Positions 1 through 64,000 of a stretch of DNA of 64,000 bases are shown here, in pieces. The notes beneath the pieces are model-generated. The model was given only the letters and a program-made list of their open reading frames with translations, was not told where the DNA came from and made no database searches. Source of the DNA: Cyanophora paradoxa CCMP329 (lineage: Eukaryota; Plantae; Glaucophyta); assembly GCA_004431415.1 (NCBI GenBank), contig QPMI01000054.1, forward strand, positions 310,001-374,000. Reading direction: 5' to 3'. The position numbers and the translations under genes were made by a program. Numbering within the stretch: the first letter of the stretch is position 1; each line of letters begins with the position of its first letter.

Positions 1-943
1 TCGAAGCCGGCCGAGGACGCCGCCGCCCAGTACCGGCGGTGCCCCCGCGCCCGGCCCGCGCCCAGCCGCCTTGCGCCGCCTCACCTCGGGGGCAGGTGCG
101 CGGGGGCGGCGCTCTCGCTCTACGCCCACCTCCTCGTCCACCGCGGCGACGCCGTCGGCGCCGTCGTCTACTCCGCCCGCAACGTCCTCGTGCGCCCTCA
201 CTTTCGGGCCCCTCCTACCCCGGCCCTTCCCCTCCCTCACCCGCGCCCCCCTTCTCCCCTCAGATCGCGAGCCGGGAGCCGGCGAGCGCGGGGTACGCCG
301 AGGCCTGCGCCTTCATCTACAGCATTCTCACTGTGCGCGTACCCCCCCGGCTGTCCCCGGCTCGTATGATTTCCTTCCCTGATGCGGTCCCCTCCGCTCG
401 CCCGGCGCGCAGCGGGCGCGGGTGCACGGGAGGGCGGGGGCGTACCTGCGGCGGGCGCGGGAGATTGCGCGGCTCCCCGGCTGCGGGGGGGCCCTGGGGT
501 ACATCCTCTCCAACCAGGTGCCCCGCCCCGCCCCGCCCCGCCCCGCCCCGCCCCCCCGCCGCCCTGCTCCTTCCCTAACCGGACCCAACGCCAGGTGACG
601 AACCTGACGCTGCTGGGGCGGCTCGCGGAGGCCGAGGAGATGGGCGCCCGCGGCGCCCTCGAGGTCCGAGCGGCGCCCCGCCCCGCCCCGCCCCGGCAAT
701 CCCCCTCCCACTCCTCAACACTCTGAGATGCGACCCCCCCCCCCCGCGCCCGCGCGCCGCAGCTCGCCTCGTTGGGGACACGCGCGCCGCTTTCGAGGCG
801 CGCCCGCCCCTCCCCCGCCGGTCCCCCGCCCGCCCGTCCCCCCGCCGCTGAGGGCCGGTGCGGCGCAGGCGACGATGAACTCGGCGGCGGCGGCGCTCTT
901 CCGCGGCCGCTTCTCCGCCGCCGACGAGGCCTGCCTCGCCGTC
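1..943 (+). CDS. Partial multi-exon gene, alpha-helical/TPR-like hypothetical protein (5' end outside window, 3' end unresolved)
   Basis: Exons between C-rich introns read ALSLYAHLLVHRGDAVGAVVYSARNVL / IASREPASAGYAEACAFIYSILT / AYLRRAREIARLPGCGGALGYILSN / VTNLTLLGRLAEAEEMGARGALE / MNSAAAALFRGRFSAADEACLAV, an Ala/Leu-rich helical-repeat pattern. No clear stop found. Confidence 0.5.
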
Positions 944-1089
944 GTCCGCCCCGCCCCGCCCCTCCCCCTGCAGCGCCCACTGATCGTTGTCGGCGCCTTA
1001 GATCCAGGACGCCCGCATGAGCTCCAACGCGGTGCGAAGCCTCCAACTTTGCGCGCGGCGGAGGACCGGGCGGAGGGGGGTACGGCGGA

Positions 1090-4000
1090 CCGTGACGTCG
1101 GCGTAGAGCCCCGTGAGCTGGTCCGCCACCACGGCGCCTGCGGGGGGGGGGGGGGGGGGGGGGAGGGGTGCTCAGGGGCGGCGGGGGAGGCGGAGGGGAA
1201 GGCTGGGGCACCGCGGAGGTCGAAGGCGGTGGGGCCCTGGACGGTCAGCGGCTGCTTGTCCGTGTCCTCCCCGTCCATCGGACGGTACCGGAAGTTCAGC
1301 GTCTGCGCGGCGCGCCCGGGCCGTTCGTGCCCGCCCGAGAAGGGTACAGGACGGTGCAGCGGCGGGAAACTTCGCACCCGGGGATCGCGGACTTCGTCAA
1401 AGGACGCGAACTCGGCTATACCCCCGGACGAGAGGTCAATGCGGGGGGGAGACGCCGGCGTCTTGGGGTCCATCGTGACGTCACGGCTGAACGTCACCTG
1501 CCCGGGGGCTCGGCGCGGGGCCGGAGGCCGGAGCGGAAGCCGTGCGGGGGGGTACCTGAATGCGGATGGCGGGGGAGGAGGAGTCGATCGTCTTGCCGAG
1601 GTACGCGGCCGAGACCTGAGGGGGGGTGCGGCGTTGGCGGGGCCGGGGCAGGGGTACGCGGGCGGCGCGGCGCACGTCGACGATCTTCGGCGGCGCGGTG
1701 AAGACGAAGAAGGGCAGCTCGAGGCGGGTGGGGGCGGGCTGCAAGGGGGTACGGGATCAGCTCGGGGTAAGATGGGTAGGGGGGGTGGGCCCGCGCGGGG
1801 GGCTCGCTCGCCTTGAGGGCGAGGCGGGCGGGGAAGACGCCGTCGCGGCTGCGGATGGAGGGGCCGCGGGCGGCGAGGGCCTCGGGGTCCTGAATGGCGG
1901 TGGGTGCGCCCTCCACGGGGGGCGCCACGGCGTCGATGGGGTTGAAGGCGGTGGGCGTCGCGGGGTCCAGCCCGCAGACGGCCCCCTCGGGGATCTCGAA
2001 GGCGAAGAGCACGCCCGGGTCCTTGTAGTCCTCCCGCGTGTTGAAGCCTGCCCCAGGCGCGTCAGCGAAGCGGGGCGGGGCGGGCGGGGCGGGGCGGGGG
2101 GAGAGGGCGGAGCGGGAGGGGTTGGCGGACCCTCGACGAGGTCGAAGGGCCCGAGGGTGCCCGTCCGGATGTTCACCTTGAGCGGCTCCGACGAGACCCG
2201 CTCCCCCAGCACCCGGTTCTGCGCGGCGGCCGGGGCGGGGCTCAGGGGGCGGGGCCGGCGCAGAGGGGGCGGCCCGCGCTCGCTCGCCTCGAAGATGGCG
2301 CGGGCAGTGGCGTTGACGACGACCGGCCCGCAGCGCACGGGGATGAACGGCGCCCGCCGCCCCGCCCCCACCTGCCCGCCGCTTCGGCAGCGAAGGCAGG
2401 AAGGGGGGGTAAGGAGGGGCGGGGCGGGCCTGGACGGCGACGGGCTGGTCGTAGAAGACGGCGATGTAAATGACGTCCTTGACCGAGGCCGCCGCCCGCC
2501 CGGCCCCCGTCGCGTTCGAAGGAGGCCCGTACACCGTCTGCCCCGCGCCGCGCCGCCGGTCAGGGCTCCGGGAGGGGGGCCGGGCAGCGCGCCCCTCGGG
2601 GGCGGGGCGGGGCGCACGGGGAGGAAGAAGAGCCAGGAGCGGACGTACGGCTGCCCCGAGAACACCGTGTAGAGGGCGTTGCTGGCGGGGCGCGTGAGGC
2701 CAAGACGGGGCGCGCCTGCGGCGCGCGGGGCCTCGCTCGCTGGGGCGGGGCGCACAATTCCTGGTCGACGGGGATGGATGCCTTGTCGAGGGCGACGGCG
2801 CCGTCGAGCGCCGCGAGCAGGCTCCAGCCCCGCGAGCTGCCGGCCGCGTCGGAGGGGAAGGGAGGACGGGGCGGGGCGGGGCGGGCCTGTTGGAGGCGGC
2901 CTGGGGCTGGAGGACGCCGGCGCCGGCGGTCTGGTTGGAGAGGGGCCCCAGGGGGAAGCCGGCGTCCTGCGTCAGACCGCACTGCGCGTCCCTCGGCACC
3001 CGCCACGCGAACACCACGTGCGAGACCCGCAGCAGGCCCTGCCCCCCCCCGCTCAGCGAGGGAGGAGGAGGAGGGGGCGGGCGGAGAAGGAGCGTCGGGG
3101 CACCGATCCGACGAGCTCGGTGGCGTCGTACGTCTCGTTGTAGGCGAAGACGGCCGGCACGGGCGTAGCCGCCCCGCCCCGCCCGCCGCACGTCAGGTTC
3201 AGGTACGGCGTCCCCGGCGCCGGCAGCGACCTGCGGGTGGGCGGTTGGGGCGGCTCGGGGCGGGCGGCGCCGCGCGGGAGACGGTGCGAGCGAGAGGGCG
3301 CACGAGGCGTCGGCCCAGCCGCCGGGCCCGCGGACGACGACGCGCTCCGAGTAGACTGCGGGGCGGCGTCAGCGTGGGGGGGGGGGGGGGGGGGGGGGGC
3401 GGGGGGGGGGCGGAGGGGCGGGGGCACCGTAGACGAGGAAGACGACCTCGCCCGTGCGGGCGATCTTCGGGGGCACGTAGGCGGCGCCGGTGGCGCTGGC
3501 GGCCTTGGCCGCCGTGAAGTCGCGCGGGTGCGTCTTCACGGTGAAGAAGGTGCGGAGGACCGAGGGGTCGTCCGCCTGCACGAGGAAGGGCACCGAGCCG
3601 GGCGGCGGCAGCGTCGCCAGGACCTCGTAGTCGTCCAGGCTCGCCACCAGGCCCGTCGCGTTCTCCAGCTTCGCGCCCTCGATGGCGAGGGTGCCCCGCG
3701 AGCCGATGCCGCACGCGTTGCCACGCCGCACCGTCGCCGCGAACTGCGGCAGGCGGGGCTCAGGCGGCTGCCTGCCTTGTTTTGGGTGGTGGGCCGGACC
3801 TGGGCGTAGTAGACGGTCGTGTAGGCGTACCCGTACGTGAAGGACGAGTACTCCAGCTCCTGCCGCACCGAGACGCCCGTGAACGTGGCCACTTGCTTCG
3901 GGGCCCCCCTCGCCTGGTCCGAGCAGCTGCCGCGCCGCGCCGCGTCGGAGAGGGCGGGCGGGAAGCGCGGGGCGCGGGCCGGGGCGCGGGCGCACGTGTA

Positions 4001-6679
4001 GGTGAAGTAGGGCGGCGAGGCGCCGGCCTTTGGCTCCACCATCTCGCCGAATTTGATCTCGAACGTGATGGCGTCCCCGGGCAACGCCACCGGCACCGCT
4101 GCGCCCGCGCGCTTAAGACAAGCTGGGGGTGGCGGCGGGGGCTGAGGCGTACACGAGTAGTCGCCGGCGTAGAGGAAGGCGAAGGGGTCGCCCGAGGCGG
4201 CGGCGGCGGCGGCGACCGAGGCGGGGTCCCCCTTGAAGACGTTGGTGAGGAGCGCCTGCGGCTCGGGCGCCGAGATCGCGAAGCCGAAGAGCGCCCATTT
4301 GTTCTCGCCAGTGGCCGTCTGCCACAATGTCTGGTCGATGGCCGACTGCGCTTCAAATCTGTCCAGAACCGCTTCGACAACCTCTGCGGCGGCAGCCGGG
4401 CCAGGTCGGCGCCGAAGGGCGGAGGGCGGAGGGAGAGGGGGGAGGGCCGCGCGCCGCACCGCCTCTGGTGACGTTTGCGCCGGGCCTGATGCTGTACTTG
4501 TCGCACGCGTCCTTGCGAGTCACCTGCCACGGAGAGTCGGCGGGGCGAGGGGGCCGCCGCCGCGGCGCGCGGGGCGGTGGAGGCGTTCGACGCACGTTGT
4601 AGCGGAAGAGAAGGCCGCGGCGGGCGAGCCCGTCGTCGTAGGAGCAGTCGGCGGTCGGGCCCACAATGCCCCCGCACTCCACTGCGCGGCGCGTCGCGTC
4701 GCGTCCTGCCGCGGCGCGGGGGAGCGAGCGCACCGTACGTCCGGTCGGGCACGTACTCCGGCCCCGCGGCGCTCCCCAGGCAGCCCTTGGTCGGGTCCGC
4801 CGAGCAGGGTTGCACCGTCTCCGCGAACCTGGCCGTGCGGGGCTCGCCGCAAGTGAATGCGAGAGTCGGGGGCGGCGCGTTCGTCTTGATCTGCGGGGGG
4901 CACGGTCACTGGGGCGGGGGCGGAGGTGCACGGGGGTACGAGCCTGCACGGCCTCGCTGTAGGAGACGAAGAACTCGAGGGTCGCCCCGGGCCCCACCGC
5001 CTCGTCTGCCCCGCCCCCGCCGCCCGTTAGAGGCGCGGCGCGGCGCGGCGCCAACGCCTCAGAGGCGCACATCGGAAGCCGCCGACGCTGTCGTAGAGGA
5101 CGGTGGTCTTGGGGAGGACGGGGGAGGAGCCCCAGAGGCGGGCGCGGAGGCCCTCGACCTTGGGCACGCTGCGCACCACCGTGGGGTACTCCAGGTAGGG
5201 GCTGGAGTCCAGCGTCGGTGATAACGCCGCCTGGTCCGAGACGGCCTCCACCGTGCCTGCGGCCCGGCCCCGTCGGAGAGGGTCCGGCGGGCAGGGGGCG
5301 CCCCCGCGCACCGGAGAAGGTCGCCAGGTCGACGCGGAACGCTGAGCGGGAGCCTGACCCGTACTCGTCGCAGTCGTCCCCGCGGGCCACTTTGTAGGCA
5401 AAGAGGAGGCCCTGGGGCGCCAGGGGGGAGCTCATGGACAAGCGGTCCGCGGGGGCCGGCGGGACGGTGTAGGCGCCGGCCCAGCGGCCGTACAGGCTCG
5501 GCCCGGCGTCGGAGCCCACGCAGGGGTCCGTCGGGGAGCTCGCGCATGGCACCACCTTGTCCACGAGGTCCATCCCCCGGCTGCGAGGGGGGTATTGTGA
5601 TTCTCATGCGACACGGATGAAGGGGGTAGCGGGGGGTACGGCGCACGAGGTGGCGCCGCAGGTGGCGTTGAGGGTGATGGCGCCGTTCGCCTGGACGGGC
5701 TCGGAGAAGCTGAAGTACACGAGGAAGACCGTACCAAACCTGCGCGGGCGCGGCTCGAGTCGGATGGGGCGAGAGGAGGGGGGGGGGAGGGGGGGGGCGA
5801 AGGGTTGGGCGCGGCGCACTTGGAGATGGGGCGACCGGCCGCCTCGTAATCACTGGGCGCAGGGTTCTCGGGGCGCGATGCTGCCGGCGTGTTGACGTCG
5901 AGCGTGGCGCGGGCCCCCAGCAACTTGGGCGCGCCTGCGCGGCGTCAGGTGTCTGCGCGGCCGCACGCGGGAGGGCGGCCGGGGGGGCGGCGCACCGGCG
6001 ATGATCAGCTGCTCGTACAGCTCCACTGGATAGGAGGAAAGGGAGATCCCGTCGATCGTGTAGTCCCCGGTGGCCTTCGGCGCTGCCGGCGCGTCAAAAA
6101 AAAGCGGCGGGACGCGCGTGGCATGGCATTCCACACGCACCGGTGTCCGCGATGGAAGAGAGAGAGATGTAGGAGCCCCACCCCGCGAAGGAGCAGGACG
6201 CCGCGCGCTTCACCGTGTATTTGAAGTATATGTAATCCGACGATGAGGTCGGTTCGGCATACGCCGTTTGCTCCGATTCGCCGCAGGTGAACGTGAGCGC
6301 TGCGCTCGCAAGTCAGCTGCCAGCTGCGGTGCGCGGCGGTGGGCCGCGCTCGAGGCGCGCACTCGGGCAGTCGCCGCCGTCCTCGGGAGGGCCGGCGGTG
6401 CAGCTGTCGATGGTGATGTACTCATCGAAAGCGACAACAATGTAGAACGAGTCCGGCGTTCCCACTCCAGTGTTCTTATATGTGTTGTCGATTGGGTAGG
6501 TGATGCTGCTGAAATAGGTGTAGGAGACGGTGGCGGGGGTCTGCGCGGCCGCGTTCTGTAAGAAGCCGCCGTGCGCGCAGCGGGCCGAGGGCGTGGCTCA
6601 CCGGCTGGGCATTAGCTCGCGACAAGCATGCTATCAGCACCAGCGCGAGGCCCAGCGCAGCGCTCAGCTGCCGCCCCAT
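1090..6679 (-). CDS. Large secreted/surface protein with 7 tandem bacterial-type Ig-like beta-sandwich repeats (multi-exon; 3' end uncertain)
   Basis: ATG at 6679 gives signal peptide MGRQLSAALGLALVLIACLSRANAQ. Recurring domain starts: FYIVVAFDEYITI, FLVYFSFSEPVQ, LEFFVSYSEAVQ, ITFEIKFGEMVE, VFLVYVYSERVV, IYIAVFYDQPVAV, IRIQVTFSRDVTM; several are followed by LLFxYxVxxGD-like motifs (GLLFAYKVARGD, GLLFRYNVTRKD, LNFRYRPMDGED). Confidence 0.7.
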
Positions 6680-7376
6680 CGTGCAGCTATTCTGGCGCTG
6701 AGCGCTAGCGGAGCAGGCGGGACGGCGCCAAATCTCGTAAATCCCACTCCGATCCAATGCTAAGTGCACGGATGCGGAGCGCTCCTGGTGTGCGTGCCAA
6801 GTTGGCGCTTGGGGCCGGGTGCTACCAGAAGTGGTACCGGAGCCTAGCTTGCCGCAAGAAAGCAAGCAGCCTGGCAGATAAGCCGGTGGGGACAGGCCGG
6901 CGGGCTGTTCGAGGCACCCAAACGACGCAAGTAACGGATGAACCTGTAGCCCCCAAGGGCTCGCCCCAGGGGTCAAAGTTCTGACTTCATTCAATCGCGC
7001 GCCCCCCCGCGCGCGCGGGCCGCACCAGCTAGCATGCTTGAAATTGGAGAGCGAGAGCCAGCGCTTCGTCTGGCCCCGCGCGGGCGGCCCTAGTGCTCAC
7101 GGCGTCGAAGCTTGTGAGTGCATGCGGAAGCAAGCCACGAGCACTAGTTACACATACAGGCTGGCAATCACAAGACTGCCGAGCATCCCGGTGTGCCACG
7201 ATGTTTTCCTGTCTACGCCTAGCGAGAAATATGAGAGAGGATGGGGCTGCTGGACTGGTGCCGGAAGAGGAAGCGGAATGGACGGAGCGGACGGCCGCGG
7301 GCGGGAAGGGGCGCCGCAGGGCGGGCCCGACGGGGGAAGCGAAGAACGCGGAAGGGAGGCGGGCGGGGGCTACACG

Positions 7377-9078
7377 CTACACGCGGAGGATCTGGAGCTT
7401 GTTGGAGAAGGCGATGGCGACCCAGTCGGGCTGCGCCGCCGACCACTGCAGCTGGTTGATCTCCGCCTCCGCCTTGTACGCCAGGATCGGGTCTGCGCGC
7501 TGCGTTTGAGAGGCAGAACACAGGCTGCGGCGCTGCGGGGGCGCCGCGGACCCTCGATGGGCTTGGGCATCTGGGAGAGGTCCCAGATGAGGGCCTGCGG
7601 GGGAGGAAGGCGTCAGGGGGGCAGCGGGGGGCGGTGGTAGGGGCGGGGCGGGGCGGGCCTGGGAGTCGTCGGCGGCGGTGCAGACGTGGCAGGAGGAGTG
7701 CGGGGCCCAGGCGATGGCGTTCACGCAGGCGAGGTGCCCGTAGAGCTCCGCCACCGGGTGCGACGGCGCCCTGCCCGCCCCGCGCCCGCCCGGTCGGGCG
7801 GCTGCCGCGGCTGCGGCGGCGGCGGCGGCGGGGCGCACCGGATGTCGAGGATGATGACCTTGCCCTGGTCCATGATGATCGTGGCGAGGTAGTTCGGGTC
7901 CTGCGGGGGGGCCTCGGCGGGCCGCCGGCGGGCGCGCGGAGGGGCGGGGAGAGGGGCCGGCGCGCCTGCTTGTTCCAGGCGAGCCGGAGGAGGGGCATCA
8001 TCTCGTCGGACTCGTAGATGATGGTCGAGTGCTCGAGGCTCCTGCGGGGCCGTCGGCCACTGCGCCCCGGCGCGGCGCGGCGCGGCGCGGCGGCGCGGCG
8101 CGGCGCGGACCTGAGATCGAACATGCGCACGGAGCCGTCCGCGCCGACGGACGCGAAGATGTCCTGCGGAGGAGCGCGTCAGCGGGCGGCGCGGCGCGGA
8201 GCGCGGCGCGGCGGCGCGGGGCGGCGGCGCGCCTTGTCCCGCGTCTTGAAGGCGATGTCGAACACCTCCTTGTCGTGCGCGATCAGCTGAGTCTGCGCTC
8301 TTTGCTCCTGCGCACGCGCCGGTCGACGCTCAGCGCGGAATGCGGCGCGCGGAGCTGCAGCGGCCCGCGGCGACTGCGGGCGGGGGCTTCGGGGCCGCCC
8401 ACCTCGATGTTCCAGATTGTGCACGTCGTGTCTATGCTAGAGGTACCGATGATGGCCGGATCCGCCTCGTTCCAGTCGAACGAGGTGAGAGGGGCGCAGA
8501 ATTCGCTGTTCTTGTTCTGCGCGAGGGGCAGGGCGGGCGGTTCGGCGTCAGCGCGGCGCCGCGGCGCAGGCGCGACCGCGTGGCGGCTGCACGCACGTTG
8601 TTGAGCAAGCACTTCATGTTGGGGCGCCCATTCTTGTCGATCTCCCATATCCGCAGGTAGTCGCCCGTCGTCGCCAGCAGATCCTGGTCGAAGCGGCTGG
8701 GCATCCACTGGATCTTCGTAGTGGGATACGGGTGGTCGAACTGCCCCGTCGGCTTGAAGGACTCGGACTCCTCGTCGAGCTGGATGATCTCAACCTGCCG
8801 CGATCCCGGTGAGCCGCCGCATTCCGCCCGACGCCGAGCGACGCGAAACACATCCAGTCCCCATACCTTGTTGCTATACTCCTCGATGAAGCTCCCCAGC
8901 GCAAGGCGGAACTTTTGGTCGGGGCGGACGCTCCAGTTCATGCCGTAGATGGGCCATTGCGCCTCATACGTGTAGATCTCTGCAAGAACGTCCGGCAAGC
9001 ACTCGTCGGGCCCTGGCTCTCGGGACGCGGGGGTGACGGCGGGAACCTCGCACCTTTCTTCTTCGCCTCGGTCGTCAT
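7377..9078 (-). CDS. DCAF7: WD40-repeat protein DCAF7/WDR68/AN11/TTG1-LWD family
   Basis: Spliced: [47 protein letters not shown]...[14 protein letters not shown]...[13 protein letters not shown]...[12 protein letters not shown]...[13 protein letters not shown]...[15 protein letters not shown]...[24 protein letters not shown]...[17 protein letters not shown]...[16 protein letters not shown]-stop. Confidence 0.96.
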
Positions 9079-9192
9079 CGCGACGACGCTGCTGTCCCTC
9101 AGGCGCTCAGAGCCTCACCGGAGCATGCAGGGAAGGCAGCGAGAAGGTCGCAAAGGGGGGTACAGTGCGTTTCGTCCGTTGTACCCCCAAAG

Positions 9193-10681
9193 ATGCGATT
9201 GGCGTTCTGCGGCGCTCCTCTGCCGCCAGCAGCGCGAGGCGACGCGGGTAGGCATGTGTCGCTCGCCGAGTCCAGTCGGCTAGCCGCGCGCGCCCTCCTC
9301 CGCGCGCGGCGGAGGCGACAAGCCGACGGCGACGCGGCGCGGCCTCGTTGGGCCGCGGAGCCGCCTCCCGCGCCGCGGCCGGTCTTCGCGTTGCACGGCG
9401 CCCCGGCCTCGGACTCGGAGGAGGCCGACCGCATGGACTCAATCAAGGCCGGCCTCGCGGGTGCGCCGCCGCCGCCGCGTCGCGCGGGAATCCGGCGACG
9501 GCTGCCTGCTTCATCTTGAATCCGACCCCCTCGCGCGGCCTGCGCAGCGGCGCACACGGCGACGGTGGTCTACGACGGGCTGCGGCTACTGGCGACGGCG
9601 GCCGTGAGCGACGAGGCGGTGCGGGCGGCCCTCGACCTCGACTCCACCGCATCCTTCGTCTACGGCGTCGCCGGTGCGCCCGCCGCGCCCGCCGGCGCCC
9701 CAGGTCTCCAAGCTTCAGCTGCGCGGCCCTCGCCTCCCCGAGCTGCCGCGGCGGCGCCCGGAAGGGCTGGCCCTTGGCTTCGAATTTTAAGAGCCGCTTC
9801 CTCTCCTGAAGCTCACCGTCCGAGCTGCAACGGCGCCCCGCGCCGCCTAAGGCCCGCCTTTAGCCTTGCGGTTTGCGAGCGGAGATTCCTCTCAAAGTCT
9901 CGCACTCGCCTAGCTACACATGCATAGTTCTCCCGCCGCGTCTTCCCCCCCCCCCCCCCCCCCCCTCCCCCCCTCCGCCCCGCTCCTCCTCCGGCTCGCC
10001 CCCCTTTTGCCCCCCTCCGCCGCGGCCCGCCCCACCGCCTCTGTCCGCGCGGAGCCTCCGCCGCACGGCCCACAGCGCCGTCCCTCTCTCCGCCCCGCCG
10101 ACCCCTGACCCGCCCCGTCCGCAGGCACCTTCACCTCGGGCTTCTTCATGGGCATCATATTCCGGTGCCCCCGCCCGCGCCCTCCCCCCTCCCACCCAGC
10201 TGACGCCCGGGGGGTACAGCTACGTCGTGCGGGAGGACCTCGACAACGACCACCTGAAGGAGGGGGTCGCCCTCGGCGTGCGTACCCCCCTCCTCGCCCG
10301 TTCTCCTCGACGCCGACGGGCGCCGACGCGGGGCGGGGCGGGCGGCAGTTCGGGATGTGCCGGCTCATGGGGGCGGTGCAGCGCTCCGTCGAGGCCGGCC
10401 TGCTGCGGGTGCCCCTCCCCTGGGCCCCCGACTTCCTCCCCTCCCTCCCCGCCACCCTCCAGTCCCCCCCCGTCGCCGCCCTCGCCATCGACGTGCGCCC
10501 CGCCCCTCGGCCCCAGAGGGCCGCACGCGCCTCTGAGCCGCGCCGGGCGCAGGGGGCGATCGGCTTCGCGATGTTCCTCGCGGCGGGGGCCGCCGTGGCG
10601 GCGCTGCTCGAGCGCGGCCTCATCCCCACCTTCCCCTGCAACCCCGCCACCCGCCCCCGCGACCCGGGCCCCCCCGACTGA
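9193..10681 (+). CDS. Probable plastid-targeted membrane protein, resembling a conserved cyanobacterial/plant protein of unknown function
   Basis: N-terminus MRLAFCGAPLPP... is Arg/Ala-rich and transit-peptide-like; then DSIKAGLA, hydrophobic TSGFFMGIIF, YVVREDLDNDHLKEGVALGFGMCRL and a C-terminal hydrophobic GAIGFAMFLAAGAAVAALLERGLIPTFP. The family resemblance is from recall, not a search. Confidence 0.6.
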
Positions 10682-11180
10682 CCGCGAGCCTCGGCCTCGG
10701 CCCCCGAGCTCCCCTAGATTCCACTGCCTTCCCCTCGCCGTGAAATCTTGCCTTCGAGCAGTGCATGCGCAATTCCTGGCCATAGCGTTTCCTTCTTTTA
10801 CGAAATTCCGACTTCTTCCGAGCTCGAAATCAAAAAATCAAATTAATTCTGAGGCGCCGCGCCCGGTGCCGCATGGAGCCCTCAGCAGCACTCGAGCTCG
10901 CAGCAGCTTGCATCTGGCCCGGCGGGCGAGCTCGCGTGCGGCGCGTCGCGCGGGACCGTCGGACTCGCGCCTTGATCATGATCATGAGCAAGACACGACG
11001 GAGTCGCGGTCGTCGGTGAATCCTGGAGTTGGAGCGCGCGCTGCATGCGCAGCCGTCGCTGGCCGGCCTGGCGTCGGCGCCGGCTCTCTGCCAGCCACGA
11101 GTCAGCCACAGCCTGGTGAGAGCCTGGCCTCAGAGCCAGCCGGTACCGGTACCGCAATTAACTGCCATCCCTCTGGAGCA

Positions 11181-13129
11181 ATGCAGCAGCAAGCGTTCGC
11201 TGCCCCGGCGCTCATCGTGAGCACCAGCGTGTGCAGCAATGTCGCAGCCAGTGGCGCGAGCTCGGCCTGCCCGGCGCAGACGGCGCGCGTGCCGAGCACG
11301 CCCGGCCGTCGGCACCTGCCGCGCACGCTGATCGCCGATGGGAAGCTGCAGCGTGCCGGCTTTGACGTCAAGCGAACTTTTGCGGGGAGCCGCGCTTCGC
11401 TGCGCCCCGTCGGGCCGGCGCCTGCGGTGCCGCACGCGCCGGCCTCGCCGGGCCAGCGCTGCGCCTCGGCGTCCCTCGCGACGGCTCCCAGCATTGCGGA
11501 CCTGTGCACGAGCACGATCCGCGTCCGCGAGGGCAGCTTCGAGGGCCAGAAGCAGGTGGGCCGGCGTCTGCCGTGCACGGCAGCGGGCGGCCGGCCTCTG
11601 AGCGGCCGGCGCGCAGGTGGACGGCAAGGCGCTGCCGCTGGTGGTGGAGCTGGAGGGCGGGTGCTCGGCTTCGGTGGCCGACGTGCGGGCGTGGGTGCAG
11701 GAGAAGAAGGCGGCGATGGAGGCGCTCATGCACGCGCACGGCGCCGTCCTCTACCGGGGCTTCCCCGCCCGCAGCCCCGCCGAGTTCGACTCCGTCCTCT
11801 CCGCCTTCGGGTCAGCGCGCCGCCCCCGCCGCGGCCCGCGCCCGCTCACACGGGCCGTGCACGTGGGACGCCCCGGGGCACGCGCAGGTACGAGGACGCG
11901 AACATCCGGCAGAGCGTCGCCGGCTGCGTGCGGCGGCTCCTCGAGGCCGACCCCGAGCACTACATCTGGATGGTGCCGCTCCTCCAGCTAATACGGCTTG
12001 GCCGAGCCTCGGCGCCGAGCGCTTCTCGCCCTGACGCCGGGGCCGGCGCAGCACCACGAGAACGCGCACCAGCCGCGCCCGATCCGCACCGTCTTCTTCC
12101 TCTGCGAGGAGCCGAGCGCGGAGGGTGCGCCGCCCCCGGGGGGCCGCCCCCGCAGCCCCGCCGCCGCGGCCGCGCCCGGCTCCGCTCACCTTAGCGCAGG
12201 TGGGGAGACGAGCGTCGCGCTGTCGACGCGGGTCCGGGAGCGGTTCGAGCGCGAGTGGCCCGATGCGTACCGCCGGTGCCCCGCCCCGCCCCCGCCTCGA
12301 GCGCCGCGCTTTGACCCGCGATTTGATCCGCGGTTCGATGCAGGGCGGTGGAGCGGCAGCTGATGAAGTGCGTCGTGATCCCCGGGCAGTTCGCCGCGGG
12401 CTACTTCGGCGAGTCCGACCCGTGCGCCCCTCGCGCGAGCAGCGCTCGGCCCGTCCGGCGCTCGTGTCTCCGAGCGTACCCCGCAGGGCCGCCGCGAGGA
12501 GCAAGGCGGCGTCGCTGGGGTACCGCGTCGAGGAGCAGCCGGACGGGCGCTGGTGGGTCAAGGTCCGCGTCGCCTCCGGGGCGCCGGCGCCCGCCCTCTC
12601 CAGAACGCGCCGCGCTCCTGACCGGGAGGCGCGCAGATCACGGGCCCGCCTGTTCGGCCGCACCCCGTCACCGGCGAGCCCGTCTTCTTCAACCACATGT
12701 CCTGGGGTACGCCGATTCTGCTTTTCGAGGGGGGTCGGGGTGCAGCGCACCGGCTGAGCGCCGCGCAGACTGGTGCCGCTTCTACGCCCCGAACTTCCCC
12801 ACGAACGGCATGGCGTACGGTGACGGGGAGGCCGTACCCAAGGAGGACATGGAGGTCCGGCCCTGTACCCCCGCCCCCCTGCCCCCGGCCGATCCCTCCC
12901 CGCACCAGGCCGTGCGGAATATCGCGGAGGAGGAGAAGGTCCCTGTACCCTGGCAGGCTGGCGACATTCTCATGGTGCGGTACCCCGCCCCGCCGAGCTC
13001 GCCGCCTGCTCCGCGCCGGGCCTGGAGCGATTCCGTACCCCCCGGGCGCAGGTGGACAACGTGAAGGCGATGCACGGTAGGAACGCGTACCGGGGCACCC
13101 GCAAGAACTACGGCGCCTTCTTCTACTAG
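11181..13129 (+). CDS. TauD/TfdA-family Fe(II)/2-oxoglutarate dioxygenase (clavaminate-synthase-like, At3g21360-type) with predicted plastid transit peptide
   Basis: MQQQAFAAPALIV... presequence; VREGSFEGQKQVDGKALPLVV, HGAVLYRGF, HHENAH (HxE iron ligands), VFFLCEEPSAEGGET, HPVTGEPVFFNH, YGDGEAVP, WQAGDILMVDNVKAMHGR (distal His); stop TAG at 13127-13129. Confidence 0.9.
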
Positions 13130-13558
13130 ACCCCCGCATCCCGTGGGCAGAGGCCCGGCGCGGGGCCCCGGCCCGCGGGGGCCTCCCCTAGTGCAGCGCC
13201 CCGCCACGTGCGCGCGAGGACGCCGCGGCGGTGTGCGTGGCAGCGCGACAGGGCCGTCTGGGTCGCAGCCGCTCCCGGACTCTGCGGCGCCAGCCCAACT
13301 TGGCAGGACCCTCACAACTGTGCAAGCGGCCCGCAGACTATGCAGCTCCCGACCCGCGCCCTTCAGCCTTGCTAGCATGCAGATTTGATGATGGAAACAG
13401 TCTGCCAGGCTGTTCCGAGTTCTTGTCCCAGGTCTTCGGTGTCTCGTTAAGAATTGCGGTCAGGTCTTCTCCTAGGTCTATAAAAACAATCGCGCACATG
13501 CATGCGCATGCACATGCGTTCTCTTAAAGAATTAGAATCTCGCGATCGTCACGGCGTG

Positions 13559-13605
13559 CCGGCCCTTTTTTTTTTGAGAGACTACGGTGGGGCGAACCGG
13601 CCCTT
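13559..13605 (-). mobile_element. Extremely 5'-truncated non-LTR retro-insertion (3' tail plus poly-A) with 9-bp TSD
   Basis: CCGGCCCTT occurs at 13559-13567 and 13597-13605, flanking (minus strand) TTCGCCCCACCGTAGTCTCTC-(A)n. The CCCACCGTAG before the poly-A also precedes the poly-A of the SINE at 52207-52387. Confidence 0.65.
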
Positions 13606-13754
13606 GCCATGATCCCCCATTATCCATTATTTCATTTAAAAATTTCACATTTGCAGCTACCGTCGATGTCGATCGACGTCTCTCTCCATGATCATATGAG
13701 CTTCGCGCGGTTCGCCTGGCATGTACATGTCCTAATTGGAAGGCTGTCGACGTC

Positions 13755-14917
13755 CACTATAGCCAGTACCGGTAAATCGCCAGTTCTACAGTAGCTATAG
13801 TCTCTCAGTAACACATCCTCGATATTGCCAAGTTGCCATCGACAATGTTACGGCAGGGCCCAAGGCCCGGGGGGTGATTTCTAGGCTTCGTAGCCAAATC
13901 CGGCGCGGCGCTGAGCTAGTCTGAGACACCTTCCTAGTCTGATAGGATTCTCGCCTTTCTTCACAAGTTTCTTGACAATAATGCGATAATTATAACTGGA
14001 TTCGAATTCGAAACTGCATGCGTGGAAGAATTGGAAGTTCAGACAGAAATTGTTTGGTGGCGCGGCTTTCGAATTCAGATGACCTTTCAAATTCCTCACT
14101 CGTCTTCATGCAGGCAATTTTACCGGTCCGCAAGTTCAGATTCAATCGATTGAGCCCTCGGGTCTTAAAAAATCAATCAATGTTCACCAGCGGTCCGCAG
14201 CGAACCATCCGGACCCCCATCGATCGTCATATCGGCGGCGATTCGGCGCGGGCCCCATAAGGGCCCATTTGCATGCCATGAATCATGGCCTTTGATGCCA
14301 GAATTAATTCCAGAATTCAATAATGCCATCATTGCCCGGGGCCATGTGAAGTTGTGAACAGCCGCCATACATGTCCAGCCGAAATTCTAGCGGAGCACAG
14401 CGAACGATTGGCGCGAAACTGAGCACGTCAGAAGTGCAGTTTGGAGCAATCTAGAGCAGGGAAATTTTTGGTTTCGCGCCAATGTCTCGCCGTGCAGAAG
14501 TTGGTCTCGGGGGTCGCTGCGCCCCGGCCCCCTCTTCAGCCCTCGACAGCTCAAGGCAGCTCAAGGCCCGCCCAGGCCCCCCCGCTCCCCCCAACTGCCC
14601 TTCCCGGGACTCGAACGCTGGGGCAATAAGACGCCGGCCGGGCGCACTGCTAGCTCGGCTAGCTCGCCGCGAAACTGGCCTTTTCCTCGTCGCCTTTGTA
14701 TGGCCATACATCTAGGAAAATTTCGTACCGGATCCGCACGAAACTGAGCCTTATTCTAGCATCAAGATGCATACTAGCTAGTATTAAACGCTTCAGTTTC
14801 TCGCCAATCGCTTCCCATTATTTTCAAAGTTTATCCAGCCAAATCGACCAGATGCAGTGAACACTGAAGAGAGCTGTAGTCGGTGTACTCACTGACTATA
14901 GCTACTGTACTACAGTG
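13755..14917. mobile_element. Decayed TIR element, possibly CACTA-type
   Basis: Perfect 16-bp inverted repeat TACAGTAGCTATAGTC (13787-13802) / GACTATAGCTACTGTA (14894-14909); outer ends CACTATAG and CTACAGTG; an internal near-perfect inverted pair CGATTGGCG(C/A)GAAACTGA at ~14405 and ~14800. Confidence 0.4.
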
Positions 14918-14929
14918 ACTGTACTCCGG

Positions 14930-15660
14930 AATCCGGAAATCAGTCGGAACTTCACTCGGAAGCTTAACGTTTTAACTAGTATGACTCGCGATCGGATTCG
15001 GATCCGGAACGTAATATAACGTCCGACGGTCCGAACGTTAACTTCCGAAGTTCCTCCCCGACTCCGAGGAGCCCCGGAGGGCCGAATGATGCCCGAAATT
15101 AAATTGGCCCCGAATTCGAATATTTAATCCCCGATATCGATCCGATGCCATGATGATCCGACCGATTCCGACGTCGACGCCGTGACGTCGACGGTCCGCG
15201 GATCCGGAGTCCAATCTCCGGAGCGGGGCAGCCCGGCGGAGTCGATCGCGATTCGCGAGTCGCGAGTCGACTCGCGACTCAGTCCGACCGACTCCGACGT
15301 CGACGTCGACTCAGTCTCAGTCGACGTCGCGCCGGTCGCGGTCCCGGCCGCGGCGTCCCGCGGAGTCGACGTCGACGTCGGCGCGGAGTCGCGGACTCGC
15401 CGCGGACTCCGGGAGGCCGGGCGGCGGACCGTACCGCCGGCGGTACCTGGTAGTACCGTAGTACCGCGGTCCGCGGGTCCGCCGGGCCGGGGGCGCCGGT
15501 CCGATGCACGATGCGTCGATGACTCCGATCCCGGCGATCCGCCGGCGGCCGGCGGGCCGGCCGCCGCGCCCGCCGCCCGGCCGGCCCTCGACTCGGCGAG
15601 TCGGGCGCCGGGCGCCGCCGCTGCAGTGGGGAGTCACTGGGGAGTCAGTGCCACGGTGGG
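14930..15660. repeat. Palindrome-saturated non-coding tract
   Basis: Near-continuous overlapping 4-12 bp palindromes (TCCGGA, GTCGAC, GACGTC, CCGCGG, TCGCGA, GGTACC, GCCGGC). Confidence 0.75.
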
Positions 15661-18600
15661 GACCCTTAAGCTTGCCGTGTAACACAAAAATATGCCATGA
15701 TGGCTGACATATTCAGGTCGTTATAAAACTTGACCCTTCTCTTGGTGAAATATGACGGTCCCAAATTATGTCCGACGGTCGTCATGACTCATGAAGTTTT
15801 CAGGCTTGTATGGCCCATGGGGCGGTTAATCGTGTGGGGCGACCTATTGTACCCGTTTTATGACGGCCCCAAATTATAATTATGTCGTTAGATCATGTCC
15901 GAACCGACATAAGATCGCGAGAGATTAATATTCGCGACAGGGCTTCCAACAGGGACAGGGCCCATGGCCAGGGGTAATCTTGCAATGGCCGGCGTTGGCC
16001 GCATGCGCAGCTGCAGGCTCTATATGATCTAGCGAAAGCGACGTCGACACGAATTCGAAGGCATCGCGGGGGATGATCATGAGTGCTGCAGCGCAGGCGC
16101 CCGTGCGACGTGGAGGTCCAGCTGCCCGTGCCGCGGCCGATCTTAAGCTTGCAATCGCTCACATGCATGAGCTCGGGAGGCCCGGGCCTCGCGATTGCGA
16201 TCGCGCTCAGTCATCTGCGCCGTCTGGCCATGGCCAGTGGTCCCTGGACGTCGACTCTGGGGCATCTTTCGACGTTTCGGATTCTCGGTTCCGGTGCGTT
16301 GACGTTCATTTTCCTTCTGATCATGAGGCCTACGCCCGCAGTCTACAAGGGCTGCAGCTGATCGTTATACATCGCTTTCTCGCCCGCTCATATGCATGGG
16401 CCGCGCGCGGACGATCAGAACGAAGATGGACAGCCTTCTCCACCAGCTCAGCAGAGGATCCGAGCCCGTCGGGTCGAGCGCGACGGCGCGGATCCGGAGC
16501 GTGGCGCTGCGGGAGGTGGAGCGGCGGCTCGCTCGCGCCGAGCGCTGGGCCACCGACGCGCCCGGCATCGAGGCCGAGGAGCTCGAAGCGGAACTGGCGA
16601 CGAAGCGGAAGCTTAAGGTGCGGACTGCGCATGCATATACAAACCAACATGTACAATATATATACGTATGCATATATGCGCTAGATAGATATATATCGGA
16701 TCGGCCGTTAATGATTTTATATAAAGAAACGCGATGATGATAATGATTACAGCCTGCACGCGCAAGCGCACGCATACGTATACGTCACGCAATTTTTGAA
16801 AAGAATTCGAAGACATCGATCGCAGCATACGCCCTATATACACCTAGGCCTGCAGCTGACGCTTCAATTCAAACAGACGGTTCCTAAATCTCTGGCTTCG
16901 AGATTCGCAAGTGCAACGGGGAAGCTCAAGATCGTCGGCGAGCTTCGGTCTTTGCCATCGAAGGCGCACCGGATTCGCGCGTTTGGCGGGAAGGGAGCAG
17001 GGGCGTCCGACCCCGGGTCTGCGGCCCTCTCCACGCCGCACGACCCGCGCGCGAAGCGAGAGGTGCGGTCCTTGGAATTCAACTCTCGCATTTGCCTTTT
17101 ATAGATATAGCTATCGCTCATCGTCGCCACCGTTGCGTTCAGTTCGACTTGCAACTCGCTCAAATCGAGTCCAAACTTAGTACGGCGCCTCAAATTGCGC
17201 GATCGCGAGCTCATCCGGATCATTAATTATTACTGCACTTCCAACAGCGAGCGTCCTCGGCCTTCCGAAGAACTCGTCCACGAGGCGCGGTGCGGTTGCG
17301 GCCCTTCAATTTAACGAAACGAAAGAAATTGAATATTCGCATGTACTGTATATACGTAGCTAGATCTGCATAATTATAGATTGCAAATTGATCGAACTCG
17401 AGCGCAGCAATGCAGGTTGGAGATCGTTGCTCGCTTCAGGAGCAGGTCCGCTCTCTAGCTATAGATCTAGATCTCATGATCAGGACTTTATAAATACATA
17501 TATTTAAAACGTGCATCATCGCTCGCGATCGCCGACTCGAGCTCGAGCTCGCACGTGCACACCGGTTCCTTTTGCGATTGATCATGCATACGATCACGTG
17601 CACGGCATGCGCAGCCCGACGAACGTTTTGGCGTGTCCATCATTGTACAGTCGAGGACGTCGCTGCGGGTGACTCTTCATGATCAAAGCGTTGCTGGCTC
17701 TGAAGCAACAGACGCCGAGGGGTACACGCTCAGCGCAAGCTTCGCGACGGATGGTCCAGCACCTGTGTGTTACATCTACAAACATGCTTGACAAAATGAA
17801 TCAAGTTTTCGGATTCGTTGATCAGCTCATTTTCGAGCGCAGGGACGCTCTGATTGCTGGTTAGCGAAAGGCCTGCGAGAGGTTTCGCTCTTCGTGGTCC
17901 GCTTTCGATCCGCGTTGCACTATATTATAAATTAATATGATTATCAATACTGTTCCGACGTGAAATTAATTTGCGATTGCGGATACGGTTTCTGGATACA
18001 TGATAAGCTGGACGACGACCCTCGCTTCGTTTCAAATGCCCTTCTTCACGTTGGTGCGCGATTTGTACCCGGCGCCGGCGTGCCCTCTAGATCTTGTTTG
18101 GTACATATCTCCGGTGGAATGATATCGATCGATCATGTGCAGCTGTCGTCGATCATAATCGTGAATATTAATCGACGGTTGCAGCTGTGTACGACGGAGG
18201 GAGCCGGACCCTGCGATCGATATCCCAGCTGCAGGCCTCGCGATCGCGATCGGATGAATTGAGCTCGAGCTCGAGCTCGGACGACAGTCCTTCAAAATCA
18301 AAGTCGTTGCAGGTGCGTTCAAGATAAATATAGCTAGAAGGAGATCGCTCATCGTTGTTGTTTTTCATTATCAAACGCAAACAAATTTATTCATGCTAAT
18401 CAAACGTCGTTCGAATTCTTTGATCAAAGGGCTGATTCACGTGCATGCTTATTTCAGATTCACGTTGAAAGCATCCCCTTCCAGCCGCTGCAGACCGCAA
18501 AGTGCGCCTTGTGCATTTATTGATGCGAATGCATTTATAAATATTATCTCGTTGACGCACGCCATTCGCAAACGTCGTTCGCAGAGTCGTCAAGGAGTCG

Positions 18601-20484
18601 CTTTCCGCAAAGAAGAAGACATCTTGCGTCTATCGATTCAAGCCTCAAGCAGCTGGTGGGTTCCACCAAAATTGCATTTTCTTGACACCGCGAATGATTA
18701 GTCTTCAATATTCATCGCTGATCATGGCTTCTCTTGGAAAACGAAAAGCCGGCTCAAGTTCGGTGATTGTCGAGTTCATCGCAATCCAAGGAGACGCAGA
18801 TGTTCACATTTCCAACGACCCAAGTCAGGCCGTGCCATCGGCTGGTAGACCGCGAATTATTACGGGCTGTGGCCATGCTGGATCGTTATTATTGTGTGTG
18901 GCGCATTCACTCACGATCGATATCATTGGATGCAGGTCAGTGCATGTGGTCGCTGGATGGAATCACATCTCAAAAAGTTCAAGTCGACCCAATAAGCCCC
19001 CAGTATCGTGCGTGAATTTGAGCTCAGAATTAGAGCTAACGAAAATGCTCTAGATCTGATCGATTATAATATCATAATTTATTGCTGAGACTCGCGTTGT
19101 GCAGGCGTCAACTGCTGGTGGTTCATCACGGTTGAGCTGCGGACCAAGGACCCCGCAGCCGGCGCATCCGCGCCCGTGTCGTTCGCCCTTCGGGCGCAGA
19201 CCCAGCCGTTCCCCGCGAAAACGATCCAGCAGATGACGAGCTCCCTCGCCGAGGTGATTCCGTTCTTCGTAGCGTCGATATCGATATCTTTGAAGGGCGA
19301 CACACACACCTACCGGTTCTTATATAACTGGAGATCCAAAGCGGCTTTAATTTCAACGGTCTCCGACAGGTACTCGAGAGGCAAGAGCGAGAAGCGAGGC
19401 GGGCAGAGGATAAGACGCGTCAGAACGCGGAGAAGGAAGCGCACCATAAGGTCCGCATTCATCGTGCAATTGGCAATCGCGAACGGAGCTCCCTCCGATC
19501 ATGTCAACGTTTGAATTCGAATTCGCGCATAAAAGCGACTGACCGGCGCAAATCAAATTGCGAACGAAGTGCACTTCGGAGTCGTCCGCAATGTCGACGG
19601 TGAGTTTCATTTACAATAAATTAACGACGTACGCTTGTTTCTGGCGCATAATATCTGGCCCTTTTCTGGTTGCCGTCTTAATCATAAGCTTGTACTCGAG
19701 TTCGCGATCGATCTGATCATGACCGCGAGCAAAAATATTGCGCGCTATATTTTGCGCTATATTAATATATTCAATCGATCGATATCAGAACGGGCTTCCA
19801 ATCATCAAAGTCCTCTGCGTCCAGCCAGCGCTAGCCCGAGCCACAACGGGGCTCGACCGGCCGCGGGATCCATGGCCAGTGATCATGAGTCCGTCCATGT
19901 AGCAGCTGCAGGCTCCAGCTCCAGGTGCTCATGATCATGTATCTATGCAGAATATTCGGCTTCGGCCGCGCGCGGCGGTCGACTGATTGTGCTTGCGCAC
20001 GCCCTGCAGCAAAATGCAGGAAGCAGCGGAATCGGTTTCTTCGACGTCGAATTCGCAGCGTCGGATGCAGAAGCTGAGGCTGAGCTGGGAGCCGGCTCAG
20101 GTCAGCGAGAAAGCGATTTACGTGCGAACTGCCTTCATTCGAATTCCTCGCTCTAGATTTGTTGCGCTGGACTGAAGCTGAGAGTACCCGCGCAGGCCCG
20201 CTTGGATCGAGCGGCTGCGGCCAACGCGCAGCGGCGATCCGACGTGTACAGGGAGAGCCCGCGGGGGCGCCTCCCCGCCTCCAATTCCTTCTCCTTCGGG
20301 GCTCCCGCGGTACCGGTCCGTATTCGGACTTGGCTCGGGCGAGCGCTAGCCTGTGGCGGGGACCCTATAGCTATGGCTTAGGCTTCCTCCGGCTCTCCTA
20401 CATATAGCGGACGTGTCACACGCGCGCGTGTCCTCGCAGGCCCCTTCGAATTCAAATGCCAGCCCATGGCCAACACCCGTCGGC

Positions 20485-20780
20485 CACGCCGAGACGCACT
20501 CGGCCCCCTCGTCGCTGCGGAAATTCTCGATGCATATGCCTGTCCGCCCGAGCTCGCCGGCGGGGTCTCCTCTGCGCCAGCTGGCGATTGGTTCTTCGAA
20601 GCCGGCTCCCCCACGCGAGCTAGAGGCTCCCCCAACCAGCCACGCCGAGACGCACTCGGCCCCGTCGTCTCTGCGGAAGTTCACACTACCGATGCCAGTG
20701 CGCCCCATGGCCAGCTCGGACACGGGATCTTCAATGCAGCAGCACGGTTCCACCAAACCGGCTCCTCCCCGTGAGGCCCC
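20485..20780 (+). repeat. Diverged tandem duplication, ~156-bp unit
   Basis: CACGCCGAGACGCACTCGGCCCC...CTGCGGAA begins at ~20485 and 20641; both copies end near CCGGCTCC..CCC. Confidence 0.8.
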
Positions 20781-21049
20781 ACCGAGCTCGCGATCGAGCG
20801 CGGTGTCGCGATCGGCGCCATTTAAATTTGCGTCTTCGCATCGCCGAATTTACGACTCAAGCACGTCGAACAGTTAGTGTAGAACAGAGCAGTACATTCG
20901 CATATGTATACACGATTCCAATGCCGAGAGCAGTATCGATATTTTCACGATTTCCAATGCCGAGTCCACGATTTCAAAATTAAAAAACCCCGGCCCCCGC
21001 GCTGCGGCAGCATCTGTTTGCCCAGACGCGCACCGTAGCTTTATATATA

Positions 21050-21217
21050 CTAGTGGCCCGGCCGCGATTCTCGCGCCGGGGGTGCAAGGGGGGAACCGTA
21101 ATCTAATGAAAGAGTCGTAGTGGCACGCACATGCACGGGGCAGATCTAGATCGACCCCGGCCCGGCCCAGCGCGCGCGGCAGGTTGAAGTGTAAAGATAG
21201 ACACAGATTATATATGA
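21050..21217 (-). mobile_element. Helitron-like 3' terminus, possibly a short non-autonomous Helitron
   Basis: Minus strand reads hairpin CCCGG-CGCGA-GAA-TCGCG-G-CCGGG, then CCA-CTAG followed by T (CTAG at 21050-21053). Candidate A|TC 5' ends at 21217 or 21207. Confidence 0.55.
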
Positions 21218-22831
21218 TTGAAAAAAATAGAGAAGGCCCGATAAGCAGACGCTGCGATCAAACCGAATAAGGAAAAGCCTCAATGAAAGGCCAGATTCAG
21301 CGCACTCTATATGATCATGAAAGATTGTTCTGGAGCGAAAAAACGCTGCGCATCAACTGTGTTCGCACGGCCTACCGCTAACCCTGAACAGCTGGCTAAA
21401 AGATGATGGTGCTGTCTGCAGAGGGCTCGCCGTAAACATAGGCGATCCAGGCCTTCTGGAGGGGGTCGGGGCGGAAGTCGACCATGGGGGTGAGCGGCAG
21501 CCAGCGGCGCCGGTCCTGAAGAGAGCCGTCTTGCGAGAGCATGGTGAGGCGGCCCGCCGCCTCGAGCGCCCGCAGAGCCACGCGGCTGGCGCGCTGCTCG
21601 CTCCCGCCGCGCATCTGGTAGACAAGGTCTTGAATCTCGATATCCGCGAGGCCGGCATGTGGAGGTCCTCGATCGCAGGCCTGCCGTGGCAATCATGATC
21701 ATGAACAGAGGTCAGCTATGGGCGGTCCACTTCAATGAATCTTCGCGCACCCGACAAAGCGAACGACGAAGCGATCCTGCCGCGCAGCCGCGAGTGCTTC
21801 GACGGTCGCTAAAGCGAAGGCGACGGCTTGCTCGCGCGTGGGGGGGAAGCCAGCCCGGTCGGGGATCGGGAGCTCGCGGACGACGATGAGCAGCGGCTTC
21901 TCAGCCGCTCCGAGCACGGACACGAGACCGCCGACGTCGGGGGCCGCTCCAAGACGGCTCAGTTTCGCGGGATGCGCATTCGGTTTCGCGGGGATCGGGA
22001 CCATGAGTTCGGGATTCAGAATTCGGAATGCGGGACTCGGGGCTTGAGTCAGCGTGATTCAGATCGTTTTCGTCCGAAGACGATACACGATCAGCTGATC
22101 TCCCATTGCAGCGCACGCGTTTCGAGGCCCTGAGGAGGGTTCGTGCACAGCATTTCAGCGATTTGAAGAAGTCTCTTGAGATTCATTACGCACTGCGGAC
22201 GGCGATGGTGGCAAAGCCTGGAGCAACAAGTCATTCACATTATGCGGGATATATATCGATGATTCTATTGCAAACCTGATTGATTTGACGGGCCAGTGCT
22301 GCCGCAGTGCTCCAATGTTCCTCTGGGGCAGTTGGAACGCTCCAGGCTGACTCAGTGAGCGTGCGGCAGTTGAAACGCTCCAGGCTGAGCGTGCACGTCA
22401 TTGCGGCCGGGAGATGCATGTCAACCAACGAGAGGGTACCGCCAGGGGCAGAGGCGACGATAAGCCTGTGGGAGGACTTCTCTGGACTTCAGCTGCGGCG
22501 CCCTGTGTATGCAGTATAATCTCAGAAAGCGAAACGCCAACTGAAGACTGGACACGCACTGCTGAATTAAGAGTACCCTGCGTGGCAATGAATACGTGTG
22601 TTATAATTAGCAGCTCCGCTTTTGCCAGCGCGCGGCTCAATCGAAACTGCACGAACTCGAGAGCTGCGACCATGCCATGATGCTGCGCATGCCGGACATG
22701 ACGAAACAAGCTCTGGCGCCAGCAGAAGTGTTCACGGGCTCCGTCCGGACAATGTAAGCAAGTTCCGCCGTTGCATGATGACGACACTGTGCAGCGGGCG
22801 CCACACGCGACGAAGTCCCGCCCCGGGACGA

Positions 22832-23574
22832 CACTAGTAAAAGGGGGGTCGCCGGAGCCTGTTTCAGCCTGATTTAAATCAGGCTTAAATCAGGCCGAGA
22901 CAGGCTTGGAAAAACAGGCTCAGCCTAATTTCGGAGGACTAAGCCTGATTTGAAACAGGCTGAAACAGGCTTGAATCAGGCTTGGATCAGGCTGAATGAG
23001 GCTCGAATCAGGCTTCAAACAGGCTTGAACATCAGGCTCGAATCAGGCTTATTTCAGGCTGGATCAGGCTTGCTACCCCCGCCCCGCCCCCAGCACCGCG
23101 CCAGCACACATAGAAGCATCGGAACTCGCATTGCACATATGAGAAGCACTGTTCTACATCTAAACATGCAGACTCGCACTGAAATTTGAAAGCGTTGAAA
23201 TTAAACGTTGAAAAACTGCAGCCTGCTTATCTGCATCTAGATCTGGTACAAATGGTACAAATGGTACAAATGGTACAATTGCAATGGCACTACTTGGGCT
23301 TGCCGCCAGCCTTGCCGCCAGCCTTGGCGGCCGGCGCTGCGGGCTTGACCTTGGGCTTGCCGCCAGGCTTGGGTCAGGAATCAGGCTTGGGTGCAGGCTG
23401 GAGTCCAGCCTGTAAAGAAATCAGGCTAGCCTGATAGCTAATCAGGCTAGCCTGTTTGGCAATCAGGCTGGAATCAGGCTGGCGGCTCAGCCTGATTCCA
23501 GCCTGTTTTCGAATCAGGCTAGCCTGATATTAATCAGGCTGAAACAGGCTCCGGCGACCCCCCTTTTACTAGTG
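22832..23574. mobile_element. Non-autonomous CACTA (En/Spm) element, 743 bp
   Basis: Perfect 43-bp TIR CACTAGTAAAAGGGGGGTCGCCGGAGCCTGTTTCAGCCTGATT at both ends; many subterminal (AAT)CAGGCT/AGCCTG(ATT) repeats in both orientations; no coding capacity; no TSD evident. Confidence 0.88.
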
Positions 23575-23900
23575 GCGCGACGTCTCCGGGTACAGAAGCG
23601 GCTGCAGATCGTCGTCCCATCTGGTGCGGACTTAATCAGCAGCAGACTCACGCGCGCAATTCGGCGAAGGTGCTAGCGGGCATAAGGCTGCGGCGCAATC
23701 TGCCAAACTTCGGAAGCAAGCACCGCGGCCAGTCCAAGAAGCCGAGCAGCGGAGTGCCGAGCGCAACAAGAGGGCGCGGCCCGGCTGGCGTGCTCGGCTG
23801 CGGGCAGCGCGGTACGCAGTACTGCGGTGCAAGCTTGATGCAGTGAAAAGTAGTCCAGGCGGCACGGGTACCGTGCGACGTACGCGGCGCACTGCATGCA

Positions 23901-24069
23901 GCTGCGAGGAAGCGGAAATCTAGAGGAGACGTTGACAGCTAGAGAGAAGTGGTTCCATGCAGAACCGCGCAACGAAGAGCAAGGCGCCGGCGTACGCGAC
24001 ACACTGCGAGGAAGCCGAAATCTAGAGGAGACAGCTAGGGAGATCTGGTTCCATGCAGAACCGCGCAAG
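23901..24069 (+). repeat. Direct repeat, two diverged ~65-bp copies
   Basis: CTGCGAGGAAGC(G/C)GAAATCTAGAGGAGAC...TGGTTCCATGCAGAACCGCGCAA at ~23902 and ~24004. Confidence 0.8.
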
Positions 24070-24770
24070 TCATTCGAAGACCGGAGTTAGAGAGAAGTTA
24101 GTTTTCCCCTCGAAAACCACTTTTCCCCCTCGACTTTGACGCTCGAAAGTCGAAAGCTGACCGGTCCACCGAGCCAATCGGATCACGAATAAAGCATCAT
24201 TTTTTCAGGTGTTGCAAACTGGACCTCGAAAACGGCCTCATAGAAAACTTTTGGCTGAAGCGAGGGAACGGGAAGCAAGGGGGGAAGACCTTCGGTCTTC
24301 TTTCCCCCCTTGCAATATAGTACGCGTGATACAATATCATAAGTATATATATATATACGTGTACATGATATCGATATCGATATACACCTTTCTAGATCTG
24401 TATTTTATATACGCTTACGCCACATGTACATGTACATGCATGCATATGTAGATCTAGACGTTTATGCCCGCGTCCCCCGCTGCAGCTGGTGCATGCGCAC
24501 GCCGGTCCTTGATTATAGGCTTCTGAAGCGCCCCATGGCCAATTGCAAGCCGCCCCCCCAACTGCACCCCCCCACCCCTCCCCCTACATTACAGTTAGAT
24601 GCATGCACTGCACAGTGCAGACGCCAATATCGATATCCGTCAATTGCAATGAAAGCTGGATCGTCTCAGGTTCAAATAACCTAACTCTGGATCTCCATCG
24701 GTGTCGCGATATACATCGATAATCTTCCGTTAGAAGGGGGCGGGGCGCCCCGGGCCCCGCACCCCGCGGC

Positions 24771-26804
24771 TCAGATGATGTTGGAGGTGCTCCCGGGCCG
24801 CGAGTCGCCCGACGGCGTTGCCCCGCCCACCTGGGCGCAGTCGCCGCCCGGGGCGCAATCAGAGGGAGGCCGGCCGCGATCAGCGCGGCGTCGGGCTAGC
24901 GCTGGGGGCGGCCAGAGGGGGCCATCATCTGCACGCCGGCGCACCGACTTGTAGTCGAAGAAGGCGGCGCCGTTGCTGGCCGCGGCGGCCCCCACCGCCC
25001 GCCGCTGCGTGTACCTGCGCGAGGCCGAGTCGGCGGAGGCAGGGGGGTACCGCGCCCTCGGCAAGTGGGGGGCCCGCACCACCAGGCGCCCAGGGACACG
25101 ACGATGCCGGCCAGGAAGGACAGGACGCCGGTCTGCGTACCCCGCGGTCGGCCGCGGGATGAAAGCGAGGGGGGTACGGGCGCACGGCGACGAAGCCGCC
25201 GCCGCCGACGGAGCGGACGGCGACGGGGGCGGAGGCCGACCGGGAGGGGGGTACTGGCTTCTCCTCACCGTGGGTTACAATGACGAGTCCGCGATGCCTG
25301 CGGGGCAGGGGTACGCCCTGAGCCGGAGAGCGCACATCGGCTCTCGCGCGGAGCGGGGGCGCACCGAGCGCCGTCGCGCGTGTTCATCGAACGAAGCAGG
25401 GTCTCGAGCTTGACCCACACGGGGGGGTACTTGAACCGCGCGACGTCCTGCGGGAAGGGGTAGGGGAGTATCAGGTGGGTACGGCGGGGCGGAGGGACGG
25501 GGTGCGGGCCATGATCAGGACGCGGTCGGATTCCTCGTCGTACGCGGCGGCGGGGCTCCAGTGGCTGCGCGCGGCGGGGTACGTCGGCCACGGGGCCGGG
25601 CAGCAAGCAAGCCTCCCCGCCACCACCAAATGGCGTACCCGCCCTTGATCTCGCCCATCTCGCTGCGGAGAAAGTTGATTGCGACGAAGCTGCCGCTGCT
25701 CGCGAAGACGCGCCGAGCGATCCCTCGGAGCTGGTGGGCGGGAGGGGGGGAGGAGTCACGCAGGGGTACGGCGGCCGCCTTGAAAAGAGAGCAGCGGACC
25801 GCCTCGAGGGAGGTCTCGTTCCCGTAGTGCGCCTTCGCCTTGACGCCGGGGAACGCTCGGGCGAACGCCTCCCACTCCGCTGCCGGCGCCCGCGCGGGCC
25901 CGTGAGGCGAGGAGACGCGGCGCGGCGCCCGGCGGCCCGCGCGGATCAAATTGGCGTCCAGCCGTCGCACCCATCTCCATCCCGCGCTTCTCGATGTCAG
26001 CGCGCCTCACGACGCGCTCGGTCGCCGCGCTGAAGAGGTTCTGCAGGGCCGCGTCAGCCGCGCCGGCGGGCGGCGGGCGGGCGGGCGGCAGAGGCTTGCA
26101 TTCTGAACGTAGTAAGGGAACCCGGGAAATAGCTCCGGCTGCAACACCGAATGAGCGACGCAGACCAGGAACGCGCTCGAGCTCGCACCGCCGGAACGCC
26201 CAGCGCGTTCAGAATCGTGGTGAAGGTAGCGATGCCTGGGCGAGGGAGCGCGTGAGAACCTCGCCCAAACGAACAACGGACTAGTGCGGCACTTACCGCA
26301 GAAGGCCTAACCGCGTGACAGGTAAAAAGAGAGCGAGTTCGAATCGACCGCGGTACGAGCTCGGGCGGGGGATCGTGTTCGAGCCTCGAGGGCGCACCTG
26401 GTTCTCTTGGGTTACGATGTGCGAGGAGATGTTGAAGAAGTCCGCGTTGTACGGCCAGCTCCGGTCGATCAGCTCGGCGCCTGCAGCGGTTATCGGCCGC
26501 GGCTTGAGCGGCGGGCGGTGTTTCGAATGGGCTTTAGAGATCTCGGCTTGAGCCGCTGTGACGGCTGTGCTCGAGCACTGGAAGGTGCCATTATTGGGCT
26601 GTATAGGCGTCCAAGAAGCACACGGCGGCAAGCGCAGCCCCCCGCGACCGGCGGCGCTGCAGCTGTAGGCGCGTGCGGACCTTCTGGCGAAGTGAGCGAG
26701 ATCAGCGTCGCGGGCACGTCGTAGAACGCGAGCGCCGGCATCGCTGCGCCTAGCAGGGCGATGCCGACGAAGAGGACGAGCGGCCCCGCGCTAAGGCGAC
26801 GCAT
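24771..26804 (-). CDS. PCS: Phytochelatin synthase-like papain-fold enzyme (prokaryote-type catalytic domain) with signal peptide and C-terminal TM segment
   Basis: MRRLSAGPLVLFVGIALLGAAMPALA signal; LISLTSPEG, NADFF..IVTQENQ|AFCG (catalytic Cys, in a ~10-nt micro-exon near 26295-26305), [58 protein letters not shown] (His, Asp), HRGLVIV; then hydrophobic GLSFLAGIVVSLGAWWC. Confidence 0.88.
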
Positions 26805-27536
26805 GCTGGTCGGCGTGCTCGCGTTGTAGTGAGCTCGGATCACTGGCACAGCTGTTCCGCTGCCGTTGCTGCGCTGGCGGCGTGGCCGGGGGAGTTTCGG
26901 CGGCGACCGTATGAAACGACGCTGCCGATCTGGGGCGACGGCTTGACGCGCTTCTCGCTCCTGATTCCGCAACCGGCGCTGCTCGCTCGAACTGCGAGCT
27001 CTGAACTTCCCAGCTGCGCGTGCTCTTACACCTGTACCCCTGCCAGTCTGAAAGCCGCAGCGCTCGCGGACTGGCTGAGTCTGGCTCTTGTCACGGGTTC
27101 AGCTCTCCAAACTAAGACCAGATCCCTCATCAGCCCAAATTTTGTGCCCCTCCTGTCCCCTGATCGCTGAGGCCGGCTCGCAAGTTTCGTCGCAACTCTC
27201 AGCCGGCTCGTGGATCATCTCGCAGGCCAGTACAACTTGCGTAGCCGCCTCGCCGCAGTGGCGAGCGGACGCAGGGCCGATTAGGACGTGCCGATTGGAG
27301 CAGCGGCCGGTTCATCCTGAAGCTGCCGCAGCCGTTCGGGACCGGCTGCGGATGAGGTTATCATTCAGCATAGCTTGAGGCGGGGACCGTATAACGGTAG
27401 GCGGCATAGCCGGCGCCTGGACAGGCGACCGACCGCAGTCTGGGCCGACCGCAGCGCGAGAGGCCGACCCGCCTGCGTTGCACCCGGACCTCAGGGCTTG
27501 GGCGGGCCTCTAGGAGAGCTGCGATCGGCGCGAGGA

Positions 27537-30500
27537 TGATGGCGCCCCCGCATCGCGGCACGGACGGCTGGGAGGGCAGGCGCGCGTCCCTGGCCCAGGT
27601 GGGCTCCCCGGGCGGGCGCGGGGCCGCGTACCCTCGAGCCCAGGCGCCGCCTCGGGCGGCTCGCGCCGTCGTACCGACGCCCCCTGGCGCGCGCAGGTCG
27701 ACGACGCGCTCTCCCGCCTGGCGCGCCTCGTGGGCCGGGTCCGGCCCCCCCCCCCCCCCCCCCCCCCCCCTCCCCCGCCTCCCCGCCTCTAGTCCCCCTC
27801 GAGCTCGTCTGCTCACGCCGGCGCCGGGGCGCAGGAGGGCGACGCGTCGGGCGGGGCGGCCGAGGCGGAGGCGGAGGGCGGCTTCGCCTCCTCCTTCGCC
27901 TTCGACCCCGACTTCAAGCCCCGGCACGAGCTCGTACCCCCCGACAGCGAGGACGCCGAGGCCGCCCCGCACGATCACGCCCCGCACCCCGCGCGCGGCT
28001 TGAAGTGGAACTCCATCGCCTCCCGCGTCAACTCGCGGGCCGCGCGGTACCCCCCGCTGTGCCTGCATTTCCGTACCCCCACCGTCGACCTCGTCTCGCC
28101 CGCAGAGTGGACAAGGCGGTGGCGGTGGCGGCGGCTGCGTTCCTGACGCGGGACGAGGGCACGGCGCAGAAGCAGCAGGAGGACTTCGTACGCGCGGGGG
28201 TACCGGGTTCTTCTCCCGCCTGTCGCTGATGCCCCGCTGTCGCAGAGGAGGAATCTCGCCGCGATCCGCCAGAAGATGGGTGCGCCGCACCCCTGCTCCG
28301 AACCCCCGAAAAAGACCCGCTGATCGTTGTGGCCGTACCCCGCAGTGTCGGCGAACAAATGGGACCCGCAGGTGGGGTACAAGGTGCTCGTCCCGGGCCG
28401 CCCCGAGCTCGAGCGCCTCCTCGCCAACTCCTACCGCCACTACCGGTCCGTGCCCGTACCCCCCAAGGCGCCCCTCTTCGAACCAACCGATCCGTGCCCC
28501 CGACAGATTCGACGTACCCCACAACACCAGCCGAATAGTCATCTACCTCGGGGCCCTCAGCGGTGACCCAGACCTGTACGCCTCCTTCCTCTGGTGCGGC
28601 ACCCCCTGCGCCCGTACACCCGTACCCCCCGAGCGCGCCGCGAAGGGAGTACCCCTCCGTGGAGCAGCACCACTGGAAGTCGGACCGGGAGGGGGACGAC
28701 GCCATCGAGGTGACGCCCCGCGCCCCGCGCCCCGCGCCACCGCTCTAGATTTCCGCCCCGCCTCACCTGAGCGGCGGGGTCGCTCGTGCTCAGGTGACGG
28801 ACGAGGACCCGCACTTCCAGACCGCCCCGCTGTACATCGGTGCGGGCGCCCCGGGCGCTGGGCCCGGGCTGCCCTGCCCCGCTGACGCCGAGGCTTTCCG
28901 GCCCCTCCCCAGGGGTCTTCGGCAAGGAGATGTCCGAGTTCCGCCTCTCCGTCAGCGCGTACCCCTCCCACATCCTCCGCTCCGCCTGGTCCGCCCCGCA
29001 CCCCCGCTTCCGCCCCGTTACTCTCTCTCGAGCTCTCCCGCCCGCCGACGCCGATCGGCCCGTCCCGGCAGCGTCGAGAACGGGAGGTGTACCCCCCGCG
29101 AGCCCGCGTACTTCCGCGTTCTGGTTTGGAGTCTGCCCAGGCTCTCACCGCCGAATTTCTGATATGTACCCCCGCAGCTGGAGGACCCCCGCCAGTCGGT
29201 CTGCTTCCGCATCTGTGCGCCCCCCCCCCCCCCCCCCCCCAATCCACCCCGTACCCCCGCTTTACATTCTGCTCGATGCGCAGGGCTGCGGGAGGGTCAC
29301 TCGAGCCACGCGAGTGCGTCGTCGCAACCTCCCCCGCTCTATCTCCCCTCCCCCACCCTCCTCATATTTGCGTACCCCGGCAGAGTTGGACGACGACAAC
29401 AAGCCGCGCATCCACGTCTCCAACCGCCACAAGTTCCCCGACGCGGGTACCCCTCTTTCCCTCCCTCCGCGACCCTCACTACCCCTTTGCGCACCGCCGG
29501 CGGCCGCACAGTGGCGAGCGTCTGGTCTGGGGCCTTCGAGGAAGGGGCGGAGGAGGTCACGGTGGTCGCAAACCCAGGGGAGCCCCACTTCCGCCCCGGT
29601 CCGCCCTGGAGCCGCCCCCGTCCATTCCTAGGCCCCGTGTACCCCGTCCCCTCGCTTCCGCCCACGCTCCTGTACCCCAGGCTGGCACTACGCCTGTGTC
29701 GAGGGCCCAGCGGTCGCGCACTTCAAGATCCTCGCCTTCCAGCGGCCTTGTGCGCCCCTGTACCCCCAGATCTCCCTTCCCCCCCCGTGACGCCACGGCT
29801 CCGCCGCGTCAGATCCACCGGACGTGAGGGCGGATCCGCGGGCTCTCAAGGTGCGGTACCCCCCTTGGGCTCTCCCCCGTCCAGCGTCCCTCGCACTGAG
29901 AAGGGTACAACAGACGCTGACCCACAACGTGAACCGGGGCCTCTACAGCCGCGTCGCGTCCAGCAGCTCGCGTACCCCCCTCTCCCGCCTCTCCCCTTCT
30001 CCGCCTGCGTCTCCTGACGCCCTCCTCTCGGCGCAGTGATCCGGGTGGCGGGGTCGACGGCGGCGGCGGCCCCCGCGGAGCGGCTGCCGGCGCCGGCGCG
30101 GACGCCCCTGGCGCGGGCCGCCAGCTTCTCGCGGTCCAGTTCGAGGTCGTCCCTCTCGCCGGGGCCTGCGCCGGGGCCGGCGCCCCTCAACGCGGGGGCC
30201 CCCGTCCCCGAGCCCGGGGCGGGGGCGGGGGCGGAGGCGCCGCGGCTGCCGCTGGCGGCCTCCTTCAAGTTCGGCTCCCGGGCGCGCCTCGAGGCCCTCC
30301 GCCACGGGGCGGAGGAGTCGCCCTCGCCCGAGCGCCGCCGCCTCGGGCCCCTCCGCTACAGCCGCCGCGCCAGCGCGCCCGACCCCGCCCACTTCGACCT
30401 CGACCTCGACGGGGGCACCGGGAGCGGGAGCGGGAGCCCGCCGGCGTCCAGCCCGCCCGAGTCATACCCCGCGTCGCGCGCCGAGTCCCCGGGGCGGCTG

Positions 30501-30683
30501 CTCCCGCCCATCGCCCCGGGGCGTCCCTCCTCCTCCTCGCCCCTCCCGGGGGCCCCGGGGCCGGCTCCCCGCCCCGGCTCGGCGCTCCTCTCCCACCGCC
30601 GCTCCATGCCCGACCTGCTCGACCCCCTCTCCGCCGACGGGCGCCCCCCGCACCCGCTGCCGCACCCCCGCTCCTTCCTGTAG
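27537..30683 (+). CDS. Hypothetical multi-exon protein with PPC-like (pre-peptidase C-terminal) beta domain(s) and a Ser/Pro-rich tail
   Basis: Exons: FDVPHNTSRIVIYLGALSGDPDLYASF / EYPSVEQHHWKSDREGDDAIE / VTDEDPHFQTAPLYIGVFGKEMSEFRLSVS; a second degenerate copy (KPRIHVSNRHKFP...WHYACVEG). No signal peptide seen; start codon uncertain. Confidence 0.6.
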
Positions 30684-31187
30684 CTCGCCGTACCCCCGAG
30701 CCCGGGGGCCGCCACGCGCGGGGTGGGGGGGCCAGCCGGCGCCCATCGCAGGCACGCCCCAATTGCAATCGACGTCGCCTCCGTCGACGTCAAAAAGCAT
30801 TTCTATTTCTTTGAAGTACTCTCCCCGCATCATGCTAGCCCCGCTCGTTTGTACGACCCGCCAGTTGCTGTCTATTGCTGTCTTGAATAGCACAGGTACT
30901 TGTAGAAGTATGCAGGACATTTGTATAGCGTAGATAGCTACCAGAGTGATCAACAAATAATTATAAGGATGTAGTCTAACTTATCAGCGTGTTTGTTAAC
31001 GAATTACATAATTTGCGTTACATCTTGATCTGAAAGGCCAATGAAGGTCAACCAGAGAGCGCGTGAGGGCCAACCCGGCCGGGCGAGAGAGGGAGTAGAC
31101 TTCCGATCGACGTCGAGGTCAGTCCAGGAGGGAGATGGCGGAGGCCTTGGCCGCTGCCTTGGCCGCCCTCGCCGCTGCCCGCGCCCC

Positions 31188-32642
31188 TTAAAGAGGGGGG
31201 GCAGGAGGAGGGGAGGGGGGTGCCCCCGCACCGGCCGTGACGCGGACGAAGGGCTTCAGCACGCGCTCCCAGTACACCGCGTCTGCAGAGAAGGAGAGAG
31301 GGTGGGCGGGGGCGCGCGGGGGGCCGGGCGGCTCCAGGGGGGGTACGCGGGCACCGATCTCGGGGTCGCGCTCGCGGAGGCCGTCGAGGGCGTCGATGGC
31401 GTCCGCGAAGCCGGCGCCGTCGCCCCCGCGCACCGCCTCTCGCAGCGCCTCCACGACCTGCCCTCGATCCTCGCCGCGCGCCCTCTCCTCCGCGCTTCGG
31501 GGCGGGGGGCGCGCCGCTCGCGCCGCACCGCCTCGAGGTTCGGGGCGAAGGAGCTGATCGCGAGCTCGTCGATGTACCCCCCGGCCCGCTCCAGGGCCTC
31601 CTCTACCCCCATCGGCTCCGGTCGGAGGGGGAGGGGAGCCGCGGCGGGCGCCGCGGGGCGAGGCGGGGCGGCGGCGGCGGGGCGGGGCGGAGGGGCGGGA
31701 CCGCGGGGCGAGGGCACGGGGGCCGCCGCGGATCGCCGCAGGGACGAGGAGGCGGCAGATGGGGCGTGAGGGGCGGCGCCGGCCCCCGAGGGCTTGAGGC
31801 GGCCGGACCGGCCGACGGGCCGCGGGGGACGGCGCCTGCGGGCCACGCGGGAGGGGCCGGGCGGGGCGGGCGCCGGGGCGGGGCGGGCGGGCGGGGAGGG
31901 GGCGGCGGGGGCGCGCGGGGCGGGGGCGGGGGCGGCCTGCGCGGAGCGGAAGGAGGGGCGGAGCGGAGGGAGGGTCGAAGGAGGCCTGGGAGGGATTCGA
32001 GGAGCGGAGGAGGGAGAGCGGGAGCGGCGGCCGCGCCGGGGCAGCCGAGCCGCTGAACGACGAGGCGCCGCCGCCGGCGAGCGAGGGGACCGACGCCGCC
32101 TCCGCCAGGCGCGGCGAGGCGCCGGCCGGCGCCAGCGGGGGCAGCGGGGCCGGCGCCGCGGCGGGCCGCCGAGGCGAGTGGGCGGGACCGCCGGCGGTGG
32201 GAGCGGGGGCGGCAGCGGCCGCCGCAGCTGCTGCGGGGCGGTGGCGCACGGGAGAGGAGCGCATGCGCTCGTTCCGATCGGCGGCGACCTTCCGGGCGCC
32301 GGCGGTGGCGCGCGAGAGGCCGGCCAGCCGCTCACGCTCCGCCGGGTCGCCTTCGCTCTCCCCGGAGCAGCGCGGAGCCGCTGGCGGGTCCTCCTGCAGC
32401 TGCACCTGGAGCTCCAGCTCCCTCAGCCGCTCCCGGCGGGGCCCGCGCCGCCCGGGCTCCGCCGGCCCCTCAGGCTGCGCGGCCTGCGCAGCGGCCGGGT
32501 CCGGGACGATGACGGAGGCCAGGAGTGCAACATATGCGTCCCGCTCCAGTGCCCGAGGCAGCTTCTTCTTCTGCGACCGCCCTTGCTCCTGCTGCTCGAT
32601 CGCAGCGGCGATCTTCGCCGAAACGGACGGCTTGAGCACCAT
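31188..32642 (-). CDS. Hypothetical protein
   Basis: MVLKPSVSAKIAAAIEQQEQG...DAYVALLASVIVPD; later GVEEALERAGGYIDELAISSFAPNLE / QVVEALREAVRGGDGAGFADAIDALD / DAVYWERVLKPFV, separated by typical introns. Confidence 0.5.
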   Translation of the reverse strand: MVLKPSVSAKIAAAIEQQEQGRSQKKKLPRALERDAYVALLASVIVPDPAAAQAAQPEGPAEPGRRGPRRERLRELELQVQLQEDPPAAPRCSGESEGDPAERERLAGLSRATAGARKVAADRNERMRSSPVRHRPAAAAAAAAAPAPTAGGPAHSPRRPAAAPAPLPPLAPAGASPRLAEAASVPSLAGGGASSFSGSAAPARPPLPLSLLRSSNPSQASFDPPSAPPLLPLRAGRPRPRPARPRRPLPARPPRPGARPARPLPRGPQAPSPAARRPVRPPQALGGRRRPSRPICRLLVPAAIRGGPRALAPRSRPSAPPRRRRPASPRGARRGSPPPPTGADGGRGGPGAGRGVHRRARDQLLRPEPRGGAARAARPPPRSAEERARGEDRGQVVEALREAVRGGDGAGFADAIDALDGLRERDPEIGARVPPLEPPGPPRAPAHPLSFSADAVYWERVLKPFVRVTAGAGAPPSPPPAPPL

Positions 32643-33140
32643 CGCCGCCCTCGGCGCTCCTCCAGCGCTACACAGGTCGACTGGCCAGAGCCTCCAATTC
32701 GGTCGCTCGTTGGACAGCAGCGCAGAAAGCGCGGCCTCTGGTCGCTGCGTACGAGTGACGGTGCGCGGGACCGCTGGACGGGCCAGAAGGGCAGTCAAGG
32801 CGGGCCGCAGGCAGCAGGCGGCAGGCCGCAGGCTCAGCGTAGGGGTACACGGCAATAAGCAGACCGAGCTTGCAGCCCGGTGCAGATCTAGCAGCTGCAG
32901 CAGCAGCTCTCTTTAGCTTTCGCGCTGCGCCCGCCTCCCGCCGGCCCCCAGGTCGGCTGCGGCACGCCGTGACGCACTTGCCCAGCGGGAGCACTGCAGC
33001 AGGTGCCAAGGCGCTGCATTGCTGTTTACTTGCTTGCTTGCCGCATGGCGGCACCTCCGACCGTGCGACCGCCTCGCACGGAGCCCTCGAGCCGCAACTT
33101 CTGCCCCAGCAGGTAGCGTAGCAGGCAGCAGCGTAGAACT

Positions 33141-36100
33141 ATGGGTCTTGCCAGTGTACGCATCTTGATCGGCGCCCTGGTCCTGCTGACCGGCTCGTTT
33201 GCGCTGGCACAAAGTGCGTGCCTCATGGTTGTAGTCTGCCGGCTTCCCCGTCGCTTGGCTGACAGGGGGAGGCGCCGAAGCAGCGGAGGCTTGCATCGAA
33301 GGGAAGCTCATGCCGATCAACGACACAAACGGCACCATTGAGGCTTCTTCGCCAGCCAGCGCTTCCGCGAGCTTCAACTACTGCGACTGGTTGCTGCAGC
33401 CAGCCGGCGCAGGCGACACCGGAGAGTGCGACAACGGGTGCGGCACCCTTAGCTGACCGGGCCTTGTCCGCGCGGCTCACAGTGCGTGGTCAGACAAGCG
33501 GTGGGGAGCGCGTTCTGCCGCGCTGCGTTTGTGGCGCTGAGCCTGGACTCGTTCGACCTGAAGGCCGGGCAGTACATCCACGTGTACGACGGCACGAGCG
33601 CCTCGGCGCCGCTCCTGGCGACCTTCACGGGGAAGAGCGCCGACACGAAGAAGCGCGTCGTCGGCTCCTCGCGCTCCGCGCTCCTCCTCCGGCTCTCTTT
33701 CACCACCAGCGGGTCCGCGGCGGGCACCTTCTCGGCGTCCTACCAAGGTGCCGCGCCCCGGCCTCGCGCGGCCCCGCCGGCGGGCCCGCCCGGAGCCGAC
33801 CGGCGGGCCGCGCAGGGGTCGCGCGGCTGCCGCCCTCGCTGAGCGTCGCCGGCTTTCGATCGCGGACCTACCGCTACTGGGGCTTCCGCGTGAACACGAC
33901 GGAGCGGGGCGCGGGGGCCCTGGCGCGCGTCGAGGCGACGATCGGCCCCCCCACCGTCGACCCCGAGCGCTCCTCCAACCTGCGCGCCCTCTTCCTCCGC
34001 CAGGGCCCGCCCCCCCCCCACCTTTCCTTCCTTTTTCCTTCCTTTCTGAGGCGCCGGCAGACGGCCTGCCCTTCGTCAACCCCCGCACCCGCGTCGGGCG
34101 CGCCCCGCCCCGCCACTCCCGCCCCGCCCTCTCCTCGCGCTTTCCTCACGCGGCGCGCGCGCGCGCGCAGGCAATGGGACCGGGCGGACTACGCTGGGAT
34201 CGAGAAGACGGCGTCGCTCGGGTCCAAGGCGAACAGCTACCAGACCATCCGCCTGAACGCCTCCGAGGTCGCCAACTCGACGTGGTGCGCCCCTCCCGCT
34301 TCGAGCCGCCCGCCCGGCCCGGCCCGCCTCCGACGCGCGCGGGGCGCCGGCGCGCAGGTTCGTCCTCGTGTACAGCTTCGCGGAGCCGGGCGACATCTCC
34401 CTCCAGCTCACCTACAACGACGGCCGTGCGCCCCCCGCCCTCCTCTCTGCTCCGCCGCCGGCGCCGGCGCCCGAGGCCGAGGCGGGCGCCGACGGGCCGG
34501 CGGGGCGCAGAGAGCATCCCGTGCCCGCGGCCGGGCGGGGTCGAGTGCTCGGGCAAGGGGACCTGCTCGGCCGCCACGGGCCTCTGCGCCTGCGACGCCA
34601 CGTTCATCGACGTCGACTGCAGCGCCAGTGCGCCCCGCCCCGCCCCCGCTCCATCCCGGCGCGCGCGCGCGCCGACGCCGTGGGGCCTGCGGCTGCAGCG
34701 TCGCTGCAGCCGCCGCTGCTCGCCGGCAAGTCGGGGATTTTCACGGGCAGGCTCAAGGGGATGGTCGGTGCGCAGCGCAGCTGCGGGCCGCCCCCGCGCC
34801 GCGCCAAAGCGGCCAGACTTGAAGAGGAGCCTCACTCGGGCGCCTCGGCGGCGCAGTGCACGAGCTGCGCATCAACGGGACGGGCAGCTTCATCGTGGAG
34901 CTCAACCGCACGGCCGGCAACCCTCTGCTCCTCCTCAAGGCGCGGCTGTTCACCGTGCCCTCCTCCCCTGCCCCTTCTTAGCCCCCTCCGCAGCAATCCG
35001 GCGCCCGGAACGTGGAACTGCCCTCGCTCGTATTCGACCCCGACACGACCATGGACATCTCCTCGGCCGTCTCGCTGCTCAAGGTCCGGGATCGATCCCG
35101 CGCGGGGCCCGTCTCCTCGTCCCTCGCGCCGAGCGGGCCCGCTCGCCGGCAGACGCACCGCATGCGGGGATACGCGGCCGCGGCGGGTATGTGGTACGTG
35201 GGGGTGTACAGCGACCAGCAGACGCTCGCGGACTGGCGCCTCGATACGCCCTCCATCCTCATACCGCCCCGCCAAGTCTCCGCCCCGTCGGAGTACACGC
35301 TCACGGTCACGTGGCTGGGTGAGCCCCCACCTCGTGTCCCCGTACCCCGACCTCTCTGAGCGCTCCCGCCGTCTCGCAGCCGGGGAGGAGGTGCCCTGCC
35401 CCTCGGACTGCCCCGCGGCCTACTGCAACCGGTCCACGGGCAACTGCGACTGCCCCAGTGCCCCCAAGCCCCTCGCCGGGCCCGCCTGCGCCGAGAAGCT
35501 CTACTCCATGACCCTCCAGGTGCGCCGTACCCCGGGGAGGGGGGGAGCGCCGTACCCCCCTTGCCCCCGACGCTGTTCCTCAGACGGAGAGCGACACGTT
35601 CGCGGAGGCGAACATACCCCCCGCCTCCTGGCTCTACGTGAACATAACCGTACCCCCCACATCGCCCCGCGCGGCGCGGGTGCGCGCCCCACCCCGCCCT
35701 CCCCTTCCCTCTCCCCGCCGCCCTCTCAGCGCGGTGGTGTTGGGCGCAGGTGGACGTCGCCCTCAAGTCGATCACGTCGGGGGACGGGACCCTCGTCGCC
35801 ACGCGCGACACGCTGCCCCTCTACGTGCGTACCCCCCACCCCCTCCCCCCGTTCCCTCGGCGCCGCTGGCGGGCCTCGAGCGCCGCGCACCGCTGACTCT
35901 CCCCGCCCCTCCTCGCCCCTTCTCCCGCCCCCGCAGGCCTACCGCTACCGCAGCGGCGTGGTGGCGCAGTACATCGGGCCGCAGGCGCGCCCCGCCCCCC
36001 CTCGGCCCCCGCCCCCCGCCTCCCGCCTCCCTCCGCGCCTGACGCGGGGGGCGGGCGGGCGGGCAGGCGCTGGCGGGCCCGTCGGCGGCGAGCCGCTTCA

Positions 36101-38142
36101 GCGTGACGCTCGCCGACTCCGACTCGATCGCCACGGGCGGCTCCTGGTGGTGCGCCGCCCCCCGCCCGGCCCGCCCCCGCCCCCGCTCCCGCCCCCGCTG
36201 AGGCGGCCGGCAGCCTGGCCGTCTACAACAGCGACTACTTCACCTCGTCGGAGCTCACCTTCTCCCTCCGCATCACCAGTGCGCGCGCGCCCGGCCCCTC
36301 GCTCGGCTTCGCCCCGGGGCTTCGAGCGCGGGGCGGCAGCGTGCGGGCTCTCGTGCAGCAACAACGGCGTCTGCCGCGACGGCAAGTGCCAGTGCTTCTT
36401 CGGCTGGACCGGCTCCGACTGCGCCACCAGTGCGCCCCCCCGCGCCGGCCCCGCGCCCGTCCCGGCCGCCCGCCGGGCTCTGCTCCGCTCACGCCGGCCG
36501 GCTCCGCGGCGCAGCGACGTGCCAGAAGGGGACCCTCGACATCCTCCGGGGCGTCTGCAACTGCCAAGACGGCTGGACCGGCCTCAACTGCGACGAGCAG
36601 GGTGCCCCCTGCCTCCCCCCCGCTCGCCCGCGCGCTCGCCTGGCCGACGCGGGGCCGCGGGCAGCGCGGCCGCCGGCGGCGATCGCCCTCTCCGTCATCG
36701 TCGTCTCCGTGCTCTCCTGCTTCCTAATGTGCCTCTGCGTCTTCGTCTGGTGGCGCATCCGCAAGGCCCGCCCCCCGCGCCCGCCCCGCGCCCCCTCTCG
36801 GGAGGGCGCCCCGGACTGACGGCGCACCCCCCCTCAGGCACGGGAGCGCGTGCGGGCGATCGAGGTCGTCCTTCAGAACGCCGTCGACGCCCATGAGCTC
36901 CAGGTACCCCCCGCGTGGCTTTTTGGGGGTACCCCCGTGACCCCGGGCGAAGGGGGGCCAGGCGCAGTCCGCGGGACCTCCTCCCCCCCAGGGCCTTCCC
37001 CGACAGGTCCGCCCCTCCTCAAACCCCTGGGGGCCCCATGTTGCGATCCGGTACCCCCCCGCAGGTCATCCACGTCTTTCCGGCGTACCCCTTCCGCGAG
37101 GGCTCCATGCCGAAGGAGAACGCGACGTGCGCGCCCTCTCCGTGCCCGCGCTCCCCGCCCCCGACACGCGTACCCCCCTCAGGTGCTCGGTGTGCCTGGG
37201 GGACTACACCGAGGGCGAGCAGGTCCGGATGCTGCCCTGGTGCGCCGTAGTACCCCTTCCCCTCCCCTCCCTTCTTCCATCGCTCACTCCTGTACCCTTC
37301 CTCAGCCTGCACGTGTACCACGTCGCGTGCATCGACGAGTGGCGAGCCCTGCCCTTCCGCTTTCCTCCCAAAGCTGCGCGTACCCCCTCGGCCGTCGTGA
37401 CGCCGGGGGCGGCAGGCTCTCGAACCACACGACGTGCCCGCTCTGCAAGCGGGACCTGACGGAGTACTCGGCGGCGGAGGGCCAGGTGCCGGCCGTCGTC
37501 GGGCCGGCGGACCCCCTCGCCGCGCGCCCGCCCGGCGCCTTCGCGCCCCAGAGCGCCGTCCTCGCCGTCGGCGCGAGCTCCGACAGCAGCGCCGGCAGCC
37601 TGCACGACCCGGGGCCCGGGCTGGGCCCGCGCGCAGCTCGAGGCGGGCCGCCCGCGAGGAGGCCCCCACGCCGCCCCTGCCCGGGCCACCACGGGGGACA
37701 GGACGGCGAGCCGGAGAGCCCGCCGAGCGCCTCGCCCCTCCCCTCGGCGAACCGGGCCCAGATAGGGCCCACTACAGCCGCCCCCGGCCCCGCCCCCGCC
37801 CGGCAACGCCGCGACCATCGTGCCCCGCCCCGGTGCGCGTACCCCCGCCCGTCCGCGGCGGCGGCCACCGCTGAGGGCGCTGCGGCAGGGCCGCCCCCTC
37901 GGTCTCGCCGGTCCCGGCGGGCCCCTCGGCCCCGCGGCGCAGCCGCCTGGGTGGGCGGCGCGCAACGGGTGGGGTGCCGCGGCGCCGCCCCCGCCTGGGC
38001 GCTCGGCGGGGGCGACGCGGCAGCCCCCCGCGGCTCGCTTTCCATCGTCGACGGCCGCCGGCCCGATGTTCATAGGGCCCCCGCCCGGGCCCGAGCCGCC
38101 CCTGCCTTCGGGGCAGCAGCCCAGGCGATAGCGAGCGTCTAG
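33141..38142 (+). CDS. Type-I membrane RING-H2 E3 ubiquitin ligase with CUB + PPC-like + 4 EGF-like ectodomain
   Basis: Signal MGLASVRILIGALVLLTGSFALAQ; CUB (CDWLL...VALSLDSFDLKAGQYIHVYDG...LLATFTG...FSASYQ); EGFs (CSGKGTC..GLCACDATFIDVDC; CNRSTGNCDC; CSNNGVCRDGKCQCFFGWTGSDC; GVCNCQDGWTGLNC); TM IALSVIVVSVLSCFLMCLCVFVWW-RIRK; RING-H2 [42 protein letters not shown]. The 3' end is approximate. Confidence 0.88.
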
Positions 38143-38596
38143 GTCATTTTTTCCAGCTTCGTTTCGATCGGCAGGCCCAGCCCTGTAGGTAGATCTGTAT
38201 CTGGCATTAATATTCAATGATTCAAGAGAGACCATGGTCGATCAGCTTCGCACCGCAGTTCTGGACCCAGATCTACTAGTACGAGCCGCAGCCGCGCCGG
38301 CTCTTGAGATCGAGCTCGACGAGCGCAAGCCCCGTTTCTCATATACATCATATGCGCACGCATTTGCACTGCGGCATCGTTTACATCATATGCGCACGCA
38401 ATTTCGAAGAGTGTATCGTTTCGATCGGCAGGCCCAGTTCCATTGCCGCAGGCCAGAGTTCATGATTGCGCGCACCGCGGCTCGCTTCCTGGCCGAGTTC
38501 GCAGGAGCGCGAAAACGAAGGTGCCCCGTTGGCGCTGATGCGCGAGCCGCAGATTTATATTTTGGCGCCTGTCCTGTACATCCTCGGGCTCGGGGC

Positions 38597-41500
38597 CTAC
38601 TTCACGGCGAGGACCAGCTCCTCGACGTGCTCGCAGAAGTGCCTCCCTGCGAGCCGCCTCAGCTGCAGGGGTGGGGACGGGCCGGCGCTGGGCGTGGGGT
38701 ACGGGGCCCTCACATTGCTCGGCGCCGCCGTCGCCGAGGGCGCTCTCGCGGCCCTGCTCGTCCCGCCAGGACAGAGAGTAGCTCTTGCCTGGCTCGCGAG
38801 GGGCCGCATCAGGCAACACAATCGGTGAGGGCAGGCGGCGGGGCCGGAGATTCTAATCGGGGGCCAAAATATGGGCCAGGGGGCGCGCACCGTCCAGGCT
38901 GAACCCGCCCAGGTGCGCCTTGCGCCGCTCGACCGCCTGCTCGATCTCGCCCCGGAGCCAGCGGTAGTTGCCCGCGTCGCCCTCAACCGGCAGCTGGCGG
39001 CGGGGGTCACGCTGCTTCGTTCGCCCTGCAGGGCGCAGCTGCGGCGCGGGCGCACTGTGACCGTGAAGGACCTCTCCGAGTCGATGACGACCTGACGAGC
39101 GGGGTGAGGGGGGGGCGCAGGGGGTACAGGGATCAGCCGGGGTACAGGGCGCGCGTGCACCTTCCTGTGGTGCATCAGGATCCCGTTCTGGTAGAAGCGC
39201 TGCGGCGCTCGCCCCGCTCAAGTCTGGGGGAGATCGCGCAACGCCGCGCGAGGACGCACCTTGATAATCCCCTTCTGAACGGGCTCCGCTATCGGTGCTA
39301 TGTCCTTCCTGCGATTCGAACCCGCGCATCAATGGGGCAGGAAAGTGCAGGGCGGGGCCGACGCACGAGGCCCCCCCCGAAGAACGCCGCGCCTGCGCCC
39401 CGCGCCCCGCGCCCTTGCCGGCGCCCTTGCCCTTGCCCCTGCCGCCCCCGCCCTTCTTCTTCCCCGCCGGCTTCTCGTCCCCGCTGCTCGCCTGCGCTCT
39501 CGACAGTCGGCTACCTAGGCGCTGGGGGCGCGTCACGGGCGGCGGCGCGCCTCCGAAGCCTCCTCGCCACCCTCGGACGCCTCGCTGCCCTCCTCCTCCT
39601 CCTCTTCCTCCTCCTCCTCTTTCTTGGCCTTCTTCGCAGGCGCGATCTGCGCTCAGGTAAGAGCGGGCGCAGCGCAGCGCGGCGGGGCGAGGGGCGGCGC
39701 ACCCGCTTCGGCTTCGCGGCTGCCCGCTTCTTCGTCCCGCTGGAGGCGCCCTCCTCCTGCGCCGGCGGGGCGGCTTAAGCGAGGGCGTCGGAGGCGGGCG
39801 GGCGGAAGGCGACAGCGCTACCTCGTCCTCGTCCTCTGCCTTGCGCTTGTTCCGCTGGGGCCTCTGCGCGATGCACCCGTGAGAGGGGCTGGGAGAGGAA
39901 GCGGGGCCCGGCGGACCGTCGCGGAGCGGTGCGGCGCGGCCTCCGCATCGCCGTCGCCGTCGCCGTCGCCGACGCCGACGTCGTCGCCGGAATCCGCGAG
40001 GGACCCTGCATGGCTCGCCTCGGCCCCCCGCCGCCCCCTTCGACGGAGGAGATGCACGCGGGGGGTACGCACAAAGGGACGCCTCGTTGTATGCGGACGA
40101 GGGCCCCCCGACGTGCTGCGGGGGTACGCGGTTTCGTTAGAAGCCGAAGAGGCGCCGGGGGTACGGGGAGGGGACGGGGCGGAAGGGGGGTACCTTGAAG
40201 CGGGAGGAGGGCCCCTTGCGGACGAGGAGGTCCCCTATGATGCGGCGCCACGTCTTCGCCTTCTCCTGCACGGCGGTCGGGGCGGGCCTGGAAGGGGCCC
40301 CCCAGGGCCCCGGGCCGGCCCCCGGGGCGCCCCTGGAGCGTCGGCTAGCCCTCGCGCCCGGAGGAGCAGAGGCGGGCGGACCTTCTTCCCGAGGAGGCTC
40401 GCCCAGTTCGCCTCGATGTGCGAGTCGATCTCCGTCTTGCTGCGCGGCGCAGTGCGCCTCCGCGTCAGGCGCGCGCCGAGGCACGAGAGGGGCTCGCCGG
40501 CAGGACTCGCTGCGCCCTCGGCGGCGGCGAGGAGGCGGGCTGAGCACCTGGCGCCGCTGCCCTTGTCCAGGGCGCCGATCGCGGCGCGGATCGCGTACGC
40601 CCAGGATCCTGCGCCCTCCCGCCCGCCGCCCGCCGTCTCCTTCGCCTCCGCTTTCTTGCCCTTCTTGGCCGGCGGCTCCGGCTTCTCCTGGGAGCCGAAC
40701 CGTCAGCGGTACGCCGGCACGGGCCGGGGTCCCGGACAAGGCGGACCTGCTTCGCCCGCTTGGCGGCGCGCTTCGCGGGGCTCGGGGCCCGCTCGTGGGA
40801 GCTCTCCTCCCCCTCCTCCCCCTCCTCCACATTCTGCCCCTTGCCGGCACCCTTCTTCGCCTCCGTCTTCTTCGCCGGGCTCGCCGCCGCCCTCTTCGGG
40901 CTCGCCGCCCGTTTCGCGGGGCTGGCCGCCGGTTTCGCAGGGCTCGCCGCCGCCCTCTTCGGGCTCGCCGCCGGTTTCGCAGGGCTCGCCGCCGGTTTCG
41001 CAGGGCTCGCCGCCGCCCTCTTGGGGCTCGCCGCCGGTTTCGCAGGGCTCGCCGCCGCCCTTTTCGGGCTTGCCGCCGCCCTTTTCGGGCTCGCCGCCGG
41101 TTTCGCAGGGCTGGCCGCCGGTTTCGCAGGGCTCGCCGCCGCCCTCTTCGGGCTCGCCGCCGGCTTCTTGGGGCTGGCCTGCGGCTTCCTCGGGCTCGCC
41201 GGCTCGCGCGGACTCAGCATGGCACTCTCCTGAGAGCGGCGCTCCTCAACACAGGGCTCGCGCAGGACAGGGCCGTTCCGGCGCACCACGGCTTCCTCCG
41301 AATCCTCCGACTCCTTTGCCTTCCTGGCGCGCTTCTGCGCCCCCGCTGGTCGGGCGTGCACGAGCGCGGCCGGTGGCGGTCGCCGCACCGCAGGTGCGCT
41401 CTTCTTTGCCGCCTTGCCGTCCGACGCGCCCTCCCCATCCTTCGCGAGCGCCCCTGCGGCGCTTCAGCGACGGCGCGCCGCGCCGTCCAATTTGGGGCGG

Positions 41501-41917
41501 GCTTACATGTAGAAGCGCCGTTGTAAGACGAAGTGGGACCGCCCATGTGCTGCCGGGCGCAAGATGAGACCGCATGCGACGCGACGGCGCGTGGCGCACT
41601 TTGAATTTGCCGCCGCCGCGTGGACCGAGGAGATCACCAACTATTCTCGTCCAAGTCTTGGCCTTCTCCTTCTTACCGAGCACTGCGTATGCGGGCGAAC
41701 CGGCGTTGGTACCGCCCCTGAGCAGGGGCGATTGGCGAGACGCATACGAGTCTCCCAGTTCGCTTCGATGTGCTTGTCGATGAGGACCTGCGAACACGTT
41801 CGAATTCCATCCGTGCAGCCGAGAATTTGAACGCGAACGAGCACGGACTTTCGAGACGCCCTCGCCATCGTCCAGCGCTTCAATGGCTGAGGTGATCGCC
41901 GAGACCCACAACGACAT
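38597..41917 (-). CDS. Linker-histone-H1-like chromatin protein with two globular domains, SP-x-K/R repeats, acidic tract and an extra C-terminal domain
   Basis: GD1 MSLWVSAITSAIEALDDGEGVSKVLIDKHIEANW..LGKKEKAKTWTRIVGDLL; GD2 SWAYAIRAAIGALDKGSGA.KTEIDSHIEANWASLLGKKEKAKTWRRIIGDLL; between them 16 xAASP(A/K)(K/R) repeats; then KKEEEEEEEEEE, GKKKGGGGRGKGKG and VVIDSERSFTVT..NYRWLRGEIEQAVERRK. Confidence 0.65.
40870..41205 (-). repeat. Coding 21-bp minisatellite (7-aa xAASPxK/R, 16 units)
   Basis: Alternating GGGCTCGCCGCCGCCCTCTTC and GGGCTCGCCGCCGGTTTCGCA units on the + strand. Confidence 0.92.
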
Positions 41918-42229
41918 CGCGGCCCGGCCCGTGCTTGCAGTTCGAACGGCGTGTGGCGGTACCCGTCCTCGACGCGTGTGCAGCGCAGGCCGCCTCAACC
42001 GTGTGTGCAGGCCGCCTCAACTGCGAGCTCTGACGCTCCGTATCAAGCTCTGTATCAAGCCAGACCCGTGCAGTTGGCCGTCAGCTGGCGACTACCAGTT
42101 GGCACGCAGGTTATGACCTTGCGGAGCGGTCCGCAACCGCGCTAGGAGAGTCGGGATGCGTCTTCAGCGCTATGGAAGCGCTCAGACGGCGGGGGCGCGA
42201 CTCGTCTGTTAGACGCTTCGACCACCAGC

Positions 42230-45200
42230 ATGCCCAACCAAAGCCTCCCGCGACCGCCTAGTATGGGCGTAATGCCCGAAGACAGGAGCTTAACGCCGGA
42301 GAAGAGTCCAAGGGACGACCCGACCTCGAGCGAGGACGACGAATGCGAGGAGCCGACAATCGGCCGCATGCTGGAGGCCGATGGAGCCCCGCAGCCGGAC
42401 GAAGGAACACGTTGGGGCATCGACCGTGGCGAGGTGCTCGACGTGGATACCATCCGGAGTGCAGGCAGGCGGCTCGTGGCGCTCGTCCGCCGGGTCACCT
42501 CGATGCGGTGGAAGGCGCCGGAGCTCGAGAAGGAGATGCGCCACGTGCCCATAAACGGCGACCTTGCTGTGACGAAGGACTTCTGCACGAACTACATCAG
42601 GTTTGCATCCCCGTGTTCGCGCGCGCCTGCAGCATCCCACCGACGCGAGCGCTCGCGCGCAGCACGACCAAATACTCCTTTGTATCGTTCCTGCCCATGT
42701 GCTTCCTGTTCAACATCTTCCGGTAAGCTACCTCGCCCCGCGCGCGGCTGCTCGACCCGACCGAGTCCACGCCGCAGCCTTGCGAACTTCTACTTTCTCA
42801 TCATCGGTATCCTGTCCTACTTCCCCGAGGTGCGGCGCTCCCAGCTGCGGTTTTTCCGCCCCGGCCGAGCCGAGCCGGGCCCGCCGCAGGTCTCCCCCTT
42901 CGACCAGTCCAGCCGCTACTCCACTCTCTCGACGCTCGCCGTCGTCGTGAGCGTGAGCATGATCAAGGAAGGTGCGCAGGGGACGACCGCAGCGCCGAAC
43001 CGCGGGCCTCGACCCACGCGTGCGCGCGCGCGCGCGCGCCGCCCCGCAGCGGTGGAGGACTTCGAGCGGTACAAGTCGGACCGCGAGATGAACGGGAAGG
43101 AGACGGACGTCCTCCGGGGCACCCAGTTCGAGCGGGTCCGCGTTTCTCCGGGCTCCCCCGCCCCCCGCGCCGCCGCGCGCGGCCGACGCGCGCGGCGCAG
43201 ACGCCGTGGCGGGACGTGCGGGTCGGGGACGTGATCCGCGTGCGGGCGGACGAGCAGCTGCCGGCGGACATCGTGCTCCTCTCCAGCTCCGGCAAGGACT
43301 CCAGCTGCTTCGTCGAGACGGCCAACCTCGACGGCGAGACGAACCTGAAGGTGGCCCTCTCGGCCGCCCCGTGGGCCGCCCCGCCACCGCCTCGTGACCG
43401 CCGCCGCGCTCCAGATCAAGAAGGCGCTGGCCGACACCGCGCCGGCGGGGGACCAGCCCGCCGCCCTCGCGCGCATCAAGGGTCCGCGCGGCCCGCCCCG
43501 CGCCGCCGCCTCCGCCCCTCCCGACGCCGGCCGCAGGCGAGGTGGAGTGCGAGCCGCCGTGCGCCGCGCTGTACACGTTCACAGGGCGCCTCTCCGCCAT
43601 CGGCTGCCCCCTCTCCCCCGACGCCAACTGCGTCTGCCCCATCGACCTCGCGAACGTCCTGTGGCGGGTGCGCGGCTCGGCGGGCGTCGGGCGCCGCCGC
43701 CGGCTCGTTCCGTCGCCTGCGCGGCCTAACTGAGGCCCCGCAGGGCTCGTGCGTGCGCAACACGGACTGGGCAATCGGGGTGGTCATCTACAGCGGGCAC
43801 GACACGCGCGTCCTCCGCAACTCGCAGGAGAAGAAGCGCAAGGCGAGCCCGTAACCCCGCCGCGCCTTCGCCGCGGTCGCGCGCCCCCGCCCGTCTGAGC
43901 GCGCGCCCGGGCAGATATCGAACCTGGAGCTCCTTATGAACCGCCAGCTCTGGGTCGTCTTCTCCGTCCTCATCTTCCTCGCCTCCGGTACCCCCCCGCG
44001 CTAGAACCAAGCTTGATCCCGCGCGTATCCCCCGTGACCCGGTACCCCCTCAGGCTCCGCCATCGGCAACTACGTCTGGCTCCGCCTCAACGAGGGGGCC
44101 TGGTACATGGAGTACCCGTCCAACCCCTCCGCCTCCTCCGCGCTCCGCTTCCTCACATTCATCGGTACCCCGGCTCCATCCTGCCCTCGTTCTCAGCCAC
44201 CTTGCAAGGCTGACCTCCCCTCCCTCCCCGCCCAGTCCTCTACTCGTACATCGTACCCATCTCGCTTTACGTGTCCGTTGAGATCGTCAAGGCTGCCCAG
44301 GTACCGTACCCCTCCCCAAACAGACCCTACCCCGCTCTTCCTAACGGGACGAAACCCAGGCCATGTTCGTCAACTGGGACATAGGCCTCTACGACCCGGA
44401 GACGGACACGCCCGCCCGCGCCCGCACCTTCAACATCAACGAGGAGCTCGGCCAGGTCAGCCTACCTTTTTCCCTGTACCCCGGCGCTGCCCCCCTTCCC
44501 TCGCGTGGCCGCCCCCCTCACTTACGTCCCGTTTCAGATCCAGTACGTGTTCAGCGACAAGACGGGCACGCTGACGCGCAACGAGATGCGGTGCGCTGCT
44601 CTCGAGTCGACGAAGATGGCCGCTGTCACTGCTCCCTGCGCTCTCTGAGCCGCCCCGCCCCGCAGCTTCGTGAAGTGCTCGGTGGGGGGCATCCTCTACG
44701 GCGCCGACGAGAAGGACCACGACTGGCTGGCGGGGGGCGGCGCGGGCGCCCCGCACGGCCGCCGCGGCCAGAGCGCCACCGCCGCCGCCCCCGCCTCCCT
44801 CTCGCCCCGCACGCAGCGGCTCTGGGCCGCCGGGGACGGCCCCGCGCCCCGCGCCGACGGCGTCTCGACGCGGTCGCGGTCGGAGCCGCTGCCGGGGGCG
44901 GCGGACAGCACGGCGCCGGCCGTGAGCGCGCGCTCGAGCCTCACGCGGCGCCGCCTCGGCTCGGACTCGCCCGTGTACGACATCGGGGGCGGCATCATCC
45001 TCCCGAAGTCGGGGGCCGGGGAGGCCGAGGGGACGCCGGGGGAGCGGGCGTCGACGCGGAGCGGGGCGGGGGCGCGGGCGTCGCTGCGCGGGGAGGCGAT
45101 CGAGGGCCCGGGGGCGCGGGCGCTGGGGGAGGTGACGGAGGACATCCGGGGGGGCCGGGGCTGCCTCCAGGCCGACCGCGTCCGCGACCTCCTCGCCATG

Positions 45201-48200
45201 ATGGCCGTGCGCGCCCCTCGCGATGGCAAGGGCGCCTCCTCCTCCTCGTCTGCTGACGGGCGGGCGGGCGGGCGGGGGCGGCGGCAGGTGTGCCACACGG
45301 CGCTGATCGCGCCGGACCCGAAGCACGCGGGGCGCATCCGCTACGACGCGGCGAGCCCCGACGAGGGCGCCCTCGTCGAGGCCGCCAGGCGCGCCCCGCC
45401 CCCTTGCCTCCCCACTCGACCCGACCCGACCTGAGGGGGCGCCGCGCAGGGCCGCCGGCTTCGTCTTCGCCTCCCGCGGGGAGGGCACCGCCGTCGTCGA
45501 CGCCGCCGGCGTCACCCTCACCTACGAGGTCCCCGTACCCCCCTCCCAGCGTTGCGCACGTCCGAGTGGCGCACCCCCCCGCAGATCCTCCACATCCTCG
45601 AGTTCAGCTCCGACCGGAAGCGCATGTCCATCATCTGCAGGGACCCCTCCGGTGCCCCGCGCGCCTTCCTTGGACCCGCCCATCTGCCGGGCGGCCTCTG
45701 ACGAATCCACGCCTTCCCTTCCTCGCCTCCGCAGGCCGCCTGATGCTCTTCTGCAAGGGCGCCGACTCTGTCATCTTCGAGCGGGCCGCCCCCGGCGACC
45801 CCATGATCGAGCCGACCACCACGCACCTCGAGGTCCGCCCCCGTACCCCCCGGCCCCGCCCCCCCCGCCGAATCGCGCCCGAGCCCGTCTCCGCTTCCCC
45901 CGCAGTGCTTCGGCTCCCAGGGGCTGCGCACGCTCGTCTTCGCCAAGGCCGAGCTGGACGAGGGGCGGTGCGCGCGCCAGCCCGCGCCCCGCACCGCCGG
46001 CCGCTGAGCGCGTACCCCCCACAGGTTCATGCAGTGGGAGTCGCGCTACGCGGAGGCGTCCCTCGCCCTCGCGGACCGCCGCGCGAAGGTGCCGCTCCCC
46101 GCACCTCTCCGCCATCCGCGCACCCTCTCCGCTGAATGGGCGTACCCCAGATGGACGCCTTGGCCGCCGAGATCGAGGTCAACCTTCAGGTCCGCCCGCG
46201 GCGTACCCCTCCGAGCCGGGCCGCGGGGGAGCCCACGTGCCCGCCCTTGCAGGTCGTGGGCGCCACGGCGATCGAGGACCGGCTGCAGGAGAAGGTCCCC
46301 GAGACGCTGCGGGCCCTCCAGGAGGCCTCCATCAAGGCCCGCGCGCCCCCCGGCCTCGTTCGCGCGCCCGCCGCTGCTGACGGGGCGTGCCGGGGGCAGG
46401 TGTGGGTGCTCACGGGGGACAAGCAGGAGACGGCCGTGAGCATCGGCTTCTCCTGCGGCATCCTCCACGAGGAGCAGGAGCTCATCCTCCTCAACGAGAC
46501 CACCCCCGAGGCCCGCCGCTCCCTCCCTCCTCCTCCTCCTCTTCCTTTGGTGTAGCCCCCCTCGACCGCGCCGGGCGCAGGGGGCGGTGGAGGCGGTGCG
46601 GACGCTCGCGCGGCAGCACTGCGGGGAGAAGGCGGCGAAGCGGCAGAGCCTGCGGGAGCGCTTCTGGACGGACCGCGAGCGCGAGGGGCGCGAGCCCGGC
46701 GCGGGGGCGGGGCGCGGCTTCGGCGGGTCGAGCATGGGCACCGCCAACCCCAGGCGAGCGCCCGCCCGCCCGCCCGCCCCGGGCCGCGGCGCCGGCCGCC
46801 GAGGCCGCTCTGCAGCGTGGACCTCTCGGGGCGGGAGGAGGTGCTCGCCGCCGCCCTCGCCCAGGCCGCCGGCCAGGAGCCCCGTGCGCCCCCTCCGCCC
46901 CCGCTACCCCCGCTCTCTTCCCCCCGCTCACCCCGCCGGCCGCAGCGGGGCGCGCCGGCGCCAAGGCCAACGGGAACGGGAACGGGAACGGGGCCGCCGC
47001 CGCCGCCGCTGCCGGCTCGGGCCCCGCGGCCCCCAGCGGCGTGCACCACACCCGCAAGCCGGCCATCATCGTGGACGGTGCTCACCCCCCCCTCGCCCTC
47101 CCCCCTCGCCCTCCGTGCGGGGCTCATCGGGGGGCGGGGCGGGGCGGCAGGGGCGACGCTGGGGTTCGTGCTGGAGAGCGACGAGGCCCGGCCGGCCTTC
47201 CTCCGCCTCGCCCGCCGCTCCGCCACCGTCATCTGCTGCCGCGTCTCCCCGCTCCAGAAGGCCCAGGCCCGCCCTTCCTCCTCCCCCTTCCCTCCCCGAA
47301 CCAGGGGCCGCCCCGCCGCCCCGCCCTCTCCTCGGCTGACGGGGCGGCGCGGCGCTGGCGGCAGGTCGTGCGGCTGGTGCGGCGGGCGGAGCGGGCGATC
47401 ACGCTGGCCATCGGGGACGGCGCCAACGACGTCGGCATGATCCAGGCCGCCCACGTCGGCGCGCCCTCTCCTAGCCCCCTCCCTCGCGCTGCTCCGCGAC
47501 CGCCTCGTCTGACCCGCTCCGCTCGGCTCTCCGCTCGCAGGGGTGGGGATCTCGGGGAAGGAGGGGATGCAGGCGGTGCTGGCCTCGGATTTCGCCATCG
47601 CCCAGTTCCGCTTCCTGCGCCGCCTCCTCTTCGTGCACGGCCGCTGGTCCTACAAGCGCACCGTCAAGCTCATCCTCTACTCCTTCTACAAGGCGCGCTC
47701 TTTGAAATGCTAAGAAGCCTCGCAATCCTCGTTAAGCTCAGCCGCTCCCCCGCGCAGAACAACATCATCTGCTGGCTCTTCTTCTGGTGGACGATCCGCA
47801 ACGGGTGGTCGGGCCAGACCCTCTTCGACGGGTGGACGCAGGCGAGGCCGCCCGCCTCCCTCCCCCCCGCCCCCCGCCGCGGGCCGCCGCCTCACGGGCC
47901 GCCGCGCAGGGCCTCTACAACGTTGTTTTCACCTCCGTCCCCATCCTCGTGCTCGCCACCCAGGTCCGCCCCGCCCCGCCCCGCCCCGCCCCGCCCGCCC
48001 CCTCGCGCACGAGAGGAGGAAGAGCCGAAAGAGAGCCACGCGAAAGAGAGTTACGGGAAAGAGAGTCATGGATTAAGGAAAAGACCAAAGAGGGGGCGGC
48101 GAGGCTGACGCGGGGGCCCCTCAGGACCAGGAGAACCCCGCGCACGTGCTGGAGAACAACCCCCGCATCTACACCCTGGGCCTCAAGAACACGGGGGTGC

Positions 48201-49732
48201 GGCGCCCCGCCCCGCCCCGCCCCCGCCCCCGCCCTCGCGCCGTCCGAGCGGGGCGGGCGTGCAGTTCAACTTCCGCATCTTCTGGGGCTGGTTCCTCGAC
48301 TCGGTCTTCCACTCCCTCGTCGTCTTCTTCCTCCCCTTCGAGATGCTCGCCGGCTCCCTCTCCGACGGCACCCAGAACGGTCCGCCCCGCCCGCCCCGCC
48401 CGCCCCGCCCGCCCCGCCCCGACGCATCCGACCCGACCGCCCCGGGGCAGGCTTCTGGGCGATGTCGACGGCGGTGTGCACGGTGCTCGTCATCGTCGTC
48501 ACCCTCCGCCTCGCCGTCGCCGTCTCCTCCTGGAACTGGCTCCTCGTCCGCCCGCCCCTCCTCTCGCCCCGCGCCGCGCCCCTCGCTGCGCCCCGTCGAG
48601 CGCCCCGGGGCGGCAGATCTTCTTCGTGGTGGCCTCCAACGTCGTCTACTTCCTCTTCCTCCTCGCCTACTGCGCCCCGGGCCTCGTCGCCGTCGCCCCC
48701 GACATGTCCGCCCGGGCCCCCCGCCGCACCCCACGCCCCCGCCCCCGCCCCCGCCCCCGCCGCGCGGCGCGTGCGATCCGGCGCGGGGCGGCGGGGCAGG
48801 AGCGGCATCGCGTTCAAGCTCTTCGCGAACCCCGCCTTCTGGCTCTGCATCGCCGTCGTCCCCGCCGTCGCCCTCATCCCCGACCTCGTCTGGGAGTAGT
48901 GCGCCGTACCCCCCCCCCCCCCCCGGCCCCCGCCCCGCCCCGTCGAACGAGCGGCGGGCAGCGTGAAGAGGAACTGGATCGGGGGCGAGAAGGAGCGGCT
49001 GCAGGTGGAGCACCGGCGGCTGAAGAAGCTCCAGCGCCGCCGCCCGCCCCGCGCCGCGTGCGTCCGGCCCCCGCCCTCCGCGCCTCCCGCCTCCTCGGCC
49101 CTCTCCGACGCGCCCCGCCCGCCCCCAGCTCCGGCTCCCGCCGCCGCCAGATCCTCATGACGTCCCCCTCCCACGCGAGCGTCTCCTTCCGTGCGCCGCG
49201 CCCCCGGAGGGCCTGCGCCCCCCGCTCCCCCTCATCGCAGCCGCCGCGCGCAGGCGGCTTCGCGTTCAGCGCGGCGGAGTACGGGGCGAGCCGCTTCATC
49301 AGCACGCGGGAGTCGCAGTCGCCCAACTTCAGCCGCGCCGGCTCGTTCGCCCCCGCGCTCCGCCTCACCCCCGCCCCCTCCAACTCCGCGGACGCCCCCC
49401 GCCACATCCACTTCGAGGCCGACCCCCGCCGCTCCCCCCACCTGCCCAGGGAGCCTCCCGCCGGCCCCAGCTTTTTTGGCGCCGCGGGACCCCCCGTGCC
49501 CGCCCCGGCCTCCCCGCCCCCGCCCTCCCGCACGGCCTCAGATGCCGTACCGCGCCGCCCGGAGGAAGGGGGTACCTCCTCCGGGGACCTGACGTCCCAG
49601 TCGGACCGGCAGCCGGGTACGCCCCCTGCGGCGGTGCCGGCGGGGCCCGTGCCCGGGGTGCAGTCCGTCCACCGCCGGAACTTATCGGGTGGCCGTCGCG
49701 CCGACGTCTACATCCGAATGGAGGACGGCTAA
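42230..49732 (+). CDS. P4-type ATPase (phospholipid flippase; ALA/DRS2/ATP8 family)
   Basis: [177 protein letters not shown]. Confidence 0.96.
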
Positions 49733-50118
49733 CGCCAGGCGCGCGCGTCGCACGTGGGCGCCCCTCCTCGCATTCCGTTTTGCCCTTGGGTCGCAGTACT
49801 CACTTTTTGCCTGTCTAGGGGCATGTGTCTGTCGCAGTGTCACCGTTCTATCTAGCTGCTGTGTTGTGTTTCCTTGCTAGAGAGAATTGAAGAGCAGTAT
49901 GCGCTTGCGCAGCTGCAGTGAGCTCGACGATCGATATCGTGGCATGGCCGGCGGCCCGGCGCCATGCATGCGCATGCGCACATGAGCACAAGGGGGGGGG
50001 AGGAGATGGGGGTATCACGTACGGACCCTTGAATATCGGGCGGGTTGCTCCTCAACTTGCAATTGGCAAGCTACCTCAGGGCCTCTGACAAGCATCTTTC
50101 ACCAGCTTCTGAGCTCGG

Positions 50119-51470
50119 ATGCCCGAGGCAATGATCCCCCGAGTCTCGAGCGGCGGCCCGGCTGAGGGCGCCCAGAAGATACATCCTTTCCCCTCTGAAG
50201 CTCTTCTTTGACGCAACGACAACGTCTTCATGTCCCGATGGGAAGTTCGAAGACGGCTTGCAGCTGGATCGCCGCGGTCACGCCGGAGACCGTTTTGACG
50301 CTCTGTGAAGCGATAGAGCATCAACTTCGGACCACCGGCTTCTCCAACATTCTATGGAGGCAAATCCGCGAGATCGCCGGCCTGTCTCCGGCCCAGATGC
50401 AAGCTCTCTGGCGGTATGTTGCGTACGGGAAGAGCGTGGAAGTCCGCTCGAAGTCCAACCTGGTGAGGTCCATGCAACTTGATGTATTCCCTCGCCTCGC
50501 CCTGATGCGCGCCGGAAGGTCCAGGATGATCCCGATGACGAAGAGAGCGACGTAGAACGCGCCTCCGCTCCAATGGCGACCTTCTCGACGCTAAAGGATC
50601 GCGTCAAGCGTGAGAATGGACGGGGACACGGCGGTCACAGGTCGAAGCGTCCGCGGAGCAGCGGTCATCACCACTCCCCCCACCACCACCACCACCACCA
50701 CCACCACCACCACCACCAGGCAGCGACGCAGCCTGTGCACCCACAAGCGCGCATCGCGGCTCCCAGCTCGGCCCCCATCCGTGCACCCGCAAACCCCTCG
50801 AGCGGTGCGCTTCCCTGCCCTCCAGTCGTTTTCGAGCCAGTCTTCCGCTCTGTCGCCATGCCCGCACCTATTCATCGTTGGCTGATAGTTGCTTGCGCTG
50901 AAAGTTTAGCGGGCAAGAAAACTCCGATTCCCTCGAATAGGCGTCCCCTATATGGATGCCCGTTCAGCAGAATTCGGAAATATTTCTCCTCCCTCACCCT
51001 TCTCTTGCTTCCCTCTCTTAGCAGCCTGCAGCTGACGCTTTGCTCGCCGCACAGACGCGCATGAGGGCGCGACCCTGCATCGCGTGATTGCGCCGGCCGC
51101 CCAGCCGCGGCCCCCGACCTCCCCCACCCGGGCGTCTGAGGGTACCGAGAAGCGCCGCCGAAAGGAGGAGCGATCCGCTCCGTCAGCAGCAGCCGACTCG
51201 CCCCGCGCCGACCCGCCCCAGCGCGCGATGAGCGCCTCCGTGAACGGCAGCGTTGGCGGCTTCGAGCGCCCGAGCGCCCCGCACCGCTCCGCCGTGCTGG
51301 CGCCGTACCCGGGGACGCCCTCCCCCGTCTCGGTCCAGGGAGGCTCCCGCTCGCACTCGGCGCCCCCTTCCGCGTCCTCGCGCCCCGGCGACCCCTCTGC
51401 GCCCCCGGCCCCGGCCTTGGGCCCCGCTCCGGCCCCGTCTCCGGCCCCGGCTCCGGCCCCGCGCTCTTGA
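50119..51470 (+). CDS. Nuclear protein with SANT/Myb-like helical domain and poly-His tract
   Basis: LTLCEAIEHQ...ILWRQIREIAGLSPAQMQALWRYVAYG (Myb/SANT-like Trp spacing), acidic DDPDDEESD, His12 tract (50681-50716), basic KRRRK, Ser/Pro tail. Start uncertain. Confidence 0.55.
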
Positions 51471-52170
51471 GCACTTCTTGCTTTCCTCCGTGCACAGCGT
51501 TTTATGTCCGAGCAGTTTTTCCCCCTTCTAATACTTGATGCTGCATCTTATACATGGCGGGCTGTTGAACAGTGTACATATTTCATTTATTTTCGTGTAT
51601 GAATATTAGGATTCCTCAGAATTATAATCTCGAGCAAGTTGCATGTTGCTGCTTCAATGTAGAATTGCAGAAGTGGTCCCCTGGCCGCCTGTATCCTGGT
51701 GCGACAGAGAATGCAAGCGCCGACACCAGAGCTCGCCGAGTCGAGCTCGAGCTCGAGGGACCAATGGCCATGGCAATGCAATCAGCCGGTGCATCGATAT
51801 CCGATGATTATGCCATCGACAACGATATCGATCGCGATGCCGCTGATCATGAGTCATGCGCACGCATGCCGCGGCTAGCGCTTGTGCCTCGGCGGATCCG
51901 GACGCTTGCAATTGCGAATTCGAACCGTACGTAATTATGCGTATACGTACTACTACGGTATACGCTGCTACAGTAGTAGGCCGCTTGCCCAGCTGCATGC
52001 GCAGCTGCCAGCTGCAGGCTGCGCATGCAGGCCGAGCATCCCGGCCGCAGAAACTTGAAATCATGCCGATCGCGAGCGCACGTGCACGGCGGCCGCGGAG
52101 CGAGCGCTATCGGCCCAGCCCGGCGGAGTGAGCTCGAGGGCGGTCGGAGACTCGGAGCTCGAGCTCGAGG

Positions 52171-52864
52171 CAGAGTTCCAAAATTTTTTGTGGGCCCAGG
52201 AGACCCTTACCCGCGCTTTAGCGCAGTGGTATAAGGTCGTGCTACGACCTCCCGGATTCCCGGGTTCGGTTCCTGCTGTTTCCGCTACGTTGTACTTCGA
52301 ATCCTTGTGATTCCCGATACCGTGACTTGTATCCTCGTTGTGTACTACGAGTGGGCACGCCCACCGTAGATCTTTAAAAAAAAAAAACAGGAGACCCCCA
52401 AAAAATTTTAAAAAGTTTTAAAACTTTTTGAAAAATTTCTCAAAAAGTTTTGCCATACAAACGAGAAGGCACGTTCCAGAGGCGCGCAAACGCGCTCTAA
52501 ACGTGCTCTTAAGGTCCTCTTAACATTCTTGTAGCATGGGAAGTGGTCAGAAGTTTTATTTCGAGCCCATTTGGGCGAAGGCACACTTATGAATTTCCTA
52601 GGGCTCGCCAGGGGTACAGTGAGGTCTGACCCTTATCGACGTGCAGAGTGCCCCTATCGCATTGCTTATCGCTTAAACTTCATTATACATGCAAGAGATA
52701 CGTATAGGAAGCTTATTACGACGTGTTCTGCACGATAAAAGGGCCCCCCGAATATTTTCTCGAGCAAAATTTTTTGAGCGTCCAGCCGAGACCAAAAAAT
52801 TTTGCAAAAAATTTTACAAAAAATTTTGTTTTATTTTTCGAAAAATTTTTCGGCCGGAACCCTG
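52171..52864. mobile_element. Non-autonomous hAT-type DNA transposon
   Basis: 8-bp TSD GCTCGAGG at 52163-52170 and 52865-52872; short TIRs CAGAGTTCC / GGAACCCTG (8/9 match); AT-rich AAAATTTT subterminal tracts. Confidence 0.8.
52207..52387 (+). mobile_element. tRNA-derived SINE nested in the hAT element
   Basis: Pol III A box TAGCGCAGTGG (52219-52229), B box GGTTCGGTTCC (52263-52273), 3' hairpin GTGGGC-AC-GCCCAC, poly-A tail, 10-bp TSD CAGGAGACCC at 52197-52206 and 52388-52397. Confidence 0.85.
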
Positions 52865-53197
52865 GCTCGAGGGGCGCGGCCGGGGCCGCCGAGCGGGGGT
52901 ACCGGCCCTAATTGCCTACGCCTCTCCGAGAGTACAATTGCAAGTATACGTACTAGTCCATCATCTCACTCGAACTTCGAACATCAATCCGTAAGATCAG
53001 CCCGGTACAGCGGAGGGCCTCAGCGGTACTAGCGGAGGCAAAGCGGCACTAGCGCAGGCAAGGGCTCCTCGCCAACGTAAGCGAGCATCTCAGAGTCTGT
53101 GCAGCACATTCTGACACCCTCTGCGCCCGGGGCAATGCCCCACGTACGCGTCGCTCGTCGATCCTCCAATCTGCAGCCATCAAGAGCTATAGTTCAC

Positions 53198-54442
53198 ATG
53201 TCGACCGCGGCCGCAGTGGCGCTCCCGCAGCCCGCTGTTGACGCGGCGAGGCCGGCCGGGCTGCCCCTGTGCATGCACGCGCCCGGGGACTCTGAAATCG
53301 CTGCGGAGCCTGCGGTCGAGGCGGGCGTGCCTGATCGAGAAGTCTTTCGTTACAGCTACAGCCACAGCACCGCCTCGGGCGAGCGCGTGAAACGCGTCGT
53401 CGCCTTGAGCGGTGCGACGCCGGCGCTACAGCGCAGCGCCCGGTTCCTCCTGCCGCCGACGGAGCGCTGACGGCGGCCTGTCGCGCGCAGGCCAGCCGTT
53501 CACAGAGGCGGACGGCGACGGGAGCGGCGGGCACATGCTGCGGGCGGGTCACAGCACGGGGGCGGCCCTGTGGCCAGCCGCGCCGCTGCTGTGCGACTAC
53601 CTGGCGGGGGCGCTGGGCCGCGCCGGCCTCGAGGGCCGCCGCGTAGCGGAGCTCGGGTGCGGTCTGGGGCTCGTTGGCATTGTCGCGTCGTCGCTTGTCG
53701 GGGCCGCTGGCGCCGTCCACCTCACCGACGGTCCGCACCGCGCGAGCTCCCCGCCAGCGGCTCCCCGCGCTCAGCCGCCCCCGCAGGCGACGACGCGGCG
53801 CTCCGGAGGGCAGAGGCGAACGCGGCGGGCAGCCGCGCCGCCGGCGACGGCCCCACCTCCTTCGGCGTGCTCCGCTGGGGCCCGGGGGGCCCCGCCGCAG
53901 CCGCCGGCGCCGTCGCAGCCGTTGGCGGGCGGCCCTTCGACGTCGCTGTCGGCTCGGATCTCGTGTACCCCTCGGGGGGCGACGGGGCGGCGAACATGGG
54001 GTCGATCCTGGACGCGGCGGGGGCGCTCCTCGCCTCGGAGGGGGGTACCGTCCTCATCGGGCTGCAGCGGCGCAGTCTCGCGCTCTCGGCCGTGGCCGCC
54101 GCCGCCGCCGCTCGCGGCTGGCGCGCCGACATCCCCGCGGGCGGCTTTGTCGAGGTCACTTCCTCCCCATTTTCCCCCTAGCGTTCCGTCTTCCCTTTAA
54201 CCGGCTCCTCGGGTACAGGACCTTTTCGGGAACCGGACGGAAGAGTGCAGCGACTTCTGGCAGGTTAGGCCGCTCTGTACCCTCGCTTAGCTTGCGGTTC
54301 CTTCGGCTGGATCTTGCGTTCTGTAAGCGACACGCAACTCTCGCAGGCGTGCGTGGTCCGATTCGTTCGGGGCCCAGCTGCAGCTGATTCGGATGCCTTC
54401 TGGGCGGCGTCGAGGGGGTACCCGCTTCCCCCTGACCTGTAG
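53198..54442 (+). CDS. Methyltransf_16 (METTL21/EEF2KMT-like) protein methyltransferase
   Basis: TGAALWPAAPLLCDYL, GRRVAELGCGLGLVG (motif I), VHLTDG, LRWG, FDVAVGSDLVY (DxxY motif). Confidence 0.88.
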
Positions 54443-54940
54443 CCATCAGCATGTACACACCATGGCATCGCCACTATAGCTAGTAGTAGCCTAGGCTAGT
54501 ACTGGACCAGCTTTGATTCAACTGGATCGGGATCCGGAGCTGTATAATGATAAATTTAAAAGTGAAAGCTTGATTAGCGATATCGATTAATGCTGCATTT
54601 GCGTGCAATTGCTATTGCGAGGCGTCGAGGCCCTGATCTCTTTAAATTAAAACTTAGGGCGAGCCTCGAAATTCAGGCAAGGAGCTTGAGACTGTGCACT
54701 GGTTCTCAGAGTCTAGATCTAGCCTTCTATTCCGGATCAAGCTCCCGGGGACGCATGCGCATGCACTGCAGGCTGTTTGCAAATATTAATCAAGATCAGA
54801 AATCCTCGATCTTGTGGAGCGATCGGGAACTCAGTGCCGCGGTGCTCGTACTAGTTCTAGTAGTCTCAGCGATACATGACAGGCAAAATTAAAGCGCACA
54901 GAATCTTTCCAATTAAATTTTACGTACATTCTTACTTAGG

Positions 54941-57590
54941 CTATTCACAGCACATGCAATAAAAGTCCTCGCGGCGGTGACGTCTACAGACATCGGCCAG
55001 GGCTGGGGGTCCACGCCCGAGAGCGGGGCGCGCTCTACGCGTCGCAGGCCTCGAAGTCGGCGAAGGCCGAGTCGGCGGCGAGCTCCGCCTCCACGAAGTC
55101 GAGGTCGTCGTCGCCGTACTGCCGCCGCCCCCGCCCCGTCGGTCGCGGCCGGCCGGCGGGCGGCGCGGGGTCCCAGGGCGCACCGCGGCGTCGAAGGTCT
55201 CGACGGTGTTGATGCTCTGGGCGGCCGAGCAGGTCACGTTCGGGTTCTTGGTGAACGACGCGACGATGTCCAGCTGCTCGATCTGCGCGGCTCGAGCGGT
55301 CAGCCGTCGCGACCCAGGCCCCGCGCTGGTGCCCCGCAAACGCTCACCTCGGCGACCTTTGCCTTGATGTCCGTCTCGGCGCCATCGACGTGGTTGGTGA
55401 TGTTGGTCGTCGCGTTGGTGATGTCGCCCTGGATGGTCTTGGCCGAGGTGTCGATGTTGGTCTTGGTGTCGCCGATGATCTTGGTGGCCGAGTTGTCGAT
55501 GTTGGTCTTGGTGTCGCCGATGATCTTGGTTGCCGAGTTGTCGATGTTGGTCTTCGTGTCGTTGATGATGTTCGTGGCCGTGTTGTCGATGTGGGTCTTG
55601 ATGTCCGTGGCCGCTGCCGCGACCCGCGTCAGGCGCGGAATTCATCTAGAGCCTTTCGTCGATTTTTCAAAAACCCATCTAGTCATTTAATTTTATCCGC
55701 GCTCGAGCTCACCATTCTTGACCGAGCTGTCGGTGTTGCTGTTGATCGTGGTGACGGCGTTGTCGACGGCGCCGGTGATCGTGGTGGTCGCGGAGGTGAT
55801 CGCCCCCGTGATCGTGGTCGTCGAGTCGCCGACGGCGCCGGTGATGGTCTTGGTCGCTGCGCGTGCGCACGTCAGATCGGTGAGGGACTAGTCACGATCA
55901 GCTGCAGTTGCAAGACAGCGCACAGTTGTCGATCTGGGTGCTCAGGTTGTCGACCTGCCGGGCAGGCGGTTAAGAAATCTGCTGTTGGCCGGTACAAATA
56001 TGCAAATCGCACCTTGGTGTTAATCTCGGACACGTCGGTCTTGATGGTGGACACGTCGCCCTTGATGGTGGTCACGTCGCCCTGGATGTTGTTCACGTCG
56101 GTCTTGATGGTAGACACGTCGGTCTTGATGGTGGACACGTCGCCCTTGATGTCGGTCACGTCGGTCTTAATGGTGGACACGTCGGTCTTGATGGTGGACA
56201 CGTCGCCCTTGATGTCGGTCACGTCGGTCTTGATGGTGGTCACATCGCCCTTGATGTCGGTCACGTCGCTGGCGAGCGAGTCGAGCTTGCTAAGGATCTC
56301 CGACAGGTCGACCTGCACTTGGCGTGAGTGCGATCGCGAAGCTAGAGGCCTCGCGCGCGCTCTTTCGCTGTACCTCGGGGCAGTTGCAGTCGAAGTCGAG
56401 CCCGTCGATCTTGGCGTCCAGCGAGCTGACAGCGTTCGCGGTCGCCAGGCTGCTGACATCGGTCTGCGGCACGCGCCTTAAGATTCGTATGCAGATCTAG
56501 ATGGCCATGGCCTGCAGCTGGGGGCTGCTTGTAGAGGGCGGGCGCGGGCGCACGGCGGGGCACGCGGGGATGGGCGGGAGCTCCTGGCACTTCGGGATCT
56601 CGCAGGGGCAGATGGCCTTGACCTCGTCCTCCGCCGCCGCATCCAGAGCCTCTTCCTGGGTCCTGTGCCCGCCGCAGTTCACCCACCTGCGCGCCGCCCC
56701 CGAGGAACGCGTACGGTCAGAATAGAGGCCGCGTGCACACAGACGCAGCTTTCGGAGCTTGAGATTGGGAGGGGGCTCGAGGGGCGCACTCGTTGATGTG
56801 AAGCTTGCCGTCGGCGTTGCCGTTCGCGTACTTGCCGTCAGCGCGCGCGATGGTCGCTGCGAATTCGAAGGCGAAGAGTGTCACACAGTGTGAAAGATCT
56901 AGAAGCCCAAGGCGTAGGTGACGCGTGCTAGAAAGCATCGGGCCCAGCAATGCCTCGAGCTTGCGGCCATCGGGTGCCAGCTGAATTTAGAGAGCGCGCG
57001 CTGCAGCTGGACGCGTGGGCATCGAACTCACGCACCATCGTACAGGCCGACCAGCTTGCTGATGTAACTCGTATCCATGCTCATGCTCGTGAAGAACGTC
57101 TCCAGCTCGGCCTGGGACGCGAAGTTGTCGCGGTCCGTGTCGATCGCCCGGAAGTCGCTCGGGTGGCCCTGCAGCGGCCGTTGATCATGAGCACACGCGT
57201 ACGCGTACGTCTCGCGTGCGGGGGGGCCCGGGCGCCCCGGTCCGTGGCCGGCCTGAAATTCCGTACCTGGAAGTCGAAGGTTTTATCCAGCGACTGGGCG
57301 ATGACGATCGCCGCCTGATTCCTGTGCCACGAACAGGGTCGGTCTTCAGGATGATCAGGGGCCGGCCCGCGGCCGGGGCTGAGCGCACGCGTCGTTGCCC
57401 TCATTGGCCGAGTACTCGGCAAGGCGCTTAGCGTTCTGGCACTTGAGCTGCGGCGCGGAGTCAGAGAATGTGTATGTAACGGCCGCGGCCGCGACGAGAG
57501 ATGCCGACGTGGCGGCGTCGGGGCTCGCCCGCACGAGCGCGGAGCGCTCGAAGGCGCCGCTAACCAGGCCACGCGGCTGCTCACCGACAT
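54941..57590 (-). CDS. EF-hand-containing fibrous protein with heptad, hendecad and pentadecad coiled-coil repeats and Cys-rich linkers
   Basis: MS|LKCQNAKRLAEYS start (intron GTGAGC...CTGAC...GCAG); FRAIDTDRDNFASQAELETFF and NGNADGKLHINE EF-hand-like loops; CPCEIPKC, DCNCPE; 12x DV(T/S)xIK(G/T); TTTITGAITSA-type 11-mers; ATKIIGDTKTNIDNS-type 15-mers; ends FYCMCCE-stop. Confidence 0.75.
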
Positions 57591-57839
57591 GGTTCACGGT
57601 TACGAACGAGCGGAGACTTGAGAGTGTGCCTTGAATTCGAAGCTGCTGAGCAGTGAACGTGGATCCCGGAATGCAGTGGAAGTCTGGGAGCTCGCGGCCC
57701 GAGTCGCGGGTCCCGGGCGACCCAGCCCTAACTCAGCCTACCAGCTCGTTGGAGGGGGGTACCATTTACGAAAACACTCGCGGCTCGCAGGCTCGAGCTC
57801 CTAGCTCCAGCTTGCACCCCAAATTAATAATAAATTTAG

Positions 57840-58760
57840 TTTTGCATGCGATCGCGAGCTAGGCTTGCATATATATGCATGCATGCGCGTATACGTATAT
57901 GCATGCATGCATGGTATGAAATTGGAGTAAAATTTACATACACATTATAGATTACATTTTGATTAATTCTGAGAAGTGACGTCAACGATGCTCTTAGCCG
58001 CCGTTTTAATTTTTTGGAGCTCGTTCGCGAACTCTCGAGAGTCGAACACGGTACTAGCACCTTTGCAATTAATCATTGTACCGGTACCCGGCTGGCCGCG
58101 CCGGCGTACGTTGACGTCGACACCACCCAGACTCGGGTTCGAATTCCGGGATTGTCTTTTACTTGCTCTCTCTCTCGCGCGCGATCGCGATCGACGCGGG
58201 CGCGCGCCGCGCCGCGCGCGCGCTCGCGCGCGCGGCGTCGCGCATGCGCAGGCGGCGCAGCAGAGTCGACGTCGCGCTATCATAGTATACGTATAGCTAG
58301 CTGCCGCAGTGCTGCCCGCCGCTGCCAGTGCGCATGCATGCATATGCATATGCATATGCTGGGCCGCCGCGCCGGCCCGGCGCCGGCGGCGCCGGCGGCC
58401 GCGGCCGCGGGCCGCTGCCAGGCTGCAGCTGCATATGCATGCCGGCGCCAGGCTGCACCGGCGCCGCCGCGGCCGCGGCCCGAACATTATAAATTAATAT
58501 TAACTCGGAACGTTTAACCTGCACATGCAAGCGTATACGTATACGGTACGACGACGTCGACGACAGGCTTGTGCACATGTACATGCATGCATGCGTGAAC
58601 TGCGTACTATAGCTACGTGTACGGTATGCGCGCAATTGCAAGATTCGAATTCATGTTCCCAGCTTATTATAACCGTGCCAACGTATTTAACGCCAGAGCG
58701 GTCATGGCCATGATTGGATGTCCAATTGCAATTAATTATAACTCGAGCTCCCTCCCGGCT
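57840..58760. repeat. Palindrome-saturated intergenic tract
   Basis: Runs such as ATGCATGCAT, GCATATGC, CGCGCGCG, GCGGCCGC, CCGGCGCCGG, TATACGTATA. Confidence 0.7.
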
Positions 58761-59091
58761 TGGCCGGCGCCGGCCGGCCGCGCGAGCGGCGGGCGCATCT
58801 CAGCTGCAGATTATCCGCCCGGAATGTGGGCCGGGATGCACCTAGAATTCTAGAAATCACGTAGTGTTCGAATTTTTTGTTGCAACTGATCATGAGGAAA
58901 AAGCCGATTACATGCCCTCTTAAAAAGAAAACGCGCTACCGTGGCAACGAATGCATACATGCATGACGCGAGTTGCCCTACCGAAACTCAGCGTACGAAA
59001 AAAAGGCTCATGTCGAGCGAGAGAAGAGTTCCGTGCGGATGACTTCAGTGTAGGCCAGCGAGAGACTTCCAACGCCGTCCGAGAGCGGGTG

Positions 59092-62000
59092 TCAGAAGAG
59101 GGGTAGGTTCCAGGGTTCGGGGTACGGGGGCACGGGTTGCGCGGCGGCTGGGGGCGGCCTCGCATTGGGGCACGCGAGCGGGGGCCTGTTCTCCTTGTCC
59201 ATCGCGAGCGGGGGGGCGCCCTTGGGGAAGGAGGCGGCGGGGACCGTCACGGGTCGACCTGCGGTCGGGCTCACGTGAGGGGCGGCGAGCACGGCCGCGC
59301 TCAAGGGGCGCTGCCGTACCGCTCGGCTGGATCGGCCGCGTGAAGGGGTTGGCGGAGGGGAGAGGGATGGGGAGCGGCGCGCCCAGGGGGCCCGGCCCGC
59401 GCGGGACAGGGCCTGGGGGGCGCCCGGTCGGGGCGAGGCTGCCGAGGCGCGCCGGGGCGCGCCGGGGCCCGGGACGCCTTTGGAGGGGCCGGGGCGGGGC
59501 GGGACGGGGAAAGGGAACGGTCGGGGGCTGGGCGGGCGGAGCGACGAGAGCGGCGCGAGTCCGTCGGCGCGCGCCTGCGGAGGGCCGGTGAGGGGCGAGG
59601 GCAGGGCGGCGGGGCGGGCGAGCTCGCCTTGTCGAGGGTGGCGAGGCGGGCGGCGCCCTGCTGCCGCACTAGCTCCCACTGCGGCGCGCGCCCCGGGGTG
59701 AGAGGCCCGGCGCCGGCCGGAGGGCGGCCCGCGGCCCTCCCCCGCACCTGGAGCCTGGAGGAGTCCAGGAGGGACTGGGCGAGGGCGCCGAGGGACCGCA
59801 GGCCGGCGCCCCGCGCGCCCCGCGCCGCCCGGCGCGCCACCCGCAGCTCCCGCTGCGCCGGCGTTGGCCGCCCCTCGGCGGGCGGTGGCGGGGGCGCGGG
59901 CAGGGCGGACCTCGCGGAGGGCGGCGTCGGATTGGGCCGCCGCGAGCGCCCGCCGGGCGCGCTCGGCCTCCTCTCGCCAGCGCCCAGCGCGCTCCTCGCC
60001 CTCGCTCCCCCCTCGTCCTCCTCTTCCTCCGAGTCCGAGAGGGGCGCTGGACCCTGCGGTTGCGGCGCCTCAGCGCTCGGCCCGGCTCCCGAACGGGGCG
60101 GGACGCCGCGGACCCGCCCAAAGGAGTACAGAACGAGCTGCGCCTCGGCCTCGCGCGCCGCCGTCGCGGCCGCCTCCGCCGAGGCGGCGGAGGCGGCGGC
60201 GCGCTCCTCGGCCTCCTCGCGGGCGGCGCCGGCCTCCTCTGCGCGGCGGCCCGCGAGCTCGGCGGCCAGCATGGCGGCGGCGAGGCGCTCGGCGAGCTCG
60301 TCGGCCCGCGCCTCGGCCGCCGCCGCGCGCGCCCGCTCCGCCTCGAGCGCGCGCTCCAGCGCCGCCCGCTCCGCCCGCTCCGCCGCCGCCGCGCGCAGGG
60401 CCGTCTCGAGGTCGGCCGAGAGCGCCGCCGCCTCGGCGGCGGCCTCGCGGCGGGCGAGGCGCAGCTCGGCGGAGAGGCGCCCCGCCGAGCCGAACTCGAG
60501 CGCGGCGCCGAAGCCCGAGGCCGGGGCGACTTGGCGTCCACCGAGGGCGTCGCCGCCGGCGGCGACTCGTCCACCGGCGTCTCGTGCGCCCCGGCCGCCG
60601 CCCCGCCGCCCCGCCGCCGGCGTCGCCTCGGCGGGGGCGTCCCTGCGCTGGATCCGGAGGCCGAAGGCGAGTCGGCGGCGGCGGGGCCGGCGCCGGCGCC
60701 GCCCCGGGCCGGCGTCTCAGTCCCCACGAGTTGGCCGAGGCCGATGAGGGGGCCTCGGAGGGCGGCGGGGAGAGGCCGGCGGCCGGCGGCGGGCTCTGCG
60801 CGGGACCGGCGCCCGCGCCGCCCTCGTCCTCGCTCCCGCTCCCGCTCTCGCCGCCGTCCTCGGCCGCATCCTCGTCACTCCCCGCCGGCCGCAGCCGCCC
60901 GCCCGCCGCTTCCGCCCGCCGCCGCCGGCGTCTCCGCGGGGGCGGCCCCACGCCGCTGCTTCAGGGCCGACCCGGGCACGGGCCCCGCGGCCGAGGAGGG
61001 GTACGCCCGCTTCTTGGCCACGCGGGGCGCCGCCGGCCGCTCGACCAGGACGGTGAAGGGGAAGGAGCGCCCGTCGTGCTCCAGCGCCTGGCGGTACCCC
61101 CCGCGCGCCCCGTCAGCACGCGACGAAGGCGAGGCCGGCCGGGTGGGCGGGCGGGGGAACGCTCGCCTGCCCGATGGCGGCCTCCAGGCCCTCGAGGTAG
61201 CGGTCGCCCAGGGGAGCGTTCCCCGCGCTCCGCTGCCCCCGCGCCTCGGCCAGCAGCGCCCGCGCCGCCTCCTCAAAGCCCTCGACCACAAACTGGCGCC
61301 GCGCGGCCGGCGGCCACGGGAGCCAGCTCGTCTGCCCCGTCCCGTACCTGGCGCACCGATCCGTGCGCGTTATGATGGAGCAACGGGATGAAAACGAGAG
61401 GGTGCGGCACCACTGGACGAGGATGGCGTCTCGCGACTTGGGCCGGAGGCGCGCGTGCTCGCCGCACAGGTCCAGCGCATCCGGGTCCCGCACCACGGCG
61501 GGGAAGACGGGGTGCCGCGGGCCCCACTCCGCCAGCACCTGCCCCCCGCCCGCCCCCTCAGCGCCGGCAGGGGCCGAGCTCAGGGCCGGGGCGCGCCTTG
61601 GTGCCGTGGGGCGGCTTCGGGGGCCCCTCCTCGCCCCCCGAGGACTCGGCGTCGGACTCGGCGGCGGCCGGCGAGCGGGTGGCGAGGAGGGCGGCGAGGC
61701 GGGCGAGTGTCTTGGCCTCAGCGAAGTTCTCGCCCAGGTCCAGCCGCTCGGGGAGCGCCCCGGCGCGCTCGCCGCCCTTCTTCGCCAGCGCCGCGAACGC
61801 CTCCACGAGCGCCTGCGCCCCGTCGTCTGCGCCCCCCCGCCCGGATCAAATTTGGATTCGATCGCCCGGATCGAGCGCGCGCGCCGGTCACGCGGTTGTC
61901 GTAGAGGTCGAGGGAGCGGAGGCCGCCGGCGGCGGAGCGGAAGGCCTTCGCGAAGACCTCCGCGTCGTCGTCGTCGAAGTCCAGGCGGCGGAAGACGAGC

Positions 62001-63398
62001 GACAGCGGCGCGTCCCCCGGGCGCCCCCGGATGCACTCCGCCACAGCCTCCGCCTGCGCGCTGCGCTCCGGCGGCTCAGAGAGGCCCGGGGCGCGGCGGG
62101 AGGCGCGGCCGGGCGGGGGGGCGGGCGGGCGCGCCTGGCGTTCTTCAGGGACCCGGAGAGGTCGAGTGACTGGAGACGGGTCTTGGCGGCGGCCTGGAGG
62201 AGGGCGCGGGCGACGGGCTCCTCGTCCCCGCCGAGCGTGCAGTCGACGAGGGCGAGGGAGCGCAGCGCGCAGCCGTCCGCCGTGAGGCGCGAGACGAGGC
62301 CGCGCTCGCCCAGCACCGCCGCCTGCCGCACCGCGATGTGGCTCACCGTGAACGAGCTCAGAGTCATGCTCGTGCCCGCGATCGCCAGCAGCGCCTGCGC
62401 TGGCGTCGGGCGCTGTGCGGCGCGGCCGGCGCGCGGGCGGGGCGCACGCTGAGGTCGTCGCGGGGCCCGAGGGGCTTGAGGAAGGGCCCCGTGAATTTGA
62501 TCTTCGCGAGGGCCGGGTGCGTGGAGCAGGCGGCGACGAAGGAGGAGATGACGGGCGAGTCCTTCAGCGTGAACGCGGGGCTCGAGCCCTCCGTGAGGGA
62601 CAGCGAGCGTAGCCGCGCCGAAGCCGCCACGAACACGCTCAGCACGTCCATCGCCGCCTCGCCCAGCTCGCAGAAGCTGCGCGCAGCGACGGCGGGGCGT
62701 CAGCTGCAGAGCGCTGCAGCGGCGTATGCGGCGCCGGCGCGGCGCATGCGGACCCGGCGAGCGTGAACTCCTTCAGGCGCGGCAGCTGCAGCGCGCAGAT
62801 CTTGCTCACAATCGCATTCCTGTACGTGTTCTTCTTTCGCTCTGCGCGGGCGCCGTCAGCTCCGGGCGCGTCGGACGGAGACGGACGAGTTGACCGTCGC
62901 CGCGCCAGGAGAGGCGGATGGAAAGAGTGCGCAGGCAATCCGCATAGCGTCCGACCCATTCTGCTATGCGATTGATCTGCGCAAGAGTCGTGTGAGTGCT
63001 CCGAGTCCCGTTGGCGAAGTGGGGTGGGACGGCAGTGTACATTGTGCAGATCATTCCCAACGACGAGGTTCAGCTTGACGTGTTTGAGCGACCGCTGCTT
63101 GTCGGCCAAGGCGTCCAGCAGAGCGATCAGTTCACCGGACAAGGGCACCTGCGGGTCGCCGTCAGGGCGCAGCGGAGAATTCGCCACGCCGTTCAGGATG
63201 CATGTAATCATCAATAGCTTCACGCACCGCGCACTGGAGCTCGAAGCGAAGAAGTGCCGCGTTGGAAGGAATGCGCTCCCGGAGCGCCAGCAGGTCCTCA
63301 CTCTTGCCGGCGAAGAGCTCGCTGATCTTGCCGGAGGGGAGCGGCGGATTGCACACGCACAGCGCCTCCTCGCCAGCCGTCGCCAGGAAAGCGCTCAT
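59092..63398 (-). CDS. RNI-like leucine-rich-repeat protein with PWWP-like domain, Ala/Glu/Arg coiled coil and low-complexity tail
   Basis: LRRs: LPRLKEFTL, LRSLSLT, LRSLALVDC, LQSLDLSG, LRSLDLYDNRV, LPERLDLGEN; PWWP-like VLAEWGPRHPVFPAVV...ILVQWYGTGQTSWLP; DKEN near the C-terminus. The 3' end is approximate. Confidence 0.7.
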
Positions 63399-64000
63399 TT
63401 CAAACGGGGGGCCCGTCGGAGAAATGCTATATCGTCCTTGCTAGAGGCCGCGCAGCCGCCGTCCTTGCTACAGGCCGCGCAGGCGCCGGGGGTTCATTCC
63501 AAGGTTTTAAAGTGGGGTACAATTACAGGTGGTAGCGTAGTGTACCCAGCAAAAGAATGCGGTGGCTTGCGCTTCTGGCCATCCTGGCGCTCGCAGCGGC
63601 TGCAGATGATGCGGAAGACACGTGTGCATTCATGGCCGACGCGCCGTACTCTGGCCCGCCGCTTCTGGTTCGCCTCTCCCCGCCCGGGCCTCGTACGTGG
63701 CATGTCTAGGGCGGCACTTTGTCGTTCTAGCGCGGTGCGGTCGGCGTGGTCGACGCGGTCGGCCGCGTGACCGCATTATGGCTTGACGCGGCCGCTCGCG
63801 GCGCAGCCCGACCCTCCCATATCAGACTGCGCGGCGTTCAGCGACACGGCTCAGCGCACTTGCTGCAACCTTAACCAGGCGAGCAGCGATTTCATACGCC
63901 TGCTGCAACCTCGACCACGAACGCGCACCGCCTGACCGGGGGGCGCGCGGGCGCCATACGTATACGCAGACGGAGGCGATAATTGAAAACTTTTCAGACA

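Follow-up and report, generated by a model that had tools for sequence, protein, structure and literature searches.

A Receptor-Like CUB/PPC/EGF Ectodomain and a RING-H2 Domain in One Predicted Single-Pass Protein of Cyanophora paradoxa and Other Algae

Gene Structure

The window analyzed here is a stretch of 64,000 nucleotides of Cyanophora paradoxa DNA, in which positions 33141–38142 of the + strand form a single gene; all features described below lie on this strand. The public gene model tig00000204_g17754.t1 (P0001) has 1023 codons plus a stop, and the encoded protein of 1023 aa aligns exactly to the window as 29 exons separated by 28 introns of 49–112 nt. The model was retrieved with one exon (residues 376–421 of the stop-free frame-0 stretch 34257–36893), and its splice junctions were checked by joining neighboring exon pairs and comparing them with P0001. 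The splice sites are canonical (22 GT-AG and 6 GC-AG), the frame is kept at all junctions and an in-frame stop lies directly 5' of the start ATG. Two isoforms are publicly annotated. An original prediction made from the letters of the sequence had listed a signal peptide, a CUB domain, PPC-like domains alternating with four EGF repeats, one transmembrane (TM) helix and a complete C3H2C3 RING, all on one strand with uniform introns. All these elements are present between 33141 and 38142, the CUB domain being a probable assignment, and the narrow range of intron lengths indeed makes the introns uniform.

The DNA of the locus is very GC-rich, and spurious open frames are long there. An independent 25-exon in-frame reading of the window was dropped for the public 29-exon model. 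The two differ at the exon 2 donor, a 37-nt mini-exon (34061–34097), the exon end at 34939, an exon end at 35679 (vs. 35649) and an extra exon (36953–37006), and the 25-exon reading is also without the two tail introns of the public model. The family alignment (A1) favors the public model at three of these places, namely the mini-exon, the exon end at 34939 and the additional exon.

Ectodomain

Exon 1 (33141–33213) encodes the signal peptide (residues 1–24), with a hydrophobic window at residue 3. It is followed by the CUB domain on exons 2 and 3 (33284–33747; residues about 26–161). The exon 33495–33746 alone scores 24.7 bits with Pfam CUB (PF00431) against a cut-off of 21.4, the whole protein falls below it with 18.7 bits, and the best library matches are true CUB-repeat proteins.

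Behind the CUB domain come three PPC-like beta modules, each of which is followed by one or more EGF-like repeats. Module A (exons 4–7, 33816–34425; residues about 162–297) precedes EGF-like repeat 1 (exon 8, 34511–34627), and module B (exons 9–12, 34699–35318; residues about 336–472) precedes repeat 2 on the first part of exon 13 (35380–35500). Module C occupies the end of exon 13 and exons 14–18 (35501–36278; residues about 513–641) and leads to repeats 3 and 4, which are of the teneurin/tenascin type (exons 19 and 20, 36340–36601). Three of the four repeats pass the cut-offs of Pfam EGF families (PF07974 and PF23106): repeat 1 at 34513–34626 with 28.3 bits for EGF_2 (cut-off 22.1), and repeats 3 and 4 at 36342–36428 and 36517–36600 with 34.4 and 26.4 bits for EGF_Teneurin (cut-off 24.3). 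The Cys residues of repeat 1 are invariant in the family. Repeat 2 gave no match in the Pfam search and was assigned by its six Cys, which fall in invariant family columns.

The three modules are mutually homologous (hhalign 97.7% for A to B, 95.6% for A to C and 98.7%, E 2e-16, for C to B). The model of module B (pLDDT 70–90) superposes in VIA-align on the ColG collagen-binding domain 1nqd (Z 10.1, rmsd 2.1, 97 aligned residues), the jelly roll of Tk-SP (Z 9.9), 3jqw (Z 9.7) and the PPC domain of Bacillus anthracis collagenase 5sv5 (Z 9.6). Taken over the bacterial PPC and collagen-binding domains (ColG s3b, ColH s3 and the B. anthracis collagenase PPC), the shared jelly roll has Z 9.6–10.1 and rmsd 2.1–2.9 over 97–104 residues. 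In contrast to these, the Cyanophora module is eukaryotic, alternates with EGF repeats, is tethered to a RING and has a sequence similarity below the Pfam cut-off: Pfam PPC (PF04151) has no match in P0001, and only two of 21 family members reach E 0.011, which is below the cut-off. Jelly-roll matches of module C (Z 8–10) are PliG, the C-terminal domain of CPE and CUB. Module B is thus predicted to adopt the PPC/collagen-binding jelly-roll fold, and modules A and C are assigned to it through their homology to B.

The ectodomain model as a whole has a middling confidence (mean pLDDT 67), and module A is modeled as beta strands at low confidence. A single-sequence AlphaFold model (pLDDT 37) was useless. 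When the ectodomain model was searched against the ESM Atlas, two chlorophyte RING clusters matched first, followed by bacterial PPC proteins; a profile search of PDB sequences gave weak EGF matches only. Jelly-roll sub-repeats likewise alternate with EGF in reelin, and Foldseek found 3a7q, 2e26 and 7lyu with low TM-scores (0.22–0.26). Reelin, however, is secreted and has neither TM helix nor RING, so that it resembles the Cyanophora protein in layout only.

Transmembrane Helix, RING-H2 and Cytosolic Part

The signal peptide and the TM helix are about 680 residues apart. Residues 3 and 702 give the only hydrophobic windows of P0001, and the single TM helix (residues about 702–729), with basic residues behind it, is encoded by exon 21 (36665–36765) directly after EGF repeat 4. 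Nine N-glycosylation sequons occur in the ectodomain versus two in the cytosolic part. Exons 22 and 23 (36838–37006) encode a cytosolic juxtamembrane helix and a linker that are kept in the homolog P0007 (alignment A1), exon 23 coming from the public model only.

The pre-RING segment and the RING-H2 follow on exons 24 to 27 (start) (37065–37460), with three introns inside. The RING-H2, about 66 residues behind the TM helix, matches zf-RING_2 (PF13639) at residues 794–836 with 50.6 bits (cut-off 27.3, E 2.3e-13). Its eight zinc ligands (C795, C798, C813, H815, H818, C821, C832 and C835) make a complete C3H2C3 set that fits the tested pattern C-x2-C-x(9-39)-C-x(1-3)-H-x(2-3)-H-x2-C-x(4-48)-C-x2-C together with a score above the Pfam cut-off. 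It also has a Trp before the last Cys pair, the Pro of a C-P-x-C motif and a Lys that directly follows the last Cys. We take this Lys to be at the linchpin position, and the three residues presumably have the roles established for RING-E2 contacts. The rest of exon 27 and exons 28–29 (37461–38142) encode an Ala/Pro/Arg/Gly-rich low-complexity cytosolic tail, which is not conserved in homologs, and the stop codon.

The solved structures nearest to the RING with its 25 preceding residues are AtRMR1 (7bvw, E 4e-20), then RLIM, RNF38 and RNF13 (E 2e-15). Since RLIM, a soluble ligase, scores almost as strongly as RMR1, the RING alone is no proof of kinship with the PA-TM-RING ligases.

Homologs and Taxonomic Distribution

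A query with the ectodomain only, without the RING, found homologs that include an MMETSP transcript and proteins of Rhodelphis and Bryopsis, each of these with a TM helix and a RING-H2, and five of its matches (P0007, P0035, P0053, P0065 and P0088) each have a C-terminal zf-RING_2. In a 3136-nt transcript of another organism (L062) the parts stand in identical order on one transcript. A metagenome scan with a three-sequence alignment (A3) yielded 20 uninterrupted ORFs of 680–907 aa, each with an ectodomain, one TM helix and a RING-H2; one clade of them clusters with a protein of Bathycoccus prasinos. The claim that a receptor-like ectodomain and a RING share one chain therefore holds in a homologous transcript and in 20 intron-free ORFs. 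Because homologs with the same order exist in other organisms, the combination of parts is far beyond chance. A word search with residues 150–720 of P0001 returned P0001 itself and one tenascin, the latter through its EGF repeats, and a word search with alignment A1 returned P0001 itself only.

Conservation within the family is highest in the RING and its pre-RING segment, as seen from invariant alignment columns. The CUB domain is absent from chlorophyte members; it is a lineage-specific addition outside the conserved core. RING-less relatives occur in Balamuthia. Together, these proteins form an uncharacterized family conserved in several algal lineages with its whole layout kept.

Comparison With Known Receptor-Type Ligases

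The original prediction regarded the architecture as uncharacterized. No paper describing the family was found in the literature searched, whose scope did not extend to the Ostreococcus tauri RING catalog, and the plant RING catalog (PMC6118397) does not mention EGF. On the other hand, public databases already list family members from Cyanophora, Rhodelphis, Bryopsis and Bathycoccus as hypothetical proteins, and the principle of one chain is not new, as it is preceded by the PA-TM-RING ligases (RMR, RNF13, GRAIL and RNF43/ZNRF3), to exactly which group the RING module is closest. The interpretation of the Cyanophora protein as a ligand-sensing ubiquitin ligase with receptor and E3 in one chain is, as a whole, partly supported; its ligand sensing and E3 activity are putative.

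The PA-TM-RING ligases (plant RMR1/AT5G66160; animal RNF13, RNF128/GRAIL and RNF43/ZNRF3) begin with a signal peptide and a binding ectodomain, and their single TM helix is followed at a short distance by a cytosolic RING-H2. The Cyanophora protein has the same type I topology (a signal peptide and one TM helix), with a RING-H2 near the membrane on the predicted cytosolic side. No protease-associated (PA) domain was matched in P0001 or in any of 21 family ectodomains, and the ectodomain of about 680 residues (CUB, three PPC-like, four EGF) contrasts with about 150–200 residues in PA-TM-RING ligases.

The ATL family has a RING-H2 of equal ligand spacing after a short conserved Gly-Leu-x motif and a hydrophobic stretch, and the ATL EL5 matches the RING and pre-RING segment at E 5e-13. 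However, ATLs are anchored at the N-terminus and lack an ectodomain almost entirely, whereas the Cyanophora protein has a predicted cleavable signal peptide and a large ectodomain and falls outside this definition.

MEGF8 and Attractin with MGRN1 likewise couple a single-pass CUB/EGF ectodomain to a membrane RING ligase, but as two-chain receptor-type E3s (PMC12752501, PMC8254101, PMC12458338), while here both parts are in the same chain. Of the domains of Attractin and MEGF8, P0001 has CUB and EGF only; Kelch, PSI, C-lectin and laminin-EGF domains were not found in it, and the MASRPF motif that recruits MGRN1 is absent from it. Beyond the generic CUB and EGF domains there is no sequence kinship.

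Proposed Function and Alternatives

The best reading is that of an algal family of single-pass, receptor-type RING-H2 ligases with a CUB/PPC/EGF ectodomain where PA-TM-RING ligases have their PA domain. We propose that the Cyanophora protein is probably a type I single-pass receptor-type RING-H2 ubiquitin ligase that works as the PA-TM-RING ligases do, a proposal consistent with the observed domain order, topology signals, full zinc-ligand set and conservation of the layout across algal lineages. E3 activity, ligand binding, location and substrates are what we infer in the following scheme. The signal peptide would be cleaved off, the whole ectodomain with its CUB, PPC-like and EGF-like parts would face the lumen or the cell exterior, and the RING-H2 would be on the cytosolic side. 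As the protein has no PA domain, its mechanism is carried over by analogy, most likely from RMR, RNF13, GRAIL and RNF43/ZNRF3. A protein or a glycan, in the lumen or outside the cell, would serve as the partner that the ectodomain selects. An E2 charged with ubiquitin would be recruited by the RING, which would then ubiquitinate lysines on the cytosolic side, either in the membrane partner held by the ectodomain or in its own chain. The ubiquitinated complex could then enter endosomal or vacuolar sorting or be degraded.

Alternatively, the protein could be a luminal cargo-sorting receptor like plant RMR, with an ectodomain that binds soluble cargo in the Golgi or trans-Golgi network and a RING that serves its own post-Golgi traffic and not the degradation of a partner. 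The RMR RING is reported to act as an E3 that post-Golgi trafficking requires (PMC12552968), and among solved structures AtRMR1 is nearest in sequence to the cytosolic module, although RLIM nearly equals it in score. With the PA domain missing and no cargo or sorting motif identified, this role is possible but doubtful.

It seems rather unlikely that the protein is a cell-surface signaling receptor, the stronger form of the original prediction, in which an external ligand on CUB/PPC/EGF switches the RING on or off and an outside cue directly controls ubiquitination. R-spondin acts in this way for ZNRF3/RNF43, and MEGF8-MGRN1 does so in two chains. CUB and EGF modules are typical for extracellular receptors, the sequons are numerous in the ectodomain and receptor-type E3s are an established concept (PMC12458338, PMC12752501). 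Yet chlorophyte members do without the CUB domain, and it therefore cannot be the conserved sensor.

An adhesion or matrix protein, with the jelly-roll/EGF ectodomain used for surface structure or adhesion and a RING that sets only its own turnover, is improbable: the reelin-like alternation, the tenascin/teneurin type of the EGF repeats and the RING-less Balamuthia relatives would fit it, but no part of the family is better conserved than the RING with its pre-RING segment, which argues for a catalytic role under selection. Finally, an annotation artefact, by which a secreted CUB/EGF gene and a small TM-RING gene were wrongly joined, might be suspected from 28 introns in very GC-rich DNA with long spurious frames and from a one-gene reading in Cyanophora that relies on the annotated model and its two isoforms, but is close to refuted by the identical order of parts in the 3136-nt transcript and the 20 intron-free ORFs and by frame-keeping junctions with canonical splice sites throughout, the TM exon adjoining EGF repeat 4.

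Significance

In receptor-type E3 ligases, extracellular or organelle-internal events control cytosolic ubiquitination. To our knowledge, all one-chain examples described so far rely on a PA domain, and those with CUB and EGF domains depend on a ligase in another chain. As a receptor-type ligase family with its own ectodomain, the proteins described here would be a third arrangement, conserved across several lineages of algae, among them marine picoalgae that are very abundant, such as Bathycoccus, and may be an added player in protein sorting or surface-receptor control of early-branching photosynthetic eukaryotes. Being intron-free in picoalgae, the family would offer a compact natural model for the coupling of an ectodomain to a RING across one helix.

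Only tentatively, the family could represent an old Archaeplastida class of receptor-type E3s that occurs in glaucophytes, Rhodelphis and chlorophytes and gave no land-plant matches in these searches. The triple PPC-like/EGF ectodomain would pass an outside or luminal cue, such as a glycan or a glycoprotein of polyproline- or collagen-like type, directly to the RING-H2 of the same chain. Such a class would do in one chain what MEGF8-MGRN1 does in two and would be another solution besides the PA domain. In the databases, the named entries of the family are "hypothetical" or "unnamed" only, and one RING-less relative is mislabeled.

Conservation of the Ectodomain-RING Fusion

Residues 25-640 of P0001, the 1023-residue public protein of the gene at 33141-38142, were used without the transmembrane (TM) helix or the RING to search 1.84 billion representative proteins. 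Most of the 122 matches cover the CUB domain alone. Five proteins match the region of beta modules and EGF repeats, P0007, P0035, P0053 and P0088 in one long stretch and P0065 in two, and a C-terminal zf-RING_2 domain is present in 5/5. They originate from an MMETSP transcript, marine metagenomes, Bryopsis sp. KO-2023 (GMH44443.1) and Rhodelphis marinus. A single 3136-nt transcript (L062) encodes P0007 as a complete ORF, and P0124, which belongs to the same cluster as P0035, is an uninterrupted ORF of 2217 nt, with contigs up to 125 kb. When metagenomes were scanned with an ectodomain alignment of three sequences, 58 loci matched, and 20 of these encode the ectodomain, one TM helix and the RING-H2 pattern in one uninterrupted ORF of 680-907 aa. 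The original prediction of an ectodomain and a RING in one chain is thus upheld by the P0007 transcript and these 20 ORFs, and because the homologues carry both parts on a transcript or an uninterrupted ORF, the fusion is conserved independently of splicing predictions.

At two more metagenomic loci (L042:2794-5004 and L055:2791-5001) the RING is split by about 30 in-frame codons, which come after the two His ligands and before the next Cys ligand. Their contigs are picoalga-like, and the insert is probably a short intron read through in an otherwise intron-free gene. One metagenomic clade clusters at 90% identity with Bathycoccus prasinos CAL6434789.1. In a quick tree (midpoint-rooted, with long branches and SH-aLRT as the only support measure), Cyanophora falls together with Rhodelphis and the MMETSP sequence, and Bryopsis and the picoalgal sequences form a green clade on the opposite side. 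This fits, without proving, an old vertical inheritance in Archaeplastida.

The same type of ectodomain, with beta modules and EGF repeats, occurs without a RING in P0051, P0135 (Balamuthia mandrillaris) and P0109 (metagenome). The same acidic tail closes P0051 and P0135, and P0109 also has its short Gly-Tyr-His-Ser ending; the NCBI name of P0051, 'WD repeat domain 87', looks like a misannotation.

That the architecture has not been characterised, as originally proposed, agrees with our literature search, which found no description of a CUB/PPC/EGF-TM-RING-H2 protein (the Ostreococcus RING catalogue lay outside its coverage), and with the named database entries of RING-bearing members, which are only 'hypothetical' or 'unnamed'. 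EGF is not mentioned in one plant RING catalogue. As the library was searched with a single sequence, land plants or other groups may also hold distant members.

Gene Model and Topology

The gene lies in DNA with a G+C content of 0.70-0.78 and has numerous short introns. Reading of the three forward frames placed 25 in-frame exons by coordinates, from the ATG at 33141 to the stop codon at 38140-38142, with the RING coding sequence divided among three short exons. A library search with a single exon (residues 376-421 of the stop-free frame-0 stretch 34257-36893) retrieved P0001 (EukProt EP00741 Cyanophora paradoxa tig00000204_g17754.t1), which is 100% identical across the query. The window reproduces P0001 exactly as 29 exons, separated by 28 introns of 49-112 nt, 22 of them GT-AG, most commonly with the donor form GTGCG, and 6 GC-AG. 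A few junctions differ between the two models; where it covers these, the family alignment favours the public model (mini-exon 34061-34097, exon end 34939 and exon 36953-37006).

The GC donors (34005, 34098, 34940, 35985, 36766 and 37342) are mostly gcccgcc or gcgcgcc, and at all six introns no other junction yields the public protein. GC donors usually make up about 1% of introns in eukaryotes, and their share here (21%) is far higher. A single Ala at the acceptor of exon 2 (33277-33286) distinguishes the second annotated isoform, P0136, from P0001, and this fits two AG acceptors spaced 3 nt.

P0001 has just two hydrophobic windows, at residue 3 (signal peptide) and at residue 702 (TM helix); basic residues follow the helix, and nine N-x-S/T sequons lie in the ectodomain versus two in the cytosolic part. 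Together these features predict a type I protein, with the RING in the cytosol and the CUB domain, beta modules and EGF repeats on the outer or luminal side. The C-terminal 178 residues form a tail rich in Ala, Pro, Arg and Gly.

Ectodomain Modules

An exon-by-exon Pfam scan identified, all on the forward strand, CUB (33495-33746; 24.7 bits, cut-off 21.4), EGF repeat 1 (34513-34626; EGF_2, 28.3 bits, cut-off 22.1) and EGF repeats 3 (36342-36428) and 4 (36517-36600), which match EGF_Teneurin with 34.4 and 26.4 bits (cut-off 24.3). The three beta modules A, B and C, which alternate with the EGF repeats, belong to no Pfam family: the 21 family ectodomains matched only EGF models and, in 2/21, weakly PPC (E 0.011). 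When cut from the family ectodomain alignment and compared profile to profile, A matched B at 97.7% (E 1e-12), B matched C at 98.7% (E 2e-16) and A matched C at 95.6% (E 1e-8). At the level of sequence profiles, this shows that the modules are mutually homologous, and therefore that the conserved core consists of three units of a beta module plus an EGF-like repeat.

The ectodomain model that AlphaFold produced from the 21-sequence alignment has a mean pLDDT of 67 and a pTM of 0.61, with pLDDT mostly 70-90 for modules B and C. Superposed by VIA-align on 48,161 PDB representatives, module B matched several PPC-type domains. These were the collagen-binding domains of ColG (1nqd; Z 10.1, rmsd 2.1 over 97 residues) and ColH (Z 9.7), the jelly roll at the C-terminus of subtilisin Tk-SP (Z 9.9) and the PPC domain of B. 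anthracis collagenase (5sv5; Z 9.6). Module C, which superposes on PliG, the C. perfringens enterotoxin C-terminal domain and CUB domains (Z 8-10), is as modelled a generic jelly roll. The label 'PPC-like' of the original prediction is therefore supported for the fold of module B, and for A and C through their homology to B, but not at the Pfam sequence threshold. In the ESM Atlas, two RING-protein clusters from chlorophytes (TM 0.68 and 0.51) are structurally nearest, followed by bacterial PPC proteins; further Foldseek matches of the ectodomain model were SID-1 ectodomains, reelin repeats and MASP-2 CUB-EGF-CUB.

The CUB domain is outside the conserved core. It is detectable in P0001, has diverged in P0007 and P0065, where the region gives no Pfam match, and is missing from the shorter proteins of chlorophytes. 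Three top library matches that were scanned are true CUB-repeat proteins, two of them bacterial proteases. The closest library relatives of the CUB (33284-33747) are the bacterial proteases P0003 and P0004 (33-39% identity), which carry 8-16 CUB repeats plus a Por secretion tail, and not animal CUB proteins.

RING-H2 Domain

The zf-RING_2 domain (residues 794-836, E 2.3e-13) has all eight zinc ligands (C795, C798, C813, H815, H818, C821, C832 and C835). Compared with solved structures, residues 745-850 matched Arabidopsis AT5G66160 (RMR1, 7bvw; E 4e-20), RLIM (E 2e-19), RNF38 (E 9e-16), RNF13 (E 2e-15), ZNRF3 (E 9e-14) and EL5 (E 5e-13), the RMR1 alignment reaching 25 residues upstream of the RING. 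A Trp in front of the final Cys pair, the C-P-x-C Pro and a Lys behind the last Cys are all in place, at sites that serve as E2-contact and linchpin positions in RING-E2 complexes. With these residues, P0001 is likely an active E3.

Comparison With Known Systems and Proposed Mechanism

The idea of a receptor-type E3 is established (PMC12458338, PMC12752501, PMC8254101). P0001 shares its working principle with PA-TM-RING ligases and with Attractin/MEGF8. P0001 does not count as a relative of Attractin/MEGF8, as it has neither their Kelch, PSI, lectin and laminin-EGF domains nor the MASRPF motif. Its large ectodomain sets it apart from ATLs, and a search for the PA domain, negative in P0001 and in the 21 family ectodomains, excludes it from the PA-TM-RING ligases.

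The best reading of our analysis is that P0001 would be a receptor-type single-pass RING-H2 ligase working like the PA-TM-RING group. The ectodomain would select a partner in the lumen or outside, the RING would ubiquitinate the cytosolic side of the bound partner or of P0001 itself, and endosomes or the vacuole would be the destination of the complex. This mechanism may take one of two more specific forms: a ligand-switched surface receptor, as originally predicted, or an RMR-like cargo-sorting receptor. According to one report, the RMR RING has E3 activity and is required for trafficking (PMC12552968).

Neighboring Sequence

Just after the stop codon, exact 22-nt direct repeats (38159-38180 and 38416-38437) lie 257 nt apart, and between them are two 27-nt repeats with 89% identity (38339-38365 and 38377-38403). 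Upstream of the gene, the stretch 14001-24000 has a G+C content of 0.50-0.61 versus 0.66-0.77 on both sides and contains only one ORF of at least 180 aa (16073-16684); it may be an inserted element.
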